Shown: positions 1 to 64,000 of the stretch, one piece after another | Layout: every line of letters starts with the position of its first letter | How positions within the stretch are numbered: position 1 is the stretch's first letter | Assembly: GCA_034430775.1 (NCBI GenBank) | Contig: DAOUDU010000081.1 | Span: 19,063-83,062 of the forward strand | Direction: 5' to 3' | DNA: 64,000 bases | Origin: Anaerolineales bacterium | GTDB taxonomy: Bacteria > Chloroflexota > Anaerolineae > Anaerolineales > RBG-16-64-43 | The notes under the pieces: model-generated | The model's input: the letters and a program-made list of their open reading frames with translations, nothing else | Databases searched by the model: none | What the model was told of the DNA's origin: nothing | Translations under genes and position numbers: made by a program

Positions 1-1
1 C

Positions 2-427
2 GAGACGGCGCGCCGTCTGGCGATGGCCGGTGTGGCCGCGATCGATGTGGCCGGCGCTGGAGGCACGTCCTGGTCACAGGTTGAAAAGTACCGTGCTCAA
101 AACCGCAACCAGGCGCGGTTGGCGGCATTATTCGCGGACTGGGGCCTTTCCACCGCAGAGGCGCTTGTGGATTGCCGTCGGGCGGTACCCAACCTGCCCC
201 TGATCGCTTCCGGCGGGATTCGCAACGGATTGGAGATCGCCAAATGCATCGCCCTCGGCGCCAACCTGGCCGGGATTGCCGGTCCGCTTCTGCAAGCCGC
301 GGTGAAAGGGCCGCGATCCGTGGAAGCGGAACTCGAGCGGTGGATCCGTGAATTGCGGGTGACGATGTTCGCCGCTGGCGCGCGCGACCTTTCCGAACTT
401 CGTAGTCTGTCACTCCAGAAGAAATGA
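2..427 (+). CDS. fni: Type 2 isopentenyl-diphosphate delta-isomerase, C-terminal part (5' end outside the window)
   Basis: Frame open from base 2. Motifs DVAGAGGTSW and LIASGGIRNG(L)EIAK(C)IALGA of FMN-dependent IDI-2. Stop overlaps the start of the next gene (ATGA). Confidence 0.9.
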   Translation, partial: ETARRLAMAGVAAIDVAGAGGTSWSQVEKYRAQNRNQARLAALFADWGLSTAEALVDCRRAVPNLPLIASGGIRNGLEIAKCIALGANLAGIAGPLLQAAVKGPRSVEAELERWIRELRVTMFAAGARDLSELRSLSLQKK

Positions 428-1428
428 CGCCCCCGTCGTCCAAATCCTCCCAAAACGAAATGCGGTTGGAGCTCGACGCCTGTTTGCACCGGTCCGTCGG
501 CCGCTTGAAAGCCACACACAACGGTCTGTGGGAAATGGCGACGTATGCCATGGGATGGAGCGGGGAAGGCGCCGGCCCCGAAACAACCGGTAAACGCATC
601 CGCCCCCTGCTTTGCCTGCTTTCCTGCGGAGGGTGCGGGGCGGATTGGCATGCCGCGCTTCCGCCGGCCGGCGCGGTCGAGTTGATCCATTCTTTTTCAC
701 TGATCCACGACGACATCCAGGACGGCGATGCCACCCGGCGCGGCCGGCCGGCGGTCTGGAAACGGCATGGTTCCGCCCAGGCGATCAACGTCGGGGATGC
801 AATCTTCACGCTCGCGTTTTCCGTATTGGCGGATTCGGATTCCGCGCTCGCCGCCGAGTGGCTGCGGATCCTCTCCGGCACCTGCGTGCGATTGACATAC
901 GGGCAGTTCTTGGATTTAACATATGAAGACGCCCAGAGGATCACCCTAAGTGAGTATCAGGAAATGATCGAAGGGAAAACCGCCGCGCTGGTCGAAGCCG
1001 CCTGCCGGCTGGGCGCGGTAAGCGCGGGCGCAACCCAAGCGCGGCAGGATGCATTCGCCCGCTTCGGCCGCGCCCTGGGACTGGCTTTTCAGATTCAGGA
1101 CGATTACCTGGGCGTGTGGGGCGACCCAAAAGTGACCGGTAAACCCAACGCCAGCGACCTATTGGCTCGCAAGAAGAGCCTTCCGATCCTCTATGGACTC
1201 GAACGGTCGGAGAAATTCCGCGCCCTGCTCACAGCCAGCCTTTCGCCTGCGGTTATCCCGGCGCTTCTGACGGAACTCGAAGCATGCGGCGCGCGGGATC
1301 ACACGCTTTCACTTTCGCGCCAATGGGTCAATCAGGCTTTTGAATCACTCCAAGCGGCCGAGCCGCTCGGGAAGTACAGTCTAACTTTGGAATCCCTGGC
1401 CCGGGCGCTGCTCGGTCGCCGGAAATAA
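424..1428 (+). CDS. Polyprenyl diphosphate synthase (GGPP synthase-like, short chain)
   Basis: GKRIRP, first Asp-rich motif HSFSLIHDDIQDGDATRRG, second motif FQIQDDYLG, KT motif. The Phe five residues before the first motif suggests a short product. Confidence 0.9.
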   Translation: MTPPSSKSSQNEMRLELDACLHRSVGRLKATHNGLWEMATYAMGWSGEGAGPETTGKRIRPLLCLLSCGGCGADWHAALPPAGAVELIHSFSLIHDDIQDGDATRRGRPAVWKRHGSAQAINVGDAIFTLAFSVLADSDSALAAEWLRILSGTCVRLTYGQFLDLTYEDAQRITLSEYQEMIEGKTAALVEAACRLGAVSAGATQARQDAFARFGRALGLAFQIQDDYLGVWGDPKVTGKPNASDLLARKKSLPILYGLERSEKFRALLTASLSPAVIPALLTELEACGARDHTLSLSRQWVNQAFESLQAAEPLGKYSLTLESLARALLGRRK

Positions 1429-1435
1429 AGTTCGG

Positions 1436-1842
1436 CACTCCCGCACGATTTCGGCGGTTATCCATGACATACTCAAATACAAATTAACTCCGCGAAGGGT
1501 AAAACCTCTGGATGCCCCCCCAACCCACGCAGGCATGACGGACTTTTTTACTCGTCATTCCCGCGCGCTCTTGGCGGGAATCCACTACAGACTTATTTAT
1601 ATCCATTCTCGACAAAGGTACAAACCGCGAATGTCCGCCAAGTACATGCGGGCATGACGCACTCCTTTGGCTCGTCATTCCCGCGTGGGTTAAGCGGGAA
1701 TCCATGACGTCCTCAAATATAATTTAACTCCGCGAAGGAAAACCCCTGGATCCCCGCCTAGAACACATCCACGCCGTTTTCCTCCCGGCTCATAAATCCA
1801 ACACGAGTCGGGATGCGCCGCGGGTGCAGGCGCGGGGATGAC
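1436..1842. repeat. Cluster of alternating REP-like palindromes (GTCATTCCCGC...GCGGGAATCCA and its inverse) within a ~240-bp duplicated unit
   Basis: GTCATTCCCGCG..GCGGGAATCCA at 1554-1584 and 1674-1704. Inverse-type units end in GCATGAC/GGATGAC at 1539, 1658 and 1842. TCCATGAC..CTCAAATA..TTAACTCCGCGAAGG..AAA.C.CTGGAT starts at both 1461 and 1701. Lies between convergent genes. Confidence 0.75.
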
Positions 1843-1893
1843 GAATACTAAACCCGCGGCGATGGTCGATGATCCATTGTCGATCGTCGGTAT

Positions 1894-3117
1894 TCACACG
1901 AATAGTTGAAATACGCGGTTCCCCAGCAATCGGCCGCGGGGTGTCAATCGCAGGGCATCCCCGTTCCGTGTCCATTCCAGCAAACCGTCGGCAATCGAGG
2001 AATCGATCTCTTCCCGGAAGCGATGGTAATAATCCTCGCCAAACCGGTTTTGATACGTGAACCGATCCACCCCGGCTTCGGTCAGGCGCAGACCCAGCCA
2101 CATCGCCTCGCGCAGTTCATCTTCGCGTGTGTGGAGCACGCTGCGGGAGACGGCGGGCGACAGCGGGAAGCGGCGCGCCCTCCCGCTTCGCATACGCTCG
2201 ATATATTTATCAACGGAACGGATATTGGCGTATCGTTTTCCCGCAGCACAGCCGTGCGCGCCGGCGCCGAATCCCAAATAGGGCCGGATCAGCCAATATC
2301 GCAGATTATGGCGGCAGGCAAAAGCGGGAAAATCCGTTGCCGGAGGATTACCCCGCCCCGGGTTCGCGGCCGCTTCAGCATCCTGCGCCCAGTTCGATAT
2401 CTCGTAATGCCGGTACCCCGCCGCCGCAAGCAGTCCCTCCGCCTGCTCGTACATATCCGCCGCCGCATCGGTATCCGGCGCCGCGAGTGCGCCGCGCCGG
2501 ACCGCGCGCGCAAGTTCCGTCCCGCGTTCCAGTGTGAGCGCATACAGTGAAAGATGCTCCGGCGTGAGCGACAGCGCACATACAAGCGTATGCGTCCAAG
2601 ACGTCATGGATTGCCCAGGCAGTCCGTACATTAAATCCAGGCTGAGGTTGGTAAATCCTGCGCGGTGGGCGGCTTTCGCCGAATTGTCCGCATCCGAAAA
2701 CGTATGGATGCGGCCGAGAAGGCGCAGTTCATCGTCATCCGCCGATTGCACCCCCAGGCTGAGACGGTTGATCCCGGCTTCGCGGAACGTTTTCAACCGG
2801 GCGTCATCCACCGTTCCGGGATTGGCTTCGAGCGTGATCTCCGCGTGCGGGTCGAGCCGGAACGAACTCCGGATGCTTTCCAGCAAGGCCACCACCTGCC
2901 GCGGATCAAGCAGTGAGGGCGTCCCGCCGCCGAAAAACACGCTGTCAACGGAAGGGGATCCCCCCGCTTCGCCCGTCGCTTCGATTTCGCGAATCAGCGC
3001 CCGGCTATACGCGGGAATCCGCTTGCGCATCCCTTCCGTCGAAAAGAAGTCGCAGTATTTGCAGCGCCGCAGGCAGAAGGGAAAGTGCAGATATAAACCA
3101 ACCGAATCGGGAAGCAT
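1894..3117 (-). CDS. hemW: Radical SAM heme chaperone HemW (HemN-like)
   Basis: LYLHFPFCLRRCKYCDF (CxxxCxxC), FFGGGTPS, TLEANP, RLSLGVQS, YEISNWA. Start set at the ATG at 3117 rather than the ORF-track start 3180. Confidence 0.9.
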   Translation of the reverse strand: MLPDSVGLYLHFPFCLRRCKYCDFFSTEGMRKRIPAYSRALIREIEATGEAGGSPSVDSVFFGGGTPSLLDPRQVVALLESIRSSFRLDPHAEITLEANPGTVDDARLKTFREAGINRLSLGVQSADDDELRLLGRIHTFSDADNSAKAAHRAGFTNLSLDLMYGLPGQSMTSWTHTLVCALSLTPEHLSLYALTLERGTELARAVRRGALAAPDTDAAADMYEQAEGLLAAAGYRHYEISNWAQDAEAAANPGRGNPPATDFPAFACRHNLRYWLIRPYLGFGAGAHGCAAGKRYANIRSVDKYIERMRSGRARRFPLSPAVSRSVLHTREDELREAMWLGLRLTEAGVDRFTYQNRFGEDYYHRFREEIDSSIADGLLEWTRNGDALRLTPRGRLLGNRVFQLFV

Positions 3118-3166
3118 GGCGGCTATAATATCATTTCCACTATTCCTGTCCGGCGGCGAAAACGCC

Positions 3167-3586
3167 ATGCGCAATGACATTTACCTTCAGTGCTTCCGGA
3201 ACGGCCAACCGGCGGGGTGGCCCGTACCGGCGTTGCTTCTCTTGTTCCCGATTCAAACGCGCGAGTCGTGGCCGGGTTCCTGGCACATCCGGTACGACGA
3301 ACGCAACTCCTGCGATATCGCCGTTTTCCCGTTTCCCGCCAATGGGGCGTTTATCGAATCGCTTTGCATCCATCGTCCGTGCAGCGACGCACGTCTGTGG
3401 CAGGCGCTGTTTACCCTGCTGCGCATGGGTAATGTCGTGCTGTATTCTTCCGGCGACCTTCCACCCCTAGTGGCGGAGGAGAGAGCCCTCGCCCATCTAC
3501 CGCCCGGCATGATCGAAAGCCTCGGCCCGCCGGTTTGTGTTCATTCAGCGCAGGAAAGCCAACAAGCGGTTGTATACGGAGAATAA
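3167..3586 (+). CDS. Hypothetical protein (139 aa)
   Basis: C-terminal part of track ORF 2534..3586, starting MRNDIYLQCF at 3167. Protein-like composition. Divergent from hemW, with TATAAT at 3124-3129. Confidence 0.6.
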   Translation: MRNDIYLQCFRNGQPAGWPVPALLLLFPIQTRESWPGSWHIRYDERNSCDIAVFPFPANGAFIESLCIHRPCSDARLWQALFTLLRMGNVVLYSSGDLPPLVAEERALAHLPPGMIESLGPPVCVHSAQESQQAVVYGE

Positions 3587-3731
3587 CCGATTCCCGGAAC
3601 ATGGGGCCGGGCCGGCTCCTGATCCGGCATTCATTTTCCCGCTCCCGCAACCCGCTGAACGTCAGCAGCATCCCTCCCTGCGCGGAATGCGCATCCTCCC
3701 TGTGATCCCCCATCCCGGCGGATGGGTTTTC

Positions 3732-3760
3732 TTGATTACCTCTGCGCTTTGTATTAAACT
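3732..3760 (+). promoter_or_regulatory. Sigma70-type promoter (TTGATT-N17-TAAACT), probably giving a leaderless transcript
   Basis: -35 at 3732-3737 and -10 at 3755-3760. The ATG at 3769 follows 8 nt later with no SD. Confidence 0.5.
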
Positions 3761-3768
3761 AACGTGTC

Positions 3769-4413
3769 ATGCGATTCCCGATCCTGGCCTTTGCCGTTTT
3801 GTCGATATCCGCAGCCATTGCCTCCTTTCAGGCGGACGACACTCTGCGAATCGATTCGCCGGCGTCCAACGATACGGTTTCCGGGATTGTAGAAATCCGG
3901 GGCGCCGCTTCCGCTCCCGGAATGATGCGCTTTCGCGTCGAATTTGGATACGATCCGGATCCGACCGGAACCTGGTTCCTCATCCGGGAAGGAACGGAAC
4001 CGGCGCAAAATGGACCGCTGGCTGTCTGGGACACAACATCCGTCAGCGAGGGGGAATACGCCCTGCGGCTCGCCGCATACTTTACCGACGGCTCGATTCG
4101 GGAGGTAATTACCCGCGGGTTGCACCTGCGCCGGGAGAACCCGCCGACCGCCAATTCCTCCGTTGAAGCTGTCACGCCGATTGCGCCGGATACGGCTTCC
4201 TACCCCAAGCCGGCGGCCGCCTTTCCCGCGCCCACTGCCGTCTTCGCGACGGAGCCATCTTCCGCAGGCGGGGCCGCATCCGCCCACATGGTACCGATGG
4301 TGATCGGCGCCGGATTGGCCGTGCTGGGTTTCGGATTGTATTGGATCCGGTCACGCTGGTTATGGTGGTCGCGGCGTTTTTTCATCCGAAAGATTCGGAA
4401 AAGCGGAAAATAA
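3769..4413 (+). CDS. Exported/membrane-anchored protein with an Ig-like domain
   Basis: N-terminal signal peptide, beta-rich segment IDSPASNDTVSGIVEIRGAAS...GPLAVWDTT..V.EGEYALRL, Pro/Ala/Thr linker, C-terminal TM helix and basic tail. Confidence 0.7.
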   Translation: MRFPILAFAVLSISAAIASFQADDTLRIDSPASNDTVSGIVEIRGAASAPGMMRFRVEFGYDPDPTGTWFLIREGTEPAQNGPLAVWDTTSVSEGEYALRLAAYFTDGSIREVITRGLHLRRENPPTANSSVEAVTPIAPDTASYPKPAAAFPAPTAVFATEPSSAGGAASAHMVPMVIGAGLAVLGFGLYWIRSRWLWWSRRFFIRKIRKSGK

Positions 4414-4417
4414 ATTT

Positions 4418-4485
4418 CCGCGGAGGACACCGGGGGGCGCGGAAAAGTCAAATTGAAAATCCGTGTTCCTCCGTGCGCTCTGTGG
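4418..4485. repeat. Degenerate REP-like inverted repeat
   Basis: Left arm CCGCGGAGGACACCGGGGGGCGCGGA imperfectly complements right arm TCCGTGTTCCTCCGTGCGCTCTGTGG. Intergenic. Confidence 0.45.
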
Positions 4486-4537
4486 TCATCAAAAACGGAA
4501 TTGAAAATACCATGATCCGATGGATGGAATGGAGACT

Positions 4538-5158
4538 ATGGATGATATCTACTTGATCGTCGGGCTGGGGAACCCCGGCCGCGAGTACGCCCAAACCCGC
4601 CACAACATCGGATTCCGCATCGCCGACCAACTCGCCAAAACACTCGGAGTCCGGTTTTCCCGCCAACAGAACCGGGCGTTCGTCGCCTCGAGCACACGGA
4701 ATGGCGCAAAGCTTATCCTGGCAAAACCGCAGACCTTTATGAACCTGAGCGGGCAGTCCGTCTCCGGCTTGGTTCGGTTTTACAAAGTGCCCCCCGCCAA
4801 CCTGCTGGTGTGCTGCGACGATATCGATCTGCCGTTCGGCGCCATTCGAATGCGCGCCTCCGGCGGATCGGCCGGACAGCGCGGAATGCAATCCATCCTC
4901 GAAGCACTCGGCACCAAGGACGTTCCCCGGCTCCGTTTCGGAGTCGGCCGACCCCCGGGGAGGATGAATGCGGCGGATTATGTCCTGCGGACTTTCGACA
5001 GCTTGGAAGAAGAAACCATTCCAATCATCATCGAGAAAGCCGTCCAGGCCGTGCTGGCATTTGTCGACAGCGGCATGCCGGAAGCGATGAATCGTTTCAA
5101 TGCCGTACCCCCGGATTCTGCTCCGCGCGGGGATGCGAAGCCGAACGGCCAGGATTAA
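4538..5158 (+). CDS. pth: Peptidyl-tRNA hydrolase
   Basis: YLIVGLGNPG.EY..TRHNIGF, KPQTFMNLSG, RLRFGVGRP. SD GGAG precedes the ATG at 4538. Confidence 0.95.
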   Translation: MDDIYLIVGLGNPGREYAQTRHNIGFRIADQLAKTLGVRFSRQQNRAFVASSTRNGAKLILAKPQTFMNLSGQSVSGLVRFYKVPPANLLVCCDDIDLPFGAIRMRASGGSAGQRGMQSILEALGTKDVPRLRFGVGRPPGRMNAADYVLRTFDSLEEETIPIIIEKAVQAVLAFVDSGMPEAMNRFNAVPPDSAPRGDAKPNGQD

Positions 5159-5164
5159 TCTTGT

Positions 5165-8100
5165 ATGGATCTTTCCCGCTGGCTTTCGCTTTTTCAAGAG
5201 GATCCGAGGTACCACGACCTGCTCGCGGCGCTGGGTTCCACCACGGCGCCGCCCGCCGGAAGCTCGATTTCTCTCTCCCTGTTGCGGGCCGCGCGTCCCC
5301 CGCTGTTGGCCGGGCTGGCGCGCGGGCTCTCCCGGCCGATCGTGGTGCTGACCGCACGCGCCGAACGGGCGCTGGCCCTGCGCGACGAGCTTGCCGCCTG
5401 GGATCCGCTGGTGGAAGCGTTTATCTTCTCGGAACCGACACCGGTTTTTTATGAACTATCCCCCTGGGGGCCGCGCACCATCCGTGAGCGGATCACCGCG
5501 CTTACCGGGCTTACCGCCGCATCCGACTCCGGACAGCGCGCCCGCTCGAAGATCGTGATCGCGTCCGCCCACGCATTAATCACACCCACCCTGCCGCCGC
5601 AATCCTTCCGTTCCGCCATGCGTATTATGCGAGCGGGTGATTCCGCCTCTCCGGAGAGACTCGCCCGGGATTGGATCAACCTCGGGTACCGTCCGGAAAG
5701 TCTGGTCGTCGAGCCCGGCCAGTTCAGTCGGCGCGGCGGGATCGTCGATATCTGGCCGCCGGCCGAATCCCTTCCTTCGCGGATCGAGTTCTTCGGCGAC
5801 CAGATCGAGACACTGCGGTTATTCGATCCTTCCACACAGCGCACAACCGCAAAAGCGGACTTTCTGCGGATCACACCGGCACGGGAACTCCTCGCGGAGG
5901 ATCTTGCGCGAATTGGAAAGCTTCCGACGGAGGGCGATCTGCGGCCGGAATTTCCGCTCGAGTATTGGATCCCTTCGACCTACCCTCCGGCGGGATTGCT
6001 GGATTATCTCCCGCAGGATGGCGTCGTTGCGCTGGAAGAATGGAACGAGCTCGGCGATGCGGTCGCGGACCTCGAAGAGCACGCACTGCTTCTGCGGCGC
6101 GAGGCGGAGGAAAGCGCCGGCCTCCCGTTGAATTCCCCGCGAGCCCACCTGACCTGGGATGATATTCGTGAATCGCTTGAAGGCCGCACCGTGCTGCATC
6201 TGGGCGCGGGGGAGGAGGAGAGCATCCCCGTTCCGGTGGGCGGGGCGTATGCCCCACCGCCGCATTTCGGCGGCATGTTGAAATCGTTCGTCGAGCAGGC
6301 GAATCGTCTGCGCCAGGGAAAAAACCGCGTGGCCGTGGTCTCGCGCCAGGCGGACCGGCTGCTCGAAGTGTGGAACGAACAGCGTCCAGAAACCGGTCCC
6401 ATCCTTGTGCCGGTCGATGTACCCGTCCCCCCGCCCGCGGAATCCGACGTATTATTCATCCACGGATCGCTGCAGGAGGGGTTTTCTTTCCGCGGATTTA
6501 CGCTTCTGACCGACAACGAGATCTTCGGCTGGATCCGGCCTGAACCGCGCCGCCGCCCGACGACGAAAGCACTCCCTCCGGAATCGGCCTACGCCGATCT
6601 GAAACCGGGGGATTTCGTCGTCCACATCGAATTTGGAATCGGGTTGTTTACCGGCCTGGTCCGGCGCATGGTCGACGGGCTGGACCGGGAATACCTGCAG
6701 GTGGAGTTCGGCGACGGGGGCCAGGTGTACGTTCCGATTCATCAGGCGGACCGGCTGACGCGCTATATCGGCGCGGATGAGAAGCCGCCGACGCTTTCAC
6801 GCCTCGGGTCGCAGGAATGGACGGCGACCCGCGAACGCGCCCGGCGCGCTGCGCTCAACGTCGCCCGCGATATGCTGGCGCTGTATGCACAGCGGGAAGC
6901 CGCACAAGGACGGGCTTTTTCCTCCGACACCCCCTGGCAGCGCGAATTGGAAACTTCCTTCCCCTATCTGGAGACCGACGATCAACTGCGCGCCATCAAC
7001 GAAGTCAAACAGGATATGCAGCGCGTGCGACCGATGGACCGCCTGATCTGCGGCGACGTCGGTTATGGGAAAACCGAAGTTGCCCTGCGCGCCGCATTTA
7101 AGGCGGTGATGGACGGCGTGCAGGTGGCGGTGCTGGTGCCCACCACCGTTCTGGCCCAACAGCATTATCAAACATTCTCCCAGCGTCTCGCGGCATTCCC
7201 GGTGCGGGTGGAAATGCTCTCCCGCTTCCGCACGCCCGCCGAGCAGGATCGAATCCTGAAATTGTTGGGCGAAGGCAAATTGGACATCCTGATCGGCACC
7301 CACCGGCTGATCCAACGGGACGTTGCCTTTCCGAACCTCGGGCTGGTGGTGATCGATGAAGAACAGCGCTTCGGAGTGGCGCACAAGGAACATTTGAAGA
7401 AATTACGCACCGAAGTGGACGTGCTCACCCTTACCGCGACGCCGATACCCCGCACGCTCTACCTCTCGCTGGCCGGCGTGCGCGATATCTCCACGATTAA
7501 CACACCGCCCGAGGAACGTATGCCGATCGTTACACGGATCGGTCCGTACGACGAAAAGCAGGTACGCCAGGCAATCCTGCGGGAGATTGAACGCGGCGGG
7601 CAGGTGTTCTACCTTCATAACCGGGTGGAAACGATCCGGACGGTGCGGGAAAAACTGGCCGCGCTCATTCCGGAAGCACGGATCCGGATCGGGCACGGGC
7701 AGATGCCCGAGCATGAATTGGAACAGACGATGGACGCCTTCGTGCGGCGCGAGGTGGACGTCCTGTTGTGCACATCGATCATCGAATCCGGGCTGGATAT
7801 TCCCAACGCCAATACGTTGATCATCGACCGGGCGGATACCTTCGGGCTGGCGCAGCTCTATCAATTGCGCGGACGGGTCGGACGCGGCCCGGTACGCGCG
7901 TACGCCTACTTCTTCACGGACCGGCGTCACCGCCCAACACCGGAAGCCTATGACCGCCTGCAGGCATTGGCGGAGCAGACCGAATTGGGGGGAGGCTATG
8001 CGATCGCGATGCGCGATCTGGAAATCCGCGGCGCCGGGGAAATTCTCGGGACCCGCCAGAGCGGCCATATCGCGGCGATCGGTTTTCACCTCTACACCAG

Positions 8101-8590
8101 GCTGCTTTCGCAGGCGGTGCGCCGCCTGCGCGCCGAGCGGGATGGAAAACCGTCGGAAATGGATACCCTGCCTCCGAGCGTTGACCTGCCGCTGGCGGCC
8201 GCGCTCCCGGAAGAGTATGTCCCGGACCGCGACTTGCGCCTTCGCCTCTACCGGCGAATGGCTGAGATGGCATCGCAGGAAGAATTGGCGGCCCTGCGCA
8301 AGGAACTCGAGGACCGGTTCGGGGAATTGCCGGAAGCGGCGGAGAATTTGTTATATCAATTGCGGGTTAAGATTCTCGCCCAGGGTGCGGGAGTCGACGC
8401 CGTCGCCATGGAAGGCGGCGTGCTGACGGTCGGGATCTTCCTCGGCGAGGATACCCGCGCATTGGAACTTCATCCGCGCGCGCGCTACAGCAGAGGCAGA
8501 TTGTACATACCGGCCGGAAGCGATCCGGAAGATTGGAAACCGGATTTGGAGGGACTGTTGGAGACGCTCGCTTCCAGGAAAAAGGGTTAA
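5165..8590 (+). CDS. mfd: Transcription-repair coupling factor
   Basis: UvrB-like N-terminus, CarD-like RID domain, GDVGYGKTEVA, DEEQRFGV, TATPIPRTL, QLRGRVGR, DLEIRGAGE, TRCF C-terminus. Confidence 0.97.
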   Translation: MDLSRWLSLFQEDPRYHDLLAALGSTTAPPAGSSISLSLLRAARPPLLAGLARGLSRPIVVLTARAERALALRDELAAWDPLVEAFIFSEPTPVFYELSPWGPRTIRERITALTGLTAASDSGQRARSKIVIASAHALITPTLPPQSFRSAMRIMRAGDSASPERLARDWINLGYRPESLVVEPGQFSRRGGIVDIWPPAESLPSRIEFFGDQIETLRLFDPSTQRTTAKADFLRITPARELLAEDLARIGKLPTEGDLRPEFPLEYWIPSTYPPAGLLDYLPQDGVVALEEWNELGDAVADLEEHALLLRREAEESAGLPLNSPRAHLTWDDIRESLEGRTVLHLGAGEEESIPVPVGGAYAPPPHFGGMLKSFVEQANRLRQGKNRVAVVSRQADRLLEVWNEQRPETGPILVPVDVPVPPPAESDVLFIHGSLQEGFSFRGFTLLTDNEIFGWIRPEPRRRPTTKALPPESAYADLKPGDFVVHIEFGIGLFTGLVRRMVDGLDREYLQVEFGDGGQVYVPIHQADRLTRYIGADEKPPTLSRLGSQEWTATRERARRAALNVARDMLALYAQREAAQGRAFSSDTPWQRELETSFPYLETDDQLRAINEVKQDMQRVRPMDRLICGDVGYGKTEVALRAAFKAVMDGVQVAVLVPTTVLAQQHYQTFSQRLAAFPVRVEMLSRFRTPAEQDRILKLLGEGKLDILIGTHRLIQRDVAFPNLGLVVIDEEQRFGVAHKEHLKKLRTEVDVLTLTATPIPRTLYLSLAGVRDISTINTPPEERMPIVTRIGPYDEKQVRQAILREIERGGQVFYLHNRVETIRTVREKLAALIPEARIRIGHGQMPEHELEQTMDAFVRREVDVLLCTSIIESGLDIPNANTLIIDRADTFGLAQLYQLRGRVGRGPVRAYAYFFTDRRHRPTPEAYDRLQALAEQTELGGGYAIAMRDLEIRGAGEILGTRQSGHIAAIGFHLYTRLLSQAVRRLRAERDGKPSEMDTLPPSVDLPLAAALPEEYVPDRDLRLRLYRRMAEMASQEELAALRKELEDRFGELPEAAENLLYQLRVKILAQGAGVDAVAMEGGVLTVGIFLGEDTRALELHPRARYSRGRLYIPAGSDPEDWKPDLEGLLETLASRKKG

Positions 8591-8825
8591 TCGATCTGCG
8601 TACGGCAGGCCCCGCCGCCTGAACCCGTTTTAGCGCCTCGAGAGGCCTTATTTTCCGGGGAGAAAAACCCGAACGGGTCATCATCCCGGATTTCTTATGG
8701 CATGCCGTATCGCGTTATTATTTTGGAGTGCTGTCCTTTATAATAAAGATGGATATCCAGTATTTCGGGGGAATGGCGCGGGATCGTCCAACCGCATTAT
8801 CTGAAAACGCATCGGAGGTATCCAT

Positions 8826-9770
8826 ATGCCGGCCGGGAAAAAAATAGTCCACCGCACTCGGGCATCCAAACCGCGAGCTTCCATCCTGCAGGCATTGCCG
8901 GATGGGATCATTCTGCTTGATGGGGCGAATCGCATTACAGAAATAAATCCGGCGGCTCGGAAACTGACGGGGTTGACCGAGCGGAAAGCTTTGGGAAAAT
9001 CCATTCAGGCTGTCTTTCCGGCATGGGAGGATTGGAATAGCCGCCTGCGCCGTTCCGCAAAAAAAGCCATCGTCCATTCGCCGATCCAGCCGGAGAGCAC
9101 GCTTGAAGTATTCCGGCTCCCCATAGCGCCCGCCTCGGGGAAAAGGGCCAGTAGTATGCTTTATATCCGGGATATCTCAAACTGTATCCGGATGGAGGAG
9201 GATCACAAGCATGCGCTGGAGCTCCTTCTCGAAAAGAACACAAACATTCAAATGTTGAGCGCATCGCTCCGGGAACAAGCCATCCGGGATCCGATCACCA
9301 GTTTGTACAACAGCTGCTATATGAAAGAATCGTTGAAAAACGAACTGACCCGGGCGGCCCGTTCAAAAAGCCCCATCAGTATTTTAAGGATCCGGCTCGA
9401 CCAATACCAGAAAGCCGGAGAAGTGTACGGGGATAAGGCCGGTGTTGAAATCCTAAAAATCATGGGGGCGATTATTTCCCGGTTTATCCGGCGCGAAGAT
9501 CTAGCCAGTCGGACGGGCGGCGAGGATTTCCTGCTGGTTATGCCCGGTGCGTCTCCTGCCATCGCCAAAGCACGCGCCGAACAATTGCTTAAAACATTCC
9601 ATGATTCGATACTTAATTTTCTCGGGTCGAAGATCGAATGCACATTCTCATGTGGTGTGGCTTCATTCCCGGCGCAGGGCGAGACGGTGGATGGGTTGCT
9701 CCGCTCAGCCGAGAAATCGCTTGCGGAATCCATTACCGCCGGGGGCAACCGGGTTACCGTCTGTTCATAA
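8826..9770 (+). CDS. PAS + GGDEF-domain protein with a degenerate active site (GGEDF)
   Basis: PAS (LQALPDGIILLDGANRITEINPAA), DP(I)TSLYN, RRED I-site, GGEDF, GGNRV terminus. Confidence 0.8.
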   Translation: MPAGKKIVHRTRASKPRASILQALPDGIILLDGANRITEINPAARKLTGLTERKALGKSIQAVFPAWEDWNSRLRRSAKKAIVHSPIQPESTLEVFRLPIAPASGKRASSMLYIRDISNCIRMEEDHKHALELLLEKNTNIQMLSASLREQAIRDPITSLYNSCYMKESLKNELTRAARSKSPISILRIRLDQYQKAGEVYGDKAGVEILKIMGAIISRFIRREDLASRTGGEDFLLVMPGASPAIAKARAEQLLKTFHDSILNFLGSKIECTFSCGVASFPAQGETVDGLLRSAEKSLAESITAGGNRVTVCS

Positions 9771-9826
9771 CCAGCATTTTGCAGCGGAAGCCTTTCCCGC
9801 CGGGGGATTAACATCTTGGCGGGGAG

Positions 9827-11287
9827 CTACATTGCTTCCTGTGCGACTTTCTCGCCAAAGGATAGCAGCGCTTTAACCATATTCTCATCGCGGCCTTCGG
9901 CATACACGCGCAGGACCGGCTCGGTCCCCGAAGGGCGGATCAACAGCCAGGATTCATCCTCCAGAAGGTATTTCACCCCATCCAGAGTCTGTACTTTGCT
10001 CACTTTAACGCCGCCCAGAGCAGCGGGCGGATTCTCGACCAGCTTTTTGGTGATATCCGCTTTCAACACCGGATGCACCAGACGCAGATCCCGGCGTTTA
10101 TATAATGCCGGACCCGCCTCGCGCAGAAGATCCCCGACCAGGGTGTCCAGCGGCTCCCGATACACCGCCACCATCTCAATTAAAAGCAATCCGAACAGCA
10201 CGCCGTCGCCTTCAGGGATGTGTCCGCGGAAGCTCATCCCGCCGGATTCTTCGCCTCCGATCAGGACATCGTCATTAAGCATGATATCGGCGATGTAGTT
10301 GAACCCGACCGGTGTCTCGAGAACTTCCAATCCGTATTTCGCGGCCAGGCGGTTGATCATCTGCGTGGTGGAGACAGTCTTGACCACCTTCCCGCGCCAG
10401 CCGCGTTTTTCCACAAGGTATCGCAGCGCCAGGGCCATGATCCGGTGCGGATCGACGAACTGGCCGCGCCCATCCATTGCCCCGGACCGGTCGCCGTCGC
10501 CGTCGGTTGCCACACCCAGTTCACCGTGACCGGCGGCTATCGCGCCCGCCAGCGCCCCCAGATTGCAGGCAATCGGTTCAGGGTGCACGCCGCCGAAACC
10601 GGGGTTCATTTCTCCGCGCACCTCGAATACTTCGCAGCCCGTCCCCTGCAGGATCGTTTTTATTTGCCCGCGCCCGGAGCCGTACATCGAATCCACAACG
10701 ACGCGCGGTGGTGCAGCCGCGATGGCATCGAAATTGATCAACTTACGAAGGTGTTCATGATAGGCCGGGATGGGATTGAAGCGCCGGATCTTCTTGGATT
10801 CGACGGCTTGATCGAAATCCAAAAGATTCGGTCCGCGTCCGCGGGATTCGTTGTCTGACAGGTAGATCTCCACCCGCCGACATTGTTCGGGAAGCGCCGA
10901 TCCCCCGTAGGAGGATTTCAATTTGATCCCGTTGTAACGCGGCGCGTTATGCGAGGCGGTGATCATTACACCGCCCATGGCCTTTAAATGGTGGACCATG
11001 TAGGAAATCGCCGGCGTCGGCGCATCGGCCTGGGCCAGGTGCACAGTGTATCCGTTCGCCGCCAGCACCCGCGCCACTTCCACCGCGTAACGATCGGAAA
11101 GGAACCGGGTATCGAAACCAACCACCATTTCCTTCTTGGCCGAACTGTCCGAGTGGGCGGGAAGCCGCTTCCAATCCGGAGAGGCAGCCGCATCGGCAAT
11201 GGCTTGAGCCACCAGGCGCAGGTTGGTAAAGGTGAATGTATCCGAGATGACTGCCCGCCAACCATCGGTTCCAAAATGGACGGTCAT
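9827..11287 (-). CDS. Phosphoglucomutase/phosphomannomutase family protein
   Basis: FGTDGWR, ITASHNA phosphoserine loop, DGDGDR metal loop, GGEESGG, RPSGTEP. Confidence 0.93.
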   Translation of the reverse strand: MTVHFGTDGWRAVISDTFTFTNLRLVAQAIADAAASPDWKRLPAHSDSSAKKEMVVGFDTRFLSDRYAVEVARVLAANGYTVHLAQADAPTPAISYMVHHLKAMGGVMITASHNAPRYNGIKLKSSYGGSALPEQCRRVEIYLSDNESRGRGPNLLDFDQAVESKKIRRFNPIPAYHEHLRKLINFDAIAAAPPRVVVDSMYGSGRGQIKTILQGTGCEVFEVRGEMNPGFGGVHPEPIACNLGALAGAIAAGHGELGVATDGDGDRSGAMDGRGQFVDPHRIMALALRYLVEKRGWRGKVVKTVSTTQMINRLAAKYGLEVLETPVGFNYIADIMLNDDVLIGGEESGGMSFRGHIPEGDGVLFGLLLIEMVAVYREPLDTLVGDLLREAGPALYKRRDLRLVHPVLKADITKKLVENPPAALGGVKVSKVQTLDGVKYLLEDESWLLIRPSGTEPVLRVYAEGRDENMVKALLSFGEKVAQEAM

Positions 11288-11390
11288 AAATTGACGTCTC
11301 CTTTTTTTCGGCGTCCCGAAGCCATCACGGGCACAGCCGTTTTGTTTTTTCGGTGGCCTTCTACTCGTTGAAACCGGCCTGACCGGGGAC

Positions 11391-11909
11391 TTAAATCGCG
11401 GCGTTGAATTCCGGCCGCATTTTTACGGTGCCGCGTATACCTTGAATCGCCTGCGGCTGAAAGACCAATATCATGAAAGCCGCATCCGGCACTGAATCAT
11501 ATTCGCACCGGATGCCATACTTCGAGGCTCTCTCGAATCCGAACCTTGAATAATATCCGGGATGTCCCACCACGACAAGGAATGGAACGCCCGCCGTGCG
11601 CAATTCCGCCAACCCCGCTTCGACCAATGCGGACCCAATCCCCTTCCTCTGGCATTCCGGATCAACCGCGAGCGGTGCCAGCCCCATCCCGGCGACCGTA
11701 TTTTGCTCGCTTGCGATCCATGCCGGGGTGAAGAGGATATGCCCGGTAATTTTTCCCCCATCTTCTGCAACCAGCGAAGTTCGCTCCGGACAGTTAATTC
11801 GGAGCAGGTCGATGACCTTCGACTCCGTATCACGACCGAAGGCGCGAAAATTCGCTTCAAAGACGCCTTTTTCATCACCCGGACGCTCTTGGCGAATTTG
11901 GATCGGCAT
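11391..11909 (-). CDS. GNAT N-acetyltransferase (YhbS-like)
   Basis: GHILFT, LAPLAV.P..QRKGIGSALV, VVGHPGYYSRFGF. Confidence 0.85.
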   Translation of the reverse strand: MPIQIRQERPGDEKGVFEANFRAFGRDTESKVIDLLRINCPERTSLVAEDGGKITGHILFTPAWIASEQNTVAGMGLAPLAVDPECQRKGIGSALVEAGLAELRTAGVPFLVVVGHPGYYSRFGFERASKYGIRCEYDSVPDAAFMILVFQPQAIQGIRGTVKMRPEFNAAI

Positions 11910-12010
11910 TTAATATTACTCGATGACCGGTGGGATTCGCCGCGAAAATGCAATCATCAGGCGTAACAGAACATTATACCTAAAAAGAAACACAGCCGGC
12001 TGGTGAATGA

Positions 12011-13297
12011 TCAGGGATGGATTGCTTTGGCGGCTTCCTGAGCCGAATCCGCCGGGAGAATGCCGTCCAGCAGGACCCGCCGCGCGGCTTTGGAGAAAAC
12101 CGGACCGGCGAAGACCAGAATTTCATCGTCGGGGAATGGCAGGGCTTTTTCCGAAATGGCGGATACGAGATCCCGCCGGAAACCCGAAGGCCATTGTTCC
12201 AGTGCCGAACGGGCAGGCGGCATAACCCCCTGTGCCTCCGACCATTGGGAGAGGAACACCGGATCCGACAACCAGGTCATAAGCTCCGCCGCGATGATTT
12301 GCCGGGCAGGGTCGGACGTGGCCACCGTCCAGGACCAGCCGGTGGATAGCGAAAAGGCCGCGCCCTCCGGCGTAGGCAAATAGCCGATGAAGTAATCACT
12401 GGCTTTCGATGCAATGGAATACAGGGTGATGCTGCAATCGCCGACGCTCTCGATCGCCAGGAATGAACTTTCGAATGAATCGATTTGGAGGCTGCGCGGT
12501 TTGAGGACTTCGCCCTCCTGCATCGCTTGCAGCCAAGCCAGCACTTCGGTAAGCGACTCCGGCTCGATTTGGGCATCCGCGATGGATACCAGCGGTGTGC
12601 CTCCGGCGGCGTAATATGCGAAGAACAGAAACAGGGCATGTGAATCCGCAAGGGGCGCGAACATCGGGCTGGTCCATTCGCTGGTTGCGGCCCAGCGTTG
12701 TGGCGCGGAGTACGGCATGAGCGTCCCGGCCAGGACGATGGCATCCCCCGCGAAAGGAAGGCCAAATTGCCGGCCATCAAAGGTGACCATGGATTTGGCG
12801 TAGGGGAAGTAGGAATCCCACGCGTCCAATGGAAGCAGCTCATCGAGCGGCTGGATCAACTCCTTGATCGCGGCCGCGTGCAGGTTGGATGGATCGAGCG
12901 CGACCAAATCCGGCGTGGCGCCCGGAGCGGCGGCGGCCGCGGTGGCCAGTGAATCGCGCAAACCGCCGGCGCCGGTGGCGGCTTTAATCCGTACCACAAC
13001 GGTCATTCCGGGGTGAAGCGCCTCGTACGCATCGATCCGCTGGTTAAGCACTTCGCCGGCGGGGGAATTACTGTCCGAACGGAAGATTGGCGGAATCCAA
13101 ATGGTGAGGGTAGAGAGATCAGCGGTGGGAATTGGGGTCCTCGATTCCAACGGCAGCGAGGTCGCCGCCGTTGTGTCGGGGAGGATGGGGGTTGCCGTAG
13201 TCCCCGGGACGGATTGACATGCCGCCGTACCGGTCATGATCGCCGCGAGCAGAATCCAAGGGAAAATCTGTTTTGCCGTCGATCGTCTATCGCGCAT
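12011..13297 (-). CDS. Extracellular solute-binding lipoprotein (sugar ABC type), with no transporter genes beside it
   Basis: Lipobox-like TAAC after a hydrophobic segment, Thr/Pro linker, PDLVALD, FDGRQFGLPFAGD. Start set at the ATG at 13297. Confidence 0.7.
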   Translation of the reverse strand: MRDRRSTAKQIFPWILLAAIMTGTAACQSVPGTTATPILPDTTAATSLPLESRTPIPTADLSTLTIWIPPIFRSDSNSPAGEVLNQRIDAYEALHPGMTVVVRIKAATGAGGLRDSLATAAAAAPGATPDLVALDPSNLHAAAIKELIQPLDELLPLDAWDSYFPYAKSMVTFDGRQFGLPFAGDAIVLAGTLMPYSAPQRWAATSEWTSPMFAPLADSHALFLFFAYYAAGGTPLVSIADAQIEPESLTEVLAWLQAMQEGEVLKPRSLQIDSFESSFLAIESVGDCSITLYSIASKASDYFIGYLPTPEGAAFSLSTGWSWTVATSDPARQIIAAELMTWLSDPVFLSQWSEAQGVMPPARSALEQWPSGFRRDLVSAISEKALPFPDDEILVFAGPVFSKAARRVLLDGILPADSAQEAAKAIHP

Positions 13298-13673
13298 CTT
13301 CTCTCCCGAACGTAAGCCGGTCATTGGAACGCATAATATCACAAGCCCCTCTTCAAGCCAAAAAACCACAGGAATAGCGGCATAAACACAGTCATGCCAT
13401 GCGAGAGAAGGACCGTATCCGGAACCCGGGCGTCAATCTCCCCCTTGAGCATACACTCAAGGTCGGGCTGTCAGCAACTCTGTGCGATACTTGCGATTTC
13501 CTGTTTTTTTCCAAAACCGCCTGCCGGCAGGGAACGCCTGAACGGATATTTTGGTCCTTTCAACAGATCCCATATCATATTAAAATTTTTCAGCGACCGG
13601 CCCCGGACTCCGGGGCAAGACCGCCGCTAATCAGCGATCTCTATCGGTCGGGCACAGGTATGATCCAATTCCC

Positions 13674-14180
13674 ATGCGCTGGCTTATCGATTTGTCGGGA
13701 CAACAACCGCGCGCCCTCGAGTGGGCCCGTGAATTTTTCTCCGAGTACGATACCACCCTACTGGCCTGGATTCGGATCGACCGCGGCCGGGGCAAATACG
13801 CCGGGGCATATGGGCGATGCTGGTATCCAAACCGCCGGATCCCTTTCTACCGGATCAGCTGCCAAGTTCCCGGCCCTTTCCCCTGCGACCTCCCCACCCG
13901 GAAATCCCCCGTATATATCTCCGCAAATGGATCGCATCCGCCGTTTCCTCCCGGAACGCGGCCGGGGGACAGAGTGAAGGATTTGCGTACCGGGCGAGAG
14001 TGGATCCGAGTGTTGAGTTCCACCCGTTTGCGGACTTTGGATGACGCGATCGTCTGGGTGCTTTCGCACGAAGCGTTCCATTTCCTGCGCCGGACCCGTC
14101 AGATACCCGGCCGCAATAATGAAATTCAGGCGGATCAATTCGCGGACGATATGCTGAGGTTTTACTTGACCGGCACATAA
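13674..14180 (+). CDS. Small HExxH zinc-metallopeptidase-like protein
   Basis: VLSHEAFHFL followed by NNEIQADQFADDML. TATGAT lies 9 nt before the ATG. Confidence 0.65.
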   Translation: MRWLIDLSGQQPRALEWAREFFSEYDTTLLAWIRIDRGRGKYAGAYGRCWYPNRRIPFYRISCQVPGPFPCDLPTRKSPVYISANGSHPPFPPGTRPGDRVKDLRTGREWIRVLSSTRLRTLDDAIVWVLSHEAFHFLRRTRQIPGRNNEIQADQFADDMLRFYLTGT

Positions 14181-14288
14181 GGTAAGGATTGGAGGGATGC
14201 TTCGCGGTGTGCTATGATTCCCGGCGTCGGATGCTTTGCTTTGTATGCTGTCCGGAAATCGGCCGGACAGCCTCGATGGAGGTTGTGT

Positions 14289-15578
14289 ATGTCCTCTATG
14301 GATGATGTCCTTGCGGTAATCCTCGGCGGCGGCCGCGGCAGCCGTTTGTTTCCCCTCACCCGCATGCGCTCCAAACCGGCCGTTCCCTTCGCCGGAAAAT
14401 ACCGTCTGATCGATATTCCCATCAGCAACTGCATCAACTCGGGGATCTACCGCGTCGCGATCCTCACTCAGTACAACTCCGTTTCCCTCCACCGCCACAT
14501 CGCCAACACCTATCACTTCGACGTCTTTCATACCGGTTGGGTGCAGGTCCTGGCCGCCGAGCAGACGCCCCTGCACGAAGATTGGTATCAGGGAACTGCA
14601 GACGCCGTACGCAAACAGCTCGGGCAGATCCGCTCCACACGCGCGTCGCTGGTCATGATCCTGGCCGGCGACCACCTTTACCGAATGGATTACACCGCGA
14701 TGGTGGAATTCCACTTGGAAACGGACGCCGACATCACCATTGCGGTGCATCCGGTTTCCACGGAAGATGCCTCGCGGTTTGGGATTCTCAAGCGCGATAC
14801 CAACCTCCGCATCCACTACTTTGCGGAGAAGCCCAAAGATCCCGGCGTACTGGCGGAAATGGTCAGCCGTAATGATCCCGCACGCCCATACCTCGGTTCG
14901 ATGGGTGTCTATCTTTTTAAAACTCCGGTCCTCCTCGATATCCTGGAGCACTCGCGTGAAAGCGACTTTGGAAGCGAGATCATTCCGCAGGCGATCTGCT
15001 CCCATAGGGTATTCGGGTTCGATTTCGACGGCTATTGGGAGGATATCGGAACCATCCGCACGTTCTACGAGACCAACCTGATCCTTACCAGACCGGCCGC
15101 GCCTTTTAATTTTTTTGATCCCCGCCGCCCGATCTACACCCATCCACGCTTCCTGCCGGGATCCATCCTTCATAACAGCGACCTGGAGGATGTTCTCCTG
15201 GCCGAGGGTTGCCGGATCAACCGGGCCCGGATCCGCAACTCGGTCGTCGGTCTGCGCAGCCAGATCGCGGAGGGGGTGGACATCCAGAACAGCGTCATCC
15301 TCGGCGCGGATTATTATGAGGCCCCCGGCATGGAGACGCCGCGTGGTATGTCATTGGGGATTGGACCGGATTGCACGATTGCCGGCGCCATTATCGATAA
15401 AAACACGCGTATCGGAGCCGGGGTGGCGATCCAGGAATTCCCGCCCGGGGCGCATCTGGATGGGGAAGGCGGCAACTGGTATGTCCGCGATGGCGTTGTT
15501 ATCATCCCCAAGGATGCCATCATCCAGCCGCACACGACGATCGGCCCGAACCAACAGCTGTCCTTCATTCCGGGATGA
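14289..15578 (+). CDS. glgC: Glucose-1-phosphate adenylyltransferase
   Basis: ILGGGRGSRLFPLT..RSKPAVPFAGKYRLIDIP, WYQGTADAVR, SMGVYLF, YWEDIGTI, VRDGVVII. Confidence 0.95.
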   Translation: MSSMDDVLAVILGGGRGSRLFPLTRMRSKPAVPFAGKYRLIDIPISNCINSGIYRVAILTQYNSVSLHRHIANTYHFDVFHTGWVQVLAAEQTPLHEDWYQGTADAVRKQLGQIRSTRASLVMILAGDHLYRMDYTAMVEFHLETDADITIAVHPVSTEDASRFGILKRDTNLRIHYFAEKPKDPGVLAEMVSRNDPARPYLGSMGVYLFKTPVLLDILEHSRESDFGSEIIPQAICSHRVFGFDFDGYWEDIGTIRTFYETNLILTRPAAPFNFFDPRRPIYTHPRFLPGSILHNSDLEDVLLAEGCRINRARIRNSVVGLRSQIAEGVDIQNSVILGADYYEAPGMETPRGMSLGIGPDCTIAGAIIDKNTRIGAGVAIQEFPPGAHLDGEGGNWYVRDGVVIIPKDAIIQPHTTIGPNQQLSFIPG

Positions 15579-15745
15579 TTTTTTCCGCCGCATCCGGTGC
15601 ATAACGGCTGCGGGCGCGATCAATGATCGCGCCCGCAGTCCCTTGGACGATGGAAATTAATAGTCGCGACCACCTAGCGTGGGAATGTTTACAGTTATTC
15701 AGATCAAGGCGTGATCAACGATTGAGCCTTCAAGCACTTCCCGTC

Positions 15746-16981
15746 TTATTCGTAGCGTAATGCTTCGACCGGTTCCAATCCCGCTGCGCGCGAAGCCGGA
15801 TAAATCCCGAAGAACAATCCAACCGCGGCGGAGAACAATGTCGCCAGGAGTACTGAATCGATACCCACAACAGGCGTGAAGGCATTGCCGGTTGCCGTGG
15901 CGATCTGCCCGACGAGGAAGGCAAGCCCCGCCCCCAGCGCAATCCCGATCAGCCCGCCGAACACGCTCAGGGTGGCCGATTCGGTAAGGAATTGGATCAG
16001 GATGTCCCGCCGGCGGGCGCCGAGCGCCTTGCGCAACCCGATCTCGCGGGTGCGTTCCGTAACCGATACCAGCATGATGTTCATAATCCCGATCCCGCCC
16101 ACCAGGAGCGAAATGGCGGCAATCCCGCCCAGGAAGATGGTCAGAACTCCCATGATCTGCGAGGTCAGGCTGAGAAAATCCTCCTGTGTCATGAGCGTAA
16201 AGTCGTCCTTGCCGACTTCGGTGTGATGGCGGACGCGCAGGATCTGCTTGATCTCCTCGGAGGCATCCGGCACGGCCGAGGCGGTGACGGCGGATGCGAC
16301 GATCATATCCACGCGGTTGGGGGCTTCCCCGCTGCGCTGCGCCAGCCGGCTGACGGCGGTGGTATAGGGAACGTAAAGAACGTCATCCGAATCCGAAAAA
16401 CCGCTGCCGCCCTTTGAAGCCTGGATTCCGATGATACGGAACGGCTGACCCTGGATGCGCACCGTTTCACCGATCAGCCCCTCCGACGTCCCGAATAATT
16501 TTTCGGCCGTAGTCACGCCCAGTATCGCCACCGAGGCTCGGCCGTTCATATGGACATCGGAGATGAACTCGCCATCCGCCATTTCCAGATTGCGGATCTC
16601 ATCGTAGCTTGGGGTAACCGCGGTCACAACCATCGTGACCGTCTCGCCGGAAGCGGACACCTTTATCCGCGAAAGCTGGTAAAGGACCGACGTCGCCAGG
16701 ATCGACGGCGCGTTAAGCGGGTCGCCAATTGCGCTGGCGTCTTCCAGGGTGAGCGGCCGTCGGATGGTGACCTCCTCGTTCGTCGAGCCGATGACGAAGA
16801 TAAGATTTGTCCCGATGGAACTGATGGAGCCGGAGATGGTCGCCGTGGCGCCCTGCCCGACCGACAGCATGGCGATCACCGCCCCCACACCGATGACAAT
16901 CCCCAGCATCGTCAAGCCGGATCGCAACTTGTTGGAGGTCAGACTTTCGAGCGCCTCAAGCAGGTTTTGCGTCAGAAACAT
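15746..16981 (-). CDS. MacB/FtsX-family ABC permease
   Basis: LRSGLTMLGIVIGV, GGIGIMNIMLVSVTERTREIGLRKALGA, P.EALRYE. Confidence 0.93.
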   Translation of the reverse strand: MFLTQNLLEALESLTSNKLRSGLTMLGIVIGVGAVIAMLSVGQGATATISGSISSIGTNLIFVIGSTNEEVTIRRPLTLEDASAIGDPLNAPSILATSVLYQLSRIKVSASGETVTMVVTAVTPSYDEIRNLEMADGEFISDVHMNGRASVAILGVTTAEKLFGTSEGLIGETVRIQGQPFRIIGIQASKGGSGFSDSDDVLYVPYTTAVSRLAQRSGEAPNRVDMIVASAVTASAVPDASEEIKQILRVRHHTEVGKDDFTLMTQEDFLSLTSQIMGVLTIFLGGIAAISLLVGGIGIMNIMLVSVTERTREIGLRKALGARRRDILIQFLTESATLSVFGGLIGIALGAGLAFLVGQIATATGNAFTPVVGIDSVLLATLFSAAVGLFFGIYPASRAAGLEPVEALRYE

Positions 16982-17657
16982 AATCCTCCTCGATGCAGCC
17001 GTCCTTGAGCCGGATCGTCCGGTGGGCGCGCGCGGCGACGCCGGGATCGTGGGTCACGATAATCAAGGTGACGCCGCTATCACGGTTGAGTTTGATCAGG
17101 AGATCGAGAATCTCGGCTCCCGACCGGCTGTCCAGATTTCCGGTCGGTTCATCCGCCAGAATGATCGCCGGTTTGTTGACCAGCGCCCTCGCAATGGCCA
17201 CCCGTTGCTGCTGCCCTCCGGAAAGCTCCATCGGCCGGTGCATCATGCGTTCTTCCAATCCGACCAACCGCAGCACTTCTTGCGCGCGCTCCCGCCGTCC
17301 GCGGTTCATCCCGGAATACCGCAGCGGCAATTCCACATTTGCCGTGGCCGTCGAACGGCCCAGCAGATTGAAGCTCTGGAATACAAAACCCACTTTCCGG
17401 TTGCGGATTTCCGCCAGCGAGTCGTCTTTTAATTCCGAGACCGTCTTCCCGTCCAGGTGGTAGGTGCCGGAGGTCGGCCGGTCCAGGCAGCCGATGATGT
17501 TCATCAGCGTGCTTTTTCCGGACCCCGAAGGCCCCATGATCGCCAGTACGTCGCTGCGCTGCACGCGCAGATCCACGCCGGCCAGGGCGTTCACATCCAC
17601 TTCGCCCATCCGGTAGGTTTTACGAATATCTTCCAGTTCGATGACCCAGTCGTTCAT
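16956..17657 (-). CDS. ABC ATP-binding protein (MacB/LolD type)
   Basis: GPSGSGKST, LSGGQQQRVAIARAL, ILADEPTGNLD, VTHD. Confidence 0.95.
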   Translation of the reverse strand: MNDWVIELEDIRKTYRMGEVDVNALAGVDLRVQRSDVLAIMGPSGSGKSTLMNIIGCLDRPTSGTYHLDGKTVSELKDDSLAEIRNRKVGFVFQSFNLLGRSTATANVELPLRYSGMNRGRRERAQEVLRLVGLEERMMHRPMELSGGQQQRVAIARALVNKPAIILADEPTGNLDSRSGAEILDLLIKLNRDSGVTLIIVTHDPGVAARAHRTIRLKDGCIEEDYVSDAKPA

Positions 17658-17668
17658 GGCGTGACCCT

Positions 17669-19105
17669 TTAACCTCCAAACATTCCGCCGCCGCCGAACG
17701 GTCCGCCGGACGATCCACCGGATCCACTAAAGAAAGTAGTAGGAGGATTAAGTACGATCACATCCCCTTCCTTCAGATCGCCCGAAACGACCTGGCTCAT
17801 CGTGTCGTTGCTGGCGCCGAGCATGATCTCGACCGGCTTCATCCCGCCGTTGATATACAGATAAACCACGCGTGATCCGTCAACAGTGCGTACGGCGCGG
17901 TTGGGCACCAGCAGGACATTTTCCAGATGTTCGACTTCGATCTCCACCGCCACCGTCATCCCGGGCAAGACTCTGTCATCCGGATTATTGACAACTACCG
18001 TAACCGGATAGGCGACCGATCCGGCATTGTTGGTTGCGCTTAATTTGATTTCCTGAACCGCCCCTTGAAAAACGGTGTCGAAAATCGCATCCAGCACCAA
18101 CTCGGCACGCTGGCCGACCACCAGACGGTTGTAATCCACCTCGGCGATGGGGACATCCACGTGCAATTCAGAAAGATCCGCGATCACCAGCGCCGTGGTC
18201 CCGGGATTGATGATGTCCCCCGGTCTCAGGTCAAGTGTCAGGATGGTTCCCGGGAAGGGCGCGGTAATCCGCACCTGGTCCAGGATCGCTTGGGCCGCAT
18301 CGACCCGCGCTTGGGCCGCTTTTAGGTCATTGTCGGGAACCCCGTCCTTCAAACGGTCGTAGGCGGTCTGCGCATCGGTGTAACTGGCCTTGGCGAGGTC
18401 CAGTTCCGCCGTGGCAATCTCCAGCGCCATCTCTGTGTCCTTATTGCCCCCCCCCGCTCCAACCCCCATATCAAAATATTCCTGCGCCGTCTCCAGCTCG
18501 CGCAGCGCAGCCAGGTATACCTGGTATCGCCTCGCCAATTCCTTTTGCGCGGCCCTGCTCCCGTCGTTGCTGTACCGGAAGACCATCCAATTCTGATACG
18601 CCTGCTCGGCGGCTTTCCGGGCCCGCTGTACCCAGCCCTCACTGTGATTTTCCACGGCTTCGGTATATTTGGTTTGCGCCGCATCGAGGGCTTTCTTCGC
18701 ATTAGCCAAATCCAATTCCGCCTGGGCCAGCGCCGTCTGGGAGTTCATCAGATTATCCAGGGTCTTCTGGGCATTGATCAAATCAATCTGGGCGGCGAGA
18801 ACCGCCTGCGGGTAAAAGGCCGGATCCAGCTCGATCAGCACCTGCCCGGCTTGCACGCGGTCTCCCATCCGGAAATTTACCTTCCCCACCCGACCGCTGA
18901 TTGAAAAGGAGATCGTCGCCTGTTGTTTGGCTTGGATAGAACCCGTGGCGCCGATCGACGCCGTTAATGTCCCGCGGGCAATCACCGCCGTCTGCAGGGA
19001 ACTCGCCTGCTGCCGGGTGTTCGCGTTTTGAATCAGAATCATACCAATCCCCACCGCTGCGGCCAGGATGACAAGGATCAGGATGGTTCGCCAATGCTTT
19101 TTCAT
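17669..19105 (-). CDS. Efflux periplasmic adaptor subunit (MacA/HlyD family)
   Basis: N-terminal TM, lipoyl-like SGRVGKVN...GDRVQAGQVL, long helical hairpin, ITAPFPGTIL, LLVPNRAV, Gly-rich end. SD GGAGG upstream. Confidence 0.88.
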   Translation of the reverse strand: MKKHWRTILILVILAAAVGIGMILIQNANTRQQASSLQTAVIARGTLTASIGATGSIQAKQQATISFSISGRVGKVNFRMGDRVQAGQVLIELDPAFYPQAVLAAQIDLINAQKTLDNLMNSQTALAQAELDLANAKKALDAAQTKYTEAVENHSEGWVQRARKAAEQAYQNWMVFRYSNDGSRAAQKELARRYQVYLAALRELETAQEYFDMGVGAGGGNKDTEMALEIATAELDLAKASYTDAQTAYDRLKDGVPDNDLKAAQARVDAAQAILDQVRITAPFPGTILTLDLRPGDIINPGTTALVIADLSELHVDVPIAEVDYNRLVVGQRAELVLDAIFDTVFQGAVQEIKLSATNNAGSVAYPVTVVVNNPDDRVLPGMTVAVEIEVEHLENVLLVPNRAVRTVDGSRVVYLYINGGMKPVEIMLGASNDTMSQVVSGDLKEGDVIVLNPPTTFFSGSGGSSGGPFGGGGMFGG

Positions 19106-19458
19106 ATATCCTCCATTTGATAAATCCGCACCAGGCCGAGCGTTTTTTCTTTACGAAAAGATGCGGCCGGATATTGCCAGCCGCATCCCTGCCCTTGACC
19201 CGTCTCTGAATGTAAACGCTTTCCGCATCCCCTTCCGTTGCATATAAACGCCGTTTGCGGTTCCAGTTACTTCCGGAGATATTTACTCTCCGCTGCCCGA
19301 CGGAAGAGGTATTTCACGTTTATTTATTCTATTCAGCGAATATGGATATTATATGTGGAAAAGATTAAAAATCGGATAAAATGACACTAAATTCAGGGGC
19401 GACTCCGGGATGATTACGGGATGATTCCGGGTCGATATACAAGCTTTGGAGATATCTG

Positions 19459-20892
19459 ATGCCCGATCCTCAAAACCAACCGCCGATCGACAGAAAAGCG
19501 CGGATGAAGATCCCTTATCAAGCCCCTCCGGTAAGGCCGGTTGCGGAACGGCTGAAGGATTTCCGGGAAACGCTTATCCCGCTCACCCCTGAAAGGGCGA
19601 TGCGCGAGGCGGGCCGCTGTCTGCAGTGCCCGATGGCGCCTTGTGTCAAGGCCTGCCCGGTCGGCAACGACATTCCCGGTGCGCATTTAAAAATCGAACG
19701 GGGGGATTTCCTTGGTGCGGCGAAAATTTACCGCCGAACTTCGACCATGTCTCAGATTTGCGGCCGGATCTGCCCGCACGAACAACTTTGCGAATGCGCC
19801 TGCATCCGCAATAAAAATCACGAGCCGGTTTTATGCGGCGCCTTGGAAGCTTTTGCATCTGATTTCGAACGCGCGCAGAATCCCTTCCACATTATTCCCG
19901 GATCCCCCAGCCACAAGCGGGTCGCCGTGGTCGGCGCAGGACCGGCCGGGCTGGCATGCGCCGAACAGCTTATCCTGCGCGGGCATGCGGTGACGGTTTT
20001 TGAATCAGCTTCCACTCCCGGTGGATTGCTCATCTACGGCGTCCCCAGCTTCAAGCTCGATCCGGCCATTGTCCGCGCGCTGGTCGACGATCTGCGCCAC
20101 GCCGGTGCGGAGATCCGGACCGGCGTCGTCATCGGAAAAGCGCATCCCGTGGATGAACTACTGCGCGACGGGTATCACGCCGTTTTTTTGGGAACCGGCG
20201 CCTCAATCCCGACTTGCATGCAGGTTCCCGGGATCGATCTGCCGGGGATATTTCCCCCGGATGAATTCCTGGGCCGCAATAACGTCGATCCGGAAAGCCT
20301 GCCCGAAGCCTGGCGGGGGCCGTTGACCATCGGCAAACGCGTTGCGGTGATCGGCGGAGGGGATACGGCATCGGATTGTCTGCGGACCGCGCTGCGGAAG
20401 GGCGCGAGCCATGTCACCTGCCTTTACCGTCGGACGGAAACAGAAATGCCGGGCGGGAAGAAAGACCGCTTCTTGGCAAGTGAGGAGGGAGCGGAATATC
20501 GCTTCCTCAGCCAGCCGATCCGTTTCCTCCCCGGACCCGATGGCCGGGTCAGCGCCGTTGAGTGTTTGCAATGCGAACTGGGGGAACCCGATGCCCAAGG
20601 CCGCCGGCGTCCGATCCCGATCGACGGGTCCAATTTTTTCGTGCAAGCCGATACCGTCGTGTGCGCACTCGGGTACGGCGCCGATCCGGAGATCGGCCGG
20701 ACCACCAGTGGATTGGTGATCGACAAGAACGGCCTGCTGCGAACCGATCCGCAAACCGGCGCAACGTCCCGCCCCGGAATCTTCGCGGGGGGCGATGCGG
20801 TCTCCGGTCCGGACTTGGTGGTGAATGCGGTGGCCGCGGCGCGCCGGGCGGCCGCTTCCATCGACCATTTTCTCCGCAACGCCAACGCCTGA
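19459..20892 (+). CDS. NAD(P)-dependent Fe-S flavoprotein oxidoreductase (GltD / NfnB-SudA-like)
   Basis: RCLQCPMAPCVKACP, CGRICPHEQLCECAC, VAVVGAGPAGL, VIGGGDTASDC, IFAGGDAVSGP. Confidence 0.9.
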   Translation: MPDPQNQPPIDRKARMKIPYQAPPVRPVAERLKDFRETLIPLTPERAMREAGRCLQCPMAPCVKACPVGNDIPGAHLKIERGDFLGAAKIYRRTSTMSQICGRICPHEQLCECACIRNKNHEPVLCGALEAFASDFERAQNPFHIIPGSPSHKRVAVVGAGPAGLACAEQLILRGHAVTVFESASTPGGLLIYGVPSFKLDPAIVRALVDDLRHAGAEIRTGVVIGKAHPVDELLRDGYHAVFLGTGASIPTCMQVPGIDLPGIFPPDEFLGRNNVDPESLPEAWRGPLTIGKRVAVIGGGDTASDCLRTALRKGASHVTCLYRRTETEMPGGKKDRFLASEEGAEYRFLSQPIRFLPGPDGRVSAVECLQCELGEPDAQGRRRPIPIDGSNFFVQADTVVCALGYGADPEIGRTTSGLVIDKNGLLRTDPQTGATSRPGIFAGGDAVSGPDLVVNAVAAARRAAASIDHFLRNANA

Positions 20893-20980
20893 TTAAAAAC
20901 CGGACCCTGCATTACCTCCGGTTCATGGCATAATAATTGCAGCCAGTAACTTGCTCAGACTATCTGGCGATACTCACACA

Positions 20981-23500
20981 ATGCCTGCCTTTTTTCCGGA
21001 AATCCTGATCGGCCAATTCTCCAACGGCGTCTTCATCGAAGGCGCTCCGGCGGGCTACTCTGTGCATCCGACGCCCCGCCGTGCGGCCCGCGGCCGCGGC
21101 GGCGAGATTTTCTTTACGGCACTTTCGCTTCAAGCCCGCACGCCGATGCCGGATTCCGAACCCGACCGGCTGGCCCGGTTGATGTCCCGGGTATTCTTTG
21201 AAACTCCCGGTTCGGTGACGGCCGCCTTACGCGCGGCGTTTGTGGCCGCCAATGCCGAAATCCTCCCCTTCGGTCAAGCCTCCTCCACCATCGGATCCAC
21301 GGCTAACATTATGGTCCAATTGCACGCCGTATGTTCGGTCGTGCGGGATGGTGATTTGTACCTCGGATACGGCGGGAATATCCTGGCGCTGATTCTGCGT
21401 GAAAGTGGCGCGGAAACCTATCCATCGGCGGGCGATTCTTCGGCGAGGGCGCTGGGAACGACGCTTAATATCGATCTTCGCTACGGCCATACGGTCCTCT
21501 CGGGGGCAAGCACGGTGCTTCTCACCGCCGCACCGGCTGCGGCATGGACCTCGGCCGTTCCCTCCGGTCTGGCCAATCTCTCCCTGCAGGTGATCGGGGA
21601 ACGGATGGCGAAGCAATGCGCTTCCCAGGCCGGCTCCTTCGGCGGAATGCTCGTTCGTTTTTCCCGGGCAGAAGCCCCTGCCAAATCCGCGCCGCGCCTA
21701 CGCAAGGTCTCGCTGTTTCCGAAAAAACGAACTGGTCCGGAAATCCCGCAATCCGCGGTTGGCATTCCCGCCCCACCGCTGGCGTCCACCCGCCTGGAGC
21801 GGGGGACTTCCGAAACGCTGAAAGACGAAAAAGCATCATCCGGTAGTTCCATCCCGAGAACAACCGCAGCCGCTTCGCCGACTTCCTCAACCCGGATCTT
21901 CCCTTCGCCGGAAAGCCGGCCCATTCCACCGCCCATTGCCCGGGAACAAACCGGCGCCATTTCCAGTCAGCAACATTCCCAACGGGATGCGGATCGTTCC
22001 GGCCCGGCCGATAAATCCGGAGTCCAGCCCGCTGAAGAGAAGATGGTATCCGGCGCGCATGCGGCATTTCCAGTGCAGCGGATACTTCGTCCGACCGGCC
22101 GGGGGAAGGAAACGCCCGCGGGAACCGGATTATCCGCGCAGAACGCCGTGCTTGCCTTCGGCCGGTCGATACACATCACGATTTCCTCCGGATTGGAGGC
22201 GGTCCGGTCCTTCCTTGCGGGAATTCTCCCGCGGGGCGTGCTGCAGGAGAATGAACGCTTCACCCTGCCGCCGTCGGTCTTGCTCGGTACAGCGATCGCC
22301 ATTCCGCTGGTGATCGTCGCGGTAGTGGCGGTGATGTATTTCCGCAAAGGGTATGCTATGGAATTTTCGCGATTGATGGAAATAGCACACACCCAAGCCG
22401 CGGTGGCGAACGCGCAAACCGATCCGCTCCGTGCCCGGCAAGCCTGGCAGGAAGTGTTTGACGACCTTCAGATCGCCGCCAAATACGGCACATCGGATGA
22501 ACTCATCACGCTGCAGAATCACACCGCCCGGATGCTCGACAATTTCGACGGGATTACGCCGCTGGAATTCAAACCGGCGGTGGCCGGCGGTTTGGTGGAG
22601 GATACGCAGATCACCATGCTATTGACCGGGGACCGGGAATTGTACGCGCTGGACGGCATCCATGACCGCGTATTACGGCTTCTCCTCGGCCAGGGAGGAT
22701 ACCAACTTGATGAAACGTTTAATTGCCAGGCCGGCGACTATCCGGATATAACCGTTGGGACGCTTACGGATATGGTCTGGATTCCCGGCCTGGCGGTGGG
22801 GTCACAGACTCCATCCTCACCCCGCAGCGGAGTGATCGTCGCCATGGACCGTCACGGAACGCTGTTGTATTGCCCGCCGGGGGGAAAGGCGATGGCCGGC
22901 GAACTGGCCGCCCCTTTCAAAGGATGGTCCACTCCGTCCGCCATCGATTATTACAACGGCAGGCTGTACGTCCTCGACCCGGAAGGCAACGGCTTCTGGC
23001 GGTATGCCATGAGCGACGGCACCGGTTTCGATCAGCCGGCGTCGGCTTACTTTACTGCGGACCATCCGTCGTTGGTCGATGCGATCGATTTTGTCATTGT
23101 CTCCGGCGAGGTGTTCTTCCTGCATGCGGACGGTCACATCACGCGGTGCCAGTACGATCCGCTCTTCCAGCCGGAGGATTCAGATTCGACCGGCGGCATT
23201 TTATGCCAGGCCATCCCCTATAACGACACCCGGCCCGGCCGCTCAGCCGGCCCGCGGATCGAGGATGCCCTGCTCAATCGGATCTACTATAATGAGCCGC
23301 CGGAGCCGACTCTCTTTTTTCTCGACCCGCTCGGCCGCGGCGCATACCGCTTCAGCTTGGCGTTGAATTTCATCTCCCGTTACCGCGTGACCATCGCACC
23401 GGAGGGGCATGAAGCCACCGCGCTTGCCGTCGGCGCGGATAAAGTCCTTTACATCGCCATCGGGAACCAGATCTATTACGCCCAAACTCACACCCCATAA
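20981..23500 (+). CDS. Large single-pass membrane protein: PP2C-like N-terminus, Pro/Ser linker, TM, helical region, beta-propeller-like C-terminus
   Basis: Long uninterrupted ORF. TM VLLGTAIAIPLVIVAVVAVMYF. Repeated blade-like motifs LYALD, LYVLDP, VFFLHADG, LFFLDP, LYIAIG. Confidence 0.7.
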   Translation: MPAFFPEILIGQFSNGVFIEGAPAGYSVHPTPRRAARGRGGEIFFTALSLQARTPMPDSEPDRLARLMSRVFFETPGSVTAALRAAFVAANAEILPFGQASSTIGSTANIMVQLHAVCSVVRDGDLYLGYGGNILALILRESGAETYPSAGDSSARALGTTLNIDLRYGHTVLSGASTVLLTAAPAAAWTSAVPSGLANLSLQVIGERMAKQCASQAGSFGGMLVRFSRAEAPAKSAPRLRKVSLFPKKRTGPEIPQSAVGIPAPPLASTRLERGTSETLKDEKASSGSSIPRTTAAASPTSSTRIFPSPESRPIPPPIAREQTGAISSQQHSQRDADRSGPADKSGVQPAEEKMVSGAHAAFPVQRILRPTGRGKETPAGTGLSAQNAVLAFGRSIHITISSGLEAVRSFLAGILPRGVLQENERFTLPPSVLLGTAIAIPLVIVAVVAVMYFRKGYAMEFSRLMEIAHTQAAVANAQTDPLRARQAWQEVFDDLQIAAKYGTSDELITLQNHTARMLDNFDGITPLEFKPAVAGGLVEDTQITMLLTGDRELYALDGIHDRVLRLLLGQGGYQLDETFNCQAGDYPDITVGTLTDMVWIPGLAVGSQTPSSPRSGVIVAMDRHGTLLYCPPGGKAMAGELAAPFKGWSTPSAIDYYNGRLYVLDPEGNGFWRYAMSDGTGFDQPASAYFTADHPSLVDAIDFVIVSGEVFFLHADGHITRCQYDPLFQPEDSDSTGGILCQAIPYNDTRPGRSAGPRIEDALLNRIYYNEPPEPTLFFLDPLGRGAYRFSLALNFISRYRVTIAPEGHEATALAVGADKVLYIAIGNQIYYAQTHTP

Positions 23501-23520
23501 TTAGGAGTAAAGTCGGTTCC

Positions 23521-23750
23521 GCCCTGCCCCGGTTCCCCCGCTCGGGAAGTCTTCACGCCGGGAGATCGCCAGACCTCATTGCTTGAGGGGCAGGCGCCGC
23601 GGCGAGGCCAGGGTAGCCTTGCGAGATAAGCAAGACGTATCGAGACGGCTTGGCGCTCTTTTCTCAGGGTCTCGACACGGCTGCCACGGATCGGCGGCCT
23701 GCTCAACCATCTGATAAAGCCCCGGGATATTCCGGATGGGGAAAGCAGGG
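23521..23750 (+). ncRNA. Putative structured non-coding RNA (6S-like candidate; family not identified)
   Basis: Nested long-range pairings: CCCTGC/GCAGGG at the ends, CCGGG/CCCGG, GCAGGCGCCG/CGGCGGCCTGC, GTAGCC/GGCTGC, TCGAGAC/GTCTCGA, CTTGC/GCAAG. TAAAGT (-10-like) at 23508-23513. Confidence 0.5.
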
Positions 23751-23781
23751 TAAAATTCGCGCTGGAGGGACCTCCCCGAAA

Positions 23782-24906
23782 ATGAGTCGCTGGCCCGGAA
23801 AGTATGTCATCGGCCTGACCGGTAATATCGCCACCGGTAAAAGCGTGGTGCGCAAGATGCTTGAGCATCTGGGCGCCTTCGGTATCGACGCCGACGAGGT
23901 TGCGCACCGAGCGATGTCACGCGGCGGACCGGCCTACGAAGGTGTCATCCGGCTGTTCGGCGAATGGATTCTTGATTCGGGCGGGGAGATTAACCGAAAA
24001 GCGCTCGGGAGACTCGCGTTCGCGGACGCGAAACTCCTCGATCAACTGGAAGATATCATGCACCCGCTGGTGATCCAAGCGGTGGACCTCCTGATCCCCC
24101 GGTCGCATTCGCCGGTAATCGTGCTGGAAGCCATTAAATTATTCGAATCCGGATTGGCGGATTCCTGCGATGCCGTCTGGGTGGTGGATTGCACGCCGGA
24201 CATTCAAATCGACCGTCTGGTGCGCAAACGCGGTTTAAGCGAACCGACCGCCCGGCAGCGGATCAGCGCCCAGCCCGCCCAGAAGGAAAAACTGGCCCGG
24301 GCCAAAGTCATCATCCAGAATTCCAAATCCTTTGAGAACACCTGGAACCAGGTGCAGGCCGCCTGGACCGCCGGGGCGCAGCCATCGGACGCGCTTCCTG
24401 AAGCGACGGTTGTGCGAGGAGAACTCGCCATCCGCCGCGGCCGGCCTTCGGATGCCGACCTGATCGCCTCCTTCTTTAACCAAACCCGCAAGCCCGCCAC
24501 CCCCCTCACCCGTGCCGACATTATGGCGGCGTTCGGTCAAAAAGCCTATTTCCTCCTGGAACAGGAAGGAAAAATGGTCGGCGCGATCGGCTGGCAGGTG
24601 GATAACCTCGTCACCCGCGCCGACGAGATCGTTCTAGCCCCGGAAGCACCGGTGGATCAATCCCTGCAAATGCTGATCACGGCAATGGAGACGGCTTCCG
24701 CGGATCTGCAAAGCGAAGCCGCAGTTATTTATTCGGATCCGGCACTGGCCAAATCCAGGGCCTGGAAAGCTGCCGGTTACGCCGCCAGTAAGATCAGCGA
24801 TCTGGGTGTCAAAGCCTGGGAGGAAGCTGCCCAGGAATCGGCTGTGCCCGGCACCGCGCTGCTGTTTAAACGCCTACGGGCCGACCGCGTCCTGCGGCCG
24901 ATTTGA
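23782..24906 (+). CDS. coaE: Dephospho-CoA kinase with a C-terminal GNAT-like extension
   Basis: VIGLTGNIATGKS, IDAD..AH, INRK.LG..F, IMHPLV, LEAIKLFE, RISAQ. About 165 extra C-terminal residues. SD GGAGG before the ATG at 23782. Confidence 0.88.
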   Translation: MSRWPGKYVIGLTGNIATGKSVVRKMLEHLGAFGIDADEVAHRAMSRGGPAYEGVIRLFGEWILDSGGEINRKALGRLAFADAKLLDQLEDIMHPLVIQAVDLLIPRSHSPVIVLEAIKLFESGLADSCDAVWVVDCTPDIQIDRLVRKRGLSEPTARQRISAQPAQKEKLARAKVIIQNSKSFENTWNQVQAAWTAGAQPSDALPEATVVRGELAIRRGRPSDADLIASFFNQTRKPATPLTRADIMAAFGQKAYFLLEQEGKMVGAIGWQVDNLVTRADEIVLAPEAPVDQSLQMLITAMETASADLQSEAAVIYSDPALAKSRAWKAAGYAASKISDLGVKAWEEAAQESAVPGTALLFKRLRADRVLRPI

Positions 24907-25039
24907 GTTTATACGCGGAGTTCACTAATCGGACTCATTTTCCCCTCTCTCCTCATTCCATCGGCCTGGGTATATGCATTCGCCATCGCAACCTCCCTCC
25001 CTATTGCATGTATGTATCCCCTTATTACGCACGTTATCC

Positions 25040-25083
25040 AAAAGAAAAAACCGTCCTCTCTCATGAGGACGGTTTTTTCTTTT
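25040..25083. terminator. Bidirectional intrinsic terminator
   Basis: 19-bp perfect inverted repeat AAAAGAAAAAACCGTCCTC / GAGGACGGTTTTTTCTTTT between convergent genes. Confidence 0.85.
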
Positions 25084-25092
25084 CAAATTCAT

Positions 25093-26070
25093 TTATTCGG
25101 GCAGAATACCCGCCGCTTTTTCCGGAGATCCCGTATCGGCAAGCAGTAAATAATTCGGCCCGCCGAACCGCGTCAGAACCACCGCCCCCAAACCAAACGC
25201 CATTACCAACAGCACCAGGATCTGGCCGGCGAAGGGAATGTACCCGAGCGTACTCGCGACCAGGGTGAGGAGTGTGGTGCCGATTCCCGCCATAACCGCC
25301 GGGTGTACTTTGGCGCCAAGCATGCCGCATACTTGCCTGCCGATCTCCCGCCCCATGGCTACCCAACCGAGCAGCGCGGCCACCAGCACGACGATGCTTC
25401 CCAGAATGCCGACCGGCGAGAGGCAAACCGTGAGCGCCAGGAGCAGGAAAAGCGTCATTGCGGCCAGCATGGTCAATAGGCCGATCAGGAACGAAATCGC
25501 GGGTTTCACAATAATCGTGCGCGCTACCCGTTCGACAGGCGTCGGAAGAAACAACACGATCACTATGGCGACCGCTGATAGCAGGAACACCCGGAAGAGG
25601 ATGACGCTGAATTTGTACCAGAGGTCAACCCCGCCGGTTTCCATTGCCGGCGCTTCCCCCGCCGTTGCCGAGAGCGGCCACGAAAATCCTTCAATGGTCT
25701 GAACGGATCCGGTGATCTTAGCTCCCGGGTCGAGCGCAGGGGCCGAGCCGAGACACGCAAGGGTCCCGGACATCGTCGCCGCCGGGCTGAAGTGGATGGA
25801 CGCGTCCAGCGCGGCAACATCGCCGGTAATTTCCCCCGCCGACTCCAAGGATCCCCCAATCAGTATGAGATTGCCCTGTAAAGTGGATCCCTGCTCGAGG
25901 ATAATGGAACTTTCCACGGCGATCAGATTTCCCGAATACGTTTGCTGGGCCGGCACGCTGAAGGATTCCCGAAAGAGAATCCCGTTTGCCCCGGGTTGGA
26001 AAACCGACCCCGAAAAGAGGAACGACCCCAGGAAAAATGCGATCCGGGATCCGTGGCGAAGCGAGGTCAT
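25093..26070 (-). CDS. Bactofilin-like (polymer-forming beta-helix) domain fused to a multi-TM domain
   Basis: Repeats such as TLQGNLILIGGSLESAGEITGDVAAL followed by about 5 TM helices. Start at 26070 overlaps the anti-sigma stop. Confidence 0.7.
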   Translation of the reverse strand: MTSLRHGSRIAFFLGSFLFSGSVFQPGANGILFRESFSVPAQQTYSGNLIAVESSIILEQGSTLQGNLILIGGSLESAGEITGDVAALDASIHFSPAATMSGTLACLGSAPALDPGAKITGSVQTIEGFSWPLSATAGEAPAMETGGVDLWYKFSVILFRVFLLSAVAIVIVLFLPTPVERVARTIIVKPAISFLIGLLTMLAAMTLFLLLALTVCLSPVGILGSIVVLVAALLGWVAMGREIGRQVCGMLGAKVHPAVMAGIGTTLLTLVASTLGYIPFAGQILVLLVMAFGLGAVVLTRFGGPNYLLLADTGSPEKAAGILPE

Positions 26071-26606
26071 TGCTTCTTTCCCTTTGCATTCGTTCGAACG
26101 AACAGCAGTAGCCAGAGGATTCCGACCAGGCTTATGAAGAAAATCGCAAAGAGGTAGCACGCGGGGGGAATGGACCGGGCAACGATGGTCAGGAAAGCGC
26201 CGAGCGCGTTGGTTGTATTCATCCAATCCGCAAGTGCTCCGGTAGCGGCCGAGAGGTCGCGTGTAAACACACCGGCCAGGGAAAACCCTTGGGCGGAGGT
26301 TTGAGCGGCCAGCACGAGTGCCATGACCAGCGAACCGGCCGAACTCGCGGCCAGCATCGCCCAAGCCGGTCGCCGGCTCGGAATCCGGATGCGCTCAGCG
26401 GCCAATGCTTTCCACCGGGAGGTAAACCCATCCCGGGGTGATTTCAACACGGCGTTTTTCAGGCTTTGGCGCGCGGCTTCCCATGCTTCCGCGGTGGTCC
26501 GGCAATCCGCACAATCCTGCAAATGACGGTGGAGTTCGCGGGAGGAATCCGCCGGGAGGGTCTCCTCCTCGAAAATCCATTCTCGGTACCGCAGATGATT
26601 ATTCAT
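26067..26606 (-). CDS. Zinc-finger (ZAS) transmembrane anti-sigma factor
   Basis: HLQDCADC (HxxxCxxC) near the N-terminus plus TM helices. Directly downstream of the ECF sigma gene. Confidence 0.8.
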   Translation of the reverse strand: MNNHLRYREWIFEEETLPADSSRELHRHLQDCADCRTTAEAWEAARQSLKNAVLKSPRDGFTSRWKALAAERIRIPSRRPAWAMLAASSAGSLVMALVLAAQTSAQGFSLAGVFTRDLSAATGALADWMNTTNALGAFLTIVARSIPPACYLFAIFFISLVGILWLLLFVRTNAKGKKQ

Positions 26607-27180
26607 GGCCTCCTCCGGGTGAAACGGGAGAGAGATGGCGGGCGGGCCATCGCTCGGCCAGCGTATGCCGGGCCCGATGCAGACGGCTTTTAACGGCACC
26701 CACCGAAACGCTCAGGGAGCGTGCAATTTCCTCATAGGACATATCGTGCCAATAGCGCATGACGATCATCGCCCTTTCCTCATGTCCCAGCACATCCAGG
26801 AGCTGCTGCACGGCCTCCTGTTCCTGTTTACGTTGGGTCTGGTCTTCCGGATCGGGAGTCTCGTCGGGTGCGTCGTCCTCGGGGAGCAAACTTTCGAGGG
26901 AAATGAGGATCGGCCGTTTTCGGCGTAGGCGGTCGATGCAATAATGAGCCGCAATCGAAAGCATCCACGTACCGAAAGGCCGCTGGAAATCATATTTGGA
27001 AAGACCCTGGTAGGCACGCCAGAACGATTCCTGCGCGGCATCCTCGGCATCTTCCGAGTTCCCAAGCATCCGGTAGCATAGATTGAACACCGGCTTCTGG
27101 AATGCTTCCACAACCCGGCCAAAGGCATCGACATCCCCCTTGCGAGCCGCGAGCAGCCATTCCTTCTGAATCTCTACCAC
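26599..27180 (-). CDS. ECF RNA polymerase sigma factor (SigW-like)
   Basis: DAEDAAQESF, F.TW...IA.HYCID.LRRK, SYEEIA..L.VS.GAVKSRLHRAR. Confidence 0.93.
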   Translation of the reverse strand: MVEIQKEWLLAARKGDVDAFGRVVEAFQKPVFNLCYRMLGNSEDAEDAAQESFWRAYQGLSKYDFQRPFGTWMLSIAAHYCIDRLRRKRPILISLESLLPEDDAPDETPDPEDQTQRKQEQEAVQQLLDVLGHEERAMIVMRYWHDMSYEEIARSLSVSVGAVKSRLHRARHTLAERWPARHLSPVSPGGGHE

Positions 27181-27282
27181 GGTAGGGCTTCACCTCGAAG
27201 GCCGCTCCGGTTCTTCCAACCGCCATTTTCCCGGCATATCCCAATGCAGAATTGCCGACCATTGGGTGGACCTAAGGAAATA

Positions 27283-27309
27283 TACGGGGGGGAGCTCCGG
27301 AGGGTTGCA
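27283..27309 (-). promoter_or_regulatory. Candidate ECF-type (autoregulatory) promoter TGCAAC-N17-CGTA
   Basis: Matches the AAC (-35) / CGT (-10) ECF pattern about 100 nt upstream of the sigma gene. Confidence 0.4.
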
Positions 27310-27387
27310 GAATGAAAAGGCGCAGGTGTAAGAGCACAGTGCACCATGCCCTTACACCTGCGCCATGGTTCCGTTCTGGTAGAACGG

Positions 27388-28773
27388 CTACTCGCTCTCT
27401 GATTCGGAGTCGTCCGATGGATCCTTGTCGGGGACGTCCGCTACGCCCTCCTGGGAGTCATCCGATAGGTCCTTCCCGGACTCGTCCACTGCGTCCTTCC
27501 CGGAGTCATCGAATTGGTTCTTCACGGGAACGTCCGCTGCGTCCTTCTCGGAGTCATCCGACAGGTCTTTCCCGGACTCGTCCGATAGGTCCTTCATGGC
27601 TGTATCCCAATCAAGATCCGCATACTGAGCGGAGGTTACCCGGCGGATGCTCAGACCGATCCGGCGGCTTTCAACATCGATCTTGACCACCCGCAGGGTC
27701 AGGGCCTGGCCTACCTGGACGATTTCCTTGGGATGTTCCACCCGGTTTTCAGACAGCTCTGTGATATGGATTAGCCCTTCAATGTCATCGAATCCTTCAA
27801 TGCGTGCGAAGGCGCCGAATTTGGTCAGTTTTGTGATTGTGCCGCTCACCAATTGGCCCTCGGTCAGTTTGCCGCTGGCGATGCTGAAGGGATCCTCCTC
27901 CATCGACTTCATGGAGAGGCTGATCCGCTTGCGTTCCCGGTCCATACTGATGACTTTGACCTTCACCGTTTCGCCGACCTTCAGAACTTCCGAGGGGTGG
28001 CTGATCCGTTTCCAGGTGATTTCGGAGAGGTGAACCAGTCCATCCGCCCCGCCAAGGTCGACGAAAGCGCCGAAGTTGGCCAGGCTGATCACATGTCCGG
28101 TGCGGACCTCGCCCTCCTGCAGTTCCTGCAACAGCCGTTCCTTCTGGCTTTCGCGGGATTCTTTTGCGGCCGCCCGTTCCGAAAGGATCAGGCGATTCCG
28201 GCTGCGGTCGACTTCGATCACTTTGACGCAGATCGGCTCGCCGACCATCCGGCTCCATTTCTGGTCGACGGTTTCGCCCTCGCTGCGGTGACGCCGGGAG
28301 AGGCTGAATTGGGATGCCGGGACGAAACCGCGGAGATTGCCGACCTTGACAATCAATCCGCCTTTGTTGAAACCGTCCACGCGCCCCTGGAAGACCTCCT
28401 GACTTGTGCGCAAATCTTCCGCCTGCTGCCAGTCGGTTTCCTCCTGAGCCCGCGCCAGAGAGAGCACAACGTTGCCGTTGTGATCTTCCGGCACGACGAC
28501 GTAGACGTTGATTTCCTGCCCTTCCGTGAGCTTCTCGCGGGCATCAGCCGAGAGCCGATCCAATTCCCTGGACGGGATGATGCCTTCTGATTTGGTGCCG
28601 ATGGAAACGAGGATTTCCTCCGGCGTCACCCGTGCGATAGTTCCCTTGCGGACCTCGCCCTTCTTGGGGACATCGGTTCCTTGCGTATCCTGCAAGAGCT
28701 CGTTCATGGGGGTGTCGTTGCTTGGGGATTCGGCCTCGACGCCCTGGCTGGGAAGCTGACTGCGGTTTTGCAT
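27388..28773 (-). CDS. rpsA: 30S ribosomal protein S1 (four S1 domains) with an acidic repetitive tail
   Basis: Four S1 repeats (KSEGIIP, GFVPASQ, FGAFVDLGGADGLVHLSE, FGAFARI...EGLIHITE). Start set at the ATG at 28773. Confidence 0.93.
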   Translation of the reverse strand: MQNRSQLPSQGVEAESPSNDTPMNELLQDTQGTDVPKKGEVRKGTIARVTPEEILVSIGTKSEGIIPSRELDRLSADAREKLTEGQEINVYVVVPEDHNGNVVLSLARAQEETDWQQAEDLRTSQEVFQGRVDGFNKGGLIVKVGNLRGFVPASQFSLSRRHRSEGETVDQKWSRMVGEPICVKVIEVDRSRNRLILSERAAAKESRESQKERLLQELQEGEVRTGHVISLANFGAFVDLGGADGLVHLSEITWKRISHPSEVLKVGETVKVKVISMDRERKRISLSMKSMEEDPFSIASGKLTEGQLVSGTITKLTKFGAFARIEGFDDIEGLIHITELSENRVEHPKEIVQVGQALTLRVVKIDVESRRIGLSIRRVTSAQYADLDWDTAMKDLSDESGKDLSDDSEKDAADVPVKNQFDDSGKDAVDESGKDLSDDSQEGVADVPDKDPSDDSESESE

Positions 28774-28890
28774 GAAGGTATCTTTCTCCGGTGGTTTAAT
28801 GTAAGGCATTATAAAGGGAATTCCAAGGTTTTGGCAACCGCAGCCGGATATGGCTTGGATTCCGCAGCTGGGAGGTATAATTTTCCCCCT

Positions 28891-30006
28891 ATGACAACCC
28901 TGCATAATGTGTACCCATTCCCCGCTATTGCCGGGCAGGAGCGCATGAAGCGCGCCCTGCTGCTGAATGCCGTCAATCCTCGGATCGGCGGCGTATTAAT
29001 CCGCGGCGAACGCGGCACCGCCAAATCCACCGCCGCACGATCGCTGGCGGCGCTGCTCCCGGAAGTGCGTGCCGTCATCGGATGCCGTTTCGGTTGCGAT
29101 CCCGACATGCCCACCTCGTGGTGCACGGAATGCCGTGAACGCATGGCCGGCGGGGAATCCTTGCCGGTGGAAAGCCGCCGCACCGCTTTTGTGGACCTTC
29201 CCGTCTCGGCGACGGAAGACCGCGTGGTCGGAACAATGGACATCGAACGCGCGATTCAAAAAGGCGAGCGCTGGTTTGAACCGGGCGTGCTCGCCGCCGC
29301 CAACCGCGGGCTATTGTACATCGATGAAGTCAACCTGCTCGACGACCATGTCGTGGATATCCTGCTGGATTCGGCGGCCAGCGGGATGAATATCGTAGAG
29401 CGTGAAGGCATTTCGTTTGCCCATCCGGCCCGCTTCATCCTGGTGGGGACAATGAATCCGGAAGAGGGCGATTTGCGTCCGCAGCTTCTGGACCGATTCG
29501 CTCTGTGCGTGGACGTGCGCGGAATCGTGGAATTGCGCGATCGGGTGGCTATCATGGAACGCAATCTGCGGTTCGAAGGCGACCCGGAGGGATTCCGTGC
29601 GGAATGGCAGGCGCAGGAGGGTGCACTATCGGAAGAGATCGAACGCGCGCGGGAGCTGGTCGATCATGTCACCTATTCCTCCCGCGACCTGTTGACCATC
29701 GCCGGATTGACGACCTCGCTTAAAGTCGATGGCCATCGCGCGGACCTGGTCATCCTGAAAGCGGCGAGGGCACAGGCCGCGCTGGAAGGCCGCACCGTCC
29801 TCACCGATCACGATATTGCGCTGGCGGCCGAGTTGGCGCTGCCCCACCGGCTTAAACACGGCCCGTTGCAGCAGGTCGAGGCAAGCCTATTCAATCTGAA
29901 CGAGCAGATCGAGCAGGTCCAATCCGATCTGGAAACGATGGATGAGACGACCTCCGCCCCTCCCCAGAACATACCGGACGGATCGGAAAAAAAAAAGATA
30001 GCCTGA
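28891..30006 (+). CDS. Mg/Co-chelatase AAA+ subunit (ChlI/BchI-like); 5' frame of a probably frameshifted chlD-like gene
   Basis: YPFPAIAGQ, GERGTAKS, LLYIDEVNLLDDH, GTMNPEEG.LRPQLLDRF. Ends at A10 run then KKKIA-stop. Confidence 0.92.
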   Translation: MTTLHNVYPFPAIAGQERMKRALLLNAVNPRIGGVLIRGERGTAKSTAARSLAALLPEVRAVIGCRFGCDPDMPTSWCTECRERMAGGESLPVESRRTAFVDLPVSATEDRVVGTMDIERAIQKGERWFEPGVLAAANRGLLYIDEVNLLDDHVVDILLDSAASGMNIVEREGISFAHPARFILVGTMNPEEGDLRPQLLDRFALCVDVRGIVELRDRVAIMERNLRFEGDPEGFRAEWQAQEGALSEEIERARELVDHVTYSSRDLLTIAGLTTSLKVDGHRADLVILKAARAQAALEGRTVLTDHDIALAAELALPHRLKHGPLQQVEASLFNLNEQIEQVQSDLETMDETTSAPPQNIPDGSEKKKIA

Positions 30007-30950
30007 CCTCCCCCGAAGGCGGGGAGATCGATTCGGATAATTCCTCGGTTCCCCGCGCTCCGGAGCCTTCGGATTCCAAGGATGCGCCCTGGTGGGAAGG
30101 CGGCCAAAAAGCCAAAGTTGGCGCGCCGTTCGCCGCCCGCAAATTGGATACCCCGCTGGATAAGCTCGCCCGCCAGGCCAAAGGCAGGCGCTCGCGCACC
30201 CGGACCAAGGAGCGCCGGGGCCGCTATGTGCAATCCCGTTCCACTCCCGGTAAAGCAGACGATCTTGCCTTCGATGCCACTGTTAGGGCCGCGGCTCCCT
30301 TTCAAACCCAACGTACCGAGGAACGGAAGCAGGTGGCCTTCGCCGTCCGCCGCTCGGATTTCCACAGCAAGGTCCGTGTCCGCAAAGCCGGCAACCTGAT
30401 CCTTTTCGTGGTGGATGCGTCCTGGTCCATGGCGGTGGCCGAACGGATGACGGCCACCAAAGGGGCGATCCTCTCGCTCTTGACCGATGCTTATCAGCGG
30501 CGTGACCGGGTCGGGCTGGTGGTATTCCAGAAGGACCGCGCCCTCCTGGTTCTTCCCCCGACCCACTCGACGAGCTTGGCGCGCAGGGCTCTGGCCGACA
30601 TTCCGGTGGGCGGGAAGACGCCGCTTTCCGCGGGTTTGGCGCTGGCGCTCAAAACCCTGCGGATGGAAAAAATCACACACCCGGAAATCATGCCACTTAT
30701 GATTATGCTTACCGATGGGGCGGGGAATGTCGCCATTGGAACCCAACCGCCGCTGGCCGAGGCCTACCGGATCGCGGACGCCATCTGCGCGCAGAAGCTT
30801 CGCAGCGTCGTGGTGAATATGGAACACGCCGCCTTCGACCAGGGGCTGGCCGGCGAACTGGCGGTCCATCTCGGCGCACGGTGTTACACCCTGCGTGACC
30901 TTCGCGCCGAATCACTGTATCAAACGGTGCGTGGAGAGCTGACACCGTAG
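29946..30950 (+). CDS. ChlD-type linker + von Willebrand A domain, in the -1 frame relative to 28891..30006
   Basis: Frame open from 29946 (after TGA 29943-29945) with no ATG/SD start. MIDAS DASWS, GGKTPL, LTDG. Confidence 0.85.
   Translation, partial: DDLRPSPEHTGRIGKKKDSLTSPEGGEIDSDNSSVPRAPEPSDSKDAPWWEGGQKAKVGAPFAARKLDTPLDKLARQAKGRRSRTRTKERRGRYVQSRSTPGKADDLAFDATVRAAAPFQTQRTEERKQVAFAVRRSDFHSKVRVRKAGNLILFVVDASWSMAVAERMTATKGAILSLLTDAYQRRDRVGLVVFQKDRALLVLPPTHSTSLARRALADIPVGGKTPLSAGLALALKTLRMEKITHPEIMPLMIMLTDGAGNVAIGTQPPLAEAYRIADAICAQKLRSVVVNMEHAAFDQGLAGELAVHLGARCYTLRDLRAESLYQTVRGELTP
29987..30029 (+). other. Candidate programmed -1 frameshift / transcriptional slippage signal
   Basis: A10 run 29987-29996 containing A_AAA_AAG (29991-29997), followed by hairpin GA-C-CTCCCC/GGGGAG-A-TC (30005-30029). 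Confidence 0.75.
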
Positions 30951-30990
30951 GTAATATCCCCCTTGTACTGTACACTGTCCTATCCTCCTT

Positions 30991-31036
30991 GCCCCCCCTC
31001 TCCCCCTTTCCCCTAGGGGAAGGGGGAGAGGGGGGC
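30991..31036. repeat. Purine/pyrimidine REP-like hairpin (CCCCT..TTCCCCTAGGGGAAGGGGG family)
   Basis: About 20-bp imperfect inverted repeat. The same core TTCCCCTAGGGGAAGGGG recurs near 63980. Confidence 0.65.
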
Positions 31037-31194
31037 CGATGATGCGGTGACATTGCGCGTCTTCGGCGGGGAGAGGGGATTAGGACTGTGCAGTTTGCAT
31101 CCTCCATCAAAACCCATTATGCTTGTCAATGCCTTACCCAGGAAAAAGGTTTTGAATGATGCCCATTGGGTCCGAATAGAAGAAAGGAGCAGCG

Positions 31195-32061
31195 ATGGAG
31201 TACTTTAGAACGAAATGGCTTACTCACCCGTTGGCCCATCCCGTCCTATGGCTGGCGTTGCCGCTGGCGCTTGGATTCGCATTCAGCCTGCTGATCCCGC
31301 GTCCGATTGTCGGAACGATTACGTTCCGCGACGCTATCTATTCCTACTCTGCCGGCGACATCATTTCGCAGTTGCGTTACGCTTATGATCATCCGGAAAT
31401 CCAGGCCGTGGTACTGGTGATGGACAGCCCCGGGGGAACGGTGGCTGATACGGAATCGCTCTACCTTGAATTGATTCGGCTCCGCGAGAAGAAACCGGTT
31501 GTGGTTTCCATCGAAACGATGGCTGCCAGCGGTGCCTATTACCTGGCGGTGGGAGCCGACTATATCTTCGCCAAACCCTCCTCGGAAGTGGGAAACGTCG
31601 GCGTGCGCACCGTCCTGCCCTCAGCCCCTTCCGTGTACGAGGACGAGATCTCGACCGGGCCGTATAAATTCTACGGCGGCTCGCGGGATGAGACTCTGCG
31701 CCTGCTCGACCCGCTAAAGAAGAGTTTTTACAAGGCGGTGGTGTTGGGACGCGGTGAAAACCTGCTCACCACTCCGGAAAACATCCTCAGCGGCAAGCTC
31801 TTCATCGGCAGCGAAGCGCTGCGCTTCGGGCTGATTGACGCGCTGGGCACCTACTCAGAGGCGCTCGCGAAAGCTGCCGCGCTGGCACATGTCTGGAATT
31901 ACGAAACCAAGGACTTGCGGCCGCTGGCGCTGGGGCCGGAATCGACCGCCGTGTATTACGGGTTCTTCCTCGAAACCGCAGACGGGACGCAAAGCCCTTA
32001 CCCGCGCGCGGCCGGAGCCTATTACCTCTACATTCCGGAAAGCGACAGGAGGCTGCCATGA
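31195..32061 (+). CDS. S49 family signal-peptide peptidase (SppA-like)
   Basis: N-terminal TM, MDSPGG, MAASGAYY.A...D.I.A.PSS.VGNVGV, GPYK, GLID.LG. SD AAGGAG. Confidence 0.85.
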   Translation: MEYFRTKWLTHPLAHPVLWLALPLALGFAFSLLIPRPIVGTITFRDAIYSYSAGDIISQLRYAYDHPEIQAVVLVMDSPGGTVADTESLYLELIRLREKKPVVVSIETMAASGAYYLAVGADYIFAKPSSEVGNVGVRTVLPSAPSVYEDEISTGPYKFYGGSRDETLRLLDPLKKSFYKAVVLGRGENLLTTPENILSGKLFIGSEALRFGLIDALGTYSEALAKAAALAHVWNYETKDLRPLALGPESTAVYYGFFLETADGTQSPYPRAAGAYYLYIPESDRRLP

Positions 32062-33542
32062 AACGCTACCGCATACCGATCGCCGCCGCGCTGTTCCTGC
32101 TTCCCCTCCTGGCCCGGGCCGTTTGGTTCTACCAGGGAATCTTCTGGCGTGCGGAAACCATCGCCACGCCGGATTACGAGTCGTTCACCATTCCGCAACC
32201 GCCGCTTTCCACATCCGTTCCGGCCGCCGAACTCGCCCCCTCCCATGCGATCATTCTCCTGGATCAGGCGCATGCGAATATGTTCTCCCCCTCCGAACTG
32301 GAGACTCTAACCGGCATCCTCCATACCCGGGGCGCGAGAGTGGAAAGCGTCGCGCTCGGATCCTATGACAACCGGACGCTTGCGGATCAGTTGAAATACG
32401 CCTCGGCGTATATATCCGTTTGTCCGATTTCCGCGTACTCAACAGCCGAGATCCAGCTGCTGCAGGATTTCGTCCGCGGCGGCGGCCGGCTGCTGATCCT
32501 CACCGATCCGACCCGCTCGGCCGTGACGTATGATTATTATGGATACGGTTCGGCAACGGTGATGGCGGATGTGATCGCCGCCAACAGCCTGCTGGCTCCC
32601 TATGATATTGCCTTTGTAGACGATTACCTTTACAACATGTCCTTTTACGAAGGGAACTACCGCAACGTCTTCTTCACGGATTTCTCGGCCAACCCGCTGA
32701 CCAAGGATCTGTCCAAGATCGTGCTGTATGCGGCCCATTCTCTGCAAACCGGTTCGGGAACCGTCTTAATCCAGAGCTCGCAGACGACAAAATCGTCTCG
32801 GACGGACACCGATGGCGCATACGGGGTCGCCGCGGTCGATGCCGGCACGCACGTGCTGGCCATCGGCGATTTGACTTTCCTGCAGCCGCCCTACAACCAA
32901 GTCGCCGATAACGCCATCCTCATCCGGCATATCGCCGACTTTCTGCTGGAAGCGCCGCGGATCCATGACCTGAAGGATTTCCCCTTCCTCTTCCAGCGCG
33001 AAGTAGCCATCGTGCCGATGAGCGACGTCCTGCTGTCGGCGAATTTGCTTGGGCCGATCCGGACTTTGCAGCAGGATCTCGCCGGCGTGGGAATAGGCTC
33101 GGCGATGGCGCCCGGGGTTATGGCCGGGAAGGATCTCATCCTCCTCGCGACCTTTTCCAGTCCGGGGATCGGGGATTACCTCAAGCCGCTCGGCATCCAA
33201 CTGCCCTCCCTGACTGCCTATCCTTCAGCCCGTGGCTATCCGCAGATCGAAATACCGGGATTCGGTTCCGTCCCGGCATCGGGAATCGGGTTGATTCTCT
33301 TCTCGCGGACCGAGACCCGTTCCACACTCATCCTGCTGGCGGAGGATTCTGCTTCCCTTACCGATCTGCTTGGCGTTATCGGTCCGGAAGGATTTTCCAA
33401 TTGCGTACTACAGGGGGATGTCGCCGTATGCGGCTTGGGTGGAGGGTTTGGAGACTTCGGCAGTTCCTGGTGGCAGCCGTATGGCGCGGCAAGCGACGAT
33501 CTTCCGCCGGATCTCACATCCACGCCAGTGCCGGCCGGATAA
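32058..33542 (+). CDS. Membrane-anchored hypothetical protein with a GldG/GIFT-like (GATase-fold) domain
   Basis: N-terminal TM, IILLDQAHAN, EIQLLQDFVRGGGRLLILTDP, VLAIGDLTFL...N..L..HIADFL. Start overlaps the sppA stop. Confidence 0.6.
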   Translation: MKRYRIPIAAALFLLPLLARAVWFYQGIFWRAETIATPDYESFTIPQPPLSTSVPAAELAPSHAIILLDQAHANMFSPSELETLTGILHTRGARVESVALGSYDNRTLADQLKYASAYISVCPISAYSTAEIQLLQDFVRGGGRLLILTDPTRSAVTYDYYGYGSATVMADVIAANSLLAPYDIAFVDDYLYNMSFYEGNYRNVFFTDFSANPLTKDLSKIVLYAAHSLQTGSGTVLIQSSQTTKSSRTDTDGAYGVAAVDAGTHVLAIGDLTFLQPPYNQVADNAILIRHIADFLLEAPRIHDLKDFPFLFQREVAIVPMSDVLLSANLLGPIRTLQQDLAGVGIGSAMAPGVMAGKDLILLATFSSPGIGDYLKPLGIQLPSLTAYPSARGYPQIEIPGFGSVPASGIGLILFSRTETRSTLILLAEDSASLTDLLGVIGPEGFSNCVLQGDVAVCGLGGGFGDFGSSWWQPYGAASDDLPPDLTSTPVPAG

Positions 33543-33553
33543 AGGCTATACTG

Positions 33554-33594
33554 AAAAAAAAGACCGCCTTGGAAAGACCAAGGCGGTCTTTTTT
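33554..33594. terminator. Bidirectional terminator built from an AGACCGCCTTGG-family palindrome
   Basis: A8-GACCGCCTTGG-AAAGA-CCAAGGCGGTC-T6 between convergent genes. Confidence 0.85.
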
Positions 33595-33596
33595 CT

Positions 33597-34430
33597 TTAG
33601 TACGGCAACAAAGGTATTAATCCAATGATCGCATAATATCCGATGACGGCTGTGATCAGCCAGGAGTCGATCCGGTCCAGCACACCTCCATGCCCGGGGA
33701 AGAAATCCCCCGAATCCTTTTGCGCTACTTCCCGCTTCATCATGCTTATGGCGAGATCTCCCAGCGGCGATATCAACCCGATCAAGAGCCCAAGCAGCAA
33801 TCCCCCTGCTGGGTGAATCCCGCTGCCCGCGCCCGCCGGCCATTGGAACAACCAGGCGATCGCGAATCCGACCAGTGTCGCGCCGGCTATGCCGCCGAAA
33901 TACCCTTCCCAGGTCTTCTTGGGGCTGATCAATCGGGCCAGCTTATGCCTGCCCCACGCGCGTCCGACCAGGTAGGCAGCCGAATCGGCCGCGCCGACCA
34001 CCGCCAGGCAGAGCATGAACCACCAGTACCCGTATGGCAGGAGGCGAAGAGAAACGAAATAACCGCCCAGCCAACCGAGGTACAGCGTTCCGCCAAGCGT
34101 GAGTCCCAGCGCGGTGGCGGCTTTGCTTTCCCCGGCGAATTCATACCGAAGTAAAAACCAGAATGTGGAAAACAGAATACTCCCGGAGAGAGCCGCCCCC
34201 GCATGATCGAAACCGAAAAATCCGCGCAGGATCACCAATCCGGCGCAGCTTGCGGCGAGGATCGCGGGTGGAATGTTTTTTCCCGGAGCGGAGAACAGCC
34301 GCGCATATTCCCAGGCAGCCATGCCCAACAGGAGGGCAATCAGCCCGGTAAAGACCGCACCACCCGCCACAAGGACGGCAATTCCGGTAGGGATGAGGAT
34401 TAGGATGACTGCCAGCCGGTCACGCATCAT
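33597..34430 (-). CDS. cdsA: Phosphatidate cytidylyltransferase
   Basis: D..AY.VG...GRHKL...ISPKKTWEG, GDL..S..KR....KDSG...PGHGG.LDRIDS. Confidence 0.93.
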   Translation of the reverse strand: MMRDRLAVILILIPTGIAVLVAGGAVFTGLIALLLGMAAWEYARLFSAPGKNIPPAILAASCAGLVILRGFFGFDHAGAALSGSILFSTFWFLLRYEFAGESKAATALGLTLGGTLYLGWLGGYFVSLRLLPYGYWWFMLCLAVVGAADSAAYLVGRAWGRHKLARLISPKKTWEGYFGGIAGATLVGFAIAWLFQWPAGAGSGIHPAGGLLLGLLIGLISPLGDLAISMMKREVAQKDSGDFFPGHGGVLDRIDSWLITAVIGYYAIIGLIPLLPY

Positions 34431-35191
34431 TCCCGAGGATCCCCGCTTTCGGTATGGATGCCGCCGAACCGGCGGTCACGCCCGCTGTATTCCCAAAGCG
34501 CCCTCCGCAATTCTTCCTTGTTGAAATCCGGCCAGTATACCGAAGGGAAATACCATTCAGAATAGGCCGACTGCCAGATCAGAAAATTGCTTGCGCGTTG
34601 CTCGCCCGACGTCCGGATGACCAGGTCCGGATCGGGTATGCCCGCCGTGTAAAGATATTTTCCAATCAGTGTTTCGTCGACAGCTTCCTGCGCAACACCA
34701 TCGTGGATCATATTCTTTATGGCGCGGACCAATTCGTCACGGCCTCCGTAATTAAAGGCGATATTCAACACCAGCTTCCGGTTTTCCCGGGTCAACGCCA
34801 TCGCCTTCGCAACCTTTTTTTGAAGCAGCGGGTTTAATCCTTCCAGCCTGCCGATATGCCGGAGCTGCACGCCGTTGCGATGCAATTCCTCCAGCTCCCG
34901 GTCGATGACGTCTTCGAGAATCAACATCAGCCCTTTTACTTCCTCCTCCGGACGTTCCCAATTCTCCGTGGAGAAAGCATAAATGGTCAGGACCTGGACC
35001 CCGTTTTCGACGCAACCTTCGATCACCCGCCGCAGGTTTTCAACACCGGCATGATGGCCGGCCAGGCGCGGCAGCCCGCGGGACTTTGCCCAGCGGCCGT
35101 TGCCGTCCATGATGATGGCGACATGCCGGGGTATGTTCTTCGGAAGGCCTTCCGGTAAAGGCGCCGTGGTTGATGCGTTGGCTCCGCCCAT
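34427..35191 (-). CDS. uppS: Undecaprenyl (cis-prenyl) diphosphate synthase
   Basis: PRHVAIIMDGNGRWA, YAFSTENW, NYGGR.E, IRTSGEQR.SNFL.WQ. Start uncertain (35191 or 35206). Confidence 0.95.
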   Translation of the reverse strand: MGGANASTTAPLPEGLPKNIPRHVAIIMDGNGRWAKSRGLPRLAGHHAGVENLRRVIEGCVENGVQVLTIYAFSTENWERPEEEVKGLMLILEDVIDRELEELHRNGVQLRHIGRLEGLNPLLQKKVAKAMALTRENRKLVLNIAFNYGGRDELVRAIKNMIHDGVAQEAVDETLIGKYLYTAGIPDPDLVIRTSGEQRASNFLIWQSAYSEWYFPSVYWPDFNKEELRRALWEYSGRDRRFGGIHTESGDPRE

Positions 35192-35237
35192 AAATGGTGA
35201 CTTCACCAGCCGGGATGGCCCGCAGGCCGAGGCCGGA

Positions 35238-35795
35238 TCAGACCTCCATGATTTCCCTGGTCTTGCGCTCGATCGCCGCTTCCACTTTTTCGATCATGCG
35301 ATCGGTGAGTTTCTGCAGATCCTCCTCGCCGCGCTTAAGATCATCCTCCGAGATGGCCTTTTCCTTCTCGAATTCCCGCAGATCGTTGTGCGATTCCCGC
35401 CGGACGTTGCGGATGGCGATCCGGGCTTCCTCGGCGCGATGGTGCACCACTTTGACCAATTCCTTGCGGCGATCCTCCGTCAGTGCCGGGATGGAGAGCC
35501 GGATGATCTTGCCGTCGTTGGAGGGGGTTAATCCGAGGTCGGAGGCGAGAATCCCCTTTTCGATGGTTTTTATCGAAGTGGGATCGAACGGCTTAATGGC
35601 GAGCAGGCGCGGCTCGGGTGCGGAAATGGTGGCCAGCTGCATCAGCGGGGTGGGTACGTCATAGTAGTCGACCATGAGCTTCTCCACCAGCATCGGGCTG
35701 GCGCGTCCCGTCCGCAGGCTGGCGAACGATTCTTCCAGGGTCTTTTCGGCGCTCTTCATTTTATTTTCAGCTTGGAGCAAGGTGTCCTTTACCAT
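35238..35795 (-). CDS. frr: Ribosome recycling factor
   Basis: RTGRA, P.NDG..IRL.IP.LTEDRRKEL, IRNVRR, Q.LTD. Confidence 0.96.
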   Translation of the reverse strand: MVKDTLLQAENKMKSAEKTLEESFASLRTGRASPMLVEKLMVDYYDVPTPLMQLATISAPEPRLLAIKPFDPTSIKTIEKGILASDLGLTPSNDGKIIRLSIPALTEDRRKELVKVVHHRAEEARIAIRNVRRESHNDLREFEKEKAISEDDLKRGEEDLQKLTDRMIEKVEAAIERKTREIMEV

Positions 35796-35893
35796 CGGAG
35801 ATCCTCCTCATGCCTTTTTTCGATGGACTCTATTTCCAAGGATACCGCAACTTTGCGGCCGCGGCCACTCATCTCCCGGAAGCGGAGCGCCCC

Positions 35894-36844
<951 letters not shown>

Positions 36845-36945
36845 TCACCGCTCTCCTTCCCGGAAGACGCCGTTTTTCATCGGCCGGGGGATCGCCGCCC
36901 GCGTCCGGATTATAGCCCATCCGGTTCGCGCTGAATTCTCCGGGT

Positions 36946-36976
36946 AAAAAAAAAGGCCAACCGTAAAGGCTGGCCT
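36946..36976 (-). terminator. Intrinsic terminator after tsf
   Basis: Minus strand AGGCCAGCC-TTTAC-GGTTGGCCT followed by a T run. Confidence 0.75.
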
Positions 36977-36984
36977 GCGGGGGA

Positions 36985-37587
36985 TCACTCCGCTTCGGTT
37001 CCCAATTCCCAGCGTGCGAATCGCCGGATCACAACGTTCTCACGCGTGGAGGCGATGATCTGTTTGAATATATCGCCGACGGTGACCGCTTCATCGCGAA
37101 TGTACGGCTGCTGCAGCAGGCAGACGTCCTGGTAGAATTTGGCCAGCCGCCCTTCCACGATTTTTTCGATCACGCCATCGGGTTTGCCATCCGCCTTGGC
37201 TTTTCCGGCGGCCAGGTTTTTCTCTTCTTCCACAACCTTCTCGGGAATGTCGGCGATATCCAGGTACTTCGGCGAGTTCGCCGCAATCTGCAGGGCGAGC
37301 TCGTGCGCAAAGTGCCGGAATTCCTCGGTACGGGCGACAAAATCGGTTTCGCAGTTGATTTCCACCATCACACCCACCCGGCCGTTGCCGTGGCTGTAAA
37401 GTTCGATCACGCCGTCCTTGGTGACGCGGTCGGACCGCTTGGCCGCGGCCGCCAGCCCCTTCTCCCGCAGTATGGCGACGGCTTTTTCCATATCGCCGCC
37501 GGTCTGTTCCAGCGTCTTCCGGCAATCCAGGATTCCGGCCCCGGTGGTTTGCCGCAGTTGTTTGATGAGAGCAGCCGAGATTTCCAT
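36985..37587 (-). CDS. tsf: Elongation factor Ts (short form)
   Basis: IKQLRQ.TGAG.LDCRK, VEINCETDFVART, IRRFARW.LG. Confidence 0.96.
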   Translation of the reverse strand: MEISAALIKQLRQTTGAGILDCRKTLEQTGGDMEKAVAILREKGLAAAAKRSDRVTKDGVIELYSHGNGRVGVMVEINCETDFVARTEEFRHFAHELALQIAANSPKYLDIADIPEKVVEEEKNLAAGKAKADGKPDGVIEKIVEGRLAKFYQDVCLLQQPYIRDEAVTVGDIFKQIIASTRENVVIRRFARWELGTEAE

Positions 37588-37590
37588 GGA

Positions 37591-38511
37591 TTATTTCTCC
37601 CCCGCCGGAGGTGCATCGGGTTCTTTTTCCGCGGAGGCTTTAGCCTTCGCCTCCGCCGGAGTTGCACCGGGTTCTTTTTCCGCGGAGGCTTTAGCCTTCG
37701 CCCCCGCCGGAGTCTCACCGGGTTCTTTTTCCGCGGAGGCTTTAACCTTCGCCAAGGTGCCTTCACTCAACAGTTCGGCTTCGGGCACGTCCTGGACGGC
37801 TTCCTCGGGTGCTTCTTCATCCTTGCGCAAAGCGCGGCCTTCCAAAACGGCGTCCGCGATTTTCCCGGTAAGCAGTTTGATGGCGCGGATCGCATCATCG
37901 TTGGAGGGAATGACATAATCCACACCCGACGGATCGCAGTTCGTATCCACCAGGGCGACCACTGGGATTTTCAGAATGTTGGATTCGTGCACGGCGGTGA
38001 ATTCGCGATGGACGTCGATGGCAAACACCAGGTTGGGCAACCCGGTCATGTTGCGGATGCCCCCCAGGCGAAGGCGCAGGCGCGCCATCCGCCGCGTAAG
38101 GATGAGGCCTTCCTTTTTGGTCAGCCGAGCCAATTCGCCGCTGGCTTCCATCTTCTCCAGCTTGGTCAATTCGTCGATCCGTTCCTTCATCGTGCGCCAG
38201 TTGGTGAGGGTCCCGCCCAACCAGCGGTCGGTTACGGAAGGCATTCCGCAGCGCTGGGCTTCGGTTTCGATCGTATCCTGCGCCTGGCGTTTGGTCCCGA
38301 CCAACAGGACCGTTCCACCGGCGGCAACGGTATCCCGGATCAGGGCGCACGCGACGCCCAGAGACGAGACTGTCTGCTGCAGGTCGATGATGTGAACTCC
38401 GTTGCGCTCGGTGAAGATGTAGGGTTTCATTTTCGGGTGCCACTTGTGGGTTCGATGCCCAAAGTGCACCCCGGCCTCGAGGAGGGCCTTGAGGGAGATG
38501 TTGGCAGCCAT
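37591..38511 (-). CDS. rpsB: 30S ribosomal protein S2 with a C-terminal 17-aa tandem repeat
   Basis: LLEAGVHFGH.T.KW.PKM, VGTKRQA, RWLGG.LTN, VDTNCDP, IPSNDDAIRAI. Confidence 0.97.
   Translation of the reverse strand: MAANISLKALLEAGVHFGHRTHKWHPKMKPYIFTERNGVHIIDLQQTVSSLGVACALIRDTVAAGGTVLLVGTKRQAQDTIETEAQRCGMPSVTDRWLGGTLTNWRTMKERIDELTKLEKMEASGELARLTKKEGLILTRRMARLRLRLGGIRNMTGLPNLVFAIDVHREFTAVHESNILKIPVVALVDTNCDPSGVDYVIPSNDDAIRAIKLLTGKIADAVLEGRALRKDEEAPEEAVQDVPEAELLSEGTLAKVKASAEKEPGETPAGAKAKASAEKEPGATPAEAKAKASAEKEPDAPPAGEK
37600..37755 (-). repeat. 51-bp tandem repeat x3 in the 3' end of rpsB (AKAKASAEKEPGxTPAx)
   Basis: GGGTTCTTTTTCCGCGGAGG at 37618, 37669 and 37720. Confidence 0.9.
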
Positions 38512-38514
38512 AAT

Positions 38515-38680
38515 GCTCCTTTGCGTTTTTCCACCGCGGGTTCATTCCCCTCCGAGACCGGATCCATACGGAGCCGGCACGCGCGGAGGGGTCCGCCGCG
38601 TGAGGTATCCCCCAGTATTAGGGGGTTGCCCCGGTTCCGGGGCAGAAATTCTCCCGCCGATAAGCCTGCGGGAGTGAGGT
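38515..38680 (-). promoter_or_regulatory. Structured 5' leader of rpsB-tsf (t44/S2-autoregulation-like)
   Basis: TATACT -10 near 38684-38689, then successive hairpins CTCCCGC/GCGGGAG, GCCCCGG/CCGGGGC, CCCCC/GGGGG, CCCCTCCG/CGGAGGGG ahead of the SD. Confidence 0.5.
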
Positions 38681-38720
38681 GAGTATACCACCCAGCCTGA
38701 AAACCCGTCAATCCTTCGGC

Positions 38721-38754
38721 AGACCGAGGCGGTCTTAAAAGACCGCCTTGGTCT
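38721..38754. repeat. AGACCGAGGCGGTCT-family palindrome
   Basis: AGACCGAGGCGGTCT-TAAA-AGACCGCCTTGGTCT, the same core as at 33561 and 60766. Confidence 0.7.
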
Positions 38755-38850
38755 TATATCATTCAGTCATCGCAAAATATGTACCGGATTTGTAATTACT
38801 CAGCCCGGTTGATAGGATTGGGAAAAGCTACGGAGAAAGTATCAATTCTT

Positions 38851-38912
38851 TCTCCCCCTCATCCCGTCCTTCTCCCGGCTTACGCTGGGAGAAGGACGGG
38901 ATGAGGGGGAGA
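38851..38912. repeat. 26-bp perfect inverted repeat (purine/pyrimidine REP-like)
   Basis: TCTCCCCCTCATCCCGTCCTTCTCCC / GGGAGAAGGACGGGATGAGGGGGAGA with a 10-nt spacer. Confidence 0.8.
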
Positions 38913-38933
38913 CTAAGCAGATACCCGGATTTT

Positions 38934-39062
38934 CTATAAACCGCCGCCCGCCACTCCCCAACCGATCAATCCGCCGATCAGGAGAAGAAGAAAAAGGGTA
39001 AACACCAAGCTGGCCCCGACGATGACTCCCGCTGGAATGATAGCCCACAACCAAGGGCTCAT
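38934..39062 (-). CDS. Possible small hydrophobic protein (42 aa), not in the ORF track
   Basis: MSPWLWAIIPAGVIVGASLVFTLFLLLLIGGLIGWGVAGGGL. The frame stays open ~35 codons further upstream, so the start is uncertain. Confidence 0.35.
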   Translation of the reverse strand: MSPWLWAIIPAGVIVGASLVFTLFLLLLIGGLIGWGVAGGGL

Positions 39063-39249
39063 CCCTAATTGCGTCCGGTACGGATCGACACCCTGCGGCA
39101 GCCGGTAATCGTTCCAGCGGGCACTGACCAGGCGTTTAAAGCAGATGCGTGTGTTCTCGCCTCCGGACTATCCCGTTTATAAAAACCACTGATGGGCTTG
39201 GCCGTCTTCCTTTGCGAGAATCCTGTCTATCGGTTTCCTCTCCGCCCTG

Positions 39250-39588
39250 TTACGGCCGTAGAATCAGCATCATGAAGAGTATGCTGGCAATAACCGTTCC
39301 GATAAAAATAATCGCGGGAGACGGATTATTCTCTTCGACGGATTCCCTGCGGATGTCGGTGAGCGAATGGAAACCGAGCAGCTTCAGGAGAGTCCAGACC
39401 ATTACTCCGGAGACAAGCGCGACCAGCGGCCCCCAGAAGGCAACCATGCTAAGGTACTTCGGCAGCAACCCGACAAAGGCCTGCCAGCTGGCCGGCGCCG
39501 CAACGTACGAAACGGCCTGCCCAAGCACAATCAGTCCGAGAAGAAGCGCGAGCACAGCCCAATAACCTTTCGAAAGCCACTGCTTCAT
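39250..39588 (-). CDS. Small membrane protein, DUF350-like
   Basis: Three TM helices. C-terminal ESVEENNPSPAIIFIG..IASIL resembles DUF350 ends. SD AAGGAGG before the ATG at 39588. Confidence 0.6.
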   Translation of the reverse strand: MKQWLSKGYWAVLALLLGLIVLGQAVSYVAAPASWQAFVGLLPKYLSMVAFWGPLVALVSGVMVWTLLKLLGFHSLTDIRRESVEENNPSPAIIFIGTVIASILFMMLILRP

Positions 39589-39623
39589 GAGACCTCCTTT
39601 GAAAGATGAAGCCCTCTCCTCTG

Positions 39624-39662
39624 TCCTCCCCCGTTTGGCGAAATCTACCAAACGGGGGAGGA
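39624..39662. repeat. REP-like hairpin inside an operon
   Basis: TCCTCCCCCGTTTGG / CCAAACGGGGGAGGA, 15-bp arms with longer pyrimidine/purine flanks. Confidence 0.65.
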
Positions 39663-39674
39663 GGAAGGAGGGGG

Positions 39675-40463
39675 TTAAGCCGGTTTAATGTCTTCTTCTT
39701 TTAGCTGATACCCGATCCAGGCGCAATCTTCGCCGCCGCCGCCCTCATAATCCTCCAAAACCAGGGCGCGGCCGCCGTCGCCGCTGGCATGAATAAAACG
39801 GCCGATGCCGCCGCTGCGAGCGTGAAGGGTGGCGCCCTCGACCGAGAAAATCTGGAATTTGCCGATGTCGTCGATCTTCCATGACGCCGGCGGATAGGCG
39901 AAATACACCGCCGCCGTCTGGTCGCTCTGGGCGAATTTCTTCGCGTGCGGCGCGAAATCGCGCGCGATCTCCGCATCCGAAAGCGGATCGTTCGTATCCA
40001 ACAGGTAGAACCGGTTCAGCCAGTTCAGGAGCAGCATCTCGCCGTCCAACCAGAAGCCGGCGAATTGGTTGCCGGTCGGCACCCACGGACTTTGCGCAGA
40101 ACGGGTCTGCTGCCATAGCTCGTTGTAAAGAATCCGGCCAAGGACATGGACGGTCAACTCGCCCTTGACCGGGTGCGGGACCTTAATGCGCTGGCCGACC
40201 TTTATCCCGGTGAGTTTTTGTAAGACAGGTTCCATGGATTTCCCTCCCTTGTGATCGGACGAGGAGACCAACCGCTGGACGTCGGTATCGTTGGGCGAGA
40301 GAATCCTCGGCTCCGCTTGTTGCGGCGATGCTTTGCGATTGGGGGTAATCGGGGAAACAGGCGTATAACCCTGGGTGGTTTGCCGGCGCGGTTCCGGAGT
40401 AAAGAGCACCACCAGACCGATGACGAAAAAAATGACCGCGATAAAAAAGAGACACACAGACAT
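39675..40463 (-). CDS. Membrane-anchored DUF4178-like protein
   Basis: N-terminal TM and Pro linker, then IKVGQRI...VLGRILYNE and a C-terminal G.ALVLEDY...IGYQL.EEDIKPA pattern. SD GGAGG overlaps the upstream stop. Confidence 0.6.
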   Translation of the reverse strand: MSVCLFFIAVIFFVIGLVVLFTPEPRRQTTQGYTPVSPITPNRKASPQQAEPRILSPNDTDVQRLVSSSDHKGGKSMEPVLQKLTGIKVGQRIKVPHPVKGELTVHVLGRILYNELWQQTRSAQSPWVPTGNQFAGFWLDGEMLLLNWLNRFYLLDTNDPLSDAEIARDFAPHAKKFAQSDQTAAVYFAYPPASWKIDDIGKFQIFSVEGATLHARSGGIGRFIHASGDGGRALVLEDYEGGGGEDCAWIGYQLKEEDIKPA

Positions 40464-40472
40464 GCCGCCTCC

Positions 40473-40829
40473 TTACCAGGACCCGCTGTCGGATCCACCG
40501 CTGTCGCCCCAACTGCCGCTGTCGGAGCCTCCGGAATCCCATGATCCGCTGTCGGAGCCGCCCCAATCCCACGAACCGCTGTCGGAACCTCCGGAATCCC
40601 ATGAGCCGCTGTCGGAGCCTCCGGAATCCCACCAAGAGTCGCTGCCGCTGTCCCCCGAGTCATTGAACCATCCGCCGCCTGTATCACCACTGCTCCACCA
40701 GGAACCGCCGCCACTTCCGCCGCCGGAGGAGCCTCCGGAGATGTCCCCTGTGGCAGCGCAGATGGCCGAAATGATGCAAAAGAAAATTGCGACAGCGAAG
40801 AAAGGCGCAGCCCGTCCAAGGCGATGCAT
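40473..40829 (-). CDS. Exported Gly/Ser/Asp/Trp-repeat protein (118 aa; 5 x DSGGSDSGSW)
   Basis: SD GGAGG before the ATG at 40829, hydrophobic N-terminus, 30-bp tandem repeats, stop TAA embedded in the next SD (TAAGGAGG). Confidence 0.65.
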   Translation of the reverse strand: MHRLGRAAPFFAVAIFFCIISAICAATGDISGGSSGGGSGGGSWWSSGDTGGGWFNDSGDSGSDSWWDSGGSDSGSWDSGGSDSGSWDWGGSDSGSWDSGGSDSGSWGDSGGSDSGSW

Positions 40830-40874
40830 TTCCAACCTCCTGCCCCGCCGGAACATGCGGAGCGGCAAGTTATT

Positions 40875-43319
40875 TTACAACAACGTCACCGGATCCACAT
40901 CCGCCTGTGCCCCTTCCGGCAGGGGAAGCTCGATCAGCGCGCCCGGGGACGGCCCGCGCAGGACAATCTGCCACCGGAAGCGGCCGCCGATTTTTTCGAA
41001 GAAGCATGGGACCGGTCCGGTCAGCGAGGTTTCGACGAGTCCCTGTTCCACGATCCGCGCGCGGAGGGTTCCCGCCATCGCTTCGGCGCGCTCCCGGGCG
41101 ACGGATTCATTCGTATGGACGAAAAGCAAACGGGCCAGGTTCTGGAAAGGCGGGTAGCCGAGCGCCCGGCGGTGGCCCGTTTCCATTCGCGCAAAGGCGG
41201 GGAAATCGTGCGCCGCGGCGCACGTCAACGCATAATGGTCCGGAAGATACGTTTGCAGGACGACTTTTCCGGGCTGCGCCGCGCGTCCGGCGCGCCCCGC
41301 CACCTGCCCGAGTACCTGGAAGATCCGCTCCGGCGAGCGGTAATCCGGCAGGAGCAGGCCGAGCTCGGCCAGGATAATCCCAACCAGCGTAACATGCGGC
41401 AGGTCCAATCCCTTGGCGATCATTTGGGTCCCGATCAGAACATCCGCACGGTGCGAAGCAAAATGCTCGAGGAGGATATCATGCTCACCCGCCTCCTCCA
41501 CCGCATCCCGGTCCCAGCGCAGGGTACGCGCACCGGGAAAGAGACGCTGCACCTCAGCCTCGACCTGGCGCGTGCCTGTTCCCAGCGGACGGATCGCGGT
41601 ACTCGCACAGTTCGGACATCGGACGGGGATCCCGCGCCGGTAACTGCAGTGATGGCACAGGAGGATCTCGCCATGGCTCGTGAGCGGGAGGGAACAACGC
41701 GGGCACGCCACCGGTTTGCCGCAGGAGCGGCACACAACGGCCGAAGCCATGCCGCGACGGTTTAGGAATAGGATGGCCTGTTCCTTGCGTTCCAGGCAGT
41801 CCTTAAGCGCGGCGTGGAGCGACCGGCTGAACATCGATCGATTCCCTGCGCGCAGTTCCTGGCGCATATCGACGATTTCCACCGGGGGCAGTTGCGGCGG
41901 CCGGCCGTCCGGCATCGCCGCCGCAACCCTGCGGGTCAGCCTGGCCAGTGTGATCTTTCCGTTTTCCGCAAGGTGATACGTGACAAGATCCGGCGTGGCC
42001 GATCCGAGGATGCAAACCGCCTTAAGCGTGCGCGCATATTCCCAAGCCGTCTCGCGCGCATGGTAAAAGGGGGCGGAGCCGGCTTTATAGGAAGCATCGT
42101 GTTCCTCGTCCAGAACGATCAATCCAACGTCCGGCAGCGGTGAAAACAGCGCGCTGCGCGGTCCAAGCACCACATCCAGATTCCCGGCGCGGGCCCGCCG
42201 CCAGACATCGTAGCGCTCGCCTTGTGAGAGCCTGCTGTGCACCAGCCCGAGCCGGCCCGGGAAGCGCGACCCGAAACGCTGGACCATCTGCGGGGTAAGG
42301 GCGATCTCCGGGACCAGCACGATCGCCTGACGGCCGCGCGCCGCCGTTTCGGCCGCCGCCCGCAAGTACACCTCGGTTTTTCCCGATCCGGTGATCCCGA
42401 ATAAGAGGAATCGCTCGGCGCGCCGCGGTTCAAGCGCCGAGACCATCATGCGCAACACGGCATTCTGCTCGCCGGTCAGGAGCGGCGGTTCGGCGGCGGA
42501 AAAACTCCTGCCCGAAAGCGGATCGCGCATGGTCTCTTCGTACACAAGATCCAACCATCCCGCCTCCGCCAGCCATTTCACGTCCCCGAGCTTGGCATTC
42601 GACGACGCATAGACCCATTCCACCGCGAGCGGCTTCCCTTCGTCGAGGAGCGCTTCCAGGATACGCGCGCGACGCTGCGCCGCGGGCCTGCGGGCGGGGG
42701 AAATGCCCTCCGGTTGAAGCGAAGCGATGACCGCTTCCGCCTCGCGGCGGGAAACGGCCAGCTGGACCATCCGGATTTTCTTCGGCCGGACGGAAGGCGG
42801 CGGCAGGACGCTGCACCGGCGGACGACTCCCGAACGCACCAGGCGACCGGCTTCGCGTTCCCATTCCACAGGGCCAAACGCCGCCCGGAGCTGGCCGGTC
42901 CGTAGTACTCCGCGTTCGCGCAGGAGCTTAATCAGCCGCTGTTGAACCGGTTTCTCCGGACGGTAGCTTTCATCCGCGAGTTCGTACAACCCTTCGGCGT
43001 GCCGGGCCAGACCCGGCGGGAGCATTGCCGAAAGGCAGGAATCCAGAGTCGCCCTGTAATAGTTGGCCATCCATTTTGCCAAATGTAATTGGAAGGACGT
43101 GAGCACGGGCAGCGGATCGAGAATCTCTTCAACCGCGCGGGTTACCGGGACTTCCGGACGCAAAATAGAGCCCATTACAACGCCCTGAACTTTTTGCGAA
43201 CCGAAAGGGACGACCACCAGATTCCCCTGAACCACATTCTCCATTCCGTCGGGCAGATGGTAATGGAAGATCGATTTGGCGGAAGGAGCCAGTGGAGCAA
43301 TTTCGAGGAAGGTTGTCAT
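40875..43319 (-). CDS. priA: Primosomal protein N'
   Basis: GITGSGKTEVY, LVPEIALT, DEEH, GSATP, CxxC x4 zinc region, GTQMIAKGLD, QVAGRAGR. Confidence 0.96.
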   Translation of the reverse strand: MTTFLEIAPLAPSAKSIFHYHLPDGMENVVQGNLVVVPFGSQKVQGVVMGSILRPEVPVTRAVEEILDPLPVLTSFQLHLAKWMANYYRATLDSCLSAMLPPGLARHAEGLYELADESYRPEKPVQQRLIKLLRERGVLRTGQLRAAFGPVEWEREAGRLVRSGVVRRCSVLPPPSVRPKKIRMVQLAVSRREAEAVIASLQPEGISPARRPAAQRRARILEALLDEGKPLAVEWVYASSNAKLGDVKWLAEAGWLDLVYEETMRDPLSGRSFSAAEPPLLTGEQNAVLRMMVSALEPRRAERFLLFGITGSGKTEVYLRAAAETAARGRQAIVLVPEIALTPQMVQRFGSRFPGRLGLVHSRLSQGERYDVWRRARAGNLDVVLGPRSALFSPLPDVGLIVLDEEHDASYKAGSAPFYHARETAWEYARTLKAVCILGSATPDLVTYHLAENGKITLARLTRRVAAAMPDGRPPQLPPVEIVDMRQELRAGNRSMFSRSLHAALKDCLERKEQAILFLNRRGMASAVVCRSCGKPVACPRCSLPLTSHGEILLCHHCSYRRGIPVRCPNCASTAIRPLGTGTRQVEAEVQRLFPGARTLRWDRDAVEEAGEHDILLEHFASHRADVLIGTQMIAKGLDLPHVTLVGIILAELGLLLPDYRSPERIFQVLGQVAGRAGRAAQPGKVVLQTYLPDHYALTCAAAHDFPAFARMETGHRRALGYPPFQNLARLLFVHTNESVARERAEAMAGTLRARIVEQGLVETSLTGPVPCFFEKIGGRFRWQIVLRGPSPGALIELPLPEGAQADVDPVTLL

Positions 43320-44155
43320 GCGGCGCCATGACGCCAGATGGCCGCCGCGCCGTACCCAACGACGGAGGATCTGTCTCCGGTCACATCGCCGGAATTGGCG
43401 TAGGCCACCGGAGTGACGAGGTTTGCGCCGAGCTCCTTGGCGGCCCAGAGGACAGCCGCGATAGCCGCGCGCCCGCAGGCAAAGGCGGCGTTCTCATCCT
43501 CAGCGTGGATAACCGCCAGGGGATCGAAAGCGGCGATCCGCCGCATCATTTCCGAATCCAATCCGCGTGCGGTCGCATCCGGATTAAAGTGCGAGAGGTC
43601 GCTGCTTCCGACCAGCAACGCCTTCCTTCCGGCCAGCACTTCGGCCAGCGCCGATCCGAGCATCTGCGCGGTGGATTCCTGCTGATCGAGGATCATCACC
43701 GGCAGTAAACGGAATTCGCCGAGCACGCGCTGGAGGAACGGCAGCTCGATCTCCAGCGAATGCTCGCGGTCGTTGCGGAGTGGAAACAGGAGCGGGCCGG
43801 ACCGTTTTTCCAGCGCGGCGTTGAGCGCCCGGACCGCCTGGGTGTCCACCGGGATCGTTCCCAGCGGGGTTTGATAAGCATCGTGGCCGCTGGTTGCAAG
43901 CCGATCCGGAGCGAGCGTATGCATGGGGGAAACAACCGCAACGATCTCCGGAACCAACCCGCGCATCAACCGGAAGGCCTTGGCGGCGACCGCACCTGAA
44001 TAGCGGTGCCCCGCGTGCGGGACGATCACCCCCATGAGTTCGCCGGAAGGCACCGCAGGCTCGGCGGCATTTAGAAAACCATCCAATTGTTCGGCCAGCG
44101 CATCGGGATTTGCGGAGTACCAAGTGCCACTGATGGGAGAGGGTCTGATATCCAC
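43316..44155 (-). CDS. AmmeMemoRadiSam system protein B (MEMO1 family)
   Basis: GTWY, VPHAGHRYSG, YQTPLG, EHSLEIELPFLQ, SSDLSH, ACG, YANSGDV.GD.SSVVGY. Confidence 0.9.
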   Translation of the reverse strand: MDIRPSPISGTWYSANPDALAEQLDGFLNAAEPAVPSGELMGVIVPHAGHRYSGAVAAKAFRLMRGLVPEIVAVVSPMHTLAPDRLATSGHDAYQTPLGTIPVDTQAVRALNAALEKRSGPLLFPLRNDREHSLEIELPFLQRVLGEFRLLPVMILDQQESTAQMLGSALAEVLAGRKALLVGSSDLSHFNPDATARGLDSEMMRRIAAFDPLAVIHAEDENAAFACGRAAIAAVLWAAKELGANLVTPVAYANSGDVTGDRSSVVGYGAAAIWRHGAA

Positions 44156-44197
44156 GGGGAATACCTTCCGATAACCGCCCGGAGAACCGGAGTTGCG

Positions 44198-44398
44198 TCA
44201 GAACGGGAGCTCGATTTTGTTGAAAAGAAACAGGACGGCGAAACTGAGGATACAGACGTCCATAAAAAGGAAGATTGAAAGGATCAATCGCTGCTGGGGC
44301 GCAAGCGATCCCACAACACCCTGCAACCGGACTTGGATCGGAACGGATTCTATCGGCGGAGTCTCTTCCGAATATCCCTCATGAGAAAAACCATCCAT
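44198..44398 (-). CDS. Small membrane protein (66 aa)
   Basis: Strong SD AGGAGGAGG, acidic N-terminus, single C-terminal hydrophobic helix. Confidence 0.6.
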   Translation of the reverse strand: MDGFSHEGYSEETPPIESVPIQVRLQGVVGSLAPQQRLILSIFLFMDVCILSFAVLFLFNKIELPF

Positions 44399-44522
44399 GC
44401 CGGAACCTCCTCCTAAGCTCTTGTATTGTACTCAAGAGACGAATATGACACAAATTATCCGAATACTTGGCTGGAATTTGACTTCGCATATCCTTCTATG
44501 CTAGTATGATAAAAGTCTTGAA

Positions 44523-45269
44523 ATGATGCGGTTTTCCCAAGTGCATACTCCATACCGCCCACTTCGACTGAACGTTGGTTTCCTCCTCAGCCAAACGGCA
44601 GGGTACGGCCGGCAATTCGACTTCCGCGAAGATAAAATAAATTTAGGGGGAGATCTGCAGGTTGAAACATTCTCCGGCCGCGTTGTTCTCGGCCGCACGC
44701 CGCAGGGGATCGTTGCCCGGGGCGATTTCAGCGCGCTGATTCCCGCCGAATGCGCCCGTTGCTTGAAACCATTTGCCGCACCGGTCTCCCTCCATCTCGA
44801 AGACCTCTTCGTTTACCCGCCGCAAAATGCAACCGATCCGCTTTTAGCCGTGGGGGAGGACGCGCACTTGAACCTTGAGCCGCTCCTGCGCGAATACATC
44901 CTGATCCACCAGCCCACCCGGCCGTTGTGCCGTGAGGACTGCAAGGGATTGTGCACGGTATGCGGCGTGGATCTCAATGAAGAAGCGGGGCATCATCATG
45001 AAGAAGAACCGGCGGCCGTATTCCCCGGATGGATTCTGCTTAAGACGGAATCAAAAAAGGAAGAAACCCCGGTTAAGCCAGCTGTGAAGAAAATGGCAGT
45101 CAAGGCGCCGCATGCGAAATCCGCAAAAGCCCCTTTGGTGAAAAAGAAAACGCCAAAGAAAAAACCCGCGGCCAAGGCGCAGCGCCCGCAAACCAAGGGA
45201 GGGAAGAAGACCACCGCCGTAAAAAAGAAGGCAACCGGCGGGAAGAAAAAGAAAACCCAAAAGCCATAG
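44523..45269 (+). CDS. YceD/DUF177 family protein with a Lys-rich histone-like C-terminal tail
   Basis: CARCL, P...LC.EDCKGLC.VCG.DLN motifs, followed by about 70 aa of K/A/P/T. Confidence 0.85.
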   Translation: MMRFSQVHTPYRPLRLNVGFLLSQTAGYGRQFDFREDKINLGGDLQVETFSGRVVLGRTPQGIVARGDFSALIPAECARCLKPFAAPVSLHLEDLFVYPPQNATDPLLAVGEDAHLNLEPLLREYILIHQPTRPLCREDCKGLCTVCGVDLNEEAGHHHEEEPAAVFPGWILLKTESKKEETPVKPAVKKMAVKAPHAKSAKAPLVKKKTPKKKPAAKAQRPQTKGGKKTTAVKKKATGGKKKKTQKP

Positions 45270-45473
45270 GCAGAAACGCAAACCGTACCAAACCCCCGGC
45301 GAGGGTTTTGGCACCCGGGCATCTTCACCCGGAGAGTATCCCTCTCCCGGAGAAGCCCACAAGACTGAACTCGTACTCGGGCGTGAAGGCATCGTTCCCA
45401 TCATTCCAGCCAACCGGAGAAACGAAAGCCGTCCTGCCCCCATGCACGACCTTCCTGTTAAGGAGAGAGCCGC

Positions 45474-46649
45474 ATGGAGCGTGAATGGCGAAACCGAGAA
45501 CAAGTTGCAGATCTACTGGAACAAGCGGAGTTCCAGGGGTACATCACCACCGACGATATCCTCGAGGCGTTTCCCAACGCCGCCAAGCGCGCCGGTGAAT
45601 ATCACCGTGTGCTGACCTATCTCCACAGCGCCGGCGTCGAGATTTGCGAAACCGGCCTCAACGGCCCGGTCCGGCCGGCGCCGCGACGTGCCGCCGCCAG
45701 CAAAGAGAGCGACCTGGGGCGGATCTCCATCGAAGATACGGTGGGGTTGTATCTTAAGGAGATGTCGCGTGTTCCCCTTCTGACCACTCAGGAGGAAGTC
45801 GCGCTGGCGCGCCGGATCGAGCAGGGCCGGGAAGCCACCCAAAAGTTGCGCGCGAAGCGCAAGACCCGCGAAGTGTCCTCCCTTACCACCCAACAACGCA
45901 CTCAAATAGAAAGCCGCATCCTCGACGGCTTGGCCGCGCGCGAGCATTTGATCAAGGCCAACACCCGCCTGGTGGTCAGCGTCGCGAAGCGCTACATGGG
46001 GCGCGGCGTTAATTTCCTGGATCTGATCCAGGAGGGGAACCTTGGTTTGATGAAGGCGGTGGAGAAGTTCGATTATCACCGCGGCTTCCGGTTTTCCACC
46101 TACGCGACGTGGTGGATCCGGCAGACCATCTCACGCGCCATCGCCGATCAAAGCCGGACGATCCGGGTTCCCGTCCACATGACCGACCGCATCCAGCGGC
46201 TCTATCGCACGGCGCATGACATCGAACAGCGCACCGGGCGCAAAGCGACCTCGGAGGAGATCGGGCAGATCATGGGACTGGACGAACGCAAGGTGGATTG
46301 GATGCTGCAGGTCTCGTGGCGCCCGGTGTCGCTGGAAAACCCGATCGGGGATGAGGACGAGGAGATGATCACATTCGTCGAGGATACGCTCACCCCCTCG
46401 CCCACCGAAAGCGTAAGCGAACAGCTGCTGCGCGAGAAGGTGGAAGAAGTCCTGGGAACGCTTACCCCGCGCGAGGCGCGCGTCCTGCGGATGCGGTTCG
46501 GGTTATGCGGCGAGCGGCCGTACACGCTCGAGGAAGTCGGTCAGAAGTTCGGGCTGACTCGTGAACGCATCCGCCAGATCGAAGGGCGTGCGTTGCGGCG
46601 GCTGCGGCATCCGCGGCGGGCCCGTCAATTGCAGGAATACATACAGTAG
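45474..46649 (+). CDS. Primary-type sigma-70 factor (RpoD/SigA-like, with region 1.1)
   Basis: [41 protein letters not shown]...[32 protein letters not shown]. Confidence 0.93.
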
Positions 46650-46694
46650 GTTTCACCTCCTTCTGCCAAGGTAATTTGGCGGTGGGCAGCAGCC

Positions 46695-48047
46695 ATGATC
46701 CGATTAACGCGAAAAGTTTTTTTTGACCTCGCCATATGGATGATCGCTTTCGGGATGTCCATTGGATTGATTTTTCCAATCTTTTCCATACTTCTGGGTA
46801 TCCCCACCCATTATGTCTTAACGCCACTTTTCTTTTTTGCGTGCGTTATTGCAGGGATCATCGTCGGGGCGGTCAACATCAGTCTTGCCAGGACGGTGGT
46901 CGGCACCAGGCTTCGGCTCCTTTCCGACCGGATGCAACTGGTCGCTACAAATTTACGGGAGATGGTCCGGGGGGATGATTTTGCCAAATACACGCCGTAA
47001 AATTGTCACATCAAGATTGATTCCGAGGATGAAATCGGCGAGAGTGCGCTATCCTTCAACAACCTGGTGCAAACCCTCGCCACCTCTGTAGAGACCGAAA
47101 CCGCCATCCGGACTTTTACGGAACTGCTTACCAGCCAATTGGAAGTGGACGTATTAACCGCCCAAGCGATGCCAAAACTGATCCAATATACAAACGCCGG
47201 CGCAGGCGCTCTTCCGGTGGAGAATGATGGAGAGTTGACCATTGCCGTTTCTCAGGGGATCCGGTCTCCGTAAACCCTCATAAAAAGCGATCAGGTTAAT
47301 CACGAATTGCGGACAGAAAAAGGGGAAATTGTTCTCTTGCCGGAGAACATCATTCTGGAAGGGGTACTGACAGAATTTCGCCCCCGCGAAGTCCTCATCG
47401 AATCTATCTTTTACCGTGAGATAGTACTCGGCGTGGTGGTGCTTGCAAAAAGCACTCCGTTCCTATCCGAGGATAAGATCCGATTGGAGCTCTTCCGCAA
47501 GGGTCTCGGGTTGGCGCTTCAAAACGCCTTGATCTACGACCGCTTGCAGCGATTGGCCGCACTCGATCCCCTGACCGGCGTCTACAATCGCCGTTTTGGT
47601 TTGGCCCGTCTGCATGAGGAATTCGGCCGCGCGGTCCGAATCAACGTCCCTTTGGGGATCTTCATGTTCGATCTGGATCATTTTAAGCAGGTCAACGATA
47701 CCTATGGCCACTTAATTGGAGACCGGGTGCTTGCCAGAATTGCCAAGATAACCCGCTCCGTCTTGCGCGATGGGGATATCCTAATGTGCTATGGCGGTGA
47801 GGAGTTTCTGGCGATATTACCCGCCGCCGCCAAGGAGGATGCGGGACAAGTCGCCGAACGATTCCGCCGCAAAGTGGTGGAGATGCAATTCGTGGAAGGC
47901 GAGGAGAGTTTGCATATTACCGTCAGTGTGGGCGTCGCCGCCTATCCGGAGGTTGGGATTAATGATGAGATGGAATTAATCCGTTTGGCGGATAAAGCCC
48001 TGTATACGGCAAAAGGATCCGGCCGTAATCGCGTGGTCATTACGTAA
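46695..48047 (+). pseudogene. 2TM-HAMP-GAF-GGDEF diguanylate cyclase interrupted by two in-frame TAA codons
   Basis: One reading frame from 46695 to 48047 with TAA at 46998-47000 and 47271-47273. Intervening codons are open (DEIGESALSFNNL). DPLTG.YNRR, MFDLDHFKQVNDTYGH, RDGD, GGEEF. Confidence 0.8.
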
Positions 48048-48230
48048 CGGATTGGGAACTTTTTTCAGAAATCTGGAATTAATACAAGATATCTGCAAGG
48101 GATTAAACTAATTCCGCCGGGCTCGTCACACGATTAACCCGGATGCCGCCACTTCAATTGCATCCCCGTGCACAATGGTTTATCCTGTAATTCCAAAGAT
48201 AATTTTATCCCGTCAATAAAGGCGTCGGAT

Positions 48231-48662
48231 ATGAAAACCCCACCGAAACCCTCCAAAGCAATGGATGCTTATATCAAGACTTTCCCCAAAGACATTCAAG
48301 TCATTCTGAACAAAGTACGGGCAACTATACGGAAAGCGGCGCCGGATGCCGAGGAAACGATTAAGTATCGACTGGCGACGTTCACCTTAAATGGGAACCT
48401 CGTGCACTTCGGCGCATTTAAAAACCATATCGGGTTTTACCCGACCCCGAGCGGAACGGCAACCTTCAGGAATGCATTAGCGCCATATGTTTTCACCAAG
48501 GGGTCCATCCATTTTCCCCTGGATCAGCCGATCCCGTATGATCTGATCGCAAGCATCGTGGAGTTCCGGGTGAAGGAGAATCAGACAAAAGCGGCGCGGA
48601 AAATAAAAGGCAGGAAAAAAACGGATCACCTCAGCCGAATGCGCGGATCCAGTATCCCATAG
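48231..48662 (+). CDS. DUF1801 (YdhG-like) protein
   Basis: DAYI..FP.D.Q.IL..VRATI..AAPDAEETI.Y, HFGAFKNHIGFYPTP, KGSI.FPLDQPIPYDLI..IV.FRV.EN. Confidence 0.85.
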   Translation: MKTPPKPSKAMDAYIKTFPKDIQVILNKVRATIRKAAPDAEETIKYRLATFTLNGNLVHFGAFKNHIGFYPTPSGTATFRNALAPYVFTKGSIHFPLDQPIPYDLIASIVEFRVKENQTKAARKIKGRKKTDHLSRMRGSSIP

Positions 48663-49690
48663 AGAAGATCCACGACCAGGTTGACGGAGATCAGGAGCAC
48701 CCCGGCCAGCATTGTGAAACCCAGGACGGTCACCACGTCAAATTGAAAGGCGGCTTCCGCCGCGGCATATCCCATGCCGGGAAAACTGAATATGGTTTCG
48801 GTGATGACCACCCCGCTCAACGACGAGGCGGCCACAATCCCGGTATAGGTAACCACCGGAAGGAGCGCGTTGGGAAGCGCGTGTTTCCGGATGATGTCAT
48901 CTTCCGTCAATCCCTTGGCGCGGGCGGTGACGATGAAATCCTGATGCAGAACCTCCAGCATCGATGAGCGGGTGATTCGCAGAAACGCCGCAATGGAAAT
49001 ATAGGAGAGGGTAAGCACCGGCAGGACCAGGTGCCGTATCGCATCCCACAGCACATCCCAGCGGCCGTGGATCAGTGAATCGATGGTGAACAAGCCGGTC
49101 CGTACATCAAAAGTCCCGTTCAACACCTCCAGGCGCACCCAATCGGAAACGCGTCCGGCGGGAAACCAGCCGCGATCTGCATAGAAGTACATTAATAGCA
49201 GGAGCCCAAGGACGAACCCCGGGATGGAATACCCGATGATGCTGAACAGCCGGGCCAGCTGGTCCACCCAGCGGTTATGGTTGATGGCGGATTGAATCCC
49301 CATGGTGATCCCGATGAGAAGGATCGGAACCATCGAGAAAAGCGTCAATTCCAGCGTTGCCGGAAAACGCGATTGAAGAAGCTGTACGACCGGTTTCCCT
49401 CCGAAACGGGAGAAGCCGAGGTTTCCCCGGAGCAACCCGCCCTCCACAGCGCCCGTCTCCGGATCGGCCTTCCCAACAAGCCAGCGCCAATATTGCAATG
49501 GAATAGGATCCCGAAATCCATAACGCTTTATGATCCCCTCGAGCACGGCCGGATTTCGGGGAACCTGCTTCATATAAAAAGATGCGCGGGTTTCCGGCCC
49601 GAGGATTAGTAGAAAAAGGAAGATGATCACGCTCATCCCGAACAGCGTGAAGGGTAAAACCAGCAGCCTGCGGACGATGTAGGTGATCAT
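48626..49690 (-). CDS. Peptide/nickel ABC permease (OppB/DppB-like), without partner genes here
   Basis: YIVRRLL, QYWRWL...GNLG.S, RFPATLEL, LVLPVLTL, RSSMLEVL.QDFI.TARAKGL, H..PNALLPV, ETIFS.PGMG. Confidence 0.9.
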   Translation of the reverse strand: MITYIVRRLLVLPFTLFGMSVIIFLFLLILGPETRASFYMKQVPRNPAVLEGIIKRYGFRDPIPLQYWRWLVGKADPETGAVEGGLLRGNLGFSRFGGKPVVQLLQSRFPATLELTLFSMVPILLIGITMGIQSAINHNRWVDQLARLFSIIGYSIPGFVLGLLLLMYFYADRGWFPAGRVSDWVRLEVLNGTFDVRTGLFTIDSLIHGRWDVLWDAIRHLVLPVLTLSYISIAAFLRITRSSMLEVLHQDFIVTARAKGLTEDDIIRKHALPNALLPVVTYTGIVAASSLSGVVITETIFSFPGMGYAAAEAAFQFDVVTVLGFTMLAGVLLISVNLVVDLLYGILDPRIRLR

Positions 49691-50036
49691 GGGGTCATCC
49701 CGAAGGAAGGCTCGATTTATCCGGATGTGATTATACGCAGAATGTCCCGACCGGTGCTTCCGTCTCCAGCGGCCGCGCGCCGAGGTTCAATTTTTCCACG
49801 GCGGATGAATTCTCCCTGAGCACGGACAGGCTAGTGCGTGGGATGCGAAATCAGCAGATTCCCAGGGTTAAAATCCGCTATAAACTCAACGCCGGCGGGA
49901 CGCCTCCGCGGGCATGGATGAGATTGGAAAAATCGCAATCCGTTGGGGGAGGTTTTCCCGCCTTTCGTCTTCCGACGGTTCCTTATGCCATCGCTGATGT
50001 CCGGTGGCTTCGGGAAAGCGGGCAAACCATACGATG

Positions 50037-51599
50037 CTATGGAGGATCGCCGGGCACGCACGCCAGTTGCTGCCGGAGAGGTTGGCACGTCCCGGCGACG
50101 GTCCCGTTTGGGGATGAAACCGTGCAGGGTACTCCTGGATTCAGTCCGGCACAGTCGGTAACGGCGACCGGTTTCGGCATTCCGGCCGGTCTGACCTGTT
50201 GGACACCGGTGGATTCGACAATCATGGATGGAAGGGAGGTATCTGGGTTGCCATCCGGCGTGAAGGTGACATTCCCGCCGCGCACAAGGCGTGCGTAGTT
50301 TAGGATGCGGATGGCGTCGCCTTGCGGGCCACGGCCCTGCGGGAACTGGGAAGCCTCCCCGCTTTTGGGATCACTGCGCTGCGAGCCCGCGCCATGAACA
50401 TCCATCCATACATTTTGCATATATCCCATGGCTCTGCCAAAAGCGATGTATATCCCTGCTCCGCCGGATCCATTCGAGGACGCATGGGTTGTTCCGGTCC
50501 AGTATGACGGAAAGTCGGCTTGACCCGCCTCGTTGGATATCGGAGTGCTGGCGAAGAGCGGATCGATCGCTGCGGAGTTCGTGGTGTCTGGTGACCGGTT
50601 GTAATCGACGATGCTCTGCAATTCCTTGGCATTCGGCAGACGCCAGTCACTGTGTCCGAGATATTGGGAGGCGTTTTGCATTTGTACCCAGGCCAGAGCG
50701 TCCATCCAGTTCATGGGGGTTTGGCTGTCGTCCCGGGCCCATGTCAGGCCCGTCGCAGTATCGGTAATCGTCCGGTTACCGTTATCGACGAAATGGTTGA
50801 CGCCATATTGAGTATTTCCCCGTACGCAAATAACAAAAAAGGTCTTTTCCACGCCGTTCGGCATCTTCAGCTCATATCCCTTGATCCGGCCATCAGCGAA
50901 ATTCACCCCAAATAGTCTCTCGGAACCCCGGAAGGACCGGTTGACGTACAGGGTGTTCGAGGCGTATTGCGAGTCGATGGTGCGCTCTCCGCCCGGCACA
51001 TCGCCATAGGCAAACCGGAATTGGGTGATGTCGATGAAGGGGGTCAACGTCGCGGTACCGCTAGCTCCGCTTGGATCAGTACCCCGAAAATCGATCAACG
51101 AATAGAGTTCCTTGATGGAAGGCAGACGCCAATCGCTGTATCCTCCAAAATCGGCGTTGTTTAGCTGGGCGGGCAAGGCTTGAACCCGCGCCCAGGTCAG
51201 TTTGTCGCTTGTATTCAAATTATCATCGCCGTTGGTGTTCGGGCTGCGTTGTCAAGTGAGTCCGGTAACGTTGTCATAGACAGTCCATCCGTCATCGCTG
51301 AGCGTAAAACTGGATGGGGCCCCGGTATATTGAGCATCCTGACCAAAGAAAGCCTCGCCCGATCGTGGACAGATGGTCTCGGTTGTATTGTCGTAACACT
51401 TGCTCTGGCCGGTCTCGACGATGGGATAGGAACGCGTGACGGGAAAGGCATCTGTTGAAACGGAATCCGTCAACGTGGCAGGCACCAAGTCGGAATTGGC
51501 ATCTGAGGGCAGCTGCGGTGCCGGTGTGCCCGCTCGGGGGACGCATCCCGAAAGAAATGCTGCGGCAATCATACAAAGGGGAAGGGTTTTTTGGATCAT
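50037..51599 (-). pseudogene. DUF1566 (Lcl-domain) lipoprotein interrupted by one in-frame TGA at a conserved Trp
   Basis: Lipobox LSGC. D.VTGLT-TGA(51252-51254)-QRSP continues in the same frame. The second domain has DTATGLTW. Two WRLP(S/N).KEL motifs. Confidence 0.8.
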
Positions 51600-52003
51600 G
51601 TTTTCTCCGTTTTCATCCCTACAGTAGAACAAGGATATTCAGAAATTGTGTAGAAATGGTATTGCAACAGAACTTTTTTCTGAAAGAAGAACATTGTCTA
51701 CAGTATCGCGGCATGTTGTCCTATAAGGACGGCGGTGTTCCGCCTTCCACAGATGAAGAATGGCACGCCAGCCATGCTTTTCTGCGGGGCGGAATCCCCG
51801 CGCGAGGGCATTTTTCCCTTTCAGCAAAAAAACTCCCTCCCCCTCAGTCCCTCTCACGAGAGGCCACCGCTTCCCCCGGATCGCGGGGGAAGGTTTTAGG
51901 AGAAGACGGCCGAAAGCCGGGCGAGGGCGGAATTTCTTTTTTCCCCTTCCGGATGTTATACTCCTCGAATTCCAAGCCAGGACCTTCTGCGGAGAACCCG
52001 GAT

Positions 52004-53779
52004 ATGAAAAACGTGCTCGTCGCCGTCGCGTGGCCATACGCCAACGCCGACATCCATGTGGGCAACCTCACCGGCGCTTATTTGCCGGCTGATATTTTCG
52101 CGCGCTACCACCGGCTGAAGGGCAACCGGGTGCTGATGGTTTCCGGCACCGACTCGCACGGGACTCCGATTACGGTCCGCGCCGACGCGGAACATACGAC
52201 ACCGGAAAAAATCTACCAGCGCTATCACAGCCGATTCATTGAGCTCTTCCAGAAGACGGGCCTGACCTACGACCTGTATACCAGCACGCACACGGAAAAC
52301 CATTTTCGGGTGTCGCAGGATTTCTTCCGCGCGCTGCAATCCAACGGGTACCTCTACCGCGAAAAGCAATCGGTGATGTACTCTGAAAAAGAGAAGAAGT
52401 TCCTGCCCGACCGGTACGTGGAGGGCGAGTGCTACCTCTGCCATTACCCTAACGCGCGCGGCGACCAGTGCGACCAGTGCGGCAATCTGCTGGACGCCAC
52501 CAAGCTGATCAACCCGCGCACCCGGACCGACGGCTCGACCCCGATCGTGCGCGAAACCGAGCATTTCTTTCTGGATCTGGCCAAACTCTCCCCCGCGCTC
52601 CAGAAGTACCTTTCCACCGGGAAGGAAAAATGGCGGCCGAATGTCCTGCGCTTTGCGCGCAATATGATCGAGGAAGGTCTCCACGGCCGCCCGATCACCC
52701 GCGACCTGGATTGGGGGATCCCGCTGCCCGATTCCGGATGGGAATCAAAACGCCTGTACGTCTGGTTCGAGGCGGTAATCGGTTACTTCTCCGCCTCGAT
52801 CGAATGCGCTGGCAGCCGCGGCGAACCCCATTCCTGGAAGGACTGGTGGTACAACCCGGATGCCCTGACGTATTATTTCATCGCCAAGGACAATATCCCC
52901 TTCCACGCCGTCATTTGGCCGGCACAACTGATCGGCGCTTCGCGGCTGTACGCCGGGGAGAATGACAAAACCCTCAACCTCCCCACCGACGTTCCCTCCA
53001 ACGAATTCCTTAATTTGGAAGGGAAAAAGATAAGCGGCTCGCGCAACTGGGCCGTCTGGGGCCTGGATGCGGTCGACCGCTACGGCCCGGATCCGGTTCG
53101 CTTTTATCTGACCGTCAACATGCCCGAAACCCGCGATACCGACTGGGATTGGGCGGACTTCCTGCGGCGCAACAACGACGAACTGGTTGCCACCTGGGGA
53201 AATCTCGCCAACCGCGTACTCACCTTCTCCTACCGCAATTGGGATGGGCGCGTGCCGGATCCGGGTGAACTGCGCGCGGAGGATAGCGCCCTGCTGGCCA
53301 AAGCGGACCAGGCCTTCGCCGCGGTCGGCGGTCTCTACGAAGCGGTGCAAATCCGGGCGGCACTCGGCGAAGCCATGGCGCTGGCCGGCGAAGCCAACCG
53401 TTACCTCGACCAGCAGGCGCCCTGGTTCCAGATCAAAAAGGACCCCGCCGCGGCGGCGAAGACCATCTTCACCGGGTTGCGCGTCATCGACTCGCTGAAG
53501 ACGCTCCTCGCACCGGTGATTCCTTTCTCCGCGGAAGTATTGCATACCGGATTCGGTTACCCCGGCCGGTTGTTCGGCACGCAGAAGATCGAGGATCGCG
53601 CGGATTCGCTTGGCGCGCGGCCGGTCCTAACGTACGATCCCGAAGGCGCGGCGGGGAAATGGGAACCGAGCCGTTTGGCGGCCGGACAGCCGCTGGCCGA
53701 ACCGAAACCGCTCTTCCGCAAGCTCCTCCCGGAAATCGTCGACCAGGAACGCGCCCGGATGGGAAATCCCTCGGCCTGA
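52004..53779 (+). CDS. metG: Methionine--tRNA ligase (no C-terminal tRNA-binding domain)
   Basis: VAWPYANADIHVGN, SGTD.HGTPI, CxxC knuckles, YVWFEA, KDNIPFH, KISGS. ATG at 52004 with SD GGAG. Confidence 0.95.
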   Translation: MKNVLVAVAWPYANADIHVGNLTGAYLPADIFARYHRLKGNRVLMVSGTDSHGTPITVRADAEHTTPEKIYQRYHSRFIELFQKTGLTYDLYTSTHTENHFRVSQDFFRALQSNGYLYREKQSVMYSEKEKKFLPDRYVEGECYLCHYPNARGDQCDQCGNLLDATKLINPRTRTDGSTPIVRETEHFFLDLAKLSPALQKYLSTGKEKWRPNVLRFARNMIEEGLHGRPITRDLDWGIPLPDSGWESKRLYVWFEAVIGYFSASIECAGSRGEPHSWKDWWYNPDALTYYFIAKDNIPFHAVIWPAQLIGASRLYAGENDKTLNLPTDVPSNEFLNLEGKKISGSRNWAVWGLDAVDRYGPDPVRFYLTVNMPETRDTDWDWADFLRRNNDELVATWGNLANRVLTFSYRNWDGRVPDPGELRAEDSALLAKADQAFAAVGGLYEAVQIRAALGEAMALAGEANRYLDQQAPWFQIKKDPAAAAKTIFTGLRVIDSLKTLLAPVIPFSAEVLHTGFGYPGRLFGTQKIEDRADSLGARPVLTYDPEGAAGKWEPSRLAAGQPLAEPKPLFRKLLPEIVDQERARMGNPSA

Positions 53780-53803
53780 TCCGGTCGGCTGATCATTTAC
53801 AGA

Positions 53804-55183
53804 ATGCCTATTAATATGCCTTCCCTCGATTCCAATAAACTCCGGTCGTTTGCATTTTTCCTGGCCTCGACGGCTATCCTTTTCTTCGGATTTTCCCAAA
53901 ACATCTGGCGCGTGGCGGAACAGGATTCCTTCGATACCTACCAGATCGGGATGGAGAGTTTTATTGTCGGAAGGATTCTGAAAACAAAATCGGATGGGAT
54001 ATTATCAGCAGGCGGCCTTACCGGCCTGACCGGTCCGGATTCCGCCGCTCCCGATACGGAACACGCCAATTACCGGTTTCAGTACAAGGCGTACCTGGAA
54101 TCCCTCCCCTTTCAATCCTACGCCGCATACAAATCCCAAACCGGCGGGCAGGGAATGCTGTTCGGCATATTGAACGAGATTCTCCCATGGCCCTCCCAAG
54201 ATAAACTTTCGTTTTTTCACGGATTGACTTCACTTCTCTCCGCGGCAGTCCTTTCGCTGATCTTCTTATGGTTCACCCGTGAATTCGGCATGGCTGCGGG
54301 AGTGACAGCCCTGATTGGAACCGCCTTATCGCAATGGCTGACGCTCTTTGGAAAAAATCTCTGGTGGTCCATATGGGCTTTCTACCTGCCGATGCTGATC
54401 GTCCTGTATTACCTTAACCGCGCCGGCCGGCCGTTGAAACTCACCCCGATCCGATTCGGTCTTGTTGTTTTCTTCGCGGTTCTGATCAAATGCTTTTTCA
54501 ATGGGTACGAATACATCACAACGACGCTGGTCATGATGGTGGTCCCCTTTGTATATTTTTCCTTTCGGGATAAAACCGGCTGGAAGAATATCATCTCCGG
54601 CTTGCTGGCCGCCATAGCGGCCTCGTTCCTGGCGATCCTTGCCAGCATGACGATCCTGTGCTTTCAGATCGCCGCCGTGGACGGCAGCTTCGCCAATGGA
54701 GTCGATCATTTGGTCTATTCCTTCCTGCGGAGATCCTACGCCGATCCACAGCTCTTTCCGCCCGATTATGCGACATCCCTGAATGCCAATGTTCTGGATG
54801 TGGTGGCGTATTACCTAAGAGAAATTTATCTGGATCTTAATTACTACATCAAGGCCCCCAACGATTTCATCGCGAATTTCGCATTTCAATTCCGATATCT
54901 GTATCTTATTATTCTCTTTGCGGCGATGTCGGTCACCTTACTCTTCCTCTTGCGGTCGAAGCAAACCGCCGGTCTTCGCCCGGGCGGGCAGGCGCTGATC
55001 GCGGCGGTCTGGTTTTCACTGCTTGCGCCGCTTTCCTGGCTGATTATTTTCAAGGCCCATTCCTACGTACATACGTTCATGAATGACCTCGTCTGGCAAA
55101 TGCCCTTCACCCTCTTTGGATTCGCCCTGTGCGGGTTGACCCTGGCCGAGGCCGCGCGCGTCCTTCGACACCGGCCCACCTGA
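53804..55183 (+). CDS. Polytopic membrane protein of unknown function (possible GT-C-type glycosyltransferase)
   Basis: About 10 hydrophobic helices with a large loop after TM1. Looks more AT-rich than its neighbours. Confidence 0.6.
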   Translation: MPINMPSLDSNKLRSFAFFLASTAILFFGFSQNIWRVAEQDSFDTYQIGMESFIVGRILKTKSDGILSAGGLTGLTGPDSAAPDTEHANYRFQYKAYLESLPFQSYAAYKSQTGGQGMLFGILNEILPWPSQDKLSFFHGLTSLLSAAVLSLIFLWFTREFGMAAGVTALIGTALSQWLTLFGKNLWWSIWAFYLPMLIVLYYLNRAGRPLKLTPIRFGLVVFFAVLIKCFFNGYEYITTTLVMMVVPFVYFSFRDKTGWKNIISGLLAAIAASFLAILASMTILCFQIAAVDGSFANGVDHLVYSFLRRSYADPQLFPPDYATSLNANVLDVVAYYLREIYLDLNYYIKAPNDFIANFAFQFRYLYLIILFAAMSVTLLFLLRSKQTAGLRPGGQALIAAVWFSLLAPLSWLIIFKAHSYVHTFMNDLVWQMPFTLFGFALCGLTLAEAARVLRHRPT

Positions 55184-55241
55184 ACCCTCCCCTCCGATCC
55201 GGCCGGAAGGATTCTTCAGGACCCGGCGTATAATAGCCGCC

Positions 55242-56375
55242 ATGCCGGATTTGGATCCACCCCGATTCCTTCAGGATGCCGCAAGCCTTCAGGCGCTTGC
55301 GGAAGATCTGCGCGGGATTCTCCGCGCAGGCGTGGATACCGAATCCAACAGCCTGCACGCCTATCGCGAGCGTGTCTGCCTGATACAAATTTCCTCTCCC
55401 GGCTGTGATTACCTGATCGATCCGTTTGTGCTGTCCGACCTCTCCCCCCTGAAAGATTTCTTCGAGGATCCATCGGTCGAAAAAATTTTCCACGCCGCGG
55501 AATACGATCTGCTATGTCTGCGCCGGGATTTCGGCTTCCGGGTGCGCGGGCTGTTCGATACGCACGCCGCCTCGCGCGCTCTCGGCTGGAAGGAATGCGG
55601 GTTGAACGCGCTGCTGGAGCGCGAGTTTGGAATCACGCTCGACAAACCGATGCAGCGCGCCAACTGGGGGCGGCGGCCGCTTTCCGAGCGGATGCTCGAA
55701 TACGCCCGGCTGGATACGCATTACCTGCCCGCGCTGCACGACCGCATGACGGAATTGATCGAAGCCGGGGGCCTGGAAGCGGAACTGCGTGACGAGTTCC
55801 TGCGGTTGGAGTCCATCCCGGACCTGGAATCCACAGCACCGGAAAGCAACCCATTCTGGAAACTGCGTGGCGTGTATGATTTGCCCCCGCCCCAGCGGGC
55901 CATCCTGCAATCGCTGTTCGAATGGCGGGAACAGGAAGCCCGGCGGATGGACCGCCCGCCGTTTCATGTAATTTCCGGCGAAGCGATGATCCGTCTGGCG
56001 CAAACCGCGCCGGCTTCGATCAAAGAACTGGTGGCTGTGGGAATTCCCGAGCGGACTGCCGGCCGTTGGGGGAAAGCCATCCTCCAGGCTGTGGTTCACG
56101 GGAAAAGGCGCAAACCGCCGGTTCCGGAACGCAATTCCCGCATTGACGAAAAGGCCCAGGCGCGTCTGGAAGCACTTCGGAAATGGCGCAAACAGCGGGC
56201 CGAGGCACGGGGTGTGGAATCCGATGTGATTCTGTGCCGGGACACGATGTTCCGGATTGCACGCCAAGCTCCGCCCACGCTTTCCGCGCTTGGAGAAATC
56301 CCCGGCTTGGGGCCATACCGGCTCGGGAAATACGGCGAGGAAATCCTGGCCAAAATAAAAGCCGCAGCCTCCTAA
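55242..56375 (+). CDS. rnd: Ribonuclease D (3'-5' exonuclease + two HRDC domains)
   Basis: GVDTE, CLIQIS, KIFHAAEYD, LFDT, NW..RPL...ML.YA.LD, WR...AR..D.P, and a second HRDC WRK..A...GV...VIL. Confidence 0.88.
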   Translation: MPDLDPPRFLQDAASLQALAEDLRGILRAGVDTESNSLHAYRERVCLIQISSPGCDYLIDPFVLSDLSPLKDFFEDPSVEKIFHAAEYDLLCLRRDFGFRVRGLFDTHAASRALGWKECGLNALLEREFGITLDKPMQRANWGRRPLSERMLEYARLDTHYLPALHDRMTELIEAGGLEAELRDEFLRLESIPDLESTAPESNPFWKLRGVYDLPPPQRAILQSLFEWREQEARRMDRPPFHVISGEAMIRLAQTAPASIKELVAVGIPERTAGRWGKAILQAVVHGKRRKPPVPERNSRIDEKAQARLEALRKWRKQRAEARGVESDVILCRDTMFRIARQAPPTLSALGEIPGLGPYRLGKYGEEILAKIKAAAS

Positions 56376-56385
56376 GGAGCGATGC

Positions 56386-57789
56386 ATGCGCATTCATTTT
56401 CATGGAGCGGCGCAAACCGTCACCGGCTCGCAGTATGTTCTGGATATCAACGGCAGGCGGATATTGCTGGAATGCGGGCTGTACCAGGGCCGGCGTTCGG
56501 AAAGCTTTGAAAAAAACCGCAACCTGCCCTTTCCTCCCCGCAAAATAGATGCGATGCTTCTTTCGCACGCCCACATCGATCACAGCGGAAACCTGCCGAA
56601 TCTGGTAAAGAACGGTTATCCCGGCCCGATCCACGTCACCGAGGCAACGGGCGGCCTGCTTCGGCTTGTGTTGCTCGACTCGGCGCACATTCAGGAAAGC
56701 GACGCCGCGTACATCAACAAACGCAATGCCCGGCGCGGAAAACCGCCGGTGGAACCGCTGTATCAGACTCCCGATGCGGAAGCAGTGCTGCCCCTTTTCG
56801 AAGGGCACGGCTACGATAAACCCTTCGAGGTAATCCCGGGAGTTCAGGCGACGTTTTTCGAAGCCGGGCATATCCTGGGTTCCGCGGGCATCTGCCTGGA
56901 TTTCTCGGAACACGGGAAGCGCCGGCGGCTGATCTTCTCCGGCGATATCGGACGGCGCGGTCTGCCCATATTGCGCGATCCCGTGCTTCCCCCGCACGCG
57001 GACATCCTCATGATGGAGTGCACCTACGGCGACAAGCTGCACCGGGATTTGCGCGAGGCGGACATCGAGTTGCGCGATACCCTCCAGCGCACGATCCGCC
57101 GCGGCGGCAAGGTCATCATCCCGTCCTTCGCGATCGGCCGGACGCAGGAGCTCGTGTATTGCATGGGGCGGATGATCGAACACGGCGCGATCCCGCAGAT
57201 CCCGATCGTCGTCGACAGCCCGCTGGCGGTCGGCATCTCGGATCTGTATGCGAAGTACCCGGAATATTTCGATGCGGAAGCGGCAACGCTGATGAAAAAG
57301 GAGGGCAAGCAGCGGGCGCTGGGATATGAATATGTGACGTTTACCCGCTCGGTGGAAGAGTCGAAAGCGCTAAACCATAAAACCGGTCCGATGGTGATCA
57401 TCTCCGCATCCGGGATGGCCGAAAGCGGCCGGATCCGCCACCATCTGGCAAATACCATCGAAGATGCCAAGAACATGATCCTGATCGTTTCCTGGCAGGC
57501 GCCGAGCACGCTCGGCCGGCTGCTTGCGGATCAGGTCAAGACGGTGAAGATATTCGGCGAATCCGTTGAGCGCCGGGCGGAAGTGGCGACGATCGGGGGG
57601 TTCTCGGCCCACGCCGGGCAAAACTTCCTGTATGAATACGCCAAATCCGCCGCAACGCGGTCGGAAGCGCTCTTCCTGGTCCACGGCGAGCCCAAATCCG
57701 CGCTGCCCTTCCAGGAAAAACTCAACAGCGACAACCTCTCGACCCCGGTGTACTATCCGAAATTGGGCGATCAGGCGGAGTTCAAGTAG
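56386..57789 (+). CDS. MBL-fold beta-CASP ribonuclease (Ysh1/RNase J-like family)
   Basis: GAAQTVTGS, LSHAHIDHSG, AGHILGS, FSGDIG, MECTYGD, PSFAIGRTQEL, FSAHA, LVHGE. Confidence 0.9.
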   Translation: MRIHFHGAAQTVTGSQYVLDINGRRILLECGLYQGRRSESFEKNRNLPFPPRKIDAMLLSHAHIDHSGNLPNLVKNGYPGPIHVTEATGGLLRLVLLDSAHIQESDAAYINKRNARRGKPPVEPLYQTPDAEAVLPLFEGHGYDKPFEVIPGVQATFFEAGHILGSAGICLDFSEHGKRRRLIFSGDIGRRGLPILRDPVLPPHADILMMECTYGDKLHRDLREADIELRDTLQRTIRRGGKVIIPSFAIGRTQELVYCMGRMIEHGAIPQIPIVVDSPLAVGISDLYAKYPEYFDAEAATLMKKEGKQRALGYEYVTFTRSVEESKALNHKTGPMVIISASGMAESGRIRHHLANTIEDAKNMILIVSWQAPSTLGRLLADQVKTVKIFGESVERRAEVATIGGFSAHAGQNFLYEYAKSAATRSEALFLVHGEPKSALPFQEKLNSDNLSTPVYYPKLGDQAEFK

Positions 57790-58152
57790 ATGTACGAGCG
57801 GCATGCCGAACCACTGCTCCCCTTCCGGCGTTTCCTCCGCCGGCTGGGATTGCACGCGCTGTTTGCGCTGGCGGTGTTAGCCGTTTCCCTGGGAATCGGG
57901 ATTCTCGGATACCGCCTTACCGAAGGGATGCCCCTGCTCGACGCGCTGCTGAACGCGGCGATGATCCTGGGAGGTATGGGGCCGGTGGATGTGCTGCAGT
58001 CGGATGCCGGCCAACTGTTCGCATCGATGTATGCGCTATTTGCCGGGATGGTGTTCCTCGGGGTCGCCGGGATCATGATGGCGCCGGTCGCGCACCGCAT
58101 TCTGCACTGGATGCACCTGGAGGAAACGGGAAAAGTGGACAGCAATGAGTAG
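57790..58152 (+). CDS. Small two-TM potassium-channel-pore-like protein
   Basis: TM - pore helix (LLDALLNAAMILGGMGP) - TM topology. The ATG directly follows the previous stop. Confidence 0.6.
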   Translation: MYERHAEPLLPFRRFLRRLGLHALFALAVLAVSLGIGILGYRLTEGMPLLDALLNAAMILGGMGPVDVLQSDAGQLFASMYALFAGMVFLGVAGIMMAPVAHRILHWMHLEETGKVDSNE

Positions 58153-58190
58153 CGCCGCCCTCAACTCCTGAAGTCCCCCCTCATCCCCGG

Positions 58191-58275
58191 CCCTTCTCCC
58201 AGCGCTTTACGTTTATTTGTATAAATCCACCTACCGGACCCTTTACGCGTTCCGATGGAAGCGCTGGGAGAAGGG
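58191..58275. repeat. REP-like 17-bp inverted repeat with a 51-nt spacer
   Basis: CCCTTCTCCCAGCGCTT / AAGCGCTGGGAGAAGGG. Confidence 0.65.
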
Positions 58276-58286
58276 GGTTATTCGCA

Positions 58287-58295
58287 TGATATAAT
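58287..58295 (+). promoter_or_regulatory. Extended -10 promoter of tRNA-Ser
   Basis: TG-A-TATAAT, 10 nt upstream of the tRNA. Confidence 0.6.
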
Positions 58296-58305
58296 TTTTT
58301 GTTCC

Positions 58306-58398
<93 letters not shown>

Positions 58399-58993
58399 AC
58401 TGACAAATCGTTTTATCCATTCTCCCTCCCCTCCGGTATATCTCATCATTTTTCCGCGACGATCCAGTGTTCTTGTGGAGAAATTTGTTTTTATCCTTGG
58501 CGGCATCGACGGCTTTCTACCCGCCCCGCTGATTATTTTCATTCCCACCCTCGGGACAGACGCATAGTTTTTTTTCAGTGGAAACCGGCCCCTACCACTT
58601 CCGTAAAAGGAACTCCGCTTTTGCTGGGCCCTGCGGTCATTTTCTCGATTTACGGTTTCTATTTTTTCCGGGGGCGAGTTTAACCCAGGGCTTCCACTGT
58701 CTCGCGCCGGAAGGATCTTCCGACGCTTCCAACTCCCCGGATGCGAATATCCAAGAAATCTTGTTTTTTGGCGGCGCGGCCTTTTCCCGGATGGGAATGG
58801 ATTGGCAGGCTGAGACTTCCCCGGATCAGATCGAAGCGCTGTACGGAATGCCGCACAACCCATCCGCCGGAAGGCCGGCGGCGATAAGACACAAAAATAA
58901 AGGGCCGGTCACTTCATGCGACCGGTCTTTTTCGGACGTGCGATACATAAAAAATCCCGTCTGCCGACGTCCCGCTCCCGACGATCACATTGA

Positions 58994-60721
58994 CTAATCC
59001 ACCGGATGCATTCCCCGTGGTTCGCGCCCGGCCAAATTGCCTGTCTGGGGGCGGATGCGTGGGATCGCCACCTGGACCGTTGTCCCCTTGCCCGCAACCG
59101 AGGCGATGTTCATCGTGCCGCTGACCGCCCGCGCCCGTTCCTCCATGTTGGCCAGCCCGTGCGTCTCCACCGATACCTTCTGTGACGGCTCGAATCCATG
59201 GCCGTTGTCGGATACTTCCAGCACCACCCGGTCCCCCACCTGCGCCAGCGAGACCCGAAGGCGGGTGGCGCGGGCGTGGCGCGCGACGTTGGCCAGCGCC
59301 TCCTGGGTGATGTGGAACAACGCGTCCGCCGCAGCCGGGGCGAGCCACCGTCCGGCCTCCTCCGAAAGTTCGGATTCGGCCGAAATCGGCGTGTTGACGC
59401 AGAACTCGCGGATGAGCATGTCCAGGCCGACCGCCAGATTGTCAAAAATAAAACGCTTGGGCCGCAGGTCGGTGATGTATTCGCGGATGTCGCGGATGAC
59501 CGCATTCAACCCCGAGATCGCCCGTTCCAGTTTGGCACGCGCCTCCGGGTTGGTCTGCGACATTTCCATCAGCCCTTCTTCCAGGCTCAACCCAACCGCA
59601 TAGATGGATTGGATGATGCCATCGTGCAAATCCATCCCGATCCGCTCGCGCTCCTCCATCACCGCAAGCCGCTGAGCTTTTCGGTGGAGCAGGCCGTTTT
59701 CGGCGGCCGTGCCGACGCTCAACCCGACCGCCTCCAGCAGCGCCTTCTGGCGTTCGGTGAAGTCCATGATTTCCGTGGAAGAAAGCATCATGACGCCCAG
59801 CACCCGCCCTTTGGAATTCAGCGGGATCCCGATCATCATCCGCAGCCCGTTGGCGCGGAAAGCATCGTCGTCGAACCCGGGTTCCGCCGCCGGATCGACT
59901 ACCACCGTGAGGCTCTTCGACGCGGATGCCCTGCCGACCAACCCTGTTCCGAGCGTGAAGGCGTCCTTCTCCCAGTAGAAGGCCTTTAAATCTCCGCGCT
60001 GCATCGCCATCCGCACATCGCCGGTTTCTTCCTCCATCAGGAAAATCTGGCCGCTGAGCGCCCGGTAATGCAGCATCATCCGGTCCAGCGTGGTGGCCAG
60101 GATCCCTTCCAGTTCCAGCGTGGTATTGGCGGCAATGGCAACATCATTGAAGATTGCCAGTTCCTGGTTCCGCTGGGCCAGTTCGCGTTCGCTTTCGCTG
60201 ATCTGCGTGTTGGTGCGGGCGTTGACGATCGCCACCGTAGCAAACGAGGCAAGGATCTCGATCCCGCATTGTTCTGCGCGGCTGAATTCCCCGGGAGCGG
60301 TTTTTTCCGCCAGGATAACGGTTCCGATAGGCTTCTCCCCGGCCAACAGCGGCACGCCCAGGACGCAGCCCAATTGCGGGGCGATTCCCCGCAAAGCGGA
60401 AAACTGCGGATCACTCTTCAGATCCGCGGTATGGACGGAATTGCCGTGCGCGCAAATTTTTTCGATTAGATTCCACCACAATCCCGGTATGGAATATTTT
60501 TCAGAATCGGCCGGATCGGAAAAGGAATAGATGAACCGGTCCAGATCCCCCTTCTCATCGAGCAGCGCCACCACGGAATGCCGGGCGCCGGTCAGCCGGC
60601 GGGCAACACTGGCCGTCCGGTCGAGAACGGCCTCAAGCGAAGTCTCCCGGACCAGCTCCAGGCTGATCCGATGCAGCGACTCGAGATCCGTCATACTTGC
60701 CGGGGAAGTATGCATATCCAT
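58994..60721 (-). CDS. GAF-GAF sensor histidine kinase (HisKA_3, NarX/DevS-like)
   Basis: Two GAF domains, EERERIGMDLHDGIIQ, QEALANVARHA, DNGHGF, HGLANMEERA, G.GTTV. Confidence 0.9.
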   Translation of the reverse strand: MDMHTSPASMTDLESLHRISLELVRETSLEAVLDRTASVARRLTGARHSVVALLDEKGDLDRFIYSFSDPADSEKYSIPGLWWNLIEKICAHGNSVHTADLKSDPQFSALRGIAPQLGCVLGVPLLAGEKPIGTVILAEKTAPGEFSRAEQCGIEILASFATVAIVNARTNTQISESERELAQRNQELAIFNDVAIAANTTLELEGILATTLDRMMLHYRALSGQIFLMEEETGDVRMAMQRGDLKAFYWEKDAFTLGTGLVGRASASKSLTVVVDPAAEPGFDDDAFRANGLRMMIGIPLNSKGRVLGVMMLSSTEIMDFTERQKALLEAVGLSVGTAAENGLLHRKAQRLAVMEERERIGMDLHDGIIQSIYAVGLSLEEGLMEMSQTNPEARAKLERAISGLNAVIRDIREYITDLRPKRFIFDNLAVGLDMLIREFCVNTPISAESELSEEAGRWLAPAAADALFHITQEALANVARHARATRLRVSLAQVGDRVVLEVSDNGHGFEPSQKVSVETHGLANMEERARAVSGTMNIASVAGKGTTVQVAIPRIRPQTGNLAGREPRGMHPVD

Positions 60722-60748
60722 TGATTATAGGATTATATAGGAAAAAGC

Positions 60749-60819
60749 AGACCGAGGTGGGAAAAAGACCGAGGCGGTACCCGCCAAGTACATGCGGGTA
60801 TGATGGACCGCCTCGGTTT
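60749..60819. repeat. Composite palindrome: AGACCGAGGCGGT arms enclosing a GTCATTCCCGC-family inverse unit
   Basis: AGACCGAGGCGGT (60766) ... ACCGCCTCGGT (60807). The inner CCGCCAAGTACATGCGGG (60781-60798) is identical to 1635-1652. Confidence 0.7.
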
Positions 60820-60825
60820 CGTTAT

Positions 60826-63800
60826 CTAGACAACGATATTGATCAGCTTATCCGGAACGAAGATCACTTTGCGCGGCGTTTTCCCCTCCAGCCATTTCCG
60901 CACGCCTTCATTCGCAAATGCCAGTGCGCAGGCCGCGTCCCTTCCGGTCCCCGTCGGAAGCAGCAGCCGTTCCCGGAGTTTTCCGTTTATCTGCACGACG
61001 AGTGTCACCTCATCCTCGGCGGCGAGCGCCGGATCGAAAGCCGGCCAGGCTTGCCGGTGAATCGATTCCGCCGCCTGTCCCTTGCGAAAATGCCAAAGCT
61101 CCTCCGTCAGGTGGACCGCCACCGGGGCCGCGAGGAGCAGCAGGCTGTCGATCGCCTGCTCCCACTCCGGCGAGCCATACAGCGCGGTCTCGCGGTATTT
61201 ATAGAGCGTGTTGGTGAACTCCATCAGGGCCGAGATGATGGTATTAAATTCGAAACGCTCAAAGTCACGCGTCACGCGCTGAATGGTCTGGTGGGTGGAC
61301 CGCGTCAAAGCCCGGGCGGCGTTTGTTTCCACCGGTGCGGATGTGTTTTTGGGCGCGTTCATCACCAGCCCCCAGATCCGGTTGATCCAACGGTGGGTGC
61401 CCTCGATCCCGGTCGAACTCCACGGGGCTCCCTGGTCCCAGCGGGCGAAGAACATCAGGTAGGCGCGCACGGTGTCGGCGCCGTATTTTTTAACCAAGAC
61501 GTCCGGCGCGATCACATTGCCGCGGCTCTTCGACATCTTCTCCGAATCCTCGCCGAGGATGATCCCCTGGTTGCGCAGCTGCAACACCGGCTCCGGCCCG
61601 CGGGTGATGCCCATATCGCGGCAGGCCTTATGGAAGAATCGGGTGTAGATCAGGTGCATCGTGGCGTGCTCGATCCCTCCGGTGTAACAATCGACCGGCA
61701 TCCAGTAATCGTATTCGGCGGGATCGAAGGCGGCCCGGTCGTTTTTCGGGCTGAGGTAGCGCAGGTGATACCACGACGAGCACATGAACGTGTCCATCGT
61801 GTCGGTCTCGCGTTCGGCTTCTCCGCCGCACACCGGGCAGGTCGTGCGGGCCCAGGTCGGGTGCAGCTTGAGCGGGCTCTCACCGGTAGGTTTCCATTCA
61901 ACGTCGTCGGGCAGCAGCACCGGGAGTTGATCCTCCGGTACGGGCACCTGTCCGTGAACGGAGCAGCGGATCATCGGGATCGGCGCGCCCCAGAACCGCT
62001 GGCGGGAGATCAACCAATCCCGCAGGCGGTAGGAAACCGCCGGGCCGCCGGCCGCCTTCGTCTTCAGCCATTCCGCAACGTTCTTCACCGCCTCGGCGCC
62101 GGGCGTGCCGGTGAATTCCGCCGAGTGAATCATCGCCCCGTTCTGATCGTGAAACAGCGCGTCGCGATAAAACGCGAGCGACCAGACCATTTCCATCAGC
62201 GAGCGTTTGGCGCGGACGTTCGGCTCCAATTCCTGGCAGCGCGCCAGGATCTCCTGCTCCGATTCGATGCTGTCCCAGTCGCGGACCCCGTCTTCGAAGA
62301 TGAATTGCCAGCGGGTGCCGACGATCTCGTTCCAGCAGCCCGGCTGCAGGTGGGTGCGGGCAATTCCGATATAGCGGTCGATTTTTTCCACAGGGATGGT
62401 GATATAGAGCGAGCCTTCCCGTTCCTCGAAGGGAATCGCTTCCGCGCGCAGCGCGTCCGCCAAACCGGGCTTCATCGTCTTGGCAAGCGCAAACGATTTG
62501 GTCAGGCCGTCGGTGCGGTCGATCACGGGCAGGATCGGCAGGCCGAATTTAAGCGCGAAGTCGAAGTCGCGCCGGTCGTGCGCCGGCACGGCCATGATCG
62601 CCCCTGTCCCGTATGTGATCAGTACGTAATCGGCGATCCAGACCGGGATGCGCACGCCGTTGACGGGGTTGATCGCGAATCCGCCGGTGAAGACGCCGGT
62701 TTTCTCCTTGTCCGCCGATTCACGCTGGATATCGGATTGCCGCAGTGCTTGTTGGATATAGGCTTCGACCTCCGCTTTGTGTTCAGGATCGGTCAGCTTT
62801 TCCACCAGCGGGTGCTCCGGCGCCAGAACCATAAACGTGGCGCCCCACAGCGTATCCGGCCGGGTGGTGAACACCTCGAGCGGATCGCCCGCCTCGGTAC
62901 GGAACACCACCCGTGCGCCTTCGCTTCGGCCAATCCAGTTGGTCTGCAGCGTCCGCACCCGCTCGGGCCAGTCAATGCCGGAAAAATCTAACAGCTCATC
63001 GGCATACTTGGTCAGGCGGAAGAACCACTGTTCGAGATTCTTCTTTACCACCGGGGTTTCGCACCGTTCGCAGTGGCGGTCCTCGCCCCATACCTGCTCG
63101 CGCGCGAGGGTCGTGTTGCAATTGGGGCACCAATCGACCGGCGACAGCTTCTTATAGGCCATCCCGTGCCGGAAGAGCTGGATGAAGAACCACTGGGTCC
63201 AGCGGTAATATTCCGGATCGGAGGAAACCGCCTCGCGGTCCCAATCCCACATCGCCCCCATCGCGCGCAGTTGACCGCGCATATGATCGATATTGGAGTA
63301 GGTCCATTTCTTCGGGTGGATGCCGCGTTTGATCGCCGCGTTTTCCGCCGGCAGGCCGAAGGAATCAAACCCGACCGGAAACATGACGTTCCACCCGCGC
63401 ATGCGCATGAAGCGCGCCCGCGCGTCCGAGGGGGTCATGGCGTACCAGTGACCGATATGCAGATCCCCGCTGGAATAGGGCAGCATGGTGAGTGCGTAGA
63501 ATTTTTTCCGCGTCCGGTCGATGACCGCGCGGTACAACCCGGCCCGATCCCACGCCTTCTGCCACTTGGGTTCGATGATTCCCCACCGGTAGGCGGCTGG
63601 TTCCGGCTTCGCAGCGGACACAGGGTGCTTTTCCCGTTCCCGCATGGACTTCAGGCTTTTTTGCGGTTTAGCCGCCTTCGGCGCCTTCGCGGACTTTACA
63701 GCGGTAATCGCTCCCGGCTTTTTCGGCGCCGTTGGCTTGATCCTTCCCTTCAACTTCGGTTTCACCTTAACGGGCGCCGGCTTTACCGGCGAAATCCGCT

Positions 63801-63906
63801 TGCGCGCAACGGTTTTTACAGGAGCCTTGCGTTTACTGGTCGCAACGGACGGTTTCCGTACGGTGCTCTTCTTTTCCGGTTTGGCATTCTTCTTCGATGT
63901 CGGCAT
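60826..63906 (-). CDS. leuS: Leucine--tRNA ligase with a basic N-terminal extension and a large insertion at the end of the editing domain
   Basis: PYSSGDLHIGH, VFTTRPDT, GTGAIMAVPAHD, RDWLISRQRFWG.PIP, DTFMCSSWY, KMSKS. SD GGAGG before 63906. Confidence 0.96.
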   Translation of the reverse strand: MPTSKKNAKPEKKSTVRKPSVATSKRKAPVKTVARKRISPVKPAPVKVKPKLKGRIKPTAPKKPGAITAVKSAKAPKAAKPQKSLKSMREREKHPVSAAKPEPAAYRWGIIEPKWQKAWDRAGLYRAVIDRTRKKFYALTMLPYSSGDLHIGHWYAMTPSDARARFMRMRGWNVMFPVGFDSFGLPAENAAIKRGIHPKKWTYSNIDHMRGQLRAMGAMWDWDREAVSSDPEYYRWTQWFFIQLFRHGMAYKKLSPVDWCPNCNTTLAREQVWGEDRHCERCETPVVKKNLEQWFFRLTKYADELLDFSGIDWPERVRTLQTNWIGRSEGARVVFRTEAGDPLEVFTTRPDTLWGATFMVLAPEHPLVEKLTDPEHKAEVEAYIQQALRQSDIQRESADKEKTGVFTGGFAINPVNGVRIPVWIADYVLITYGTGAIMAVPAHDRRDFDFALKFGLPILPVIDRTDGLTKSFALAKTMKPGLADALRAEAIPFEEREGSLYITIPVEKIDRYIGIARTHLQPGCWNEIVGTRWQFIFEDGVRDWDSIESEQEILARCQELEPNVRAKRSLMEMVWSLAFYRDALFHDQNGAMIHSAEFTGTPGAEAVKNVAEWLKTKAAGGPAVSYRLRDWLISRQRFWGAPIPMIRCSVHGQVPVPEDQLPVLLPDDVEWKPTGESPLKLHPTWARTTCPVCGGEAERETDTMDTFMCSSWYHLRYLSPKNDRAAFDPAEYDYWMPVDCYTGGIEHATMHLIYTRFFHKACRDMGITRGPEPVLQLRNQGIILGEDSEKMSKSRGNVIAPDVLVKKYGADTVRAYLMFFARWDQGAPWSSTGIEGTHRWINRIWGLVMNAPKNTSAPVETNAARALTRSTHQTIQRVTRDFERFEFNTIISALMEFTNTLYKYRETALYGSPEWEQAIDSLLLLAAPVAVHLTEELWHFRKGQAAESIHRQAWPAFDPALAAEDEVTLVVQINGKLRERLLLPTGTGRDAACALAFANEGVRKWLEGKTPRKVIFVPDKLINIVV

Positions 63907-63964
63907 CGGTTCCTCCTCTTCATTAACCTAACCCCTAAAACCCGCCCCTCAGTTCCTTCGGGGC

Positions 63965-64000
63965 ACCCCTTCTCCCCTTCCCCTAGGGGAAGGGGATGGG
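63965..64000. repeat. REP-like palindrome TCCCCTTCCCCTAGGGGAAGGGGA (cut by the window end)
   Basis: 24-bp perfect palindrome at 63973-63996, same family as 30991-31036. Confidence 0.7.

What the first reader, a model, noticed from the sequence alone, without database searches (positions are those of the whole stretch)
28891..30950. ChlD-like chelatase gene with a programmed -1 frameshift signature: two subunits from one gene, with no large chelatase subunit nearby
Seen: the AAA+ (ChlI-like) frame ends ...GSEKKKIA-stop. The VWA frame is the -1 frame, is open only from 29946, and has no start codon or SD. The 60-nt overlap contains an A10 run with A_AAA_AAG (29991-29997) and a GC hairpin 7-10 nt downstream. 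Shifting -1 gives a continuous, sensible linker (KKKDSLTSPEGGEIDSDNSS...KVGAPFAARKLDTPLD) and a ~686-aa ChlD-like protein next to a 371-aa ChlI-like protein. Established: A_AAA_AAG plus a stem-loop is the dnaX-type -1 signal, and programmed frameshifting yielding both I- and D-type subunits has been reported for chlD genes. Inference: no CobN/ChlH or other tetrapyrrole gene flanks this locus, so the recoded I/D motor may serve a different partner.
Basis: partly seen in the sequence, partly recalled or inferred. Interest (0 to 1): 0.75.

Follow-up and report, generated by a model that had tools for sequence, protein, structure and literature searches.

The report
Frameshifted chlD chelatase-motor gene (known kind)
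One gene in an Anaerolineae-type (Chloroflexota) bacterium makes both a short ATPase and a long ATPase-plus-VWA protein by slipping one base back on a run of ten A's; the signal is real and conserved, but this recoding, including the versions with no large chelatase subunit, has already been published.

Summary
ATG 28891 opens a 371-aa ChlI-type AAA+ ORF that ends at TGA 30004-30006. The VWA/MIDAS part lies in the -1 frame. The 58-nt overlap holds an A10 run (29987-29996), the longest homopolymer in the window.

It is not an assembly error. Four independent assemblies of this species all carry A10, and their 12 SNPs are all synonymous in the proposed frames. Of 77 related Chloroflexota loci, 62 have the same -1 break, 5 a +1 break and 10 are in frame. 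74 of the 77 keep an A7-A11 run at that spot.

The downstream hairpin is not conserved. Only short-run relatives have strong hairpins.

CobN lies beside 31 of 58 distant in-frame relatives, beside 0 of 76 clade loci, and nowhere in the 64-kb window.

The mechanism is programmed slippage giving I-like and D-like subunits. Ribosomal and transcriptional slippage cannot be separated here.

All of this matches published work (Antonov 2013 and 2020; Kuznetsov 2022). That work tested poly-A chlD signals experimentally and noted Anaerolineae fs-chlD genes without a large subunit. This is a new member of a known kind, and its cellular function is still unknown.

The parts
28876..28881 (+). TATAAT hexamer 9 nt upstream of the ATG, with GGGAGG at 28870-28875 directly before it. 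Possible promoter -10 giving a nearly leaderless mRNA (tentative).
   Evidence: Read from the sequence. Relatives have TATAAT 16-21 nt upstream followed by GGAG. The consensus scan did not call a + strand promoter here.
28891..30006 (+). Frame-0 ORF: 371-aa ChlI-type AAA+ ATPase, the short 'I-like' product. Walker A is GERGTAKS. It ends ...GSEKKKIA-TGA.
   Evidence: Pfam AAA_lid_2, Mg_chelatase and AAA_5. TIGR02030 at 415 bits. ChlI 8osf at E 5e-99.
29987..29996 (+). A10 slippery run. The heptamer A_AAA_AAG at 29991-29997 is in phase with frame 0. This is the site of the -1 slip, by the ribosome and/or by RNA polymerase adding one A.
   Evidence: only homopolymer of 10 or more in the window. 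Runs of A7-A11 at the same site in 74 of 77 clade loci. A10 in four independent assemblies.
30004..30030 (+). GC stem-loop starting 7 nt after the heptamer (core stem after 10 nt), with the frame-0 stop codon in its base. Possible but unproven stimulator.
   Evidence: -13.8 kcal/mol, z -1.9 in isolation. Not significant in longer context. Downstream structure is not conserved in the clade.
29997..30950 (+). -1 frame continuation: acidic/Pro-rich linker, the WWEGG and AAPxQ regions, and a VWA domain with MIDAS motif DASWS. Joined to residues 1-369 it gives the 686-aa ChlD-like long product.
   Evidence: VWA_2 and VWA. TIGR02442 matched end to end at 774 bits. BchD integrin-I domain 2x31_A at E 4.5e-19. 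Nine strain SNPs are all synonymous in this frame.
30991..31036 (+). Long GC-rich palindrome 40 nt after the stop codon, with no T tail. Likely a transcript-end or stabilising hairpin, which suggests the gene is monocistronic.
   Evidence: The 110-nt fold is -59.9 kcal/mol, z -5.3. No intrinsic-terminator consensus was called.

Best explanation
This is a frameshifted chlD (fs-chlD) gene. Standard decoding from ATG 28891 gives a 371-aa ChlI-type AAA+ ATPase that stops two codons after an A10 run.

In a fraction of expression events the reading frame moves back one base at the run. This can happen in two ways. Lys-tRNAs on AAA-AAG can re-pair on A_AAA_AAG. Alternatively, RNA polymerase can stutter and make an A11 transcript. 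Both routes give the same junction, ...GSEKKK-DSLTSPEGG..., and a 686-aa ChlD-like protein. That protein has the same AAA+ module, a flexible acidic linker and a VWA/MIDAS domain.

By analogy with BchI/BchD, the two products are expected to assemble into an I/D two-ring ATP-driven motor. That step is inferred.

Shown here:
- the frame architecture;
- its conservation;
- purifying selection in both frames;
- reproducibility of the run length;
- the local absence of CobN.

Inferred:
- that slippage actually occurs and how efficient it is;
- that the complex forms;
- what the motor acts on.

The client is unknown. The clade never has CobN next door.
For: - Architecture and domains.
- The same -1 break with an A-run occurs in 62 of 77 Anaerolineae-clade loci from many independent assemblies. 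The frame-0 stop lies 0-18 codons after the run, within 3 codons in most.
- The exact short protein sits on 18 contigs. Four assemblies, three of them differing by 12 SNPs, all have A10.
- All 12 SNPs are synonymous in the proposed frames and almost all are non-synonymous in the other frames.
- Invariant residues W401, W402, G404, G405 and F414 lie upstream of the first possible -1 frame start codon, TTG 30144.
- In-frame relatives keep pure A7-A11 runs or KK/KKK at the same place in an otherwise hypervariable linker.
- Short-run relatives have the heptamer exactly in phase (A7 always phase 2; L127 has C_CCA_AAA) and stronger hairpins.
- Published reporter tests of chlD poly-A cassettes gave 63% (A11), 40% (A9) and 10% (A7) frameshifting in E. 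coli (PMC3711429).
Against: - There is no direct evidence for the long product or for RNA heterogeneity in this organism.
- The downstream hairpin is statistically weak and not conserved.
- No SD-like GGAG/GAGG lies within 20 nt upstream of the heptamer (sequence).
- Five relatives have the VWA part in the +1 frame and ten are in frame. The frame configuration itself is therefore not fixed, and some of this variation could be homopolymer miscalls in metagenome assemblies.
Confidence: 0.85

Rival explanations
1. The slip is mainly or wholly transcriptional. RNA polymerase stutters on the A10/T10 tract and makes a mixed population of A9, A10 and A11 mRNAs. The ribosome then reads each normally, as in Thermus thermophilus dnaX. 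This is a rival only for the step at which slippage occurs, not for the two-products-from-one-gene outcome.
For: - Runs of 9 or more A's dominate: A9 in 47 and A10 in 15 of 74 distinct junctions. They show no downstream structure (mean z about 0).
- The run phase relative to frame 0 varies among phases 0, 1 and 2.
- All three frame configurations occur with the run retained, with at least 7 switches on the tree. This is expected if RNA-level insertions and deletions give access to every frame.
- Runs longer than 7 A's are the known motif for programmed transcriptional realignment (PMC3711429).
Against: - An A9 or A10 run contains a valid X_XXY_YYZ heptamer in any phase, so phase freedom does not exclude the ribosome.
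- Relatives with A7 (always phase 2, strong hairpins) and L127 (C_CCA_AAA, only four A's) can hardly use RNA polymerase slippage.
- The window's heptamer A_AAA_AAG is the classic ribosomal site.
Confidence: 0.35
2. Assembly or sequencing homopolymer error. The real genome has A11 and a plain in-frame 686-aa chlD.
For: A11 would restore the frame with the same protein. Many homologs at 62-70% identity are in frame. Raw reads could not be inspected.
Against: - A10 is found in four independent assemblies, three of them strain variants, and the exact short protein is on 18 contigs.
- The same -1 break occurs in 62 related loci from different projects and assemblers.
Confidence: 0.03
3. Two separate genes. 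A ChlI-like ATPase and an independently initiated 268-aa VWA protein starting at TTG 30144, as gene callers annotate it, with no recoding.
For: Gene callers predict exactly this pair. In some other gene clusters, Antonov 2013 saw internal initiation together with frameshifting.
Against: - Invariant residues (WWEGG, F414) and continuous homology lie upstream of TTG 30144 in the -1 frame.
- There is no ATG, GTG or TTG between 29946 and 30144.
- Homologs are fused across this region.
- The A-run is conserved exactly at the frame junction.
Confidence: 0.05
4. DNA-level phase variation or an ordinary inactivating mutation. Replication slippage on the run switches the D-type product on and off, or the gene is decaying.
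For: Frame state differs between related genomes and has changed at least 7 times on the tree. Poly-A tracts are also slippery for DNA polymerase (PMC3711429).
Against: - The -1 'off' state is by far the commonest, in 62 of 77 loci.
- It is identical in four strain-level assemblies.
- The downstream frame shows only synonymous strain SNPs and 60-70% protein conservation across the clade. This is incompatible with decay or with a usually silent segment.
Confidence: 0.04

Closest known systems
Frameshifted chlD (fs-chlD) genes: Antonov et al. 2013 NAR (PMC3711429); Antonov 2020 Mol Biol Evol 37:2268 (not held, cited via PMC9227772); Kuznetsov, Milenkin & Antonov 2022 (PMC9227772)
   Same: - A ChlI-like N-terminal part and a VWA C-terminal part in the -1 frame.
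- An A-rich slippery run in the linker.
- Two chelatase-type subunits from one gene.
- Chloroflexi/Anaerolineae members in genomes lacking chlH/cobN and the B12 and chlorophyll pathways ('stage 1'), with function stated to be unknown.
- Poly-A cassettes tested at 10-63% efficiency in E. coli.
   Different: This particular gene and organism (an uncultured Anaerolineae-type MAG lineage) has not been tested.

I did not find two points in the papers I could read. First, in-frame and +1 relatives retain the run. Second, hairpins accompany only short runs. The 2020 paper could not be read, so these may already be described.
dnaX tau/gamma recoding (E. coli -1 PRF at A_AAA_AAG; Thermus thermophilus transcriptional slippage at A9)
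   Same: The same heptamer and the same logic: a full-length and a truncated AAA+ protein sharing an N-terminal ATPase module, made at a set ratio from one gene. The in-frame relatives of this gene have the E. coli dnaX arrangement, where the slip gives the short form.
   Different: - In the window the shift makes the long form, not the short one.
- No upstream SD-like element is present.
- The hairpin is weak and not conserved.
- The protein family is unrelated apart from the AAA+ fold.
BchI/BchD and ChlI/ChlD motor of Mg-chelatase, and the ChlI/ChlD-type subunits used with CobN as cobaltochelatase (TIGR02442)
   Same: - The N part is 5e-99 to ChlI structures and the C part matches the BchD integrin-I domain.
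- Walker A and B and the MIDAS DxSxS motif are present.
- The match to TIGR02442 is end to end.
   Different: - No CobN/ChlH in the window or beside any of 76 clade loci.
- The TIGR02442 score of 774.2 is just under the 779.45 cut-off.
- The D-type product has a fully I-like, presumably active, AAA+ module.
- MIDAS is DASWS instead of the DASGS found in CobN-linked relatives.
MoxR-type AAA+ with VWA partner (e.g. RavA-ViaA)
   Same: This is an analogy for function only: an AAA+ ATPase paired with a VWA/MIDAS protein that acts on other client proteins without a chelatase large subunit. The Walker A has Ala before the Lys (GxxGxAKS). The comparison rests on my own knowledge.
   Different: It is a different AAA+ clade. 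The window protein is a ChlI orthologue by sequence. MoxR/VWA pairs are separate genes and use no recoding. The comparison was not tested here.

Membership tests
fs-chlD (frameshifted chlD) | N-terminal ChlI-like AAA+ module followed, in another frame, by a ChlD-type linker and VWA domain | tested here: met
fs-chlD (frameshifted chlD) | A-rich slippery site at the frame junction, with the frame-0 stop close behind | tested here: met
   A10 with A_AAA_AAG; the stop is 2 codons later
fs-chlD (frameshifted chlD) | Frame break and slippery site conserved among homologs from different genomes | tested here: met
   62 of 77 clade loci are in -1 and 74 of 77 have an A7-A11 run. The same A10 occurs in 4 assemblies.
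fs-chlD (frameshifted chlD) | Both products actually made (frameshift product observed) | not testable with these tools
   No read, proteome or reporter data. There are only published tests on other chlD cassettes.
dnaX-type -1 PRF signal | X_XXY_YYZ heptamer (A_AAA_AAG) in phase with the incoming frame | tested here: met
   29991-29997 with codons AAA AAG in frame 0
dnaX-type -1 PRF signal | Stimulatory stem-loop 5-8 nt downstream | tested here: inconclusive
   A stem-loop exists (-13.8 kcal/mol, z -1.9). It is not significant in context and downstream structure is not conserved in the clade (mean z -0.09, n = 74).
dnaX-type -1 PRF signal | Internal SD-like element about 10 nt upstream | tested here: not met
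   No GGAG, GAGG or AGGA in 29965-29990; only GGA triplets (sequence)
Programmed transcriptional realignment (RNA polymerase slippage) | Homopolymer of 8-9 or more A/T at the frame junction, with homologs in both + and - configurations | tested here: met
   A10 in the window. Clade states are -1, +1 and in frame, all with the run.
Programmed transcriptional realignment (RNA polymerase slippage) | Transcripts heterogeneous in run length relative to DNA | not testable with these tools
Class I ATP-dependent chelatase (ChlIDH / CobN + ChlID) | Large porphyrin-binding subunit (CobN/ChlH, PF02514) encoded with, or at least in the same genome as, the I/D subunits | tested here: not met
   No tblastn hit to CobN in the 64-kb window or in 816 kb of flanks of 76 clade loci, against 31 of 58 non-clade loci. 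The rest of the genome could not be searched.
NCBIfam TIGR02442 'putative cobaltochelatase' | Whole-protein score at or above the curated cut-off (779.45 bits) | tested here: not met
   774.2 bits, aligned 8-668 to profile positions 1-640 of 641. This is a marginal miss; the protein is clearly homologous.

The most novel reading that the evidence does not exclude
In this Anaerolineae clade the conserved element is the poly-A run itself, not the frame arrangement. Genes in the -1, +1 and in-frame states all keep it, so all of them would make both an I-type and a D-type protein. The I:D ratio would be set by run length and configuration, partly through RNA polymerase stuttering. The resulting I/D motor, which never has CobN beside it and carries a clade-specific DASWS MIDAS motif, would work on a client other than a tetrapyrrole chelatase large subunit. 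That would be a free-standing ChlI/ChlD machine with a new cellular role.
Probability: 0.3. Interest if true: 0.6.

Novelty: new member of a known kind. Interest (0 to 1): 0.3.

Why it matters
The gene should be annotated as one recoded chlD-type gene, not as 'Mg-chelatase subunit I' plus a 268-aa VWA protein as current gene calls have it.

The recoding itself is textbook-level known for this family. The open question is what an I/D motor does in bacteria that show no CobN/ChlH at the locus. In cultured Anaerolineae the large subunit is absent from the whole genome (PMC9227772).

This clade is abundant in metagenomes and has a well-conserved signal. The gene sits in a housekeeping neighbourhood, divergent from rpsA. 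That makes it a reasonable place to look for the answer.

Tried and rejected
- **Raw-read check of the run length.** I replaced it with independent assemblies carrying the identical short protein.
- **Hairpin as a conserved stimulator.** Rejected after folding 74 distinct junctions.
- **Assembly error, pseudogene, separate initiation, phase variation.** Rejected as main explanations on conservation, synonymous SNPs and residues conserved upstream of any start codon.
- **A conserved operon partner.** All-against-all clustering of flank ORFs found only the divergent rpsA and its upstream synteny, and nothing downstream.
- **A second chlI copy.** None in the window or the clade flanks.
- **CobN among long ORFs in clade flanks.** Those tested are TPR/BTAD, beta-helix and GH25 proteins.
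- **Antonov 2020 (MBE).** Could not be opened.
Full report
**1. The observation**

- ATG 28891 opens a 371-aa ORF ending ...GSEKKKIA, with the stop at TGA 30004-30006.
- The frame one base back is closed by a stop at 29943-29945. It then runs open to 30948-30950.
- The overlap of about 58 nt holds A10 at 29987-29996, with A_AAA_AAG at 29991-29997 in phase with frame 0. This is the only homopolymer of ten or more in the 64-kb window, which is 59% G+C.
- Slipping back one base after the AAG codon joins residues 1-369 to DSLTSPEGG... and gives a 686-aa protein.
- The N part hits AAA_lid_2, Mg_chelatase and AAA_5. The C part hits VWA_2 and VWA.
- The fused protein aligns end to end with NCBIfam TIGR02442 'putative cobaltochelatase', at 774.2 bits against a cut-off of 779.45.
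- The N part matches ChlI structures at E 5e-99. The C part matches the BchD integrin-I domain at E 4.5e-19.
- The first possible start codon in the -1 frame is TTG 30144. Residues W401, W402, G404, G405 and F414, which are invariant in 21 homologs, lie upstream of it.

**2. Is it an artefact?**

A11 would restore the frame, so a homopolymer miscall was the first rival. Raw reads could not be examined. Three other lines exclude it.

- *Independent assemblies.* The exact 371-aa protein requires the same frame break, and it sits on 18 public contigs. I read four of them. One NCBI MAG contig differs from the window by 1 SNP in the gene. Three JGI metagenome contigs differ by 12 SNPs in the 2060 nt. 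All four have A10.
- *Selection in both frames.* All 12 strain SNPs are synonymous when read in frame 0 before the run and in frame -1 after it. Nearly all would change the protein in the other frames. Both halves are therefore under purifying selection in exactly the proposed frames.
- *Related genomes.* Scans of GTDB species genomes and of JGI metagenomes returned 160 loci.
  - Of 77 loci whose N part is at least 60% identical (Anaerolineae and other Chloroflexota MAGs), 62 have the VWA part in the -1 frame, 5 in the +1 frame and 10 in frame.
  - 74 of the 77 have an A7-A11 run at the junction, mostly A9 or A10.
  - The frame-0 stop follows the run within 3 codons in most -1 loci, with a range of 0-18.

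**3. The in-frame relatives**

The protein database returned 120 full-length fused homologs at 62-70% identity.
- 102 of the 103 that could be anchored have KK, KKK or KKKK at the same place in an otherwise hypervariable acidic linker.
- Wherever I obtained the DNA (L001, L002, L004, L081-L085, L165-L168), the lysines are encoded by a pure A7-A11 run. The one exception was L003.
- Elsewhere in these genes Lys is AAA only 55% of the time.
- The -1 frame closes 0-16 codons after the run in these in-frame genes.
- On a neighbour-joining tree the frame state changes at least 7 times, with -1 inferred as ancestral for the sample.

What is conserved is therefore the slippery run rather than one frame arrangement. 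An in-frame gene with the run resembles E. coli dnaX, where the slip makes the short form. The window's arrangement is the reverse.

**4. Mechanism**

The downstream hairpin in the window folds at -13.8 kcal/mol in isolation (z -1.9). It is out-competed and not significant in 76-nt and 116-nt contexts.
- Across 74 distinct junctions, the 40 nt after the run are no more structured than shuffles (mean z -0.09).
- Only the A7 and A8 loci have strong hairpins. Run length correlates with MFE at Spearman rho 0.25, p 0.035.
- The A7 loci always have the run in the one phase that gives an in-frame A_AAA_AAA.
- L127 has no long run but carries a canonical C_CCA_AAA heptamer. Short-run members therefore look like ribosomal -1 PRF.
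- For A9 and A10 runs, the lack of structure, the free phase and the occurrence of all three frame states fit RNA polymerase stuttering equally well.
- Published reporter assays on chlD cassettes gave 63% (A11), 40% (A9) and 10% (A7) in E. coli. They do not separate the two steps (PMC3711429).

I therefore commit to programmed slippage at the A10 run, at the ribosome and/or the polymerase. It would yield roughly comparable amounts of a 40-kDa I-type and a 75-kDa D-type protein, which assemble into an I/D AAA+/VWA motor. The slippage itself, its efficiency and the complex are inferred, not shown.

**5. Context**

The window is a housekeeping chromosomal region. It contains mfd, leuS, metG, priA, rpoD, coaE, and the cluster rpsB-tsf-pyrH-frr-uppS-cdsA.
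- The gene is divergent from rpsA. It is followed by a strong GC palindrome and then by sppA.
- The only tetrapyrrole-flavoured domain is a radical-SAM/HemN_C protein 26 kb away.
- CobN (PF02514, identified in L013 and L007) lies beside 31 of 58 distant in-frame relatives from archaea, Dehalococcoidia and Streptomyces. It lies beside 0 of 76 clade loci (816 kb of flanks) and is absent from the window.
- The four in-frame clade genes I looked up also lack it.
- The only conserved neighbour is the divergent rpsA, in 33 of 58 loci with enough upstream sequence. Nothing downstream is conserved.
- There is no second chlI.

Whether the source genome has cobN elsewhere could not be tested.

**6. What is known**

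- Antonov et al. 2013 (PMC3711429) described a cluster of -1 frameshifted Mg-chelatase genes with poly-A sites and tested three of them. The cluster included the Chloroflexi genus Herpetosiphon.
- Kuznetsov, Milenkin and Antonov 2022 (PMC9227772) list Brevefilum fermentans, Anaerolinea thermophila, Ornatilinea, Longilinea, Levilinea and Spirochaeta thermophila as carriers of fs-chlD in genomes lacking chlH/cobN and the chlorophyll and B12 pathways. They state that the function of I+D without a large subunit is unknown.

Both the recoding and the 'orphan motor' point are therefore published for this very group. The window's gene is a new, well-supported member.

Three points may add something, and all would need checking against the 2020 paper:
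- the run is retained in the in-frame and +1 relatives;
- hairpins occur only with short runs;
- the clade differs from CobN-linked relatives in its MIDAS motif (DASWS against DASGS).

**7. Verdict**

It is not novel in kind. Interest is 0.3. The main residual value lies in correcting the annotation and in the still unanswered question of what this motor does.

Noticed in passing
window 30991-31036: A long, almost perfect GC-rich palindrome (CCCCCCCTCTCCCCCTTTCCCC/GGGGAAGGGGGAGAGGGGGG) lies 40 nt after the gene's stop. The 110-nt fold is -59.9 kcal/mol, z -5.3. It has no T tail, so it is not a classical intrinsic terminator.
   Followed up: partly
window 28870-28893: GGGAGG is followed directly by TATAAT, which ends only 9 nt before the ATG. 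If TATAAT is the -10 box, the mRNA is nearly leaderless and the GGGAGG is not a usable SD. In relatives TATAAT sits 16-21 nt upstream and is followed by GGAG.
   Followed up: partly
window 27388-28809 (-) and clade loci: A divergently transcribed rpsA (ribosomal protein S1) is the only conserved neighbour of the gene, in 33 of 58 clade loci. clpC and radA lie further upstream in some. No functional link is evident.
   Followed up: partly
window 29083-29133 (residues C65, C69, C78, C81): A four-Cys motif, CRFGCDPD...WCTEC, sits in the AAA+ insertion where cyanobacterial ChlI has no cysteines. It is present in 67 of 76 clade loci and most non-clade loci, and looks like a zinc-binding knuckle typical of the TIGR02442 branch.
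   Followed up: partly
window about 30414-30428 (MIDAS motif D509-S513): The MIDAS motif is DASWS in 66 of 76 clade loci, which lack CobN nearby. It is DASGS in 47 of 58 CobN-linked distant relatives. This may mark a different binding partner.
   Followed up: no
L069, L086, L141, L145, L151: Five relatives have the VWA part in the +1 frame, with A8-A10 runs. Either they need a different slip (loss of one A in the RNA, or a -2/+1 ribosomal shift) or they are homopolymer miscalls.
   Followed up: no
L127:7020-7194: One relative has the -1 break without a long A-run. It carries ACC CCC CCA AAA GCA TAA, which is a C_CCA_AAA heptamer with the stop two codons later.
   Followed up: partly
window 1894-3180 (-): A radical-SAM plus HemN_C protein (HemW/HemN-like) is the only tetrapyrrole-related domain found in the window.
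   Followed up: no
window 36946-36954, 33554-33561, 18447-18455: Other long homopolymers: A9 between pyrH and tsf, A8 between the 494-aa ORF and cdsA (both intergenic by the gene calls), and C9 inside the 17669-19105 (-) ORF.
   Followed up: no
window 30144-30950 / L161:11254-12060: Public gene calls split the locus into a 371-aa 'Mg chelatase' and a 268-aa VWA protein starting at TTG. This cuts off about 50 conserved residues. The annotation should be a single recoded gene.
   Followed up: yes
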